Below, piece after piece: positions 1 through 64,000 of a stretch of 64,000 nucleotides of DNA. Source of the stretch: Heterodontus francisci (taxonomy: Eukaryota); assembly GCF_036365525.1 (NCBI RefSeq), contig NC_090404.1, positions 11,498,550 through 11,562,549 on the forward strand, in the 5' to 3' direction. The notes below the pieces were generated by a model. It was not told the origin of the DNA and ran no database searches. It worked only from the letters and a program-made list of their open reading frames with translations. The translations under genes and the position numbers were made by a program. The stretch's first letter is position 1. Each line of letters begins with the position of its first letter.

Positions 1-302
1 GGTGGATAGTGAGAGTCTTTTTCCTCGGATGGTGATGGCAAACACGAGGGGACATAGCTTTAAGTTGAGGGGTGATAGATATAGGACAGATGTCAGAGTT
101 AGTTTCTTTACTTAGAGAGTAGTAGGGGCGTGGAACGCCCTGCCTGCAGCAGTAGTAGACTTGCCAACTTTAAGGGCATTTAAGTGGTCATTGGATAGAC
201 ATATGGATGAAAATGGAATAGTGTAGGTCAGATGGTTTCACAGGTCGGCGCAACATCGAAAGCCGAAGGGCCTGTACTGCGCTGTAATGTTCTAATTCTA
301 AT
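1..302 (+). mobile_element. CR1 LINE 3' end (ORF2 C-terminus + 3' UTR)
   Basis: Decayed TRGHSFKL...FT.RVVGAWNALP motif, CR1/HE1-type tail 'ccgaagggcctgtactgcgctgtaatgttctaattcta'. Confidence 0.85.
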
Positions 303-332
303 TGACTAATTTTAAAAAAAGATTGTACAGAG

Positions 333-2118
333 ATGGCAGGGCCAGTGGTGTGCTGCAACTGCAGAATATGGGAATCTGTGGAATGCACTGAAATCCCGGA
401 CAACCATGTCTGCAGTAAGTGTCTGCAGCTTGTATGACCTTCAGCTCAGAATTGCTGAGCTGGAGACCGAGTTGCTGACATTGCGGAGCATCAGGGAGGG
501 GGAGAGTTACCTGGACACTTTGTTCCAGGAGGCAGTCACACCCCTTAGAGCAGGGAGAACATTAGAGATGGCCAATGTTCAGGGACAGGACGGTGTGACT
601 GCAAGTGAGGCAGGTAGGGGGAATCAGCATGTAGTATTGGAGGAGCCTCAGCTCCTGACCTTGTCAAACAGGTACGAGGTCCTTACTACTTGTGTGGATG
701 AAGAGAAGGACTGCAAGGTGGATGTGCGGACTAACATTGGCACCATAGTGAAAGATGCCATTCCAGTGGGGGGAGTGAAGAGGAATGTGCTAGTGATAGG
801 AGACAGTATAGTCAGGGGGATAGATACTGTTCTCTGCAGCCGCGACCGGGAGCTCCGACGGCTGTGTTGCCTGCCTGGTGCCAGGGTTAAGAACATCTCC
901 TCGTGGCTGGAGAGGAAGCTGGAGTGGGAGTGGGAGGGGAGGATCCAATTGTCATGGACCATGTGGAAACCAATGACATAGGTAGAGCCAGAAATGATGT
1001 TCTGCTTAGAGAATTTGAGGAGTTAGGGTCCAAACTAAAAAGCAGAATATCAAAGGTAATCATCTCCGGATTGTTACCTGAGCCACACGCAAATTGGCAC
1101 AGGGTCAAACAGATTAGAGAACAAAATGGGTGACTGAAAGATTCATGTGGGAGGAAGGGGTTTCGATTCTCGGGGCACAAGCAGCAGTACTCGGGGAAGA
1201 GGGAGCTATTCCATTGGGATGGGCTTCACTTGAACCAGGCTGAAATCAGTATCCTGGCCAATCGCATGACTAGGGCTGTGGACAGGGCTTTAAACTAACG
1301 GAGGGTGGGGAAAGAGATTGGGTAAAGGGAAATTTAGAAATCCAAAGAGAGAGGTCAGGGCATCGGAGCAGGATAGTGATGTGGGTAACTCCCAACAGAA
1401 TGGGACAGGAAGGGACAGAGAGTTTAACAAAAATTGTACATTGACAAATAAGGTAATTGCAGGGTATAGAGGTAAAAAAATGAAACTAAAGTTCCTTTAT
1501 CTGAATGCATGAAGCATCTGTAAGATGATAGATGAACTAGTGGCACGAAGAGAGGTAAATGATCAAGATCTAATTGCCATTACCGAGACATGGTTACAAG
1601 GAAATCAAGGTTGGGAAATGAATTTTCCAGGTTACACAATATTTCGGAAAGACAGACAGAATGGCAAATGAGGAGGGGTAGCCCTGATAGTAAAGGATGG
1701 CAAAAGGACATTAATAAGAAGGGATATGGCTTCAGAATATCATGAAGTAGAATCAGTTTGGGTGGAAATTAGGAATAGCAGGAGTCAGAAAACACTGGTG
1801 GGAGTAGTTTACAGGCCCCCCTAACAGTAGTTATATTATTGGACAGAACATTAAACAGGAAATTATTGGAGCATGTAAAAAAGGTAATGTATTAATTGTA
1901 GGGAACTTTAATCTGCATAAAAACTGCGACAATCAAATTGGTCGAGAAGATGAATTTGTAGAATGCTTTTGTAACCGTTTCTTGGAGCAATACGTTGTAG
2001 AACCGACTAGGAATAAAGCTACCTTAGACCTTGTATTGTGTAATGAAGCAGGGTTAATAAGCAATGTCACAGTAAAAGATCCACTGTGAAATAGTGATCA
2101 TCACATCATTGCATTTCA
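333..2118 (+). mobile_element. CR1 LINE 5' part: disrupted ORF1 (Cys motif, leucine zipper, SGNH/GDSL esterase) and ORF2 APE endonuclease
   Basis: MAGPVVCCNC...VCSKC, LQLRIAELETEL, VLVIGDSIVRG, CLPGA; then LKFLYLNA, ITETWL, SDH motifs with stops and frameshifts; continues at 3447 after a Penelope insertion. Confidence 0.85.
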
Positions 2119-2217
2119 ATAAAAGCAAAATACTGCGGATGCTGGAAATCTGAAACAAAAACAAGAAATGCTGGATTCACTCAGCAGGTCTGGCAGCATC
2201 TGTGGAAAGAGAAGCAG

Positions 2218-2254
2218 AGTTAACGTTTCGGGTCAGTGACCCTTCTTCGGAACT
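2218..2254 (-). ncRNA. Minimal type I hammerhead-like motif in the Penelope terminus (core variant CCGAAGA)
   Basis: Minus strand reads AGUU-CCGAAGA-A-GGGUC(ACU)GACCC-GAAA-CG-UU-AACU. Confidence 0.55.
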
Positions 2255-2634
2255 GACAAATATTAGAAAAGTCACAGATTATAAACAAGTGAGGTGGGGG
2301 TTGGGCAAGAGATAACAAAGGAGAAGGTGCAGATTGGACCAGGCCACATAGCTGACCAAAAGGTCACGGAGCAAAGGCAAACAATATGTTAATGGTGTTT
2401 TGAAAGACAAAGCATTAGTACAGATTAGGTGTGAATATACTGAATATAGAACATCAGCAAGTGCAAACCTGAAGAAAAACAACCTGAAAAAAACAGTGGG
2501 TAAGCAAACTGAACAAACTAAGATGAAATGAAATAAATGCAAAAAAAGATTGTAAAAAATGTAAAAAGGAATGCAAAAAAAAGGAAGAAAAAATAACTAA
2601 AAATGACTAAAAATGAAAGTAAAGTGGGGGGCTG

Positions 2635-3446
2635 TCATGCTCTGAAATTATTGAACTCAATGTTCAGTCCGGCAGTCTGTAGTGTGCCTAATCGGTAGAT
2701 GAGATGCTGTTCCTCGAGCTTGCGTTGATGTTCACTGGAACACTGCAGCAATCCCAGGACAGAGATGTGAGCATGAGAGCAGGGGGGAGTGTTGAAATGG
2801 CAAGCAACCGGAAGCTCAGGGTCCTGCTTGAGGACTGAGCGGAGATGTTCCGCAAAGCGGTCACCCAGTCTGCGCTTGGTCTCCCCAATGTAGAGGAGAC
2901 CACACTGTGAGCAGCGAATACAGTATACTACATTGAAAGAAGTACAAGTAAATCGCTGCTTCACCTGAAAGGAGTGTTTGGGGCCTGGGATAGTGAGGAG
3001 AGAGGAGGTAAATGGGCAGGTATTACACCTCCTGCGATTGCAAGGGAAGGTGCCCTGGGACGGGGACGAGGTGGTGGGGGTAATGGAGGAGTGGACCAGG
3101 GTGTCGCGGAGGGAACGATCCCTTCGGAATGCTGACAGGGGAAGGGAGGGGAAGATGCGACTGGTAGTGGCATCACGCTGGAGGTGGCGAAAATGGCGGA
3201 GGATGATCCTTTGGATATGGAGGCTGGTGGGATGAAAAGTGAGGACAAGGGGAACCCTGTCACGGTTCTGGGAGGGAGGGGAAGGGGTGAGGGTAGAGGT
3301 GCGGGGAATGGGTCGGACACGGTTGAGGGCCCTGTCAACCACAGTGGGGGGAAATCCTCGGTTGAGGAAAAAGGAGGTCATATCAGAAGCACCGTCATGG
3401 AAGGTAGCATCATCAGAGCAGATGCGTCGGAGACGGAGAAACTGGG
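2635..3446 (-). CDS. Penelope RT thumb/linker + GIY-YIG endonuclease (partial, open frame)
   Basis: SQFLRLRRICS, RVPLVLTFHP, CNRRRCNTC, NVVYCIRCSQCGLLYIGETKRRLGDRFAEH, RKLEEQHLI, GLN. Confidence 0.85.
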
Positions 3447-3700
3447 ATTTCATGTTAAGTTTGAAAGTGACACATTTCAATCACAGACAAGAATCTTAAA
3501 CCTAAACAAATTCAATTACGAAGCTATGAGGGGAGAACTGGCTAAGATTAATTGGGTAAATAGACTGGAAGGTATGGTGGTAAATGAACAGTGGGAAACA
3601 CTTAAAGAAACAATTCAGAGGGTTCAACCAAAGTACATTCCATTCAAAAACAAAAACTCACCAAGAAAGACCCATCGTGGCTCACTCAGGAACTTAAATT
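3447..3700 (+). mobile_element. CR1 ORF2 continuation
   Basis: FHVKFESD...RILNLNKFNYEAMRGELAKINW...QWETLKETI. Confidence 0.75.
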
Positions 3701-5838
3701 TCGAACAGATCTAGCAGTGCAAAACTGGGCATCCATGAGGCGCTGTGGACCATCAACAGCAGCAGAATTGTACTCAACCACAATCTGTAACCTCATAGCC
3801 CGGCATATCCCCCACTCTACCATAACCAACAAGCCGGGGGATCAATCCTGGTTCAATGAAGAGTGCAGGAGGGCATGCCAGGAGCAGCACCAGGCATACC
3901 TCAGAATGAGGTGTCAACCTGGTGAAGCTACAACCCAGGACTACTTGCATGCCAAACTGCATAAGAAGCATGCGATAGACAGAGCTAAGCAATCCCACAA
4001 CCAACGATTCGATCTAAGCTCTGCATTCCTGCCACATCCAGTCGTGAATGGTTGTGGACAATGAACAATTAGCAGAAGGAGGTAGTTCCACAAATATCCC
4101 CATCCTCAATGATGGGGGAGACCAGAACATCAGTGCAAAAGATATGGCTGAAGCATTTGAAACAATCTTCAGCCAGAAGTACCAAGTGGATGATCCATCT
4201 TGGCCTCCTCCTGAAGTGCCCAGCATCACAGATGCCAGTTTTCAGCCAATTTGATTCACTCCACCTGATATCAAGAAAGGACTGAAGGCACTGGATACTG
4301 CAAAAGCCATGAGCCCTGACAATATTCCGGCAATAGTACTGAAGACCTGTGCTCCAGAACGAGCTGCACCCCTAGCCTAGCTGTTCCAGTACAGTTACAA
4401 CACTGGGATCTAGCCAGCAATGTGGAAAATTGTCCAGGTATGACCTGCACACAAAAAGCAGGCCAATTTCCACCCCATCAGTCTACTTTCATTCCTCAGT
4501 AAAGTGATGGAAGATGTCATTGACAGTGCTATCAAGCGGCACTTGCTTCGCAATAACCTGCTCAGTGACGCTCAGTTGGAGTTCCGCCAGGGCCACACAG
4601 CTCCAAACCTCATTACAGCCCTGATTCAAACATGGACAAAAGAGCTGAACTCAAGAGGTGAGGTGAGAGTGACTGCCCTTGTCATCAAAGCAGCATTTGA
4701 CCGAGTATGGCATCAAGGAGCCCTAGCAAAACTGAAGTCAATGGGAATCATGGGGAAAACTCTCCGCTGGTTGGAGTCATACCTAGCTCAAAGGAAGATG
4801 GTTGTGGTTGTTGGAGGTCAATCATCTCAGCTCCAGGACATCACTGCAGGAGTTCCTCAGGGTAGTGTCCTAGGCCCAACCAACTTCAGCTGCTTCATCA
4901 ATGACCTTCCTTCAATCACAAGGTCAGAAATGGGGATGTTCGCTGATGATTGTGCAATGTTCAGCACCATTCGTGACTCCTCAGATACTGAAGCAGTCCA
5001 TGTAGAAAAGCAGCAAGACCTGGACAATATCCAGGCTTGGGCTGATAAGTGGCAAGTAACATTTGCGCCACACAAGTGCCAGGCAATGTCCATCTCCAAC
5101 AAGAGAGAATCTAACCATCTCCCCTTGACATTCAATGGCATTACAATTGCTGAATCCCCCAATATCAACATCCTAGGGGCTACCATTGACCAGAAACTGA
5201 ACTGGAGTAGCCATATAAATACCGTGGCTACAAGAGCAGGTCAGGAGCTAGGAATCCTGCGGTGAGTAACTCACCTCCTGACTCCCCAAAGCCTGTCCAC
5301 GATCTACAACGCACAAGTCAGGAGTGTAATGGAATACTGTCCACTTGCCTGGATGGGTGCAGCTCCAACAACACTCAAGAAGCTCAACACCATCCAGGAC
5401 AAAGCAGCCTGCTTGATTGGCACCCTATCTACAAACATTCACTCCCCCCACCACCAAAGCACAGTTGGAGCAGTGTGTACCACCTACAAGATGCACTGCA
5501 GCAATGCACCAAGACTCCTTAGACAGCACCTTCCAAACCCGCGACCTCTACCAACTAGAAGGACAAGGGCAGCAAATGCATGGGAACACCACCACCTGCA
5601 AGTTCCCCTCCAAGTCACACACCATCCTGACTTGGAGCTATATTGCCAATCCTTCACTGTTACTGGGTCAAAATCCTGGAACTCCCTTCCGAACAGCACT
5701 GTGGGTGTACCTACCCCACATGGACTGCAGCGGTTCAAGAAGGCAGCTCACCACCACCTTCTCAAGGGCAATTAGGGATGGGCAATAAATGCTGGCCTGG
5801 CCAGTGATGCCCACATCCCATGAATGAATGAAAAAAAA
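3701..5838 (+). mobile_element. CR1/L2-group LINE (second family, 'B'), disrupted RT and 3' end
   Basis: WFNEECRRA, TAL.IKAAFDRVWH, GVPQGSVLGP, MFADD motifs; tail 'aataaatgctggcc...cccatgaatgaatgaaaaaaaa'. Confidence 0.85.
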
Positions 5839-5975
5839 GGCAATGACCATCTCCAACGAGAGAGAATCTAAGCATCTCCCATTGACATTCAATAACATTA
5901 TGATCGCCGAATCCCCCACTATCAACATCCTGGGGGTTACCATTGACCAGAAACTGAACTGGAGTAGCCATATAA
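5839..5975 (+). repeat. Duplicated internal fragment of LINE family B
   Basis: Near-copy of ~5081-5217 (AMTISNERESKHLPLTFN...DQKLNWSSHI). Confidence 0.7.
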
Positions 5976-6029
5976 GTATTAAATGCGGCGCCTGGAACTG
6001 GAGGCAATGCTCCAGCTGAGGCCAAACTA

Positions 6030-6290
6030 GTGTGTTTTATAAATTGAACATAACTTCCTTGCTCTTGTACTCTATGCCCTACTAATAAAGCCCAGGATAC
6101 TGTATGCTTTATTAACTACTCTCTCAACCTGTCCTGCTACCTTCAATGACTTATGCACATATGCACCCAGGTGTGCCTGCTTCTGTGTATGTCCTTTTGA
6201 AGTTCTGTACTATCCTCCTCACAATTCACAATGCTTCCAAGTTTTGTCTCATCTACAACCTCGCAATTGTGCCCTGTACACCAAGGACGA
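6030..6290 (-). mobile_element. Degenerate CR1 RT fragments
   Basis: Reverse strand resembles LKVAGQV..VVNKAYSILGFI and DLVLGVQG..AR.VDETKLG. Confidence 0.55.
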
Positions 6291-6295
6291 GGTCA

Positions 6296-6898
6296 TGAAT
6301 ATATATCAGGAAAAGCAATGCAACTTTCAGATTTCGACCATCTTTGTAAGGGTTGGCAAAAGGGTACAAGTAAATCAACATTAAATTTCAAATATACCTG
6401 CATAATATTTCCCCAAGAAGAACTACAAACGAGGTCCACACCAACTGGGCAAGGATAAAAACTTTTTTTTTGCAAAATAAGAAACATTGTCAAACGTCTG
6501 ACAAGACGTGGCGTCCATCTTTCTGTGGGGCAATGGAGCTTCCTTTCGCCTGGCTGAATGGCGTTGCAGCAGACGTGCCCCGAACAAAGATGGCGACAAT
6601 GCGGCCGGTGTTTGCAAATCCCTGGGGACGTCAGACGTTTCGGCCCCAACCGCAGCCGGTGCGCGTGCGCGAATTGCGCGAGTGGCGGTTGTCAGAGGCG
6701 CGCGGAGGTTTTCTTTTTCGCATCGAGAGGTTTGAGCGGGGAACGGTTAACGGTCGCCGGCGTTGCCATGGCTGCGGGGGCGGTGCTTGGTAACGGCGCG
6801 CGCCGGCACAATTGGACCATCGAGCTGAGCAGCAGCAGGTGAACGGCCAGGAGCAAGGCCGCGGAGAGCGCCTGGGGCTCGAGTGGGAGGCGGCAGCC
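6296..6898 (+). promoter_or_regulatory. CpG-island module X copy 1, with putative first coding micro-exon (ATG 6768, donor after 6838)
   Basis: CpG-rich; YY1-like AAGATGGCG, NRF1-like TGCGCGTGCGC, ACTACA, AACGGTTAACGG, gccATGg Kozak, CAG|GTGAAC donor; paralogous to 31575-32290 and 53205-53930. Confidence 0.65.
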
Positions 6899-7845
6899 AA
6901 AGACATCCTGCGTGGCAGTGACTACCCTGATCACATCATTTCTGGCTGTATATCACGCAAACTTAAGAACGGGCCTAAGGCCGTCAATTCGGCCCTGAAA
7001 AGTGTCCGGTCTACCTCAAATTACCCTGGAAGGGTAACACATCCCAAAAATTTGAGCAACAGGTAAAGCTAGCTGTTTCATGCTGTTACTATGCAGTAGC
7101 AACACATGTGGTGTTCGCCAGTAACAGGATGCTGCTGTCAAGCCAAAGAGATGCCCTGCCTTTCACACAACTGAGTAACGTGATGTATGAATTTCAGTGC
7201 CAGTGTGATGCTATGTATATAGGCCGTACGTCCCAAAGACTGGCAGATCGTATTAAACAACATGCCGCTTCTGCTGTTTGCAACAGGCAAGGTATGGGCC
7301 GTACCCAACCAGTCCGTGCTTGCAAAACTCAAAACGCAGTGTCCAACATTAGATGTGATTCCGCGACTGAACAACATTTGCTAAATAATCCTCAGTGTGC
7401 TAAGAATTATGCTGACAACCAGTTTAAGATTGTCAGTAGAGCTTGCAGTGTGGCACATTTGCGCGTACTGGAAGCTACATATATTAATATGCAGGGCTCT
7501 GTTCTTTGCAGACAGAAAGAACACGTATACACATTGCGCCTGTTTCAGCTGAACAAAATAAGTGACAGCTATTTGCTGGTTCATTCCTCAGGGCAATACC
7601 TTGACCAATCAGAGTCAAGCTGCCTGGTTTAAATTTCAAACAAAGCTTGGCGGTTAACTGTCAGTCACTGTAAACTGGTGCATTCTCCATGGCAACGTTT
7701 CTACCAATCAAAGTTCACTTGCCATCAATCAGCTCTCTCTTCTCACAGTGTAGAGTTGTTGCTTCCCCTCACGTTGTTATTCTTGCGGATTGTCCTGATG
7801 AGTGCAAGACGAAAAGCTTTGACAACGTGTCTCTATTTTTAGCAA
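6899..7845 (+). mobile_element. Penelope-like element (family B), 3' portion with GIY-YIG and terminal repeat
   Basis: NVMYEFQCQCDAMYIGRTSQRLADRIKQH, LRVLEATYI, LCRQKE; CCAAT boxes and hammerhead motif in the 3' terminus. Confidence 0.85.
7790..7825 (+). ncRNA. Minimal type I hammerhead ribozyme
   Basis: UUGUC-CUGAUGA-GU(GCAAG)AC-GAAA-AGCU-UU-GACAA; perfect 5-bp stem I, palindromic stem III. Confidence 0.75.
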
Positions 7846-7849
7846 TACG

Positions 7850-9480
7850 TAGTATACAAAATTGAAAGTAGTACAAGTAAATTGCTGTTTCACCTTGAGG
7901 GAGAGTTTGGGGCCTTGGCCAGTGAGAATAGAGGAGTTAGAATCATAGCCTATGGCACAGAAAGAGGCTACTTGGCCCATCGTGTCTTCACCGGCCGAAA
8001 AACGAGCCACGCAGCCAAATCCCATTTCCCAGCATTTGGTCCATAGCTCTGCAGGTTACGGCATTTGAGGTGCACATCCAGGCACCTTTTAAATGAGTTG
8101 AGGGTTTCTGCCTCTACTACTCTTACAGGCACTGAGTTCCAGACTATCACCACCCTCTGGGTGAAAACTTTTTTTCCTGATCCCCCCTCTAATCTTTCTA
8201 CCAATCACTTTAAATCTATGTCCCCTAGTCGCTGACCTTTCTGCTAAGGTAAACTGGCAATTCACATGCACTCCATACAGGCCCCCCTCACAATTTTGTA
8301 CATTTCAATCAAATCACACCTCAGTCTTCTCTATTCCAAGGAGAACAACCCCAGCCTATCCAATCTTTCCTTTTCGCTGCATTTTTCCAGTCCCGGCAAC
8401 ATCTTTGCAAATCTCCTCTATGCCCTCTCTTGTGCAATTACATCCTTTCTGTAAAGAGGTGACCAGAACTACACACAGTACTCAAGTTGTGGCCTAGCTA
8501 ATGAGTTGTACAGTTCTGTCATAACCTCCCTGCTCTTGCATTCTATACCTTGGCTAATAAAGGAAAGGATTCCTTGCCTTCTTAACCACCTTATCGACCT
8601 GTCCTGCTACCTTCGGGGATCTGTGGACATTCACTCCAAGGTCCCTCACTTCCTCTACACCTCTTAGTATTCTCCCATTAATCATGTATTCATTTGCCTT
8701 GTTTGACCTCTCCAATTGCATCACCTCATACTTCTCTGGGTTGAATTCCATTTGCCACTTTTCTGCCCATCTGACCAGTCCATTGAGATATTTCTGCAGC
8801 CTACAGCTATCCTCCTCGCTATCTACAACACAGCCAATCTTTGTGTTGTCTGCAAACTTCTTGATCATGCCCCCTACATTTAAGTCCAAATCGTTAATAT
8901 ATGCCACAAAAAGCAGGGGACACAGTACTGAGCCCTGCGGAACACCACTGGAAACAGCTTTCCAGTCGCTAAAACACCCATTAACAATTACCCTTTGTTT
9001 CCTGCCACTGAGCCAATTTTGTATCCGCCTTGCTACATTGCCCTGGATCACATGGGATTTTATTTTTTTAACCAGTCTGCCGTGTGGGACCTTGTCAAAA
9101 GCCTTGCTAAAATCCACATAGACCACATCAACTGCACTACCCTCATCAATCCTTTTTAAAAGGGCAGGTGTTACATCTCCTGTGCTCACATAGGAAGGGA
9201 AATGGGTGCTGGATGTGATAGAGGTTTGGAGCAGAGTGTCGCGGAGGGAACGGTCCTACCAGAATGCTGAAACGGGATGGGAAGATGTGTTTGGTGGTGG
9301 CATCACTGGAGGTGGGGAAATGATGGAGGATGATGTGTTAAATGTGGAGGCTGGTGGGGTGGAAGAGGAGGACAAGAGGAACCCGATCTTGCGTCTGAGA
9401 GACAGGGAAGGGTGAGAGCAAAGGTGGAGGAAATGGAATGGACCAGGAAGGAGGAGGCTGGAGGGAGCAGGTTAATAAAC
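7850..9480 (-). mobile_element. Old Penelope A-type fragment (7850-7938 and 9160-9480) split by a CR1 insertion
   Basis: KVKQQFTCTTFNFVY and QDRVPLVLLFHPTSLHI; the same fragment precedes module Y at 30085-30725 and 35590-36250. Confidence 0.65.
7939..9155 (-). mobile_element. CR1 LINE RT/3' end, 5'-truncated
   Basis: VDVVYVDFSKAFDKVPH, GVPQGSVL, KFADNTK, FTQRVV..WN. Confidence 0.9.
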
Positions 9481-9489
9481 TCTGGGGCA

Positions 9490-9789
9490 ACGCAGGCTTC
9501 ACACCGAGTATATCTCCAGGCCCCAATATAAATCAGAGAACATTATCTGATTTACAAAAAGGTCTCAAAGCCTGAATAAGAAGCTACTGGCCCCATGTTG
9601 CACCAAGTGGGGTGGCAGCTGCAGGGCCTCTCTCAGTGAGAGGCCTGGGTTAACAGATGGCATCTTTATAGGAGGCAATGTGCAGCAGGACGCATGCGCG
9701 GCCATCCTGGGCCAGGAAGCAGGAGGAGAGAATGTTGTGAATTTCTATCCTGGACTGACAGTGATGGCTTTTGTAAACTCCTTTTACAG
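9490..9789 (+). promoter_or_regulatory. Module Y copy 1, ending in the ZNF-exon splice acceptor
   Basis: CGCATGCGC motif, branch-like ACTGAC, 'ttttgtaaactccttttacAG'; paralogous to 29763-30060 (-) and 36260-36822. Confidence 0.6.
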
Positions 9790-10094
9790 AGTATTGGAAG
9801 CGGAAGATTTGCAGACAGGAAATTCAAACCAATCACATCAAGATCTGACAGTCGCTTGCTACATCAAGACCTGAATGTCAAATATTTGTCTGTTGCTGTG
9901 TGCAGGAAAAGATTTCAGAAATCAGTGTGACTGGTAAAGCACCGAGGTACGCACACCCGAGTGAGAGTGTTCCAGTGCGCTGACTGAACAAACTTCACGC
10001 CATTCACAACAGGGAGAGGCTGTACACCTGTTCTGTGTGCGGACAAGGCTTCAAGTGAGCGTGCAACCTGGAGAGGCACAAGGACGCCCGCACC

Positions 10095-10769
10095 ACGGAG
10101 AAACCGTGGAAATGCAGGGACTGCGGGAAGAGATTCAATTACCCATCCCAGCTGGAAACGCATCGACACAGTCACACTGGGGAGAGGCCGTTCACCTCCT
10201 GCGCGTGTGGGAAGGGATTCACTCAGTTATCTTCTCTGCTGGCACACCAATGTCTTCACACTGGGGAGAGGCCATTCACTTGCTCCACGTGTGGAAAACG
10301 ATTCACTCAATCGGGAAATCTTCTGACACACCAGCGGGTTCACACTGGGGAGAGGCCATTCATCTGTTCCGTGTGCGGAAAGGGATTCACTCAGTCATCT
10401 GCTCTGCTGACACACCAGCAAGTTCACTCCAGTGACAGACCTTTTAAATGTTCTGACTGTGAAAAGAGCTTTAAAAGCAGAAATGATCTGCTGAAACACC
10501 AGCGCACTCACACTGGGGAGAGACCGTTCACCTGCTCTGTGTGTGGGAAGGGATCCACTCAGTTATCCCACCTGCTCTCACACCAGCTAGTTCACTCCAG
10601 TAACAGACCTTTTAAATGTTCTGACTGTGAGAAGAGCTTTAAAAGCAGAAACTACTTGATGCAACACCAGCGAATTCACACTGGAGAGAGACCGTTCACC
10701 TGCTCTGTGTGTGGGAACAGATTCAATAATTCATCCAACCTGCTGAGACACCAGCGAATTCACAAGTGA
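10095..10769 (+). CDS. C2H2 ZNF array A, 8 fingers (finger 2 lacks normal Cys spacing), open frame starting at ACG
   Basis: [33 protein letters not shown]... to HQRIHK-stop; in frame with the ORF-track entry 10371-10769. Confidence 0.7.
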
Positions 10770-11354
10770 CTGCAGGGATTGGATTCTGCTGTTAATCACA
10801 TCCAGCAACTATGTTCATTCTGACAGTTAGGGTTTGTTTCTGCTGATGTTAATAACCCCAATAACTGGGCTGGAATTTAATATTCTGGATCAATGTCAAA
10901 TAATTCAGCTATGTTTTCAACACAGTTTGTCGAGTATTTGTTTCTTTCCAGGATAAGAGGAGACTAATTGAAATCCTGCTGTCTACTGTTCCAATTTTGG
11001 GCCTTTTCTCCTCTGTTAAAAACTTGTCACAAAAGGCACCACAAAAATACATCAGTACATTACAAAACAGGTTACAGCCAACGAAGTGTAGAGGGAGCTT
11101 TTCTCTGTACCTAACCCGTGCTGTATCTGACTGGAGCATGTTTCAAGCAGACACTCACTGATGGGACTGTCCCACTCCCCGGCACTGACATCCATCACCT
11201 CAATGAAAATAACATTTAACCCAAAGAAACCCATCAGTTTTTCCCGCGGACACAGATCTGGAGGGACAGTATTTTTGTACAGTCTGCTCGATATTTCATC
11301 CCAGGGTCTGAATCTTTTGGTGATTATTTGAATTTGATGCACTTTAGTTACTGA

Positions 11355-11742
11355 CTCACTAACCAGTGGAAATAGTTTTTCCTTATTTACCTGATGAAGA
11401 TTTGGACCCCTCCCTCAGATCTCCAATGACCCTTTGTTCTAATGAAAAGAGCCCCAGTTTCTCTAATCTCTCCTGATAACTAAAGCCTCTCTTCCTTGGT
11501 ATCATCTCAGTGAATCTCTTTTTGCAGCCTCTCCATGGGCGTGACATCCTTCCTGCTGTAAGATCCCAAAACTTGACCCAATATTCTAACTGCAGCCTAG
11601 CTAATGATTTGTACAAGTTTATGTGACCTCTGTGTCTTTTTGTATTCTACACCTCCAATTATAAAACCCAGGATCTCATTGTGCTTTTTAACCACTTTAT
11701 CAACTTGTCCTCCCACTTTTAAATGTTAGTGTCTCTGAACCC
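11355..11742 (-). mobile_element. Degenerate CR1 fragment
   Basis: LYKSLARLQLEYWVKFW...SYQERLEKLGLFSLEQR. Confidence 0.75.
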
Positions 11743-11756
11743 CTTGTAGGGATTAG

Positions 11757-12097
11757 AGTTAGATTAGATTAGAGATACAGCACTGAAACAGGCCCTTCGG
11801 CCCACCGAGTCTGTGCCGACCATCAACCACCCATTTATACTAATCCTACACTAATCCCATATTCCTACCAAACCTGTCCCTATATTTCCCTACCACCTAC
11901 CTATACTAGTGACAATTTATAATGGCCAATTTACCTATCAACCTGCAAGTCTTTTGGCTTGTGGGAGGAAACCGGAGCACCCGGAGAAAACCCACGCAGA
12001 CACAGGGAGAACTTGCAAACTCCACACAGGCAGAATGGAACCCGGGTCCCTGGAGCTGTGAGGCTGCAGTGCTAACCACTGCGCCACTGTGCCGCCC
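11757..12097 (-). mobile_element. tRNA-derived V-SINE (HE1-like)
   Basis: A box TGGCGCAGTGG, V-domain 'gggttttctccgggtgctccggtttcctccca', CR1-type tail and (TCTAA)n. Confidence 0.85.
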
Positions 12098-12499
12098 TAA
12101 TTAGCATAACATGTTTAAATAAATTGGTATCAAATGATTGATATAATGATATTCTGGGATAGAAAAGTTTAGTCTGCGTTAGCTACTCAAACAGGTGCCT
12201 CATTGCAGACAGGTCACCATGGCAACACTGATAAGCCATTCCATTCCACAGAATCAGCTCATTGGAAACTCTAATCAGATCAGGGGAAAGGACTATGTTT
12301 GTCTGTTATGGAAAACAATATAATCTTAAACCAGAGTGTGCAATAGATCAGATTATAATGTGTAATATTTATACTGATAATTGTGAAACTATAAGAAATA
12401 ACAGAATTGACAGTAGGCAGGGTTGTTTGAGGACAATGAGATAATTACTGAAGAAAAGTAACTGCTGGGAACCAAGGAATGTGTCCTTGTAATATAGGT

Positions 12500-13507
12500 A
12501 GGAACATGAACATATGTACATACAAATTAGGAGCAGTAGGCCACTTGGCCCCTCAAGTCCGCTCCGCCATTCAACAAGCTCATGGCTGATCTGTTTGTAA
12601 CCTCAACTCCACATTCCCACCTACCCCCATTAACCTTTCACCCCCTTGCTTATTAAGAATCTATCTAGCGCTGGCAAAGATTTGGCAGATGGAGTATAAT
12701 GTGAGAAAATGTGATGTCCTCTTTGATAGGAGGAATAGAAAAGCCAAATATATTTAAATGGAGAGAGACTGCAGAATTCTGCAGTATAGAGGGATCTGGG
12801 TGTCCTCATACATGAATCACAAAAAGTCAGCTTGCAGGTACATCAAGTAATTATCAAGTAAACAGCAAGACAAATGAAGTGTTGCCTTTTATTGCAAGGG
12901 GGATGGAGTATAAATGTAGGGAAGTCTTGCTACAACTGTACACCTAGAGGACTCTGTACAGTTTTGGTCTCCTTATTTAAAGGAGGATATACTTGCATTG
13001 GAGGAAGTTCAGAGAATGTTCATGAGGCTGATCCCGGAGATGAAGGGGTTGCCTTATGAGGAAAGGTTGAACAGGTTGGGCCTGTACTCATTGGAGTTTA
13101 GAAGAATGAGAGGTGATCGTATTGAAACATTTAGGATTCTGAGGGGGCTTCACAGGGTAGATGCTGAGAAGATGTTTCTGTCATGGGGGAAATCTAGAAC
13201 GAGGTAGCAATGTTTCAGAATAAGAGGTCTCCCATTTAAGACAGAAATGAGGAGGAATTTCTTCTCTCAGAGGTTTATTAATCTTTGGAATTCTCTACCC
13301 CGGAGTAGAGGCTGGGTCATTGAATATATTCAAGACTGAATTAGATAGATTTTTGATCTACAAGGGAGTCAAGGGGTAAAGTGGTTGGGGGGGGGGGGGG
13401 AGGCAGGGAGGAAAATGGAGTTGAGGTCACAATCAGATCAGCCATCTCTTTGAATGGTGGAGCAGGCTTGAGGGGCCGAATGGCCTACGCCTCATAGTTC
13501 TTACGTT
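12500..13507 (+). mobile_element. CR1 3' part with an inverted 3' UTR piece at 12500-12668
   Basis: WQMEYNV.KC, YEERLNRLGLYSLEFRRMRGD, 3' UTR 'aggggccgaatggcctac'. Confidence 0.75.
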
Positions 13508-14007
13508 CTCTCCCCAGTGTGAACTCCTTGGTCTGTCAGCAGGGTGGATGACTGAGTAAATCTTTTCACACTCATGGAGCTGGTGAACGGTCTTTCCTCA
13601 GAGTAAGTGCGTTGGTGATTCAGCAGATTTTTTTTTTAAAGGGCTTCTCACAGTCATAAATTTTAAAGGGCCTCTTAGCAGAGTGAACAAGTTGATGTGT
13701 CAGAAGGTGGGATAACTGATTGTATTTATTCTCACACACACAGTAGTTGAATGGCCTCTCGTAGATGTGAATTTGCTGGTGTGTCAGCAGATCCTTTCTG
13801 CTTTTAAATCTGTTCTCACAATCAGAACATTTAAAAGGCCTCTTATCAGTAAGTTGATGTGTCAGAAGGTGGGATAACAGTGAATCCCTTCCAGCAGACG
13901 GCACAGGTGACCAGCCTCTCCCCGGTGTGACTGATCCAATTAGTTTCCAGTTTGGGCGGGTAACTGAATCCCTTCCCACAGTCCCCACATTACCACAGAT
14001 TCTCCAT
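13508..14007 (-). pseudogene. C2H2 ZNF pseudogene
   Basis: Family start 'cgcaccATGgag' at 14007, then stop and frameshifts; [22 protein letters not shown]. Confidence 0.8.
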
Positions 14008-14029
14008 GGTGCGGGTTTGGAGTGCATCA

Positions 14030-15250
14030 TTGTCTAATCACGGAATCACATCTAATGTTGGACACTGTGTTTTGAGTTTTGCAAGCACAGGCTGGTTGTG
14101 TACAGCCTGTACCTTACCCGTTACGAATAGCAGAAGAGACATGTTGAGCAAAGGGCTCGGGCCCTATTTACAAGGTTGCCGATAAGGCCAATCTTATAGC
14201 ACGTGGAATTGTAAGAATCCCAACGCGTGTATTGACCAGTGAAGGTAGGGTTATGGTAGACTGTGGTAGAGAAACCCTTAGCAGCTTGATGCTGCAATAG
14301 GGTGAATCAAAGGCATCCTGTGTGACAATGGCTACCCTGATCAAATCATTTCTCGCTGTATATCGCACAAACTTATGAACGGCCTAAGGTCATCATTTTC
14401 GGCCCTGAAAAGTGCCCAGTCTACCTCAAATTATCCTGGAAGGGTAATGTAGCCCAAAAATTTGAGCAACAGGCAAAGCTAGCTGTTTCATGCTGCGACT
14501 ATGCAGTAGCAACATGTGTGGTGCTTGCCACTAACAGGATGCTGCTGTCAAGCCAAAAGGACATCCTGCCTATCACACAAATGAGTAATGTGATATATGA
14601 ATTTCAATGCCAGTGTGATGCTAGGTACATTAGCTATACGTCCCAAAGACTGGCAGATCTTATCAAACAACATGTTCCTTCCTTTGTTCACAACGGGCAA
14701 GGTACGGGCCGTACCCAACCAGTACGTGCTTGCAACACTCATAACACAGTGTCTAACATTAGATGTGATTCCGCGATTGAACAACATTTGCTAAATAATT
14801 CTCAGTGTGCTAAGAATTATGCTGGCAACTAATTTAAGATTGTCCATAGGACTCGCAGTGTGGCACATTTGTGCGTACTGGAAGCTACATATATTAATAC
14901 ACTTGGCCCTGTTCTTTGCAGACAGAAAGAACATGGACACACATTGCACCTGTTTCAGTTAAACAAAATAAGTGACAGCCATTCGCTGGTTCATTCCTCA
15001 GGGCAATGTCTTGACCAATAAGAGTCAAGCTGTCTGGTTTAAATTTCAAACAAAGATTGGCAGTTAACTGTCAGTCACCGTAAACTGTTGCATTCTCCAT
15101 GGCAATGCCTCTACCAACCAGAGTTCACTTGCTGGCCAATTAGCACTCTCTTCTCATACAGTATAAAGTGCTGCTTTCTCTTACATTGATATTCTTGTGG
15201 ATTGTTCTGATGACTGCAAGATGAAAAACTTCGACAACATGTTGCTATTT
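14030..15250 (+). mobile_element. Penelope family B copy 2 with inverted 5' segments
   Basis: Plus-strand GIY-YIG (IYEFQCQCDARYI..TSQRLADLIKQH); minus-strand RT piece TTVYHNPTFTGQYTRWDS at ~14160-14278. Confidence 0.8.
15202..15237 (+). ncRNA. Hammerhead motif, degenerate stems
   Basis: UUGUU-CUGAUGA-CUGCAAGAU-GAAA-AACU-UC-GACAA; homolog of 7790-7825. Confidence 0.55.
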
Positions 15251-15254
15251 TCAT

Positions 15255-16960
15255 CCTGGGCAGGAGCTCTCAGGATACGGGGAGGGAAGATGCCCCCATA
15301 AGTTTGGTATTCCTGGGGAGGGTAGTGCAGTCCTGCCTATTGTGAGGTACCTCCCCCCCCCCCCCCCCCCCCCCCACCCCAGGAGGCAAATATGCATCTG
15401 CCGCTAGGTCTTGTGCCTGGTTGGAGGGGAGGGTAAGGTCCTTAAGAGTCAGCCGTTCCAGCTAAAGTCTGGTCGTACCCCGGATGTACCCGAACCCGTC
15501 ACTAATGTCACTGAAGAGGGCAAGCAAAGGGTTAAGATTAGCTAGCTTCATGATTAACCAGGCTGGAGTTACACAAATACAGATGCAGCTGCCAGAACAC
15601 AAGGGAAGATGTGTGCAAGGTAAAGATTTCTGATAAAACACATGGTGCTGTCTGTTCATGGTCACAGGAACAAAGGCGATGTGAATTTTTAATACAGAAT
15701 GTAATGTGTTAATTGCTTGAGGTTAACGTGGTCTGTTGACATGTACTTTTGAGCTTTGGTTAAAGGCTGTGTAACCACTGTGGACGTGTCTTCATTGTAA
15801 TAGGGTAATATAATCACTGTGTACAAGTGAGCTTTAATTAAACAATGTCAATTTCATGTCAACCTGTGATTGGTGTATGCTAATAATTGGATCTATCTGA
15901 ACTGTATAATAATCATGGAATGTAATTGATCGGGGAGCCATATGGGATCAGTGGATATGTGCAACTCCCTTGCATATGTTTGAATAAACCGATGGAAAAA
16001 GACTTGAATCTCGTCTGGTGACTGCAGGTGCGAGTGAACTCCCATGACAGTCACTAATGTAAATAATGCCCTGCCTGCTGAGCTTGTGGGTGCTGGCAGG
16101 GTGGGAGATGGCCTCCTCTCTCCAGCTTCGGTCCCAGCTACGGCTGGATTTCTGGAGTCGGAAGCAACCATCTCCCCTGGGCCGCTCACAAGCCGGGGGA
16201 CTGGGGTGGGGGGAGGAGTCCTAAACTACTGGCATCCATAAGCCCAGTTTCCCCAGAGGAGCCCTGGGAAGACTCCCCTTCCATCGGTCCTGAGATCGCG
16301 ACGGAGGTGGAACCAGCTGGTGTGGCCAAGAGGTCAGCCTCAAGCATGTATGGGTGTGTCGGCCGCTAGCGGTGACTACCCAGAGGAGGATGGGACTCAG
16401 TATGGGGCATGGATATGATGTTGAAGCCATCGCCAGTGAGGCAGTGCACTACTTCGTGCCCTATATCGAGTCTCCTCTCATCCCCATTGCGGAACTCCAG
16501 AACTTACTTGCTGCCTGCTGACGTTGCTGCAATAAAGTTCAGCTGGCCCTCGACTGGTGGTCGGATCTGGCGCTGATCATCTGATCCGTCCGTGCTGTCC
16601 TCAAAGATTTGGGTAAGGGTGCACACTTCCACTTCCCTCCTCACAGTAAGGTGTTGGTAATGGGATCAAAGTACTTTTGACATGAAGCTATCCATAGTCA
16701 GCCTCAACATCAATGGCAGCAGGAGGTCTCTCTGCAGATTTCACAATCTCTCAGTCCTCAGGGAAGGGAGGTATGCGGTGAGCTTTCTGCAGGAAACACT
16801 CATCATTCCAGGAAATGAGTGCCAGCAGATCTTTTCTGCCACGTCCTCCCCGAGGATCGATTGGTCCAGAAAGCAGGCCATCAGGGGGTCCGTCTGCCCT
16901 GATTGCCTGCTCCTCTTCCGAAGTTACATTCGCGGCAGGGTGTCCCTGGAAAGGGAGCAT
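15255..16960 (+). mobile_element. Tx1/L1-like LINE remnant with large internal deletion
   Basis: ORF2 start MKLSIVSLNINGSR...SFLQET joined directly to a C-terminal-like segment SRKQAIRG...FRSYIRGRVSLEREH; GC-rich ORF1-like sequence upstream. Confidence 0.6.
15506..16049 (+). mobile_element. Solo LTR-like insertion, 544 bp
   Basis: TGTCA...TGACA termini, TATA-like motif ~15905, AATAAA ~15983, flanking direct repeat GTCACTAA. Confidence 0.7.
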
Positions 16961-17054
16961 GGGTACAGAACAGGTACAACACAGGGTTAGATTAAAAAAA
17001 AAGAGTTAGATACAGATCCCTCTACACTGGTCCATCAAACACTCCCAGGACAGT

Positions 17055-18475
17055 TGTAGAGATAAGGCAGGGAACTATAGACCAATGAGTCTCATGTCAG
17101 TGGTAGGGAAACTATTGGAGAAAATTCTGAAGGAGAGAATCTATCTCCACTTGGAGAGGCAAAATTTGATTAGGAATAGTCAACATGGCTTTGTCAGAGT
17201 GAGGTCATGCCTAACAAATTTGATTGCCTTTTTTGAGCAGGTGACCAGATGTGTAGATGAGGGTGGTGCAGTTGATGTAGTTTACATGGATTTCAGCAAA
17301 GCCTTTGACTAGGTCCCACATGGGAGATTTATCAAGAAAGCAAATGCACATGGGATACAGGGTAACTTGATAAGGTGGATTCAAAATTGGCTTAGCTGTA
17401 CAAGACAGAGAGTGATGACAGACGGCTGTTTTAGTGACTGGAAGCCAGTGTCCAGTGGCGTACTACAGGGATCTGTGCTGGGTCCCCCATTGTTTGTCAT
17501 TTATATAAACAACATAGATGATTATGTGGGGGGGTAGGATCAGTAAGTTCGCGGATGACACAAAGATTGGCCGAGTGGTTAACAGTGAGGTTGAGTGTCT
17601 TGGGTTACAGGAAGATATAGACGGGATGGTCAAATTGGCAGAAAAGTGGCAGATGGAATTTAACGCTGAAAAGTGTGAGGTGATACACTTTGGAAGGAGT
17701 AATGTGACACGGAAGTATTCAATGAATGGCCTGATACTGGGAAGTTCCGAGGAACAAAGGGACCTGGGCGTGTTTGTCCATAGATCTCTGAAGGCAGAAG
17801 GGCAAGTAAACAGGTTGGTGAAGAAGGCATATGGGACACTTGCCTTTATCAATCGAGGCATAGATTACAAAAGCAGGGAGGTCATGTTGGAGTTGTATAG
17901 AACTTTGGTAAGGCCACAGCTGGAGGACTGTGTGCAATTGTGGTCACCAAATTATAGGAAGGATGTGATTGCACTGGAGCGGGTGCAGAGGTGATTCACC
18001 AGGATGGTGCCTGGGATGGAATATTTAAGCTATGAAGAGAGGTTGGATAGGCTTGGGTTGTTTTCGCTGGAGCAGAGAAGACTGAGGGGTGACCTGATCG
18101 AGGTGTACAAGATTATGAGGGGCATGGACAGGGTGGATAGGGAGCAGCTGTTCCCCTTAGCTGAAGGGTCAGTTACGAGAGGACACAAGTTTAGGGTGAG
18201 GGGCAAGAGGTTTAAGTGGAATTTGAGGAAGAACCTTTTTACCCAGAGGGTGGTGATGGTCTGGAATGCACTGCCTGGGAGGGTGGTAGAGGCGGGTTGC
18301 CTCACATCCTTCAAAAAGTACCTGGATGAGCACTTGGCACGTCATAACATTCAAGGCTATGGGCCAAATGCTGGCAAATGGGATTAGGTGGACAGGTCAG
18401 GTGTCTTTAATGCATCTGTGCAGACCCGATGGGCCGAAGGGCCTCTTCGGCACTGTATTATTCTGTGATTCTGTG
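17055..18475 (+). mobile_element. CR1 LINE RT to 3' end, disrupted
   Basis: NYRP.SL.SVVGKLLE, QHGF, YMDFSKAFD, KFADDTK, FTQRVV.VWNALP, tail (TTCTGTGA)n. Confidence 0.9.
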
Positions 18476-18569
18476 ACAGGTACAGCACGGGTTAAATACA
18501 GAGTAAAGCTTCCTCTATGCTATCGCATCAAACACTCTAGGTAGATACAACGGAGCCCAGTCATAGGAG

Positions 18570-19910
18570 GAACATAGGAAGATAGGAACAGGAGTAGGCC
18601 ATTCAGCCCCTCGAGCCTGTCCCACCATTCAATGAGATCATGGCTGATCCGCGGCCTAACTCCATATACCTGCCTTTGGCCCATATCCTTTAATATCTTT
18701 GCTTAACAAAAATCTATCTCAGATTTAAAATTAACAACTGTTCTAGCTTCAACTGCTGTTTGTGGGAGAGAGTTCCAAACCTCTACCACCCTTTGCGTGA
18801 AGAAGTGCTTCCTAACATCTCTCCTGAACGGTCTGGTCCTAATTTTTAGACTATGCCCCCTAGTTTTAGAACCTCCAACCAGTGGAAATAGTTTATCTTT
18901 ATCTAGCCTGTCTTTTCCTGTTAATATCTTGAAGATTTCAATCAGATCACCCCTTAACCGTCTAAATTTTAGCGAAAACAGGCCTAATTTGTGTAATCTC
19001 TCCTCGTAACTTAACCCCTGTAGTCCAAGTATCATTTTTGTAAACCTACGTTGCACTCCCACCAAGGTCAATATATCCTTCCTCGGGTGTGGTGCCCAGA
19101 ACTGCTCACAGTACTCCAAGTGGGATCTAACCAGGGTTTTGTACAGCTGCAGCATAACCTCTGTGTCTTTATATTCCAATCCTCTAGATATAAAGGCTAG
19201 CATTCCAATAGCCTTTTTGATTATTTTCTGCACTTGCTCGTGGCATTTTAAAGATCTATGAACCTGAACCACCACCCCCCCCCCCCCCCCCAAGTCTCTT
19301 TGAACATCCACTGTATTTAACCTCTTCCCATTTAGAAAGTACACTGCTCTATCCTTTTTTGGTCCAAAATAGATAACCTCACACTTGCCCGCATTGAAAT
19401 CCATCTGCCACAGTTTTGCCCATTCACCTAGTCTGTCAATATCTCTTTGCAATTTTATGCAATCATCTAGACTGTCTACAATGCTGCCTAACTTTGTATC
19501 ATCAGCAAATTTGGATTTATGACTTACTATGCCATCATCCAAGTCGTTAATGAATAATGTGAATAATTGAGACCCCAACACAGATCCCTGCGGGACACCA
19601 CTAGTCACATCCTGCCAATCGGAGTATTTACCCATTATCCCCACTCTCTTTCACCTACCATTCAACCAACTTCCTAACCATGTCAATAATGTCAACTCCA
19701 TGGGCTTCTACCTTAGTTAACAGTCTCTTATGTGGGACTTTATCAAATGCCTTCTGGAAGTCCATATAAATAACATCTAGGGAACTCTGAAAGACTATAG
19801 TTAGGGCATCTATAATGTGCTCCCCTACTTCCTTCAACACCCTCGGATGGAAACCGCCAGGTCCTGGGGATTTCTCACTCTTTAGTTCCATTAATTTCCT
19901 TGTTCCTGAT
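18570..19910 (-). mobile_element. CR1 LINE RT to 3' end with internal deletions
   Basis: 313-aa ORF with GVPQGSVLG, KFADDTKLG, HFFTQRVVEVWNSLP; KSPGP motif. Confidence 0.9.
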
Positions 19911-20879
19911 GATTTACTTATGTTAATTGTATTAAGTCCTCACTGAGTCCCCATTGCTCCATGATTGCTAGCTGCTGTCTTTGTGCAGATGCTGTGGACC
20001 AGGACGGAAGAAAGGCTAGTCTTTGGCAGGATCCCTATCTTTCTGAAGACTCACTGACATTAAACTCTCCAGGGAACAACAAAAAACAGTGGGTTAGATA
20101 CAGAGTAAAGCTCCCTCTACACTGTCCTGTCAAACATTCTCAGATCAGGCACAGCTCAGCCAGGGACTCTGAGTTAATATCAATGGAGATGAAGTTACTT
20201 GATGTCGGTAAAACATCATTAAATTGGCCCACCATGTTCAGAATTGCTTTCCCTAATACCAGCCCCAATCTGTGCATTCATAGAATCAATTTGCATTTGT
20301 TTTCCACACTTTTTTTGAAATTAGTATTCATGAAACTATTTTGGTGCGAACTGATTGGATAGGAGCAGAGCTGGTAATATTTCAAAGCACACACTGATCA
20401 CCCAGAAAGAACTGTGTGGCAACGAATGGTGAAGAGTGAAAAATCAGTGAAAGATTAACAGCCGAACATGCTAGCCAATTGCACCACAGGGACTAACACG
20501 ATCAAGTGGTACAAGACACTCCAAAGCAGTGTCAGTGAATTAAAGTTTCAGGTAGTGTGTGACCTGTATGATCCTGGCAGAGATCAGATTTTCCATTCAG
20601 ACGCTGCGGGATGATTCCTGGGGGTTTTACTGCCATCTGGTGGAATAAATCAGACTTTTCTCCCAGCAATTTTTCCTTCAATGGTTAGAACTATTGTTTA
20701 CGAGTTTCTTTTGTAAGACATTCAGAAGGCGACAACACCAAAACGGTTGTGTCCATTACATATTTGTATTTAGTACAAAACAAAGCACATTCAACAATGT
20801 CAAATTGCTCCAAAAAAAAAATATCTTAGAAGCTAAGGCGATAGATACAATATAAGTGGCATGACCTGTTCCCACCGCG

Positions 20880-21130
20880 TTGATACAGAGAGAACCAACA
20901 GGACGGAGATTGTTTAAGGTTTGTGTGTGAGAGAGAGGCAGAGACAGAGAGGACAGAGTGTGATACAGAGAGAATCCAACAGGACAGAGATTGTTTAAGG
21001 TTTGTGTGTCTATATATGTGTGTGAGAGAGAGGCAGCGACAGACAGAGAGGACAGAGTGTGATACAGAGAGAATCCAACAGGAGGGAGATTGATAAAGGT
21101 GTGTGTGTGTGTGAGGACAGAGTGTGATAA
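20880..21130 (+). repeat. Imperfect tandem repeat (~80-100 bp, 3 units) with GT/GA microsatellites
   Basis: 'tgatacagagagaatccaacagga..gagattg' occurs three times. Confidence 0.75.
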
Positions 21131-21299
21131 GGATCCTCAGTCAACCTCTGCACTGAACTTCTGCTCGATAACTTCAGCCATTTTAACGCTTCTTTCTCTC
21201 TCTCTCTCTCCTCTAAGTCCACTACCCTCCTTTCCTCCTTAAATTTCTCCCTTGACATATAAGCTCTCCTGGCCATATTTCCATCCTGTATCAGACCTT

Positions 21300-21500
21300 C
21301 CCCGCTCTCCTTTCTCCCCACCTCTGGACTCGCTTTAAAACCTGTTACATCTCTAACCTTTTTCCAATTCTGAAGAAAGGTCACTCACCCAAAACGTTAA
21401 CTTTGTTTCTCCCTCTAGATTTGCTGCCAGTTCTGCTGAGGATTTCCAGCATTTTCTGTTTTCATTTCAGATTTCCAGCATCCTCAGTGCATTTCCTTTT
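21300..21500 (+). mobile_element. Penelope A-type terminus fragment with degenerate hammerhead
   Basis: 'ttctgaagaaaggtcactcacccaaaacgttaac...ctgctgaggatttccagcattttctg'. Confidence 0.6.
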
Positions 21501-24500
21501 GCACTCAAATGGGTTGAAGGATCATCTCCGGGTAGCTACCGTTAGACCCGGCTCCCCAGGCAAAGAGGCTTCATTCAGGAGACTGTCATATGACAGAGGG
21601 TCTATTCCCCCGCCCCCGATACAGACAGATTCAGTTTGGACTCTCCCAAACCTGAGGGACATGTTCTGAGACACAGACTCACTCTGGGCTGGGTGGAGCG
21701 TGGTTTGAGTGATAGGCCTCATGATATATCAGGACTGGTCTGAGCCACTGCTCCTGGAATGGACAGATGCAGTCAGGTTAGTGAAGGTCTCTGGTTTTAA
21801 ACTCTATCTCACTCAACAGCTACTTTAAATATTTTGTGGGACTGTTTGAGTGTGTGTCTCTGAACCGTGTTATGGGACTTTTTATTCCCAAAAATATACT
21901 TTAGTCATAAAAATGTTTTTAAAAAATTACAATGCAGTTTAAAACAGCGCCGAGCAAAGAAAATCAGTTTTATTCAATACAGGAGTGAGTTGCCTCACAA
22001 CCCTTGCATTCCATTTTACGTGCCACGTACATTTTACAGCAAACCCATATTTGGTGTATACAGCCCGAGGGGTTTCCCATGCGTCCAGCCCCATATTGTG
22101 GGACTTTGTGAGTGTGTGTAGATATAGCTCTTGGGTCTAAAGGGATCAAAGGGAGAAAGCGGGAACAGGTTACTCAGCCATGATGGTAATGAATGCCGGA
22201 GCAGGCTCGAAGGGCCGAATGGCCGACTCCTGCTCCTATTTTCTATGTGTGTGTCTTTGAACCATATTGATGCCTCCCTCGGGGTTGGGTTTTTATGGCA
22301 ATCCTCACAATTCATCCATTCCCTCCCCGGCAATTTCCCACCAGTCTTGTTATCCTCCTTTGTCAACAGACCCCGCTCTCCCCACGGTATAATTACCCTC
22401 CTCCTGTGTCTTGGTGTAATAGTGCAGTCCGGGTGGTTGTGAACCGGTCTCCCATTTCACATCTCTCTGCTGTTTTTACATCAACGCGAGTAAAACTCGG
22501 GAGAGCTGGAAAGCAGGATCCCGGTTCATTATCACTGGTACAACAACACAGCACTGAGTCCAAATCTCCCCCAGTGAGAGTCAGTGAGACACAGTAACTA
22601 GATATCCAGGGAGAAGGACAGAACTGAGTGAGAGAGAAATAAACAGAGGGGGAGGGAGGAACCGGTGATAGGAACTGAGAGCAGAGATACCGAGATATTG
22701 ACAAGAGAGATGGAAGGGCTGGAAGAGATGGAGGGAGAGAGAGAGAAGAGATTAAGAACTTGTAGAAATGTAGAGAGGCAGAATTATAAAGGATGTCGAG
22801 AGATACAAAGATGTGGAGAGGCTGAGATACGAACAGCCAGGGAGGTGCAGAGATAAAGTTACAAGAGATGGAGAGGGTGAAATATACAGGTTACATTGGG
22901 TGCTCTGGAGCAGCGGTTCCCCCTTGTTCTAAAAATATCTCAAACCCCCTAAAACCTTTCATGTAGGTAAGAATAAGTGACACAGAGAAACAGATATCTT
23001 TATTATGCTTCCCCTCTGGAGGAAGCTCTTATTCAAGGATTCCTCTTGCTCTCTGCATCGACATGTTGCAGCTTCTAAGATCTCCTGGAGAGACAGAAAT
23101 GGAACTTTGATGAGAACAAAGCAAAGACTTTTAAAAGACACAGCAAGATCCCAGGACTCCTTTTCTCTCTGTCACTCACTAACATGGACAATCTCAGCAA
23201 CACCATTTACACGTCCCCCGCTGTAAAGAGGGAACAGATTTAAAATGTGAGAGGGGCTATTAGTTGCTGAGATCTTGTCCATTGTCATGTTAATCCAGGT
23301 ACCATATCTGCTTTGAGCAGAGACATTCCAGGGAGCTGCTTTTTGATGATCTGTGAACTTATCTCTACAAGGCCATTGTTGAGAATATTTGCTGCATTTT
23401 TCAGCTAATCAACAGGAGGACAGTGACATGACCAGGCCCCAGTCTGTCCAGAAGCTGATAAACTCTCTTTAAAACTGCCATTAAAGGTGCTAATTCCTTA
23501 TCATTTGCCAGGATTTATCGTTGCAAATCAGACTTTTGGAAAGGTTGTGAGAAGTGGGGGCTTCCCTACACAGGCTGGGGGCTGAGCAGTCACTAAACAG
23601 TGGAGAACCTCAGAGCCTGTCTCTCTCCCTCTGTGTTTAACCTGTTATTTCAATCTGTTTCTCTCCCTCAATTTCTCTGTGTCTCACCATCTGTTTATGC
23701 CACATTATAAAACACAAACACGGCTGATCCCCCATCCCTCTCCTGTTCACTGCTCCTGTACCCACTCAGTCCAGGATTGGTGTTTTGTACATTCGATGTT
23801 ACAGTGGGGAAAAAGCTGCTGATTCCTTCAGCGGCCCTTTTAAAATCACTGTCCCAGGCTTTATTTGCATAAATCAGATCTTCTGAAAGGGTGTGACTGA
23901 GGGGATTTACTTCACAGGCGGGAACTGGGCAGTGATGACACACTGGAGACGCCCCAGATCTTATATCTCTTCATCCCCTTGTCCCTCTGTATTGCTGTCT
24001 CTCCCACTGTTTCCCTCACTCTCTCCTTTCTCTCTTTCCCGTTTCTGTCATTGAGAGAGAGTGAGACAGAGAAAAATCCACAATCAGAAGCTAAGTAAAA
24101 TGAGTTAAAATGGCTCCTGCACGTTGCATTTTAACATCAAAATTCATCACACTGCCTAAAACATAAGTATTATTCAGGAATTATAACAAATCTTGTGAAA
24201 ACACTGCTGATGATTAGAAAATTAATTAACTTTTGAAACGTGGTCATTTTTGCAAAGTCCAAAATGCTAAAGGCCATTTGTGCACAGCAAGAACCCACAA
24301 ACAGCAATATGATCAGAGCCAAATAAATCTGTTTTTTGCTGGGAATTGATGAAAAGACAAGGCAGGAATATTTTCAAACAAAATAGCAAAAGCCCAGGGT
24401 CCCTCTCTGTTACAAACAATATATCAGCAACATCCAAATACAAATTACACTTATAAACCACAGGCGTAAAAGATTAAAACTGTCACCTACACCCTATGTG

Positions 24501-24769
24501 TGTATCTCCCTGTCTCTCCCTAATTCTGTCTTAAATTTCTATCTGGGCTGCATCTCTGCCCCTCTTTCTCATTCTCCTCCACCTCCACACCCCCCACCCC
24601 CTTGCCACATCCATAATCACTGACCCTTTCTCTCTATCTCAAGATGTTTTCTTCATTGGAATGTGTTCTCAAATATTTCTGTCGAAGCATTTTGAAAAAT
24701 GCAATCAGATTGCTGTGTGAGGCATGTTTTTATGTATTTAAAAACTTTAAATAGAGAAACAGTGAGAGA

Positions 24770-25200
24770 GAAAGCGTCTGTTCTTTCATTCAATAAGATT
24801 GTGGCTGATTTACCCAACAACCGGCCTCCCACACTTTCCCCAGATTCTTTGATTCCCCTCGTATCCAAAACCCTATCCCTCGCTGTCTTTAATGTACTCA
24901 GGCACGGAGCATCCACAGTCCTCTGAGGTAGAGAATTTCAATCCTGAATGAAAAGATTTTCTCCTCACCTCAGTCCTAAATGCCTGAAGTCTTAGTCTGA
25001 GACTGTGACTCTTAGTTCTAGACTCCCCAGCCAGGGGGAACATCTTTCCAGCATCTGCACTGTCAAGCCTGTTCAATGTTTCAATGAGATCACCTCGAAT
25101 TCTTCTAAACTCGAGTGAATAGGGGTCTAGTCTACTCAATTTCTCCTGATAGGACAATCATAGAATCAGTCTAGTGAACCTACATTTGCACTCTCTCTCA
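24770..25200 (-). mobile_element. CR1 3' fragment
   Basis: SYQEKLSRL..YSLEFRRIRGDLIET. Confidence 0.75.
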
Positions 25201-25339
25201 AGCAAGTATATTCAAAGCTGTTATTAATCACATGTAGGACCCAACTATCGAGTGGGCCCATACACTTGGGTTTCTGTAAGAGTAGTTTGTTAATTTCATC
25301 TCAATTTTATGACAAAAATATTATTCTCTATTCCAATAG

Positions 25340-25900
25340 TTTGAATGGCGGGGCTGTTACCCAGCATCTCCCACGAAGTTGAATGTGCCCTATGCACGCT
25401 GCAGGAGAACAGTGCGCAGGCGCTGTGCTGGACTGTATCTGGAGCATGCGCAGTGTCACTGATCCGAGCTGTGCGAGTGCTGGAGACGCTTTTGCAGCGG
25501 GTGAGAGTCGGCGGGGTGCAGGGGAGGCTTCAGAAACACCTGGTGTAGGCCGCAAGTCCCAAATAACCTCCAGGTAAATAAAATCAAAATACTGGCAATC
25601 TGAAATAAAAACAAGAAATGCTGGAAATACTCAGCAGGTCTGGCAGCATCTGTGGAGAAAAGTGAAATGGAGAACTGAACCCAGCCAGAGTAGAGGGAGG
25701 GAGAAAACTGACAGTGGAGGAAAGAGATGGTGCAGATGGGTTTGGATTTCAGCACAGGGAGGAGGGAGAGTATGTGGGGGAATGGGCATTTACAGCTTTA
25801 GGGGAACAAGAGGAAAGAATGTTCCATCGAAACTAGAATTGTCTGTTCTGAATTTGTATCTTGTACTGACAGTGATGAGTTTTGTAAACTCCTTTTTCAG
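25340..25900 (+). promoter_or_regulatory. Module Z copy 1: putative promoter, non-coding first exon and intron of ZNF B
   Basis: TGCGCAGGCGC and GCATGCGCAGT (NRF1-like), donor GCGG|GTGAGA at 25500/25501, acceptor 'cctttttcAG' at 25900; Penelope-terminus fragment at ~25576-25660. Confidence 0.6.
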
Positions 25901-26220
25901 GATATTGCAAGGGGAGGATTTGCGAACAGGAAACTCAAATCAAACATCACATCAAGATGTGACAGAATCACTTGATTCATCAGGGCCTGAATATCTTTGG
26001 CCTTTGAAGGAGAAAATTTGTCTGTGGGAAAAGCTGAGACACATCCGAGTTAAAGTGAGAGTGTTCCAGTCCACTGACTGTGGAAAGAGCTTTAACCAGT
26101 TACACAGACTGAAAAAAACATCAAACCATTCACAGCGGGGAGAAACTGTACACGTTTTGTGTGTGTGGCTGAGGCTTCAACTGATCAGCCAACCTGCAGA
26201 GACACAAAGGCACTTGCACC

Positions 26221-26895
26221 ACGGAGAAACTGTGGAAATGTGGGGAATGTGGGAAGGGATTCAGTTTCCCGTCCGAACTGGAAACTCATCAGCGCAATCA
26301 CACTGGGGAGAGGCCGTTCACCTGCTCCGTGTGTGAGAAGGGATTCACCAAATCATCCTATCTTGTGAGACACCAGCGCATTCACACTGAGGAGAGGCCG
26401 TTCACTTGCTCAGTTTGTGGCAAGGGATTTAATCAGTCGTCCACCCTGCTGATACACCAGCGAGTTCATACGAGAGAGAAGCCGTTCATCTGCTCCAGAT
26501 GTGGGAAGAGATTTAAGCAATCATCCCACCTTTTGACACACCACCGCGTTCATATCGAGGAGAGGCCATTCACCTGCTCCAAATGTGGGAAGGGATTTAA
26601 GCAATCGGCCCACCTTTTGATACATCATCGGGTTCACACCAGGGAGAGCCCATTCACCTGCTCAGTGTGTGGGAAGGGATTCACTCAGTCATCCAACCTG
26701 CTGAGACACCAGTGCATTCACACTGGGGAGAGGCCGTTCACCTGCTCTGTGTGTGGGAAGGGATTCAGTCAATCAACCCACCTGCTGAGACACCAGTGCA
26801 TTCACACTGGGGAGAGGCCGTTCACCTGCTCTGTGTGTGGGAAGGGATTCAGTCAATCAACCCACCTGCTGAGACACCAGCAAGTTCATAAGTGA
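26221..26895 (+). CDS. C2H2 ZNF array B, 8 fingers, open frame starting at ACG, no in-frame ATG
   Basis: [33 protein letters not shown]... HQQVHK-stop. Confidence 0.75.
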
Positions 26896-27414
26896 CTGTA
26901 GGGGTTGAATTCTACTGTTATTGCTGCTGCTAATCACTTCCAGGACTGAACCTGTTCATTTTGACAGTTGGGGTTGTTTCTGCTGATGATAACCCCCTAT
27001 AACTGTGTTCAAGTTTAATATTGTGGATGTTTATCAAATAAATCTTGATTTCTTCAAGGGAGAGGAGACTAATTGATCAGCCAGGATTTCATTGAATGCT
27101 GCAGCAGGCTCGATGGGTTGAATGGCCTACTCCAGTTCCAATGTACTTTCTCCTCAGACTTCACCCACTCTCTAACTCTGGTGCTGGTTTCCTGTTGCAC
27201 TGCCTTCTCCCCAGTTCTCCAATAACTTTCCATTCATCAGCTGTGTGTGAGTCCAAGTTTATTCAGGACATTGGAACAGGAGTTCCCTTGATTAATTTAG
27301 CCCCTCGAGCCTGTTCTGCCATTCAATGAGGTCATGGCTGATCTGCAACCTAACTCCGTGTACCCAGATATTATTTTTATACCAGCTTCCCCCCTCTGTT
27401 GTAATGTGATTTTA

Positions 27415-28430
27415 AAAACAACTGTCATCTACATTGCACCTTTAAGGTAGGAAAGTGTCCCAAGGTGCATCTCAGAAGCTTAAACTAACAAGTCAGACAA
27501 AAATTGACACTGAGCTAAAGAAGGGTAGATCAGGAGAGCTGACTAAAAGCTTGGTCAGAGACGTAGGTTTTTAGGAGGGTCTTAAAGGAGGAGAGATGTG
27601 GACTGTCAGAGAGATATAGGGTGGGAATTCCAGAGCTTAGGTCCAATGACTGAAGGCACAGCCAATGGGACAGAGAGAGTGAGGGATGTGTAAGAGGCTA
27701 GAGTTGGAGGAATGCAGAGTTCTCTGAGGGTTGTACGCCTGGAGGAGGTTACAGATATCGGGAGGGGTGAGGCCTTGAAGGGATTTGAACCCGAGATGAG
27801 AATTTTAAACTGAAGGCATTGGTGGACCTGGAGCCATTGTAGGTCAGTGAGCACAGTAGTGATGGATGAGTGGGACTTTGGTTGGGATGAAAGGCAGCAG
27901 AGTTTGTATGAACTCAGGTTTAAGCAGGGTGGAGGTCAGTCAGAAGAGCATTAGAATAGACAAGCAGGCTGATAACACAGAAGCACTGGAGGGGTCAAGA
28001 GAAGTGGTGGTGAGGTCGAGATGGGTGTCTTCAGCGTAAAGGTCTGCAAAGGAAACCCGACCGAGGCCGAATGCCGGAAGTTCAACCCGTCAGGGTCGGG
28101 TTGGGTAGCGGGCCTTTACCCACGTACTGATGTAAAGGCCTGCTACCCAACCCAACCTCGCAGCGACCCAACGGGATCTGACGACACGTGTCGGGCTCCG
28201 GTATTCGGACTGGGGTCGGGTTTCCTTTGCATCAGCGTACATGTGGAACCTGATGTCATGTCTTTGGATGATGGCACCAAGGGGGCAGCAGATAGATGAG
28301 GGATAGAAGGGACCATCGATAGATCCTTGGGAAACTCCAAAGGTAACAGTGTGAGAAGAGAAGCCATTGCTCGAGATTCTTTGGCTTTGACTGGACAGGT
28401 CTGAGTGGAGCCGAGAGGTCAGTCCCATTC
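27415..28430 (-). mobile_element. L2 LINE fragment (RT piece and 3' end)
   Basis: GVSQGS..GP, FHMYA.DT, LTDLQWLQVHQCLQFKIL, GPKLWNS.P and an L2-type tail. Confidence 0.75.
28039..28231. mobile_element. MITE (hAT-like) inserted in L2
   Basis: 18-bp perfect inverted repeats TGCAAAGGAAACCCGACC / GGTCGGGTTTCCTTTGCA, internal hairpin, 8-bp duplication TCAGCGTA. Confidence 0.75.
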
Positions 28431-28434
28431 AGCT

Positions 28435-29220
28435 TGTAGTAAAAATCATATTTAATAATTAGCTTGTAGTCCAGTTATTTGTAATACTCCAGTAGTCGAT
28501 TACCCATATATTATATTCTTCTTAATTGTAATCAATGTCAGACACTGTTCCCATGTGACTGCATCTTCATCTGTGAAGATGTAGCTGAATTCTTATCTGA
28601 CAGGTGAAACATACCACACAGCTGAGGCCTACATGTAAAACTACAGTTTGTGGTTTAATCAGAGTTATTGCTGTGAAGGCAGTCAAGGTTGACTGGTCCA
28701 GTGTCTGGAGCTGTGTCCGGACACACTCCCTAACCATTAAAACTTATCGTCTACACTTGATGCATTAAAACAACTGTCAGGGTCTTCAGCCTTGAGTTCT
28801 GTGTTTTTAAATTAGTTCTTTTCATAAAGTATTCACTTGTTATTTGCACAGTAATGCCTTAAAAAGAAGCAAGAATTTCCTTTTGAATGATAGAACTGCC
28901 CTATGTATTACTTTGGTTCTGTAAGCTGAAGAATTAAGTTCTGTAATTAGTTTTGTAGTTATGTAGTCTTTTTCCTTTTGCTCTTGTTACTTATGAGCCT
29001 GTATTCATGGAGTGTATTCCGCTGTATCGGGAGGCAAGACCCACATTGAGCCAGTGAAGTCACTGCCTAACTTGTGATAAGTGTTACTTTTGTTACTTAA
29101 TAAATGTTTCCTGATATTACAACACCAGATTATCTCTTATCGCCTGCATTTTCTGAAAAGGGCAAATTAATAATTGGGTAAAGATTCACATAGCTGGAGT
29201 TAAGACCCAGAACTCTTACA
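28435..29220 (+). mobile_element. Probable solo LTR (~786 bp)
   Basis: TGTA...TACA termini, AT-rich, AATAAA ~29099; no TSD found. Confidence 0.5.
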
Positions 29221-29263
29221 GAAGGGATTTACTCAGTCATCCCGCAGAATCCAATCCCTGCTG

Positions 29264-29762
29264 TCACTTGTGAACTCGCTGGTGTTTCAGCAGATCGCCT
29301 GACTGAGTGAACCCCTTCCCACACAGCAGGTGAACGGCCTCTCCCCAGTGCGACTGCGTCGATGAGTTTCCAGTTTAGATGGGCTTTTGAATCTCTTCCC
29401 ACAGTCCCCACATTTCCACAGTTTCTCCATGATGTGGGTATCCTTGTGTCTCTCCAGGTTGGATGATCAATTCAAACCTCGTCCACACACACGACCTGTG
29501 TACCGTTTCTCCTGACTGTGAATGGTAACATGTTTTCTCAGGCAGTGTAACTGTTTAAAGCTCTTTCCACAGTCAGTGCACTGGAACACTCTCACTCAGG
29601 TGTGTGTGTGTCTCGGTGCTTTTCCAGTCACAGACAGAACAGACAAACATTTCTCCTACCACATTCCAAGGACAATGATATCCTGATCAATCGAGTGGCT
29701 GTCAGATCTCGATGTGATGTTTGGTGTGAGTTTGCTGTGTGTAAATCCTTCCCTTTTAAATC
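29264..29762 (-). pseudogene. ZNF pseudogene (leader + 2 fingers, frameshifted)
   Basis: Acceptor at 29763, ATG at 29430 [14 protein letters not shown]..., terminal HQRVHK-stop. Confidence 0.8.
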
Positions 29763-30060
29763 CTGTAAAAGGAGTTTAGAAAAGCCATCACCGTCAGTCC
29801 AGGAAAGAAAATGACAACATTCTCTCCTCCTGCTTCCTGACCACGTTTGCCGCGCAGGCTCCTTGTTCCACATTTCCTCCTATAACGATGACAGCCGTTA
29901 ACCCGGGCTTGTCACCAGGAGAACTCCTGCAGCTGCCTCCCTGCTCGATACAAACACGGGACTAGAAGGTTCTTATTCAGAGTTTGAGACCTACACCGGA
30001 TGTTTGTAAACTGGATAATATCCCGTTTTATATTTGGGCCTGGGACTACGCTCCGTGTGT
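29763..30060 (-). promoter_or_regulatory. Module Y copy 2
   Basis: Reverse complement matches 9490-9789 ('ggaagcaggaggagagaatgttgt', 'gggttaac', 'gaataagaa'). Confidence 0.6.
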
Positions 30061-30084
30061 GTGAAGTCTGCATTGCCCCAGGGT

Positions 30085-30725
30085 TTATTAACCTGTTCCC
30101 TCCAGCCTCCTCCTTCCTGTTCCATTACACTTCTCGCATTTTGCTCTCACCCCTTCCTCATCTCCCAGAAGCACAATAGGGTTCCCCTTGTCCTCACCTT
30201 CGACCCCACCAGCCTCCGCATTTAACATATCATTCTCCATCATTTTCCCCCACCTCCAGCGTGATACCACCACCAAACACTTCTTCCCCTCCCCTTTCAG
30301 TATTCTGGTGGGACCATTCCCTCTGCAACCCCCTCACATCCAACACCCCTTCCCCTGCAAGCACAGGAGACATAACACCTGCACTTTTAACTCCCCCCAC
30401 CCCACCCCCCTCTCACTGTCCAAGGCCACAAACACTCCCTCAAGGTCAAACAGGAATTTATTTTTACTTCTTTCAATTTAGTACACTGCATTCACTGCCC
30501 ACCACGTGGTTTCCGCTACACTGCTGAGACCAAAAACAGATCAAGATGACTCCATTCAGTTCGTAAGCACGTCCCTGAGCTTCTGCTCGCCTGTCACCTT
30601 AATTCTCTGTTGCACTCCCACTCTAACCTCGGCCTCTTACACAGTTCTAATGAAACTCAACAGAAGGTCAAGCAACATCTTTCAATTTGGCACGTCAGTC
30701 CTCCAGACTCAGTTCATCTATTTCA
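30085..30725 (+). mobile_element. Old Penelope A-type GIY-YIG fragment
   Basis: HNRVPLVLTFDPTSLRI, PCKHRRHNTC, decayed CIHC..C. Confidence 0.65.
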
Positions 30726-30778
30726 GATCATTTCTGTTACAATTCAGTGGGATGTAAACAGTAACCCCCAACACTTAC

Positions 30779-31400
30779 CAGCGCCTTCAGAATAGATGAT
30801 GGGAAACCCGCTGTGTGCACAGTGAGAATAAAATCGGTACCTGAAGATCCTCCCCTCCTAATCCCCTGTAAAAGGAGTTAACAAAATTCATCACTGTCAG
30901 TACAGGATAGAAATTCTGAACAGACAATTCTAGTTTCTATGGAACATTTTCTCCTCTCTTGTTCCTCCAAAGCTGTAAATCCCCGTCCCACACACTCTCC
31001 CTCCTCCCTGTGCTGAAATCCAAACCCATTGCACCATTTCTTTCCTCCATTGCCAGTTTTCTCCCTCCCTCTCCTCTGACTGGGTTCAGTTCTCCAGCCC
31101 CTGTGTGCAGAGTGAGAATCAAATCAATGAGTCAATGATTTTCTCTCCTGGTCACGGAGACCCTGAAGCCCCGCCCAGTCTGTGGCGTCACCAAGATGGC
31201 CGCGCATGCGCGCTGCTCCCCCCGCTCGGCCAAAATGGCGGCCGTTAATCTGGGCCTGTTCCCAGGAAAAAGCCCCGGAGCTGGAGGTTCTCATTCGGGG
31301 CTTGCGGCCTAGGCCAGGTGTTTCTGAAGCCTCCCCGCCCACCGGCTCCATTCCTCCCCTGCGAAAGCGACTCCAAATGTCCGTCAGGAATGCTGATTAA
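30779..31400 (-). promoter_or_regulatory. Module Z copy 2 with an 87-nt internal exon (30865-30779)
   Basis: CGCATGCGCG, AAGATGGCCG/AAAATGGCGG (YY1-like), acceptor 'ccttttacAG', donor CTG|GTAAGT. Confidence 0.6.
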
Positions 31401-31403
31401 ATA

Positions 31404-31539
31404 AAAGAAAAATAGTACAGGTACTGGAAATCTGAAATAACATTAAAAAAGTGCTGGAAATACTCAGCAGGTCTGGCAGCCTCTGTGGAGAGAGAAGCAG
31501 AGTTAACGTTTCAGGTCAGTGACCTTTCATCAGAACTTT
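31404..31539 (-). mobile_element. Non-autonomous Penelope-terminus mini-element with intact hammerhead core (31501-31537)
   Basis: 15-bp TSD AATGCTGATTAAATA; minus strand AGUU-CUGAUGA-AAGGUCACUGACCU-GAAA-CGUU-AACU. Confidence 0.8.
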
Positions 31540-31574
31540 AATGCTGATTAAATACCATTGAAAGCCTCAAAGGC

Positions 31575-32290
31575 AGGTTCAGAGATTTCGGCTGTCTTTG
31601 TAATTAGAAACGAATGGATACAAGTAAATCAACATTAAAATATAGTTGTATAATAATTCGCCCGAGAACTGCAAATAAGTTCCACCCGAGATTGCAAAAA
31701 GATAAATGCTTTCTTTACAAAATAAGCAATATTGTGAAATGTCCTTTTCGGGAGTGACGTCCATTTTTCTCTGGGGCTGCGATGCTTCATTTCGCCTGGT
31801 TTAATCGCGTTCGTGCAGATTTGCCCCGAACAAAGATGGCGACGATGGGGGCGGGGTTTGAAATTTCCCCCGGGCAGAGCAGTTGCGCGTGCGCGAGTGG
31901 CAGTTGTCGGAGGCGCGCGGAGGATTTTTTTTTAGCCTCGGGAAGTTTGAACGGGAAACGGTTAACGGTCGCCGGTGTTGCCATGGCTTCGGCTTCGGGG
32001 GCGGGGCTTGGTGACGGTGCGCGGCCGCACAGGTGGGCCATCGAGTTGAGCAGCAGCAGGTGAGCGGCCAGGAGCAAGGTCGCAGAGAGAGCCTGGGGCT
32101 CGAGTGGGAGGCGGCAGCCGGCAGGCCTCTCTCCTGGGGAGGACACCACTCTGACTGGGGCCACCCAAAACACTGAAACACGGTGATTTTAATGTCACAG
32201 CCTTTGAGGGCAATGGGTGTGAGAAAACCTGGTTGATAATTACTGAGCTTGGATGGGTTTTGGTGTCTCCAGTGGGTGGGCTTCAGATTT
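31575..32290 (+). promoter_or_regulatory. CpG-island module X copy 2 with micro-exon (ATG 31983, donor after 32059)
   Basis: MASASGAGLGDGARPHRWAIELSSS-AG|GTGAGC; TTTGAA, CGGGAAA, AACGGTTAACGG, YY1- and NRF1-like motifs. Confidence 0.65.
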
Positions 32291-32329
32291 TCCACCAGTC
32301 CCTTTGAGGAAAGGACTGGCTGCAAGTTT

Positions 32330-34535
32330 TTACTAATTCATTCTTGGGATGTGGGCATCGCTGGTAAAGCTGGTATTTATTACCCTGTCCCTAGTCGCCG
32401 CTTGAGAAGGTGCTGGTGGTGGGCGGCTGCCTCATTCCGCTGCAGTCCATTTGGGGTAGGTACACCGACAGTGACGTTAGGAAGGGAGTTCCAGGATTTT
32501 AGTTTAGAGATACAGCACTGAAACAGGCCATTCGGCCCACCGAGTCTGTGCCGACCATCAACCACCCATTTATACTAATCCTACACTAATTCCCTATTCC
32601 TACCACATCCCCACCTGTCCCGATATTTCCCTACCACCTACCTATACTAGGGGTAATTGCTAATGGCAAATTTACCTATCAGCCTGCAAGTCTTTGGCAT
32701 GTGGGAGGAAACCGGAGCACCCGGAGGAAACCCACACAGACACAGGGAGAACTTGCAAACTCCACACAGGCAGTACCCAGAATTGAACCCGGGTCGCTGG
32801 AGCTGTGAGGCTGCGGTGCTAACCACTGCGCCACTGTTTTGACCTGGGGTACACACTGCTGCCACTGTGTATCGGTGGTGGAGGGAGTAAATGTTTGTGG
32901 ATGGGGTGTCAATCAAGCGGGCTGCTTTGTCCTGGATGGTGTCAAGCTTCTTGAATGTTGTTGGAGCTGCACCCATCCAGGCAAGTGGAAAGTATTCCAT
33001 CACACTCCTGACATGTGCCTTGTAGATGGTGGACAGGCTTTGGGGAGTCAGGAGCTGAGATACTTGCCGCAGGATTCCTAGCCTCTGACCTGCTGTTGTA
33101 GCCAGGGTATTTATATGGCTACTCCAGTTCAGTTTCTGGTCAATGGTAACCCCCAGAATGTTGATCATGGGGGATTCAGTGATGGTAGTGCCATTGAATG
33201 TCAAGGGGAGATGGTTAGCTTCTCTCTTGTTGGAGATGGTCATTGCCCGGCACTTGTGTGGCGTGAATGTTACTTGCCAATTATCAGCCCAAGCCTGGAT
33301 ATTGCTCCATTTTTCTATGGACTGCTTCAGGATCTGAGGAGTTGAGAATGCGAACATACAGTTTAGGAGCAGGAGAAGGCCCTTCGAGCCTGCTCCGCCG
33401 TTCACTAATTTCATGGCTGAACTGATTACTCAACATTTCCACCTACCCCCGATAACATTTTACCCGCTTGCTGATCAAGAATCTCTGCCTTAAAAATATT
33501 CAAAGATCTGCTTCCACCCCCTTTTAAGGAAGAGAATTCCAAAGACTCACGAATGGTGCTGAATATTGTGCAATCATCAGCGAACATCCCCATTTCTGAC
33601 CTATTGATTGAAGGAAGGTCATTGATGAAGCAGCTGAAGATAGTTGGGCCTAGGACATTACCCTGAGGAACTCCTGCAGTGATGTCCTGGGACTGAGATG
33701 ATTGACCTGCAACAACCACAACCATCTTCCTTTGCTCTCGATGTGACTCCACCAGCAGAATGTTTTCTCCCTGATTCCCATTGACTCCAGTTTTGCTAGG
33801 GCTCCTTGATGCTATACTCTGGCAAACACTGCCTTGATGTCAAAGGCAGTCACTCTCACCTCACCTCTGGAATTCAGCTCTTTTGTCCATGTTTGAACCA
33901 AGGCTGTAATGAGGTCAGGAGCTGAGTGGCCCTGGCAGAACCCGAACTGAGCAGATTATTGCTAAGCAAGTGCCACTTGATTGCACTGTTGACAACACCT
34001 TCCATCACTTTATTGATGATTGAGTAGACGAATGGGGCGGTAATTGGCTGGGTTGTCTTGCTTTTTGTGCACAGGACATACCCGGGCAACTTTCCACATT
34101 GCCGGGTAGATGCCAGTGTTGTAGCTGTTCTGTAACAGCTTGGCTAGGGACGCGGCAAGTTCTGGAGCACAGGTCTTCAGTCCTATTGCCGGAATGTTGT
34201 CAGGGCTCCTAGCCTTTGCAGAATCCAGTGTCTTCAGTCTTTTCTTGATATCATGTGGAGTGAGTTGGATTGGCTGAAGACTGGCATCTGTTATGCTGGG
34301 GATTGGATGTGGCAGGACTGTAGGGCTTATATCTCATCTGTGTGTTATGGGATCACTCCGCTCTGTCTATCGCATGCAGGTAGTCCTGGATTGTAGCTTC
34401 ACCAGGTTGACACCTCCTTTTTGAGGTATGCCTGTTGCTACTCCTGGCATGCCCTCCTTCACTCTTCTTTGAACCAGGGTTGATCCCCAAGCTTGATGGT
34501 AAGGGTGGAGTGGGGGATGTGCCTGGCCGTGAGGT
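32330..34535 (-). mobile_element. LINE family B, disrupted, with nested SINE and CR1 3' UTR (33345-33550)
   Basis: GVPQGNVLGP, MFADD, NIQAWADNWQVTF, SWNSLPN. Confidence 0.85.
32500..32836 (-). mobile_element. tRNA-derived V-SINE (HE1-like)
   Basis: A box, B box GGGTTCAATTC, V-domain, tail 'cctgtttcagtgctgtatctctaa'. Confidence 0.85.
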
Positions 34536-34789
34536 TCCCTGTTTTATTTGAGTCAGCCTTACCTTGCAGGTTCAGTCCACAGGCTGCACCTGTAAATGCA
34601 CTGTCACTGTCCATCACCGATTGCAAATTCCATCTGAAATGAACTTATCCAATAATATCCTGAGCCTTAATTTTATCAACAAGCCTCCTGTCCAACACCT
34701 TTTGACAATCCATCTACACAACATCCACTGCATTTCCTTTCTCGCTACACTGTGTTATTCTCTCATGTTTTTAGCTGAATTTGCATAGG

Positions 34790-35531
34790 TGATGGATAGA
34801 GACAGTGTATTTACTGCTGGAGCCCAGTGCACAAGCGCAATGCTGGACCGTATCTGGAGCTTGTGCAGTGTCACTGTGATCAGAGCTGTGCGAGTGCTGG
34901 AGGCACTTTTGCAGTGGGTGAGAGTCGGCGGGGCGCAGGGGGAAGAATGGAGCCAGTGGGGAGGCTTCACTGACCTGAAATGTTAACTTTGCTTCTGTCT
35001 CCACAGATGCTGCTGGACCTGAGTATTTTCCAGCACTTTTTGTTTTTATTTCAGATTTCCAGCATCTGCAGTATTTTGCTGTTATTTTAACAGCCGCCAT
35101 CTTGGTTGAGCAGGGAGAAGAGCACATGCGCGGCCACCTTGGTGACGACAGAGTGGGCGGGGCTTCAGGGTCCCAGTGACCAGGAGAGAAAATCATTGAC
35201 TCCTTGGTTTGATTCTCACTCTGCACATTGGCTGGGTTCAATTCTCCAGCCCCTGAGTAGAGGGAGGGAGAAAACTGGCAGTGGAGGAAAGAAATGGTGC
35301 CATGCGTTTGGATTTCAACACAGGGAGGAGGCAGGTGGGATGGGGATTTACAGAAACAAGAGGAAGAAATGTTCCATGGAAGCTAGAATTGTCTGTTCTG
35401 AATTTCTCTCCTGTACTTGTAGTGATGACTTTTGTAAACTCCTTTTACAGGTATTAGAAGGGGAGGATTTGCAGACAATTTTATTCTCACTCTGCACACG
35501 GGGTTTCCCAACAACTCTCCTGCAGGTGCTG
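34790..35531 (+). promoter_or_regulatory. Module Z copy 3 with an 81-nt internal exon (35451-35531)
   Basis: Homologous to 25340-25900 and to the reverse complement of 30779-31400; acceptor at 35450, donor CTG|GTAAGT; Penelope-terminus insert ~34968-35088. Confidence 0.6.
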
Positions 35532-35589
35532 GTAAGTACCGGGGTCCCTGTTCACATCCTACTGAACTGTAAGAGAAATTGTGTGAAAC

Positions 35590-36250
35590 TGATGAATTCA
35601 GTGTTAAGTCCAGAAGACTGAAGTACCAAATTGAAAGATGAACTGTTCTTCGAGCTTGTGTTGAGCTTCATTACAACAGTGTAGGAGGCTGAGGGCAGAG
35701 TGGGAGTTGGACAGAGCATAAAGATGACCAGAAGCTCAGGGTCATGCTTGTGAACTGAATGGAGGTGTTCCACAAAGCAGTCTGCCAATCTGCATTTGGT
35801 CTCCTCACTGTAGAAGAGACTGCATTGTGAACAGTGAATACAGTATGCTAAATTGAAAGATGTACAAGAAAATTGCTGTTTCACCTTGAGGGAGTGTTTG
35901 GGGCCTTGGACAGTGAGAGGGAGGAGGTAAAAGGGCAGGTGTTACATCTCCTATGCTTGCCTGGGAAGGGGAGGGGGTGTTGGATGTGATAGAGATTTGG
36001 ACCAGGGTGTTGTGGAGGGAACAGTCCAACCAGAATGCTGAAAGGGGAGAGGAAGATGTGTTTGGTGGTGGCATCACACTGGAGGTGGGGAAATGATGAA
36101 GGATGATATGTTGAATGTGGAGGCTGGTGGGATGGAAGGCGAGAACAAGGGGAATCCTATCGTATGTTTGCGACGTGGGGAAGGGGTGAGCACAAAAGTG
36201 CAGGAAATGGAATGGAACAGGAGGGTGGAGGAAGCGGGTGAATAAACCCT
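35590..36250 (-). mobile_element. Old Penelope A-type GIY-YIG fragment
   Basis: DRIPLVLAFHPTSLHI; FNLAYCIHCSQCSLFYSEETKCRLADCFVEH. Confidence 0.75.
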
Positions 36251-36259
36251 GAGGGATGT

Positions 36260-36822
36260 GGGCTTGCCACACTCCATGTGCAGCCCCAGGTCCCCATATA
36301 AAACAGGGAACATTGTCCGATTACAAATACCCAGTGTCGGCCTCAACACCCCGAATAAGAAGCTACCGGTTGTGTGTTTGCACCAAACAGGGGAGCAGCT
36401 GTGGATTTTCTCCCCATCACAGGCCCGGGCTAACAGCCACCATCTTTACAGGGGGGCAATGTGCAGCAACGCGCATGCACAGCCATCCTGGGCCAAGAGC
36501 AGGAGGAGAGAATGTTGTGAATTTCTATAATAAAACCAAAAAGTGCTGGAAATACTCAGCAAGTCTGGCAGCATCTGTGGAGAGAGTAGCAAAGTTAACG
36601 TTTCAGGTCAGTGACCTTTCATTAGAATGTTCTGATGAAAGGTCACTGACCTGAAACGTTAACTTTACTTCTCTCTCCACAGATGCTACCAGACCTGCTG
36701 AGTATTTCCAGCACTTTTTGGTTATATTTCAGATTTCCAGCATCTGCAGTATTTTGCTTTTATATTATTGTGAATTTCTATCCTGGACTGACAGTGATGG
36801 CTTTTGTAAACTTCTTTCACAG
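36260..36822 (+). promoter_or_regulatory. Module Y copy 3, interrupted by a fold-back element
   Basis: Homology to 9490-9789; acceptor 'ctttcacAG' at 36822. Confidence 0.6.
36528..36767. mobile_element. Fold-back Penelope-terminus mini-element with back-to-back hammerhead motifs
   Basis: ~100-bp inverted arms centred ~36627; 13-bp TSD TTGTGAATTTCTA; plus-strand core CUGAUGA...GAAA at 36629-36663. Confidence 0.85.
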
Positions 36823-36924
36823 GGCCTCAGAAGGGGAGGAGTTACACACAGGAATTTGAAACCTAGAGGTATGTTTGTATCTTCTGAATTTCCATCTTGG
36901 ACTCGAAGTGATGACTTTTGTAAA

Positions 36925-37365
36925 TTAAGAAATTACAGCTATTGGGAAAGGTTGAACAGGGTGGGGCTTTTCTTTGGAAAAGGGAAGTCTTAGAGGTGAT
37001 GTGATAGACGTCTTTAAAACTCTGAATGATATGGACAGGGTAGATGTGGAGAGAATGTTTCCACTTGTGGGAGAATCCAAACTTAGGAGCAACAAATACA
37101 ACTCAGTTATAAATCCAACAGGAGAGATTTCTTCACTCCGAGAATGGGTGGAATGTAGAACTCAGTATCACAGGAAGTGGTTGAAGAAATGTATTAGATG
37201 CTTTCAGAAGAAAACTAGACTAGAATATGAGAGCAAAGGCAATAGAAAGATGTGCTGAAAGGCTGAGAGGAGATAGATGGAATGAGAGAAGACACACGTG
37301 GGGTCGAAACACCGACCAAGACTAGTTCGGCTGAATGGCCTATTTGTGCTTTGTATATTCTAAGT
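36925..37365 (+). mobile_element. Degenerate CR1 3' end inserted just upstream of the ZNF C acceptor
   Basis: SYWERLNRVGLF, LRGDVIDVFK, MFPLVGES; splits the 'ttttgtaaa...ttccttttacag' acceptor motif. Confidence 0.7.
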
Positions 37366-37748
37366 AATGCTGTGTGAATTCCTTTTACAGGGGATTGGAA
37401 GGGGAGGATTTGCAGATGGGAAGATGAAACCAAACATCAGATGAAGATCTGACAGTCACTCAATCCATCAGGACCTGAATATCATCAGCCTTTGAACGTG
37501 GAAGGAGAAATGTTTGTTCTGTTTATGGGGAAAGATTTCAAACATCAGTGTGACTGGAAAAGCACCAAGACACACACACCCGAGTGAGAGTGTTCCAGTG
37601 CACTGACTGTGGAACGAGCTTTAACCAGTTACTCAGCATGAAAAAACATCGCACCACTCACAGTGGGGAGAAACTGGACACGTGTTCTGTGTATGGACGA
37701 GGCTTCAACTGATCATCCAAACTGGAGAGACACAAGGATCCCCGCACC

Positions 37749-38843
37749 ATGGAGAAACCGTGGAAATGTGGAGATTGTGGGAAGGGATTCAGTTACCCAT
37801 CTGAACTGGAAATTCATCGACGCAGTCACACTGGGGAGAGGCCGTTTACCTGCTCTGTGTGTGGGAAGGGATTCACTCTGTCATCCGGTCTCTATACACA
37901 TCAGCGAATTCACACTGGAGAGAGGCCGTTCACTTGCCTTAAATGTGGGAAGGGATTTAATGTTTTATCAACCCTCCGAACGCACCAGCGGGTTCACTCT
38001 GAAAAGAGACCATTTAAATGTTCTGACTGTGAGAAAAGCTTTAAAAGCTCAAAGAATTTACTGACACACGAACGTACTCACACTGGGGAGAGGCCGTTCA
38101 CTTGCTCTGTGTGTGGGAAGGGATTCACACAGTCAGCCCACCTCCTGACCCACCGACTTGTTCACACTGATAACAGACCTTTTAAATGTTTTGACTGTGA
38201 GAAGACCTTTAAAAGTAAAAAGGATTTACTGAACCACCAACGAAGTCACACTGGGGAGAGGCCATTCACCTGCTCCGTGTGTGGAAAGGGATTCATTCAT
38301 TCATCCAGTTTCTATACACATCAACGAGTTCATACTGGAGAGAGGCCATTCATCTGCCTTGAGTGTGGGAAGGGATTTTATGCTTTACCACACCTCCGGA
38401 CACACCAGCGGGTTCACTCTGATAAGAGACCGTTTAAATGTTCTGACTGTGAGAAGAGATTTAAATGCAAAAACAATCTACTGAAACACCAACGCACTCA
38501 CACTGGGGAGAGGCCATTCACTTGCTCAGTGTGTGGGAAGGGATTCACTCAGTCATCCCACCTGCAGACGCACCAACTTGTTCACACTGATAAGAGACCT
38601 TTGAAATGTTCTGACTGTGAGAAGAGATTTAAATGTAAAAGCGATCTGATAAAACACCAACGTACTCATACTGGGGAGAGACAGTTCAGCTGCACTGAAT
38701 GTGGGCAGAAATTCACTGCTTCAACCTACCTTCTGAAACACCAGAGAGTTCACACGGGGGAGAGACCGTTCACCTGCTCTGTGTGTGGAAAGAGATTCAC
38801 TCAGTCAGGCAATCTGCTGAAACATCAGCGAGTTCACAAGTGA
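37749..38843 (+). CDS. C2H2 ZNF protein C, 364 aa, 13 fingers, ATG start, no effector domain visible
   Basis: Intact [17 protein letters not shown]... with TGERPF linkers; strong Kozak accATGg. Confidence 0.9.
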   Translation: MEKPWKCGDCGKGFSYPSELEIHRRSHTGERPFTCSVCGKGFTLSSGLYTHQRIHTGERPFTCLKCGKGFNVLSTLRTHQRVHSEKRPFKCSDCEKSFKSSKNLLTHERTHTGERPFTCSVCGKGFTQSAHLLTHRLVHTDNRPFKCFDCEKTFKSKKDLLNHQRSHTGERPFTCSVCGKGFIHSSSFYTHQRVHTGERPFICLECGKGFYALPHLRTHQRVHSDKRPFKCSDCEKRFKCKNNLLKHQRTHTGERPFTCSVCGKGFTQSSHLQTHQLVHTDKRPLKCSDCEKRFKCKSDLIKHQRTHTGERQFSCTECGQKFTASTYLLKHQRVHTGERPFTCSVCGKRFTQSGNLLKHQRVHK

Positions 38844-38889
38844 CTGCAGGGATTGGATTCTGCTGTTAATCACATCCAGAACTGAATCT

Positions 38890-40015
38890 TGACTGGAAAC
38901 CTGTTTCCAATTGGGTTTCCACAGGCTTCAGCAGTCGGCCGCTTGCTTTTCGTGGTATATATCAATGATTTAGACTTAAATGTAGGGCCATAAATAATTT
39001 CGCAAATGATACAAAAATTGGTCGTGTTGTTTCTATTAAAGGAGAAAGCTGTAAACTGCAGGAAGCTATCAATGCACTGGTCAGGTGGGCAGAAAGTGGC
39101 AAATGGAATTCAACCTGGAGAAGTGTGAGGTAATGCATTTGGGGAGGGCAAACAAGGCAAGGGAATGCACATTGACTGATAGGATCCTGAAAAGTGTAGA
39201 GGAACAGAGGGACCTTGGAGTGCATGTCCACAGATTCCTGAAGGTAGCAGGACAGGTAGATAAGGTGGTCAAGAAGGCATATGGGATACTTCGCTTTATT
39301 AGCTGAGGCATAGAATATAAGAGCGGGGAGTATTTCCAGCATTTTCTGCTGATGAAAGGTCACAGACCTGAAACATTAACTTTGTTTCTATCTCAATAGA
39401 TGCTGCCAGACCTGCTGAGTACTTCCAGAATTTTCCGTTTTTATTACAAGAGCAGGGAGGTTATGCTAGACCTGAATAAAAGCACAGCCAGAGGACTTTG
39501 TACAGTTCTGGTCACTGCATTAAAGGAAAGATGTGATTGCATTAGAGAGGGTACAGAGGAGATGTTGGCAGGAGTGGAAAATTTTAGCCAGGAAGGAGAG
39601 ATTTGATAGGCTGGGGTTGTTTTCTTTGCAAGAGGAGGCTGAGGGGAGATTTAATGAAAGTGTTAAAAATGATGAGGGGCCTAGACAGTGTGGATAGGAA
39701 GGACCTATTTCCCATAGCAGAGAGGTCAATAATCAGGTGACATAGATTTAAAGTAATTGGCAGAAGGATTAGTGGGGAGTGGAGAAATCATTTCACCCAG
39801 CGTGGTGGGGGTCTGGAATTCACTGTCTGAAAGGGTTGTACAGACAGAAACTCTCAATGCATGTAAAAAAAAGACTTGAATCTGTACTTGGAGTGCTGTA
39901 ACCTACAGTGCTACAGACCAAGAGCTGGAAAATGGGATTAGGCTGGATGGACCTTTTTGGCCGGCACAGAAATAATGGACCAAATGGCCTCCTACTGTGC
40001 CCTAGGTTTTCTATG
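38890..40015 (+). mobile_element. CR1 3' part inserted in the ZNF C 3' UTR, with nested Penelope-terminus element (39331-39443)
   Basis: KWQMEFNLEKCEVMHLG; the ZNF 3' UTR motif resumes at ~40025; the nested element contains 'ctgatgaaaggtcacagacctgaaac'. Confidence 0.8.
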
Positions 40016-40739
40016 TTTCTGTTTTAATAGTTGGAACTTGTTTCTGCTGATATTAATAACCCCTCTTCCTGGGCTGGATATTCTGAATAGATTTGAAATA
40101 AATCAGCTTTGGTTTAAACACATTGTTGTAGATTTTTGTCTTTCCTACTTGAGTGTTTAGCATCACCTGGCTGGAGCTCAGAAAGGACAATCTGGGGGGA
40201 GGATTGTATGACAGGAACAGAACTTCAGCCTGGACACAGTCCTTCAGGATCACACTGATTGGAACAAACAGCACTTTGGTCTTTCTCGTCTCTCTTCACT
40301 GACAGCATAGTCACCGTGTGGGTTAATCCTGAGATGTGTAAGAAATGTATCCCGGCCCCTCCCTTCCATGGTTCAGAGCTCCTGGGCGTGGAACAGAAGG
40401 CTCCTTTACAACTGTGTTTCGAGTCAGGAAGAACAACAGTGAAGGCTAGAAACATGCTGTCAAATCAGAGATTGGTGTAAAGCTGTGATCTGTTCCTGAC
40501 TGAAAGTGAAACAGCAGGTTTAAGTTTCCAGTCTGAAAATCTCTATTGTAATTGCTTTGTGGAGATTTAAGATGTTTGTGTGACAGTCCTGAGTCCACCA
40601 TTTTAGCACAGGTGTTACTTCATCTCAAATAAACCTTTTGAAACTAAATAGAATAAAATCTGCATTAAAGTAGCAGATGGAGGAGTTTACAGGAGCCTGT
40701 TAACTTTTGATACAATTATTGAACATTTGACCTCCAGAT

Positions 40740-42035
40740 AATGAAGAACCTGCAGTGTGTTTCCAGGAATTCTCTGTTTATTTGATGTGCGTGTTAGACA
40801 CCAGGATAACTAAAAATGCACAGAACATCCTCAGGCGTGTGATCCTGGCAGTTACCCTGGGATCACTCCCGCTGTGGAACTCCACCACTGACCCTGCTGA
40901 AGGTTGTAGGCTGAGGGAGTGGGGTCTCCAGGAGTGGACTGTATGAAAGTTGGATTTTAGTCTCCTGACAAATATGGTGAAGAACCAGAGGAATCCTTAC
41001 TAAGGAACTGTCTGGGGTTTTATGTGTCAGTATAGGTCTCAGGGGAATGATGCCTGAATCCTTGAACTGTCTTACATTGAACCCAGTTTAGATCAAGATG
41101 GGAAATGTTTACAGGAGTAAAAACAAGAAATGCTGGATTCACTCAGCAGGTCTGGCAGCATCTGTGGAAAAAGAAGCAGAGTTAACGTTTCGGGTCAGTG
41201 ACCCTGCTGAGTGGTTCCAACATTTCTTGTTTTTATTTCAGATTTCCAGCATCCGCAGTATTTTGCTTTTATTTTAATGTTTACAGGAGAACAGGGAGAA
41301 ATTTCACCTACAATCGAGGGAGACAAAAGCAGCCATGAGAGAAGCTAAAAGATCTTTGGAAAAGATGGTGGTGCACAATTGTGGTTATAATAAAAGCTTT
41401 TCCAGCTACGTCAGGAATGAGAAGATGGTTTCGAGCCACTGAGAGACAGTTCAGGACAGATTGAAACAGATTGCCAGGCTATGACAGAGCTGTTAAATGA
41501 CTATTTCACATCAGTCTGCACTCCTGTGGATGATGCTCAGATTCCAGCTGTGGGATGTGCTGTCGACAGTAACATCATAAATATTAAAATAGAAAGGGAT
41601 TGTCATCCTGGATAAAATAGGAAATCTCAAACTAGCTGGTGCTCCAGGTCCAGATGATATCCACTCAGTGGTGTTTAAATATTTGGGACAGGTGCTCTGT
41701 GAGCCCCTTGCCCTTATCTTCAGCTCAATAGAGTCAGGGATTGTTCCCTGAGATTGGAAGGTAGTTCACTTAGTTCCCATTTTCCAAATCGGGGACAAAT
41801 CAGAGCCAGGGAACTACAGGCCCATCAGTGTGAGCTCGATCACAAGGAAGATGCTTGAAGGGATCCGAAGAGATGCTGTTTCTGATCACTGGGGGAGAGA
41901 AGGAGCCATTAGAGATACTCAACGTGGCTTCCGGAAAAGAAGATTCTGTCTTACAAACTTGTTTGTGTTTTGTGAAGAAGTTGCTGTGTTGGTGGATGAG
42001 GGGAATCTGGTTGACATTGTCTATCTCGGGGTGTA
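40740..42035 (+). mobile_element. Old degenerate CR1-group ORF2 fragments
   Basis: APGPDDIH, DWKV...VPIF..GDKSEPGNYRPIS, QRGFRKRRFCLTNL. Confidence 0.6.
41118..41275. mobile_element. Fold-back Penelope-terminus mini-element
   Basis: 14-bp TSD AATGTTTACAGGAG; left arm nearly identical to ~2157-2242; inverted right arm. Confidence 0.85.
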
Positions 42036-43704
42036 ATCCAACAACAACTTGTATTTACATAGGTTGTGGGTCTGGAGGAGGTTACAGAAATACTGAGGAT
42101 CTGGTTGACATTGTCTATCTCAGTCGTGTTAAACTCATTTTCCATGGTGGGTCTGATCCGATATCCTGGCACTGGGTGAGGGCCACATTCAGCAGAAGTT
42201 ATTAAAGTAGAACTAGATGCAGATAAACTATATCGGTACTTACTGACATTTAGATTTTATTCACTGCTCCTGATACCTGGCACCTGTTAGCTTGAACCAT
42301 CACATCAACACTTGAGGCCTGTCTTGGAAAAAAGCACAAGGACCACTCGTCATCACAGAATACTACAACAACCTAATCCCACTTGCCGGTTTTCGGTTCG
42401 TAATTCTGTCAGTTACAGCAGCTCAAGTAAATATCCAAGTCATTTTGAAATGCAATGAGAGTTTCTGCCACTCCCACCCTTTCAGGCAGTGAGTTTCAGA
42501 TTCCCACCATCCTCTGGGTGAAAAATTCCTCAACTCCCCTTTCATCTTCCACCAATTATTTGAAATCTCTGCCCCGTTTGTTTTAGCATAACCGCTCTCT
42601 CATCTTCCATTGACTTCAACGTAATGGAAAATTACAGTTGGAACCTTTCAGCATTTGAAAGATATTTACAAATGATTCAAGGGTTTCTTACATTTGGGAT
42701 TTTTCTCTATTCTGTCCACTCGAGGTTTTAGATAACAGACTTTCCTCTGTGAATATCGAGCTGGAGTATTGGGTCATGTGTTTTCTTGTTGGCTCGAAAT
42801 ATTGGATCTTGTGGTTTCAGACACCAGATAATCAAGCTCACAACAACAGATTGTCTTTTACTGACTTTATTAACAGCGCTGCACTAATACAGACAGAGTA
42901 TAGTTACCCAATCCGGAGTACAGTGGATTCAAAGCTCTCTTTCCCCCCAGGTCTGATATAACAAGCTGCAGCTGCACTGTCAATATTTATATTTAACTTG
43001 TTCACTACATTTATGATCTGGTCCTCCTCAAACCATAACCACAAGGATATCTGTTCATTGCTCTGACTGTGAGCACAAGGCTGTGTCACTATCACACACA
43101 AATACTGTTTCCTTGTTTCACATCTCTGGACAGTGACCATTTCTTTACACATCCCTTTTCTACACAATTGCAGCAGACATGAGCAAGGATGTGAGGCTCA
43201 TTAATCTACACCCACATTTCAGAACAGCAAAGGTTACACTGAGACAAAGGTTCAGTCATTTTCCATTACAGGTAAAATACAGAGCAGTACAGCAGCACAC
43301 TGGCAGCTTAACAGTCTCATCAGCCTAAAGTCCAGCCCTGTGCCTGCGCACTGGGTTCCAACAGTAAATACACTGTCTCTGTTCATCACCTATTGCAAAC
43401 TCCAGCTACGAACTTGAGTAAATAACAGTGTAGTGAGAAAGAAATGCAGTGGATGTTATGTAGATGGATTGTCAATAGGTGTTTGATAAGGTGTTGGACT
43501 TGCTGATAAAATTAAGGCTCAGGGTATTATTGGGCAAATTCATTTCAGATGGAGTTTGCAATAGGTGATGGACAGAGAGAGTGCACTTACTGCTGGAGCC
43601 TGTGGACTGAACCTGCAAGGTAAGGCTGTCTCAGATAAAACAAGAGACTGGAGAGAAAAAGCAACCTCAGTACCCTTATCTAAAGGAAGATTCTGTAAAC
43701 AGAC

Positions 43705-44085
43705 TTTTAGAACATAGAACAGTACAGGCCCTTCGGCCCACTATGTTGTGCCGAACCTTTAACCTACTCTAAGGTCAAACTACCTACATACCCTTCAAAC
43801 TACTATCATCCATGTATCTAGCCAAGAGTCGCTTAAACGTCCCTAATGTATTTGCTTCTACTACCACCACTGGCAGTGCATTCCACGCACCCACCACTCT
43901 CTGTGTGAAGAACCTACTTCTGACATCTCCCCTAAACCTTCTTCCAATCACCTTAAAATTATGCCCCCTGGTGATAGCCCTTTCCACCCTGGGAAAAAGT
44001 CTCTGGCTATCCACTCTATCTATGCCTCTCATCATCTTGTACCCCTCTATCAAGTCACCTCTCATCCTTCTTTGCTCCAATGAGC
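43705..44085 (-). mobile_element. CR1 3' end
   Basis: EQRRMRGDLIE...FFTQRVVGAWNALP; (TTCTATG)-type tail. Confidence 0.85.
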
Positions 44086-44243
44086 ATGTGACATGTACAC
44101 AAGAACCATTATACAGTGAATTGTGATTGAATGAATCACATTCTGTTCAATTTTTCTCCTGTATTCTTGTCATCTGATTTATGTCATCAAATGTATGGAG
44201 ATTTTAATCATTAAGAGAAATGGTGCAGTTTTACTCGGGATGA

Positions 44244-45459
44244 GATTTAGATGAATTGACAAAGACAATGAGGGAACATGATGAAACAATGCACAAACAA
44301 TTGAAGGGCTGGCTTAAAGGAATAACTCGGCAGATAGGGGATGTCACCATTAGAAAAAGGTGAGTCCCTGGTTTCGATAAATGAACTGGCAGAAGGGTTA
44401 GGACAGTTTAGGGATAAGGTTACATTCAGAATAACAATGATCAATGATCTCAAAGACAATCTTGTGTAGCATGGTTGGAGGGGTACAAAGGGATTAAATG
44501 ATATATGTTTTCTATATCAAAATCAAATTAAAACCTGGAACTCAGATGGGGATATGGATTGCTGTTAGGTGGGAAGATTTGGATCAGAGTATTACTCCAG
44601 GAAGCCATGCAATCAGAGTGACATTATTTCTGAACTGATTCCTGTGATAGCAGCAATCCCATTGCTATCTGTTGGTGTAAGACTGATGGAAGTATTTGAA
44701 GTGGAGACTACAGGCATGTTGCAGGATGATATACACAAGGAATCTGTGAACTATCTGAGGAGATTAGTGAAGGGAAATGAAGGGATCTGGAAAGCACCAG
44801 ACACTTCATGTTGTTCTGGGAGAAGTGGGGGCTGGTTGTGCCGGTGTCAGGTTTTACACAGCACACGGTCATCCTGTGGTTTCACCCTGGATGAAGAATC
44901 TCTGAATTGTACCATTCAAATCACTTGTTGGGATTCTCACGGGACCAACTTTGTCTGCTCGGAGAGAGGAAGGTTTGTGTTGCAGCTGATAAGCAGCACA
45001 AACACACACGGGGACATTTCCTGTCCCATCAGGTGGGCAACACTTTGCCTCACACCAACCAAGCTGACTAAAATTGGGACAAGGTATCGGTGCCTGTAAG
45101 GGCCACAAGGTTAGAGAAATTCAAATAAACATTACCCTCCAGGGACTGTGAGCAGTTTTGACCATCCAATTCCACCTCTTTCTCTGAACCTTAAATCTAT
45201 ATTGAACAACGTCTGGGACAGAGGCAACAACAAAAACAATAACATTGAGTAGTTTATCACCCTGGGTGATCAGCCCCGGTGGGAGATAGTATACAATATA
45301 GGACAACATCCCAGGTTAATTACAGCCACAGTTTTCCTCTTGGTATTACAGATGATGCTAATTACCCTTATGTTGAAAGTCTGTTTGATGAAGAGAGCTC
45401 AGAGACAGGTTACAAGGAGAAAGAATAGAATGGAAATGTTTGCACTGACCAAGAGATAA
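44244..45459 (+). pseudogene. Decayed viral envelope/fusion glycoprotein-like gene
   Basis: Heptad-like segments, Cys-rich 176-codon open frame (PDTSCC, WLCRC, SSCG, NCT), TM helix LITATVFLLVLQMMLITLMLKVCLM and basic tail; followed by PPT and LTR. Confidence 0.65.
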
Positions 45460-45508
45460 ACTTTGAGGCTACAAATTGAAGAATCTTTTTGAGCCTCGAG
45501 GTGGGGAA

Positions 45509-46224
45509 TGTTTTCAGGGGAAAACCCGAATAATTCTAATAACTTTATTAAACATTTCTCAATAATAAAGACACACACATTAAAACTAAGAATCTGTAAT
45601 AGAAGCAGCTACCAAAAGGTCATTTTGAGGATAAGATTAGAACTTGTGAACAGACGTTAATAGATTAATGATCTGAAAGGACAGACACGGTGTGTCTTAG
45701 GGACAAAGCCAGATGTTCAGAAAATGAAATGAATATAAATACATTATTAAGCTATCAGAAAGAGATGAGATATTCAGGTACAAACTAAGAAAAGCAATGA
45801 TAGTATTGCAATGATTCACTAAAGAGGATTACATCATTTACAAGATGACTTAATGGGTTAACATGTTTCGTTTTAAAAAAAACCGTGTTGACAATGTTAT
45901 CATGTTAGAGAGGCATTAGTAAAACTAAAACAGTTCAATATACAAAAGCTCGGGGCTCTTGACCTGGTCTAGCTTTGTCCAGACTAACCAGATTAGAACG
46001 ATGCACTCACAGCTCTTTCTGATGAGTCCTCCTGTGAGTATCCAGTAATCTCATGGTCTCAGTATGGAGTGGGTTGTTTTAACAGAAATAAAAACATTAA
46101 GTTAACGTCTTCTTGTTTCCTAGTTTCTGATTTTGTTTAAAGTGGGGTCTGGATACAGATAATCCTATAAAATCGCAGCGTATATTTAGCCTGTGAGGGG
46201 GAAAAGCACGAACACCCTCTAACA
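45509..46224 (+). mobile_element. 3' LTR preceded by a polypurine tract
   Basis: GAGGTGGGGAA|TG at 45498-45510, AATAAA ~46087, ends ...CTAACA. Confidence 0.65.
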
Positions 46225-46386
46225 ATCTGAAACAAATCCCAGGATCTCTGAAAAGTACTGCATTGATTATCAGCGAGTTTGTTTCCACACAGGAAGCAGG
46301 TGAATGGCTTCTCTCCACTTTGTATTTAAAGTCTTTGCAGATGTGATGACTGATCGAATCCATTGCCAGACACATTCACACACCCT

Positions 46387-47148
46387 CTATGCAGTGTGAA
46401 CTCGCTGGTGTGTCAGAAGTTTGAATGCCCAAGTGAATCCCTTCCCACACACGGAGCAGGTGAACTGTCTCGGCCCAGTGTGAACTCGCTGGTGTGCACT
46501 GAGGTTGTGTGATCGCCTGAATCTCTTCCCACAGTGACAGCAACTGAACGGTCTCTCATCAGAGTGAACTCGCTGGTGCCGAATCAATTCTGTGGAGCTT
46601 TTAAAACCCTTCCGACAGTCAGAGCATTGATAAGGTCGCTCCTCAGTGTGAACCCGTACATGCGCCAGCAGGTTAGATAAAGCAGCGAATTGCTTCCCAC
46701 ACTCAGTACAGGTGAATGGTCTCTCCCCAGTGTGAACTCGCTGGTGTGTCTGCAGGCTCGATAAATTTGTAAATCCTTTCCCACATATGGGGCAGGAGAG
46801 CGGCCTCTCCCTAGTGTGAACTCGTTGGTGTGTCTGAAGGTTGGATGAATTGATAAATCCCTTCCCACATTCGGAGCAGATGAACGGCCTCTCCCCGGTG
46901 TGAACATGCTGGTGATTCAGCAGGTCAGTTGATTCTGTAAATCCTTTCCCACAAACAGAGCAAGTGAATGGCTTCTTCCTGGTGTGTGCGCGCTGGTGTA
47001 ACAGCAGACTGGATGACTGAGTGAATCCCTTCCCGCATACGGAGCAGGTGAACGGCCTCTCCCCAGTGTGACTGCGCCGATGAATTTCCAGCTGGGATGG
47101 GTAATTGAATCCCTTCCCACAGTCCTGACATTTCCACGGTTTCTCCGT
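46387..47148 (-). CDS. C2H2 ZNF array D, 9 fingers, open frame starting at ACG, no in-frame ATG (mostly missed by the ORF track)
   Basis: Manual translation [27 protein letters not shown]... HQRVHTA-stop, 253 codons without a stop. Confidence 0.8.
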   Translation of the reverse strand, partial: TEKPWKCQDCGKGFNYPSQLEIHRRSHTGERPFTCSVCGKGFTQSSSLLLHQRAHTRKKPFTCSVCGKGFTESTDLLNHQHVHTGERPFICSECGKGFINSSNLQTHQRVHTRERPLSCPICGKGFTNLSSLQTHQRVHTGERPFTCTECGKQFAALSNLLAHVRVHTEERPYQCSDCRKGFKSSTELIRHQRVHSDERPFSCCHCGKRFRRSHNLSAHQRVHTGPRQFTCSVCGKGFTWAFKLLTHQRVHTA

Positions 47149-47509
47149 GCTGCGGGTGTCCTTGTGTCTCTCCAGGTTGGATGATCAGTTGAAGCCTCAT
47201 CCAAACACAGCACACGTGTATAGCTTCTCCCTGATGTGCACAGGGCGATGTTTTTTCAGGCTGTGTAACTGGTTAAAGCTCTTTCCACAGTCAGTGCACT
47301 GGAACACTCTCTCTCGGGTGTGTGTGTCTCAGTGCTTTTCCAGTCACACTGATGTTTGAAATCTTTTCCCACAGGCAGAACAAACAAACATTTTGCCTTC
47401 TACATTACAGGATGTTGTTGTTCAGGTCCTGATGAATCGAGTGACTGCTAGATCTTGATATGATGTTGGATTTGAGTTTGTTGTCTATAAATTCTTATCT
47501 TCTAATACC

Positions 47510-47700
47510 CTGTAAAAAGGAGTTTATAAAAGTCATCACTGTCAATACAGAATAGAAATTCAGAACAGACAATTCGAGTTTCGATGGAACATTTTTAACT
47601 CTCTTGTTCCCCCAAAGCTGTAAATCCCCGTCCAACACACTCTTCCCTCCTCCCTGTGCTGAAACCCAAACCCATTGCACCATTTCTTTCCTCCACTCCC
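47510..47700 (-). promoter_or_regulatory. Partial module Z intron and acceptor of ZNF D
   Basis: 'ctcctttttacAG|ggtattagaag'; homologous to 25720-25900. Confidence 0.6.
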
Positions 47701-48007
47701 AGAAGTGATTTATGAGAATGGTGCATGGATTCGTGACTTTATTTATGTGGAGAGACTGGAGAAGCTGGGGTTGTTCTCCTTACAGCAGAGAAGGTAAAGA
47801 GTAAATTTGATAGGGGTGTACAAATCATGAACAGTTTTGATCATTTTTCCTTATTTACTGTATTTTCAGTGGCAGAGTGTTGGGTTCGTCAGGGATGACC
47901 AAACTTTAGAATTCCAGGCTGGCCTTCTCTGATCAGCCGAACATTTTCAAGGCATCAGTCACTCTGAATTATACACTCTACTTATTCTCTCTGCTATTTA
48001 AGAAAGA

Positions 48008-48265
48008 TGTCTGATATAAACCAATCCCACAGTCACTGACACCAATCTCCCACTGTCTGATATAAACCAACCCCACAGTCACTGACACCAATCTCCCACT
48101 GTCTGATATAAACCAACTCCACTGTAACTGACAACAATCTCCTGTCTGATATAAACCAATCCCACAGTCACTGACACCAATCTCCTCCTGCCTGATATAA
48201 ACCAACCCCACAGTCACTGACACCAATCTCCACCTGTCTGATATAAACCAACCCCACAGTCACTG
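48008..48265 (+). repeat. ~46-bp minisatellite, ~5.7 units
   Basis: Unit tgtctgatataaaccaa(t/c)cccacagtcactgacaccaatctcc(n3). Confidence 0.9.
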
Positions 48266-51157
48266 GCAGGGGAATGGAAACCAGAGAGTGAGCTCAGATT
48301 GGAGGGAAGCAAAACTGGTAACTTGTCAGGGGCTTGGGAACCAGAGAGGAATACCAAGATGTACAGAATACTATGAGAAATAGATAGCACTAGAGTAGGG
48401 AATAGTAAGTTATTAGGTGGGATCAGAGCAAGAGAGAAATTACTAAAGTCTTAATCAGGTTTAATATGCATGTATGTGAATGCATGGAGTGTTGTTAATA
48501 AGATTGGTGAGGTACAGGCGCAGAAATACCATGATGAAATATGATGTTGTGACTATAATAGACACCTGGCACAAAAAAGAGCAGGACTGGGTGTGAAATG
48601 TTCCTGGTGCTTAGGAAAGATAGAAAAGGGAAAAAAGCAGAAAGGCAAGCATTGCAGTGCTGGAGAAAAAGGATGTCCCAGAGGCGTCGAGGACAGAATC
48701 AAGTTGGCTAGAGTTTAGGAACAAAAAAAGGTGCGGTTACATTGCTTGGTGTTGTCTATAGGCCACCAGCTAGTGGGAAAGATGTGGAGGAACAAATTTG
48801 CAAGCAAATTACAGAGAGGTGCAAAATTATAGGGTAGTTATAATGGGGGACTAACCATAGACTGGGATAGTAGTAGTGTAAAGGGCAATGAGGGGCAAGA
48901 GTTCCTAGAATGCATTCAGGAAAGTTTTCTACAACTGTATGTTTCTAGTCCAACGAGAAAGGAGGCACTGCTAGAACTGGTTCTTGGGAATGAGGTGGAC
49001 CAAGTATCAGTAGGAAATCAATTAGGGGACTCTGATCATTGTATCATAAGGTTTAGGCTGATATAGAAAAGGACAAAGAACAACCCAGAATAAGAATAAT
49101 TAATTGGGGGAATCCAACTTCAATGGGGTAAGCATGGAGTTGAGGCAAATAAATTGGAGTGAAAGGTTGGCAGGAAAAACAGTAGTGGAACACTGGGCTA
49201 CCTTCAAAGAGGAGATAGTTCAGGCACAGTCAAGGTATGTTCCCTCAAAGGGGAAAGGTAGAGCAAACAAATCCAGAGTTCCCTGGATGACAAAAGAGGT
49301 AGCGATTAAGATAAAGAAAATGTGTGCTTATGACAGATGCCAGGTAGAAAATTCTATTGAGAACTTGGCTGAATATAGAAGGTCCAGAGGGGAAGTGTAA
49401 AAGCAAATAAGAGAAGCGAAGAGAGAGCATGAAAAGAGACTGACAGCTAACATTAAAGGGAATCCCAAAGTTTTCGATAGACTGATAAATAGTAAAAGGG
49501 TTGTAAAAGGAGAAGTGAGGCCAATTAGGGACCATAAAGGGGACTTACACAACCCAAGCAATGGTGAAACAGGAGGTAATCCAGACACTAGAAAGGTGTA
49601 AAGTTGATAAAAACGACATATTTAAAAGGCTGTCTGTGTTTAAAGTGGATAAAGCACCAGGGCCGGAAGAGATGCATCCAAGGATAAGGAGGGAAGTGAG
49701 GGTGGAAATCGCAGAGGCACTGACCATAATTTTTCAGTCTTCCTTAGACTCTCCAGAGGACTGGAGAATTGCAAACATTACACCTTTGTTCAAGAAGGGT
49801 GCAACGATAAGTCCAGCAACTACAGGCCAGTCAGTTAAACGTCGGTAGTGGGAAAACTTCTAGAAATAATCATTTGGTACAAAATTAATAGTCACATGGA
49901 CAAATATGGATTAATTAAGGAAAGCCAGCACAGATTTCTTAAAGGAAAATCATGTTTAACTAACTTGCTGGAGTTTTTTGAAGAGAGAACAGGGAGGGTT
50001 GATGAGGGCAATGCTATTGAGGTGGTGTACATGGACTTTCAAAAGGCGTTTGATACAGTGCCACCCAACAGACTTAAGAGCAAGGTTATAGCTCATGGAA
50101 TAGAAAGGATGGTAGTAACATGGATAGAGAATTGACTGAGTGACAGGAAATAAAGCGTAGTGGTTAATGGATGTTTTTCAGGCCAGAGGAAGGTTTGTAG
50201 TGGAGTTCCCCAGAGGTCAACGTTGGGACCCTTGCTTTTCCCGATATATATTAATGACCTCGACCTTGGTGTACAGGGCACAAATTCAAAGTTTGCAGAT
50301 GATATGAAACTTGGAAGCACTGTGAACTGTAAGGATAGTGTAGAACTTCAAAAGGACACAGCCAAGTTGGTGGAATGGGCAGACAGGTGGCAGATGAAAT
50401 TCAATGCAGAGAAATGTGAAGTGATTCATTTTGGTAGGAAGAACATGGAATATAAAATAAAAGGTACAATTCTAAAGGAGGTGCAGGTTCAGAGGGACCT
50501 GATTGTATATGTAATAAGTCATTGAAGATGGCAGGACAGATTGAAAGAGCGGTTAATAAAGCATACAGTATCCTGGGCTTTATTAATAGGGACAGAGAGT
50601 ACAAAAACAAGGAAGTTATGTTGAACTTGTATAAGACACTCGTTCGGCCTCAGCTGGAGTGTCGTATCCAGTTCTGGACGCCACACTTTAGGAAAGATGC
50701 GGGGGCGTTAGAAAGAGTACAGAAAATATTCATAAGAATGGTTCCCGGGATGAGGAACTTCAGTTATGAAAATAGATTGGACAAGTTAGGACTGTTTTCC
50801 TTGAAGAGAAGGCTGAGAGCTGATTTGATAGCGGTGTTCAAAATCATGAGGGGTCTGGACAGAGTAGATAAAGAGAAACAGTTCCCATTCATGAAAAGAT
50901 CGAAAACGAGAGGACACAGATGTAAAGTATTTGGTGAAAGAAACAAAAGTGACAGGAGGATAAACTTTCACACAGCGAGTGGTTAAGGTTTGGAATGCAC
51001 TGCCTAAGAAAGTGGTGGAGGCAGGTTCAATTGAAGCATTCAAAAGGGAATTAGACAGTTATATGAAAAGGAAGAATGAATTGCTCTTTTGGAGAGCCGG
51101 TGTGGATATGATGGGCTGAATGGCCTCCTTTTGCACTGTAACAATTCTGTGATTCTG
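48266..51157 (+). mobile_element. CR1 LINE, near-complete but disrupted ORF2 (APE + RT) and 3' end
   Basis: CMYVNAWS, GVVYRPP, DSDH, KAPGP, YMDFQKAFD, KFADD, tail ttctgtgattctga. Confidence 0.9.
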
Positions 51158-51734
51158 AATCTCCTCCTGTCTGAGATAAACTAACCCTATAGGCCCAGAA
51201 AGATTAAAGTCATCCCATTACTTGGACTGGATTTATCCAGCCCATACCAAGGGGACTGCTATACCTGACAGGAGGGATAATATTTTGGGACTCTTGATTC
51301 TCCATTAATTCCCATTCCCCTTCTTTCTGGTGGATAATGGAGGTGCCACTGTGTATAATGTGCAAGTTAGAAAGAATTGTCAGCAAGGATTGATCAGCAT
51401 TTTCTAACTGGAGAGGTTACTCAGCGAAACTTTTTCAGACACTGAATTGTAGATTTTGTACCAAATCCTATTTCGGATTGAAGTCAGACTTCATAATATT
51501 GTTATAAACGGATTTGTGATGAGAATTCTGAATTCAGGGGCATGATCACAGACTGCGGCTCTTAAAGGGACACTGCAGCCCCGAGCTCACAGTCAGCTAT
51601 ATATGCAGAATTGTAAACTCCAGCCCAGTTATACGGTTAATAATATCAGCAGAAACAAACCTGCTCGGTCAGAATGAATATGAATCAGTCCTGTGATTAA
51701 CAGTCGCAATAACAGCAGAATGCAACTCCTACAG

Positions 51735-52325
51735 TCACTTATGAACTTGTTGGTGTGTCAGCAGGTGGGATAGCTGAGTGAATCCCTTCTCACACACTGA
51801 ACAGGTGAACGGCCTCTCCTGAGTGTGAATTCGCTGATGTGTCAGAAGGTTGGATGATGTTGTGAATCCTTTCTCACACACGGAGCAGATGAACGGCCTC
51901 TCCCCAGTGTGAACACGCTGGTGTGTCAGAAGGTTCGATGAATTAGTGAATCTTTTTTCACACACAGAGCAGATGAACGGCCTTTCCCCAGTGTGAACTC
52001 GCTGGTGTGTCAGCAGTTGGGATAACTGAGTGAATCCTTTCCCGCAAACAGAGCAAGTGAATGGCTTCTCCCCAGTGTGAACTCGCTGGTGTACCAGTAG
52101 CTCGGACGACTGAGTGAATCCCTTTCCACAGACACGACAGATGAAAGGTCTCTCCCCAGTGTGAAATCGCTGGTGTCTCAACAGAGTGGTTGACTGAGTG
52201 AATCCCTTTCCACACAAGGAGCAGGTGAACGGCTTCTCCCCAGTATGACTGCGTCGATGAATTTCCAGCAGGGATGGATAATTGAATCCCTTCCCACAGT
52301 CCCCACATTTACATGGTTTCTCTGT
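51735..52325 (-). CDS. C2H2 ZNF array E, 7 fingers, open frame, ACA at the family start position, no in-frame ATG
   Basis: [27 protein letters not shown]... HQQVHK-stop. Confidence 0.7.
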
Positions 52326-52579
52326 GGTGCTTGTGCCCTTGTGCCTCTCCAGGTTGGAAAATCAGTTTAAGTCTTGCCCAGACACAGAACACATGTACTT
52401 TTTTTTCCCGCACTGTGATCGTACAATGAGTTTTTCAAGCTGTGTAACTGCTTAAAATATTTCTCCTTCCATCTTCAAAGGCCAATGATATTCAGATCCT
52501 GATGAAATGAGTTTATCTGTGATATCTTGACATGTTTAGTTTTAAGTTTCCCATTCTGAAATCCTCCCCTTCTAATACC

Positions 52580-53200
52580 CTATAAAAGGAGTTTACAACA
52601 GTCATCACTGTAAGTACAGGATAGAAATTCAGAACAGACAATTCTAGTTTCTATGGAACATATTTTCCTCTCTTGTTTTCCCCAAAGCTGTAAATCCCCG
52701 TCCCGCACATTCTCCCTCCTCCCTGTGCTAAAATCCAAAAACATCGACTCTGGCTGGGTTCAGTTCTCCAGCCTCTGTGTGCAGAGTGAGAATCAAATCA
52801 ATGAGTCAATGATTTTCTCTCCTGGTCATTGGGACCTGAAGCCCCGCCTACTCTGTGTCGTCACCAAGATGGTCGCGCATGCGCTCTGCTCCCCGCTCAA
52901 ACAAAATGGTGGTTTTAGAGATAGATGGGCCCGTTCCCGGGAAAAAGCCCCGGAACTGGAAACGCGGGACCTGGAGATTATTATTCGGGGCTTGCGGCCA
53001 TCACCAGGTGTTTCTGAAGCCTTGCCGCCCACCCGCCGGCTCCATTCCTCGCCTGCGTCCCGCCGACTCTCACCCGCTGCGAAAGCGTCTCCAGCATTCG
53101 CACAGCTCTGATCAAAGTGACACTGCGCATGCTCCAGCCACAGTCTAACTCTGCGTCTGCGTACTGGGCTCCCTGGGAATTCCGGCAGCCGCAAGGGAAG
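52580..53200 (-). promoter_or_regulatory. Module Z copy (complete), upstream of ZNF E
   Basis: GCATGCGCAGT, donor GCGG|GTGAGA ~53074, CGCATGCGC, acceptor 'ccttttatAG' at 52580. Confidence 0.65.
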
Positions 53201-53204
53201 GTTC

Positions 53205-53930
53205 AGCGACTTCGGCCATCTTTGTAAGGGGTGGCTAAAGGGTAAAAGTAAGCCAGCAGTAAAATGAAAATATACCTGCATAATATTTGCCCAAGAAGAA
53301 CTACAAATGTGGTCCATAACAACTGGGAAAGAATAAAGACTTTTTTTTTACAAAATAAGTCATATTGTCAAACGTCTTACAGGACGTGGCTTCCATCTTT
53401 CTGTGGAGCAACGCAGCTTCATTTCGCCTAGCTGAATGTCCTTGGAGCGGACGTTCCCTGAGCAAAGATGGGGGCGGGGTTTGCAAATCACCGAGGCCGT
53501 CTGACGTTTCAGCCCCAACCACAGCCGGTGCGCATGCGCGAGTGACGGTTGTCGGGGGCGCGTGGTGGATTTTTTTTCGAATCGAAGTTTGAGCGGGAAA
53601 CGGTTAACGGTCGCCGGCGTTGCCATGGCTGCGGGGGCGGGGCTTGGTAACGGCGCGTGCCGGCGCAGGTGGGCCAACGAGCTCGAGCTGAGCAGCAGCA
53701 GGTGAGCGGCCAGGAGCAAGGCCGCGGAGAGAGCCTGGGGCTCGAGTGGGAGGCGGTAGCTGGCAGGCCCCTCTCCTGGGGAGGACACCACTCTGACTGG
53801 GGCCACCCAAAACACTCAAACACGGGGATTTTAATGTCACAGCCTTTGAGGGGGAGGCAATGGGTGCGAGAAAACCTGGTTGATAATTACTGAGCTTGGA
53901 TGGGTTTTGGTGTCTCCAGTGGGTGGGCTT
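53205..53930 (+). promoter_or_regulatory. CpG-island module X copy 3 with micro-exon (ATG 53625, donor after 53701)
   Basis: MAAGAGLGNGACRRRWANELELSSS-AG|GTGAGC; TGCGCATGCGC, GCGGGAAA, AACGGTTAACGG, ACTACA. Confidence 0.65.
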
Positions 53931-53979
53931 CAAGGGACATTAACAAACCCAATTTTATGCTATTTGGTCCTTTATCTCT

Positions 53980-54125
53980 TTGCGGGATCTTTCCGTGCAC
54001 AGCTTGGGCTGCCCACATTATCCTATATTACAGGAGTGCGTACTCATTTTAAAGGCCCCTAATTGGCTGTAAAGCACTTTGGAACATCCTGAGGTCAGGA
54101 AAGGTGCTGTCTCAATGAATGTTCT
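53980..54125 (+). mobile_element. DeuSINE-like (AmnSINE/SacSINE-type) fragment with L2-type tail
   Basis: 'attggctgtaaagcactttggaacatcctgaggtcaggaaaggtgct'. Confidence 0.55.
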
Positions 54126-54289
54126 CCGGCAATCCAGCAGCTTCATGGTCACTTCTGCTGACAACCAGCTTTTTTATTTCCAGATTTTGACTTCCAATTC
54201 TCACACTGCCATGACGGGATTTGAACTTTCAGCCTCTGGATTAGTGTAGCAGAGCCACGACTGAGTGCTGTGTGACAGAGTGTTTAATA

Positions 54290-56740
54290 GGAGAATTTGG
54301 GAATTTCAAGGGTTGATTTTCTAAAATCTTGTCAAGTTGCCATTTCGTGTTTAACTTGACTTTAACATTAAATTGTAGTTCCTTTCAGTCTTAGCCAGTG
54401 GTAAACAAGCTGCCTGCTAGTGTCAGCTGCAGTTATTTACTTAGGTCGCAAGTTAAAACTGTTTCCCTAATCAGCAGGGCCTGACTTAGGTCTCTCTGGA
54501 ATTCTAGCCAGTATAAATACAGGAGCTTTTGTGGATACACAAAGTAAGCAGCACAAAAATCTGCTTGACTGCGAGACAGAGGGCTGAACTTGGGAATTTG
54601 CTAAATGTGGGAATTTGGTGCAGTGCAGGAGGAGGTGCTGTTCTGGTGTTTGATGGAACAAGCAGTGATCCAAGAGAGGGAGCCGGAGGCAGTGAGAGCG
54701 GAGAGCTGAATCCCAGAGGCATTAGTTAGGGAAAAGGTAGGTGACTGGTTGGTGAGTTTTAATTTTTTCCCTTTCTAAACTGGGTCAGTAGTTTAAACTG
54801 GTATTGGGGAGATGTAAGTATTAAGTTACATTTGTAGGTTCATTAGTTCAACTACTTTAAAATAAACTACACATTATTAGTGATATTTCTAAACTTGAAA
54901 CCTAATTAATTAAATAAAGCACAATAGAGATGGCAGGGTAGGTGATGTTTTGCAGCTGTGGCATGTGGGAGCTGGTGGATACCAGTGTGATCCACTGCAG
55001 CCACATCTGCAGTAAGTGTTTGCAGCTCGGAGAGCTTCATCTCAGAGTTGATGAACTAGAATCTGAAATTCGGATACCGATGCATCAGGGAGGGGGAAAG
55101 TTACCTGGATGTTTTGTTCCAGGAGGCAGTCACACCCCTTAGGATAGGTACTTCAGATTTGGTCCGTGATCAGGGACAGGCAAGTGAGGCAGGTATGGGG
55201 ATTCAGAAGGTAGCACTGGAGGAACCTCAGACCTTGCACTTGTCCAAGAGGTTTGAGGTTCTTGCAGCTTGCGTGGACAAGAGCAGGGACTGCAGGGTGG
55301 ATGAGAAAACTAACCACAGTAACATGCTGCAGGGGACCATTCAAGTGGGGGGAGTAAAAGCGAATGTTGTTGTAGTCGAGGACAGTATAGTTAGGGGGAG
55401 AAATACTGTTCTTTGCAGCTGAGAGCATGAATCCCAAAGGCTGCGTTGTCTGCCCAGAGCCAGGATTAAGGGCATCTCCTTGGGGCTGAAGAAGTTGGAG
55501 TGGGAGGGGAAAGATCCAGTTGTCGTGGTCCATGTTTGTGCCAACAACATAGGGAGGACTAAGAAAGAGGTTCTGCTGAGGGAGTATGAGCAGCTAGGGA
55601 CTAAATTTAAAAAGAAGATCCACAAAGGTAATAATCTCTGGGTCCCACATGGCAGACTGGTTAAAAAAACAAAATCCCGTGGGATACAGGGAAATGCAGC
55701 AAGGTGGATACAAAATTGGCTCAGTGGTAGGAAACAAAGGGTAATTGTTGATGGCTGTTTTAGCGACTGGAGGGGTGTTTCCAGCCGTGTTCCTCAGGCC
55801 TCATTGCTTGGTCCCGTGCTTTTTGTTGTGTATATTAATTATTTGAACGTAAATGTAGGGGGCATGATCAAGAATTTTGCGGACAAAGATTGGCCGTGTG
55901 GTGGATAGCTGTAGGCTGCAGGAAGATATTGATGGTCCGGTCAGATGGGCAGAAAAGTGACAAATGGAAATCACTTGGAGAAGTGTGAGGTGATGCATTT
56001 GGGGAGGTCAAACAAGGCAAAGGAATACACTATTAATGGGAAAATGGTGAGAAGTGTAGAGGAAGTAAGGGACCTTGGAGGGAATGTCCACAGATCCCTG
56101 AAGATAGCAGGACAGGTCGATAAAGTGGTTAAGAAGGCATATGGAATCCTTTCCTTTATTAGTCGAGGTATAGAATACAAGAGCAGGGAGGTTATGCTGG
56201 AACTGTATAACTCATTGGTTAGGCTGCAGCTTGAGTACTGTGTGCAGTTCTGGTCGCCTCATTATAGAAAGGATGTAATTGCACTAGAGAGGGTACAGAG
56301 GAGATTTATGAGGATGTTGCCAGGATTGGAAAAGTGCAGCAATGAGGAAAGATTAGATAGGCTGGGATTGTTCTCCTTGGAACAGAGAAGGCTGAGGGGA
56401 CATCTGATTGAAATGTACAAAGTTGTGAGGGGCCTGGATAGAGTGGAGGTGAAGGGTTTATTCACCTTAGAAGAGAGATCAGTGACGAGGGGGGGCATAG
56501 ATTTAAAGTGATTGGTAGAAACATTAGAGGGGAGATGAGGAAAAACTTTTTCAGCCAGAGGACGGTGATGGTTTGGAACTCACTGCCTGAAGAGTCTGGA
56601 TATGCACCTCAAGTGCCGTAAGCTGCAGGACCAAATGCTGGAAGGTGGCATTAGAATAGGTGGATTGTTTTTCAACCGGCACAGACACGATGGGCCAAGT
56701 GGCTTCTTTCTGTGCCTTAAACTTTACAATTCTATGATTC
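54290..56740 (+). mobile_element. CR1 LINE with 5' UTR, disrupted ORF1 esterase, internal deletion, RT C-terminal half and 3' end
   Basis: CCSC.MWE..CSKC-like start, VVVVEDSIVRG, PVVVVHV..NNIG fused to VPHGRLVKK, EERLDRLGLFSLEQRRLRG. Confidence 0.8.
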
Positions 56741-57099
56741 TGAGCCACAAGCAAATTGGCTTAGGGTAAATAGGATCAGAGTGTTGAATGTATGACTCAA
56801 AAATTGGTGTGGGAGAAATGGGTTTTGGTTCATGGCTCACTGGCAACAGTACTGGAGAAAGAGGGAGCTGTACTGTTGGCATGGTCTTCATCTGAACTGT
56901 GTTGGAGCCAATGTTGGGCTGCAGAGAGGGCTTTAAAACTAAATAGGTTGGCAGGGTGTGGTGGCGTGAGGGTCCAAGTGAAGGGAGATTTGAAAAGTTA
57001 AAGAGAAAGGACAAGGCTACAGTGCAGGGTAGTGATACAGATATTGGTAACCAGGCTGTGACAGGAAGGGACAGAGCTTACAAACATAAGAGTGCACCA

Positions 57100-58140
57100 A
57101 CAGCTAACATCTGGGGGCTTGTGCCAAAGTTGGGAGAGCTGTCCTACAGACTGGTCAAGCAACAGCCTGATATAGTCATACTCACGGAATCATACCTTAC
57201 AGACAAAGTCCCAGACACTGCCATCACCATACCCGGGTATGTCCTGTCCCACCGGCAGGACAGACCCAGCAGAGGTGTCGGCACAGTGGTATACAGTCGG
57301 GAGGGAGTTGCCCTGGGAGTCCTCAACATCAGCTCTGGACCCCATGAAACCTCATGACATCAGGTCAAACATGGGTAAGGAAACCTCCTGCTGATTACCA
57401 CCTACTGCCCTCCCTCAGCTGTTGAGTCAGTACTCCTCCATTTTGAACACGACTTGGAGGAAGCACTGAGGGTGGAAAGGGCGTAAAATGGACTCTGGGT
57501 GGGAACTTCAATGTCCATCACCAAGAGTGACTCAGCGGCAACACTACTGATCGAGTTGGCCGAGTCCTAAGGGACATAGCTGCTAGACTGAGTATGCGGC
57601 AGGTGGTGAGGGAAAAACATACTTGACCTCATCCTCACCAATCTGCCCACCGCAGATGCATCTGTTCATGACAGTATTGGTAGGAGTGACCATGCAGAGT
57701 CCCTGTGGAGATGAAGTCCCACCTTCACATTGAGGATACCCTCCATCGTGTTGTGTGGCACCACCACCATGCTAAATGGAATAGATTTCAACAAGATCTA
57801 GCAGTGCAGAACTGGGCATCCATGAGGTGCTGTGGGCCATCAGCAGCAGACTTGTGCTCAACCGCAATCTGTAACCTCATGGCCCGGCATATCCCCCACT
57901 CTACCATTACCATCAAGCCGGGAGATCAACCCTGGTTCAATGAAGAGTGCAGGAGGGCATGCCAGGAGCAGCACCAGGCATAACTCAAAATGAGATGTAC
58001 AACCCAGGACTACTTGCGCACCAGACTGCATAAGCAGCATGCGAAGCGATCCCATAACCAATGGATCAGATCTAAGCTCTTCAGTCCTGCCACATCCAGC
58101 CGCGAATGGTGAAGGGCAATTAAACAACTAACTGGAGGAG
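57100..58140 (+). mobile_element. LINE family B endonuclease region
   Basis: ANIWGL...QPDIVILTESYL, RQDR...G, LDLILTN, GRSDH, PWFNEECRRA. Confidence 0.8.
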
Positions 58141-58363
58141 AACAACACCCGTGTCTCGGCAGCTCTTAGACCACGAATCAGAAGGACATTAGTGAACCAT
58201 TTGGGTTTTTATGATAATCCAGCAGCTTCCATGGTCACTTTTTCCTGATGCCGGCCCCACAAATTACCAGATTGATTCAGCTCAATTACACAACCTGTCT
58301 TTGTGTTTTTGTGGGTTCTTTCACATGTTCCCTTTTTCCTGTTTTAAATTCATTATTTTACAG

Positions 58364-59560
<1,197 letters not shown>

Positions 59561-60584
59561 CTGCAGAGGTTGGATTCTGCTGTTATTGCTGTTGTTAATC
59601 ACATGCAGGATTGAACCATGTTCATTCTGACAGTTGTGTTTTATTTATGATGTCCGTAACCCTTACTGGACTTAGCATGTGTCCCACAGCATCTCTCAAT
59701 CATGTGTGAATAGACCATGGTGTCTGCAATCTCATTTTAAATTTAAATCTACTCAGCAAATGTATTGAACAAAAGATGAACAGCTCTATATTGACAGGAG
59801 AAAGTCTGTTCTGTAGCTCGAGGATGAGATTGTGTAAGCTCTGAATGTTGGTAATCACAAGTAGACCCGTGGATAACAAAGTAAGTTAAGGAGAGTATCA
59901 AATCAAAAACAAAGGTGTATAAAGCGGCAAAAGCTCGTGGTAGGCCAGAGGATTGGGAATTTTTTTAGAAACCAGCAGCAGATGACTAAAAACTAATAGA
60001 GAGAGTGTAAATTGGCAAGAAATATAAAAACAAACAGTGAGAGCTTCTACAGGTATATAAAAAGGAAGAGAGTAGCTCAAGTAAGTGTGGGACCCTTAGA
60101 GGATGCGACTGGGGAATTAGTGACAGGGAATAGGGAAATGGCAGATAATTTAAACCAATATTTTGCATCGGTCTTCACGGTGGAGGACACTATAAACATC
60201 CCAACAATAATAGATTAGCAAGGTGTAAATGGGAGGGAGGAAAGTCGCCAGGACCAGATGGCCTGCATCCAAGGGTTTTAAAAGAAATGGCTGCAAAGGC
60301 ACTTGAAGGAAATAAACTTGCAGGGCTGCAGGGATTGAGTTGGGGAGTGGAACTGACTGGATGATCTGGAGAGATAATATGGACTCGATGGACTGAATGG
60401 TCTCCTCCTATGCCGTAATTGACTCTAATGAGAGATAGTGGATGCATTGGTTGTAATGTTCAAAAATTCCCTCGATTCTGGAAAGGTCTCAGCGGATTGG
60501 AAAACTGCAAATATAATGCCCCTATTCAAGAAAGGAGGGAGACAGAAAGCAGGAAACTATAGACCAGTTAACCTAACATCTGTC

Positions 60585-63096
60585 AAAGAAACAAAGAACA
60601 AAGATAATTACAGCACAGGAACAGGCCCTTCGGCCCTCCAAGCCTGCGCCGATCCAGATCCTCTATCTAAACATGTCGCCTATTTTCTAAGCTTCTGTAT
60701 CTCTTTTCTTCCTGCCCATTCATGTATCTGTCTAGATACATCTTAAAAGACTCCATCGTGCCCGCATCTACCACCTCCGCTGGCAATGCGTTCCAGGTGC
60801 CCACCACCCTCTGCGTAAAGAACTTTCCACGCATATCCCCCCTAAACTTTTCCCCTTTCACTTTGAACTCGTGTCCTCTAGTAATTGAAACCCCCACTCT
60901 GGGAAAAAGCTTCTTGCTATCCACCCTGTCTATACCTCTCATGATTTTGTACACCTCAATCAGGTCCCCCCTCAACCTCCGTCTTTCTAATGAAAATAAT
61001 CCTAATCTACTCAACCTCTCTTCATAGCTAGCGCCCTCCATACCAGGCAACATCCTGGTGAACCTCCTCTGCACCCTTTCCAAAGCATCCACATCCTTTT
61101 GATAATGTGGCGACCAGAACTGTACGCAGTATTCCAAATGTGGCCGAACCAAAGTCCTATACAACTGTAACATGACCTGCCAACTCTTGTACTCAATGCC
61201 CCGTCCGATGAAGGAAAGCATGCCGTATGCCTTCTTGACCACTCTATTTACCTGCGTTGCCACCTTCAGGGAACAGTGGACCTGAACACCCAAATCTCTC
61301 TGGACATCAATTTTCCCCAGGACTTTTCCATTTACTGTATAGTTCACTCTTGAATTGGATCTTCCAAAATGCATCACCTCGTATTTGCCCTGATTGAACT
61401 CCATCTGCCATTTCTCTGCCCAACTCTCCAATCTATCTATATTCTGCTGTATTCTCTGACAGTCCCCTTCACTATCTGCTACTCCACCAATCTTAGTGTC
61501 GTCTGCAAATTTGCTAATCAGTCCACCTATTCTTTCCTCCAAATCATTAATGTATATCACAAACAACAGTGGTCCCAGCACGGATCCCTGTGGAACACCA
61601 CTGGTCACACGTCTCCATTTTGAGAAACTCCCTTCTACTGCTACTCTCTGTCTCCTGTTGCCCAGCCAGTTCTTTATCCATCTAGCTAGTACACCTTGGA
61701 CCCCAAGCGCCTTCACTTTCTCCATCAGCCTGCCATGGGGAACCTTATCAAACGCCTTACTGAAGTCCATGTATATGACATCGACAGCCCTTCCCTCATC
61801 AATCAACTTTGTCACTTCCTCAAAGAATTCTATTAAGTTGGTTAGACATGACCTTCCCTGCACAAAACCATGTTGCCTATCACTGATGAGCCCATTTTCT
61901 TCCAAATGGGAATAGATCCTATCCCTCAGTATCTTCTCCAGCAGCTTCCCTACCACTGACGTCAGGCTCACCGGTCTATAATTACCTGGATTATCCCTGC
62001 TACCCTTCTTAAACAAGGGGACAACATTAGCAATTCTCCAGTCCTCCGGGACCTCACCCGTGTTTAAGGATGCTGCAAAGATATCTGTTAAGGCCCCAGC
62101 TATTTCCTCTCTCGCTTCCCTCAGTAACCTGGGATAGATCCCATCCGGACCTGGGGACTTGTCCACCTTAATGCCCTTTAGAATACCCAACACTTCCTCC
62201 CTCCTTATGCCGACTTGACCTAGAGTAATCAAACATCTGTTCCTAACCTCAACATCCGTCATGTCCCTCTCCTCGGTGAATACCGATGCAAAGTACTCGT
62301 TTAGAATCTCACCCATTTTCTCTGAGTCCAAGCATAACATTCCTCCTTTGTCCTTTAGTGGGCCAATCCTTTCTCTAGTTACCCTCTTTCTCCTTATATA
62401 TGAATAAAAGGCTTTGGAATTTTCCTTAACCCTGTTTGCTAAAGATATTTCATGACCCCTTTTAGCCCTCTTAATTCCTCGTTTCAGATTGGTCCTACAT
62501 TCCCGATATTCTTTCAAAGCTTCGTCTTTCATCAGCCGCCTAGACCTTATGTATGCTTCCTTTTTCCTCTTAGCTAGTCTCACAATTTCACCTGTCATCC
62601 ATGGTTCCCTAATCTTGCCATTTCTATCCCTCATTTTCACAGGAACATGTCTCTCCTGCACGCTAATCAACCTCTCTTTAAAAGCCTCCCACATATCACA
62701 TGTGGATTTACCTTCAAACAGCTGCTCCCAATCTACATTTCCCAGCTCCTGCCGAATTTTGGTATAGTTGGCCTTCCCCCAATTTAGCACTCTTCCTTTA
62801 GGACCACTCTCGTCTTTGTCCATGAGTATTTTAAAGCTTACGGAATTGTGATCACTATTCCCAAAGTAGTCCCCTACTGAAACTTCAACAACCTGGCCGG
62901 GCTCATTCCCCAACACCAGGTCCAGTATGGCCCCTTCCCGAGTTGGACTATTTACATACTGCTCTAGAAAACCCTCCTGGATGCTCCTTACAAATTCTGC
63001 TCCATCTGGACCTCTAACATTAAGCGAATCCCAGTCAATGTTGGGAAAATTAAAATCTCCTATCACCACCACCCTGTTGCTCCTACATCTTTCCAT
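60585..63096 (-). mobile_element. Young 5'-truncated CR1 LINE
   Basis: Uninterrupted ~810-codon ORF2, 3' UTR 'ggagggccgaagggcctgttcctgtgctgta' and (TCTTTGT)-type tail. Confidence 0.95.
60667..63096 (-). CDS. CR1 ORF2 (C-terminal APE + complete RT), N-terminally truncated
   Basis: GDFN, LDLVL, SDH, KSPGPDG, YRPVSL, QHGF, DFSKAFD, GVPQGSVLGP, FADD. Confidence 0.9.
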   Translation of the reverse strand: MERCRSNRVVVIGDFNFPNIDWDSLNVRGPDGAEFVRSIQEGFLEQYVNSPTREGAILDLVLGNEPGQVVEVSVGDYFGNSDHNSVSFKILMDKDESGPKGRVLNWGKANYTKIRQELGNVDWEQLFEGKSTCDMWEAFKERLISVQERHVPVKMRDRNGKIREPWMTGEIVRLAKRKKEAYIRSRRLMKDEALKEYRECRTNLKRGIKRAKRGHEISLANRVKENSKAFYSYIRRKRVTRERIGPLKDKGGMLCLDSEKMGEILNEYFASVFTEERDMTDVEVRNRCLITLGQVGIRREEVLGILKGIKVDKSPGPDGIYPRLLREAREEIAGALTDIFAASLNTGEVPEDWRIANVVPLFKKGSRDNPGNYRPVSLTSVVGKLLEKILRDRIYSHLEENGLISDRQHGFVQGRSCLTNLIEFFEEVTKLIDEGRAVDVIYMDFSKAFDKVPHGRLMEKVKALGVQGVLARWIKNWLGNRRQRVAVEGSFSKWRRVTSGVPQGSVLGPLLFVIYINDLEERIGGLISKFADDTKIGGVADSEGDCQRIQQNIDRLESWAEKWQMEFNQGKYEVMHFGRSNSRVNYTVNGKVLGKIDVQRDLGVQVHCSLKVATQVNRVVKKAYGMLSFIGRGIEYKSWQVMLQLYRTLVRPHLEYCVQFWSPHYQKDVDALERVQRRFTRMLPGMEGASYEERLSRLGLFSLERRRLRGDLIEVYKIMRGIDRVDSKKLFPRVGVSITRGHEFKVKGEKFRGDMRGKFFTQRVVGTWNALPAEVVDAGTMESFKMYLDRYMNGQEEKRYRSLENRRHV

Positions 63097-63347
63097 GGAA
63101 TCCATCATTAAGAAAGTAGCAGCAGAACATTTAGAAATTCATAATGCAATCAAGCAGAGTCAGCATAGTTTTATGAAAAGGAAATCGTGTTTGACAGATT
63201 TATTAGAGTTGAGGATGGAGCGAGCAGGGTGTATAAAGGGAACCAGTAGATGTAGTGTATTTGGATTTCGAAAAGGCATTTGATAAAGTGCCACTTAAAA
63301 GTTTACTACGCAAGAGCTCATAGTGTTGAGGGTAATATATTAGCACA

Positions 63348-63703
63348 GGGCGGCGCAGTGGTTAGCACCGCAGCCTAACAGCTCCAGCGACCCGGGTTCA
63401 ATTCTGGCTACTGCCTGTGTGGAGTTTGCAAGTTCTCCTTGTGTCTGCGTGGGTTTCCTCCGGGTGCTCCGGTTTCCTCCCACATGCCAAAGACTTGCAG
63501 GTTGATAGGTAAATTGGCCATTATAAATTGACCCTAGTATAGGTAGGTGGTAGGGAAATATAGGGGCAGGTGGGGATGTGGTAGGAATATGGAATTAGTG
63601 TAGGATTAGTATAAATGGGTGGCTGATGGTCGGCACAGACTCGGTGGGCCGAAGGGCCTGTTTCAGTGCTGTATCTCAAAATCAAATAAAAAATAAATAA
63701 AAA
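63348..63703 (+). mobile_element. tRNA-derived V-SINE (HE1-like)
   Basis: GGCGCAGTGGTTAGC A box, GGGTTCAATTC B box, V-domain, CR1-type tail, A-rich end. Confidence 0.9.
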
Positions 63704-64000
63704 TAGATAGAGGATTAGCTAACTAACAGGAAACAGAGAGTTGGGATAAATGAGTCATTTTCAGGTTGGCAAACTAACTGGTGGAGTGCCACAGAGACCG
63801 GTGGTGGGGCCTCAACCATTCACAATCTGTATTAATGACTTGGATGAAGGGACCAAGTGCATTGGAGCTAAATTTGCGCACGATGCAAAGACAGGGAGGA
63901 ATGCAAGTTGTGAGGAGGACACAGAGTCTGTAAAGAGATATAGATACGTTAAGTGAATGGGCAAAAATTTGGCAGATGCAGTATAATGTGGGAAAATGTG

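Follow-up and report, generated by a model that had tools for sequence, protein, structure and literature searches.

A probable family-wide CUG start in AUG-less zinc-finger arrays of a shark genome

Initiation at an in-frame CUG as well as at an AUG produces pairs of proteoforms from MYC, BAG1, FGF2 and PTEN. Genes that start exclusively at a non-AUG codon are described as single cases, namely EIF4G2/DAP5 (GUG), TEAD1 (AUU) and POLGARF (CUG) (PMC9082881, PMC5666671). Zinc-finger (ZNF) open frames have been counted across animals in a study whose main text uses the term 'start codon' 0 times (PMC10547256), and ZNF clusters have been noted in catshark in another (PMC11979771). No report of a CUG-started zinc-finger family was found in the literature on non-AUG starts or on shark zinc fingers, in a search that covered few subscription papers.

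Here we describe a family of shark C2H2 zinc-finger genes, many of whose intact members have no AUG from which the whole array could be read. The analysis began with a window (the whole stretch of DNA under study, 64,000 nucleotides, G000:C34:11498550-11562549) in a host genome of 6.0 Gb. A CTG and its context, 27 nt upstream of a codon that is either ACG or ATG in most copies, are selectively retained only in copies without the downstream ATG. Comparison of paralogous sequences makes it probable that the family as a whole would start at this CUG and that AUG would have been gained recurrently through CpG decay, giving a compensatory pattern across paralogues.

A first-pass annotation of the window had described arrays that are fully open and lack an AUG start, and all of its coordinates and codons were found in the sequence. 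In six copies an in-frame TGA, at 10056 (+), 26182 (+), 29469 (-), 37710 (+), 47187 (-) and 52364 (-), precedes by exactly 39 nt the codon that we call codon 10, which is ACG at 10095, 26221 and 47148, ATG at 37749 and 29430, and ACA at 52325, and is followed by GAG AAA. This constant spacing is non-random because the copies are homologous paralogues. All six also carry, four codons past the TGA, an in-frame CTG with A at -3.

The coding frame of array D from the predicted CUG (46387..47175, -) comprises 262 codons and a stop and encodes nine C2H2 fingers. Its CTG, the putative start codon, lies at 47173..47175 (-) in the context TCCAAC-CTG-GAG, and its codon 10, an ACG that contains a CpG and is replaced by ATG in roughly half of the paralogues, at 47146..47148 (-). 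The TGA, a relic stop that is CGA in an AUG-started sister subfamily, occupies 47185..47187 (-), and the 5' leader of the exon, made up of a linker and three decayed fingers, occupies 47176..47509 (-). Read from the CTG, array D has no Met in frame, matches PF00096 with an E value of 5e-58 and shows nine fingers by regular expression; it is a tandem C2H2 array with at least five PF00096 fingers in one frame and conserved linkers. A Pfam scan from the CTG returned finger-type families only, with no KRAB, SCAN, BTB or FiNZ effector domain, and since just 13 residues precede the first Cys there is no room for an N-terminal domain. After the stop that ends the frame, remnants of about 1.5 more fingers follow in another frame, and D therefore falls outside the strict intact class defined below.

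Array E, read from its CTG at 52352 (51735..52352, -), has seven fingers, ACA at codon 10 and no in-frame ATG, and belongs to an exon at 52579-51661 (-). On the plus strand, array A (10068..10769, from the CTG; ACG at 10095) has seven canonical fingers, array B (26194..26895, from the CTG; ACG at 26221) has eight and a C at +4, and array C (37722..38843) keeps the CTG, has ATG at 37749 and carries thirteen. These finger counts agree with the annotation, as do the absence of an in-frame ATG from B, D and E and its occurrence in A only at residue 200 of the stop-to-stop frame. Three further copies are broken: one at 29288..29469 (-), with both CTG (29457) and ATG (29430); one at 13537..14016 (-), with ATG at 14007 and its leader lost; and a sister-subfamily copy at 58376..59540 (+), with CGA and AGG at the TGA and codon-10 sites. 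Both ATG copies at 29.4 kb and 14.0 kb are thus broken. The window also holds LINE-type reverse-transcriptase frames at 60667-63138 (-), 4444-5265 (+) and 18703-19650 (-), the first of them open for 823 codons and including an endonuclease domain.

Beyond the window, exact finger-1 patterns gave 259 and 294 genome matches, those listed lying mostly on C34, C22 and C32. In a contiguous stretch of 464 kb the second of these patterns caught just 2 of the 28 copies present. The arrays belong to a large shark C2H2 family, which on this count probably numbers more than 1,000 copies. Every gene consists of a single coding exon, whose strong acceptor lies about 330 nt ahead of the CTG. Copies were gathered from tiles, finger-1 pattern matches and leader pattern matches. 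Rows removed were 8 internal-finger matches, 6 duplicate or internal rows, 14 sister-type or internal rows and 2 further internal fingers; 9 copies were collapsed at 95 % identity, and L235 is not in the set. The final set of 255 copies, classed by codon 10, contains 64 intact non-ATG, 71 intact ATG and 120 broken copies under a strict rule; a looser rule required at least five open fingers with any tail. Part of the sample was picked by codon 10, and a separate subset was picked without regard to the leader. In this unbiased subset the intact copies divide into 34 ATG, 17 ACG, 6 ACA and 4 other, an AUG-less share of about 44 % (27/61).

In the sister subfamily the TGA site reads CGA, codon 10 is GGG and the start is an ordinary ATG (MEGKS-like). 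Its five intact members (L187, L133, L162, L150 and L124), which combine this ATG with a first finger that is still whole, would be useful as outgroup and expression control, and sister-type database proteins occur in Cetorhinus, Scyliorhinus and Mustelus (P0008, P0003, P0134). Two amplifications were also seen in the main family. At G000:C34 10.85-10.90 Mb an intact ACG copy was recently amplified in tandem, giving five copies about 12.3 kb apart. About 26 near-identical copies at G000:C34 34-43 Mb, C66 and C1097 have TTG at the start site (24 with ATG and 2 with ACG at codon 10); all six examined carry a stop three codons into the array, as in an amplified dead clade.

We scored a start as usable where CTG or ATG stands at the CTG site, in frame and with no stop ahead of finger 1. 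A usable start is present in 63/64 strictly intact non-ATG copies versus 53/71 intact ATG copies (p=3.6e-5), and in 75/76 versus 60/78 copies with at least five open fingers (p=2.9e-5). The contrast is found in the unbiased subset (27/27 versus 26/34, p=0.007), holds at finger cut-offs from 4 to 8, and persists when GTG and TTG are also scored as usable. By itself the replication set gave 20/21 versus 15/20 (p=0.093), one of the 20 being later dropped as an internal finger, and an independent-pairs test on the supported branches of a tree that is star-like in appearance gave 8 pairs with a median p of 0.125. Dead non-ATG copies have a usable start in 47/55 cases, fewer than the 75/76 of their counterparts with at least five fingers (p=0.004) and somewhat above the 28/38 of dead ATG copies (p=0.19). 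It had been expected in advance that non-ATG places without a CTG would mostly be broken; six of seven such places were recovered and five of the six were broken, the sixth having TTG and 6 fingers. The sole exception among intact non-ATG copies is L212, a 6-finger ACG copy with TTG. The 18 losses of the CTG site in ATG copies comprise TTG, CTA, CAA, CAG, GTG, deletions, frameshifts and a TAG behind the CTG, and together with the one non-ATG loss they amount to 18 changes on the tree.

Selection at this site acts on the codon and not on the residue, because synonymous Leu changes are nearly absent from non-ATG copies (1/64, versus 10/71 in ATG copies) and in the only two non-ATG copies where the amino acid does change, CTG has become ATG. 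When four-base windows were compared between the groups (n=150), those at +1 and +2 differed most (p=1.7e-4 and 2.3e-3, uncorrected). All 64 intact non-ATG copies share T+2 and G+3, and the AG at +5/+6 varies. Between the CTG and finger 1, intact non-ATG copies show no frameshift or stop and one 9-nt deletion, whereas ATG copies show 2 stops as well as frameshifting deletions. The core context (-4, -3, +4) is kept in 61/64 non-ATG versus 48/71 ATG copies and the whole context CAAC-CUG-GA in 51/64 versus 40/71; array B, with C at +4, is one of two context exceptions among the 64. The predicted optimum non-AUG context given in one source is (C/A)(A/G)(C/A)(A/C/G)CUGGAU, which CAAC-CUG-GA fits everywhere except at +6 (PMC9082881). 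A near-cognate codon and its context are in this sense conserved beyond the amino acid.

The peptide behind the CTG is free to vary: no amino-acid constraint was found on the 8 codons after it, and the 9-residue extension from the CTG to codon 10 has a pN/pS of 0.9-1.4. An open in-frame upstream ATG exists in only 1/64 intact non-ATG copies, and a Met after codon 10 is absent from 18/64, lies within 40 codons in 7/64 and comes later in the rest. These counts support the annotators' view that the AUG-less arrays need a non-AUG start. AUG is not depleted inside non-ATG arrays (p=0.11). A hairpin of 5-6 bp at about +26 appeared in 4 of 5 folds (z between -0.25 and -2.0), and its arms (codon 10 and the CCG/CCA codon) show no covariation (p=0.47).

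At codon 10 itself, recurrent conversion of ACG by CpG deamination, as originally suggested, is borne out by 43 parsimony changes among the 135 intact copies, with ATG and non-ATG states mixed across the tree. ACG is likely ancestral, since ATG and ACA are its two deamination products. The ratio of TG to CA at this codon is 73:14 in intact copies (76:18 in the discovery set) versus 85:73 at three other leader CpGs (p=1.7e-6), an excess of TG that points to selection for AUG.

The TGA that first drew attention to these copies has no evident role: in 9/64 intact non-ATG copies its position holds no stop codon. It is also not specially conserved, being changed in 11/64 copies like the neighbouring triplets, and on this evidence reads as a dispensable relic. 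The sequence upstream of it is broken, as reported, with indels down to -15 and stops at -24 (15/64) and -45 (6/64), and the conserved in-frame TGA with an open frame upstream that marks selenoproteins or stop readthrough was not found. Upstream ATGs number about three per copy (202 in the 64 intact non-ATG copies and 254 in the 71 intact ATG copies). Those of array D lie at 47405 (1 codon), at 47391 (15 codons, in the finger frame) and at 47200, the last in weak context and out of frame, overlapping the CTG. An upstream ATG whose frame overlaps the CTG, as in D, occurs in 14/64 intact non-ATG copies, and overlapping upstream ATGs at -25 show no depletion in CUG-only copies (10/64 versus 13/71).

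The transcript runs that cover the window are assembled contigs, and that they are RNA is a guess. In these probable RNA contigs a GT-AG intron (47510..51660, -) connects arrays E and D, running from the 3' UTR of the former (51661, 74 nt past E's stop) to the exon of the latter (acceptor at 47509), which places two intact AUG-less arrays on one apparent transcript. The joint was found in 4/4 runs from 2 studies and 2 organisms; as evidence for a bicistronic mRNA it consists of contigs spanning the junction and not of a whole transcript. Among the 45 3' ends listed, such a donor seems to be peculiar to E. A tandem repeat of units of about 40-45 nt occupies 48000-48270 (-) within the intron. 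Upstream of E, a putative non-coding first exon (53074..53230, -; GT donor at 53073) lies in a CpG island with motifs that we take to be YY1-like and NRF1-like, and no junction from this exon to E is among the joints listed. There is no CpG island between E and D, and D therefore probably depends on the 53 kb promoter. Two CpG islands lie in the region 52800-53800 of the window, which resembles a promoter acting in both directions, towards E and towards the 58.5 kb copy; islands or motifs of this kind recur at 6.4-7.0, 31.2-32.2 and 35.1 kb. Nonsense-mediated decay follows a 50-nt rule, and we speculate that the E-D junction would expose translated E to it. The 693 nt of E from CTG to donor contain two AUGs, versus a mean of 5.7 per 700 nt, and with so few D might be readable by leaky scanning, a speculation from one case.

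Several other explanations of the AUG-less arrays can be weighed against a CUG start. That ACG is the main start, with ATG copies strong and ACA copies null, is unlikely. Such a start would account for the A at -3 and G at +4 kept around codon 10 (the -3 purine in 44/44 ACG copies), for the preference of ATG over ACA, and for the counts of ATG, ACG and ACA, which are 78, 54 and 16 in long arrays versus 38, 33 and 16 in dead ones. However, 20/64 intact non-ATG copies have no ACG (14 ACA, 2 GTG, and one each of GCG, AGG, ACC and GCT), and because all 20 retain the CTG, copies can do without ACG, and ACA is no null state. ACG copies keep the CTG as well (41 CTG, 2 ATG and 1 TTG among 44 intact), which an ACG start does not require. 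The weak, strong and null switch at a single codon that had been envisaged is thus not supported; as the CTG, to which the annotation gave only a brief mention, is the site under constraint, the switch is between CUG only and CUG plus AUG, and ACG may be an added second start. Still less likely is that an upstream exon supplies the AUG, through splicing either to a point behind the TGA or, in frame, to the usual acceptor. AG dinucleotides do follow the CTG (GAG AGA, CAC AAG) and the database models P0052 and P0010 attach upstream exons, but the AG at +5/+6 is the part that varies while T+2 and G+3 do not, and the usual acceptor precedes stops and frameshifts. The X1 and X2 contigs span E from the acceptor as far as the ACA, inclusive, with no joint and 0 differences. 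The cryptic splice behind the TGA that had been proposed also finds no counterpart among the 10 leader joints listed from four runs of probable RNA contigs, none of which has splice-type ends, and no loose ends lie between TGA and ACG among the 24 listed, bar one 21-letter X10 piece.

Lower again we place the possibility that AUG-less copies are young, undecayed pseudogenes of ATG genes, in line with which many copies are dead, the non-ATG ones slightly more often (intact in 65/138 versus 71/119, p=0.046). Counted against the commonest codon per column and with no tree, pN/pS in the framework of later fingers is 0.199 in non-ATG and 0.196 in ATG copies (482 and 602 fingers) and in finger 1 it is 0.31 in both, as under purifying selection, which upholds the claim of coding constraint on AUG-less arrays. 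In the leader it is 1.02 and 0.88, and this part reads as three decayed fingers evolving neutrally. Leaders of the two intact groups are equally diverged (0.153 versus 0.145) and the AUG-less copies are therefore not younger; behind these indel-rich leaders intact non-ATG arrays nevertheless average 9.4 open fingers. At Pro+76 and Ser+79, which lie outside the definition of intactness, synonymous to nonsynonymous changes stand at 14:0 and 19:1, versus 21:23 and 33:22 in broken copies. The possibility raised at the outset that ACG and ACA copies are recent pseudogenes evolving neutrally is contradicted by both the pN/pS values and the equal leader divergence. C-to-U editing, or readthrough of the TGA (as a stop or selenocysteine codon) from an upstream AUG, is more improbable yet. 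ACG differs from AUG by a single C-to-U change and the TGA is in frame, but editing, another of the annotation's proposals, cannot give AUG from the 20 non-ACG codons, and the E contigs are identical to the DNA (none of the contigs listed over the ACG is D-specific). Against readthrough stand the broken frame upstream, with its indels and stops, the single copy with an open in-frame upstream ATG, and the 9/64 without a stop at the TGA site. Least likely of all is a role of the CTGG word as a binding site in DNA or RNA: the gain of an ATG 27 nt away would then not relax its retention, its changes would not all be to ATG, and the frame behind the CTG would not be preserved.

We therefore favor a CUG start in working zinc-finger genes. 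The ancestor would have had three extra N-terminal fingers, lost to TGA stops. Ribosomes would pass, or re-initiate after, about three short upstream frames and would initiate at the CUG by ordinary scanning, with Met-tRNAi and at a low rate. Deamination of the ACG CpG would repeatedly yield ATG, which selection would favor; the new AUG would make the CUG dispensable and probably raise output. Deamination on the other strand would give ACA, harmless because the CUG remains. For array D, initiation at 47175 likely gives the predicted protein M-ERHKDTR(S/T)T-EKPWKC..., consisting of fingers only. More tentative, and in our judgment rather doubtful, is the wider proposal that in sharks a transcription-factor family numbering in the hundreds depends on a CUG inherited from a decayed finger, that one methyl-CpG nine codons further on serves as an evolutionary dosage switch by which individual paralogues are upgraded to AUG, and that leakiness of the CUG allows two different zinc-finger proteins to be made from the spliced E-D mRNA.

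Among the database matches listed, the nearest proteins with a name are zinc-finger models from sharks, most of them labelled Heterodontus francisci, and protein searches for breadth returned few shark matches (12; 1075, mostly generic, of which 120 were listed; and 3). Models P0110 and P0066 begin with MERHKD, exactly at the CTG site, and the Chiloscyllium model P0007 starts with MEKPWKC. The partial Scyliorhinus model P0133, LERRQDIRTVEKPWKC, has Leu at the start site and no Met, a comparison at the protein level only. X8 and X10 contigs (organisms C and E) align over TGA-CTG-ACG with the same ACG/ATG mix at 47147, and the CTG positions do not figure among the 40 of 73 difference rows listed. 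The CUG arrangement probably extends beyond one genus. Models P0013, P0036, P0048, P0050, P0052 and P0066 (970-1520 residues) contain chained arrays or added upstream exons and are likely misannotations of the shark zinc-finger family; AUG-based annotation misbuilds these AUG-less genes.

In genome organization the family is like the lineage-specific tandem expansions of KRAB-ZNF and cyprinid FiNZ-ZNF genes (PMC10547256) and the catshark ZNF clusters (PMC11979771): its arrays of at least five fingers are clustered and fast-duplicating, with TGERP linkers and many dead copies. Unlike KRAB-ZNF and FiNZ-ZNF, the predicted D protein has no effector domain. ATG copies that keep the CTG (53/71) resemble MYC, BAG1, FGF2 and PTEN in having an in-frame CUG upstream of the AUG. 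They differ in that the shark AUG form is probably derived and recurrent, the extension between the two codons is unconstrained and the CUG decays once an AUG exists. The paralogues constitute a natural mutagenesis series, in which AUG was gained dozens of times, apparently independently, and a usable CUG was lost 19 times; this series could be used to study context rules, the effects of upstream frames and start-codon strength as a means of setting transcription-factor dose. The AUG-less members share with EIF4G2/DAP5, TEAD1 and POLGARF the lack of a usable AUG in the main frame and a conserved near-cognate codon with C-4, A-3 and G+4. Those are single, tested genes, whereas the start that we infer here is common to hundreds of paralogues and would derive from a Leu codon inside a decayed finger. 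Exclusive non-AUG starts have so far been a handful of single genes; a family with such a large AUG-less share would multiply the cases and would show a CUG start to be able to sustain a family that is both large and fast-evolving.
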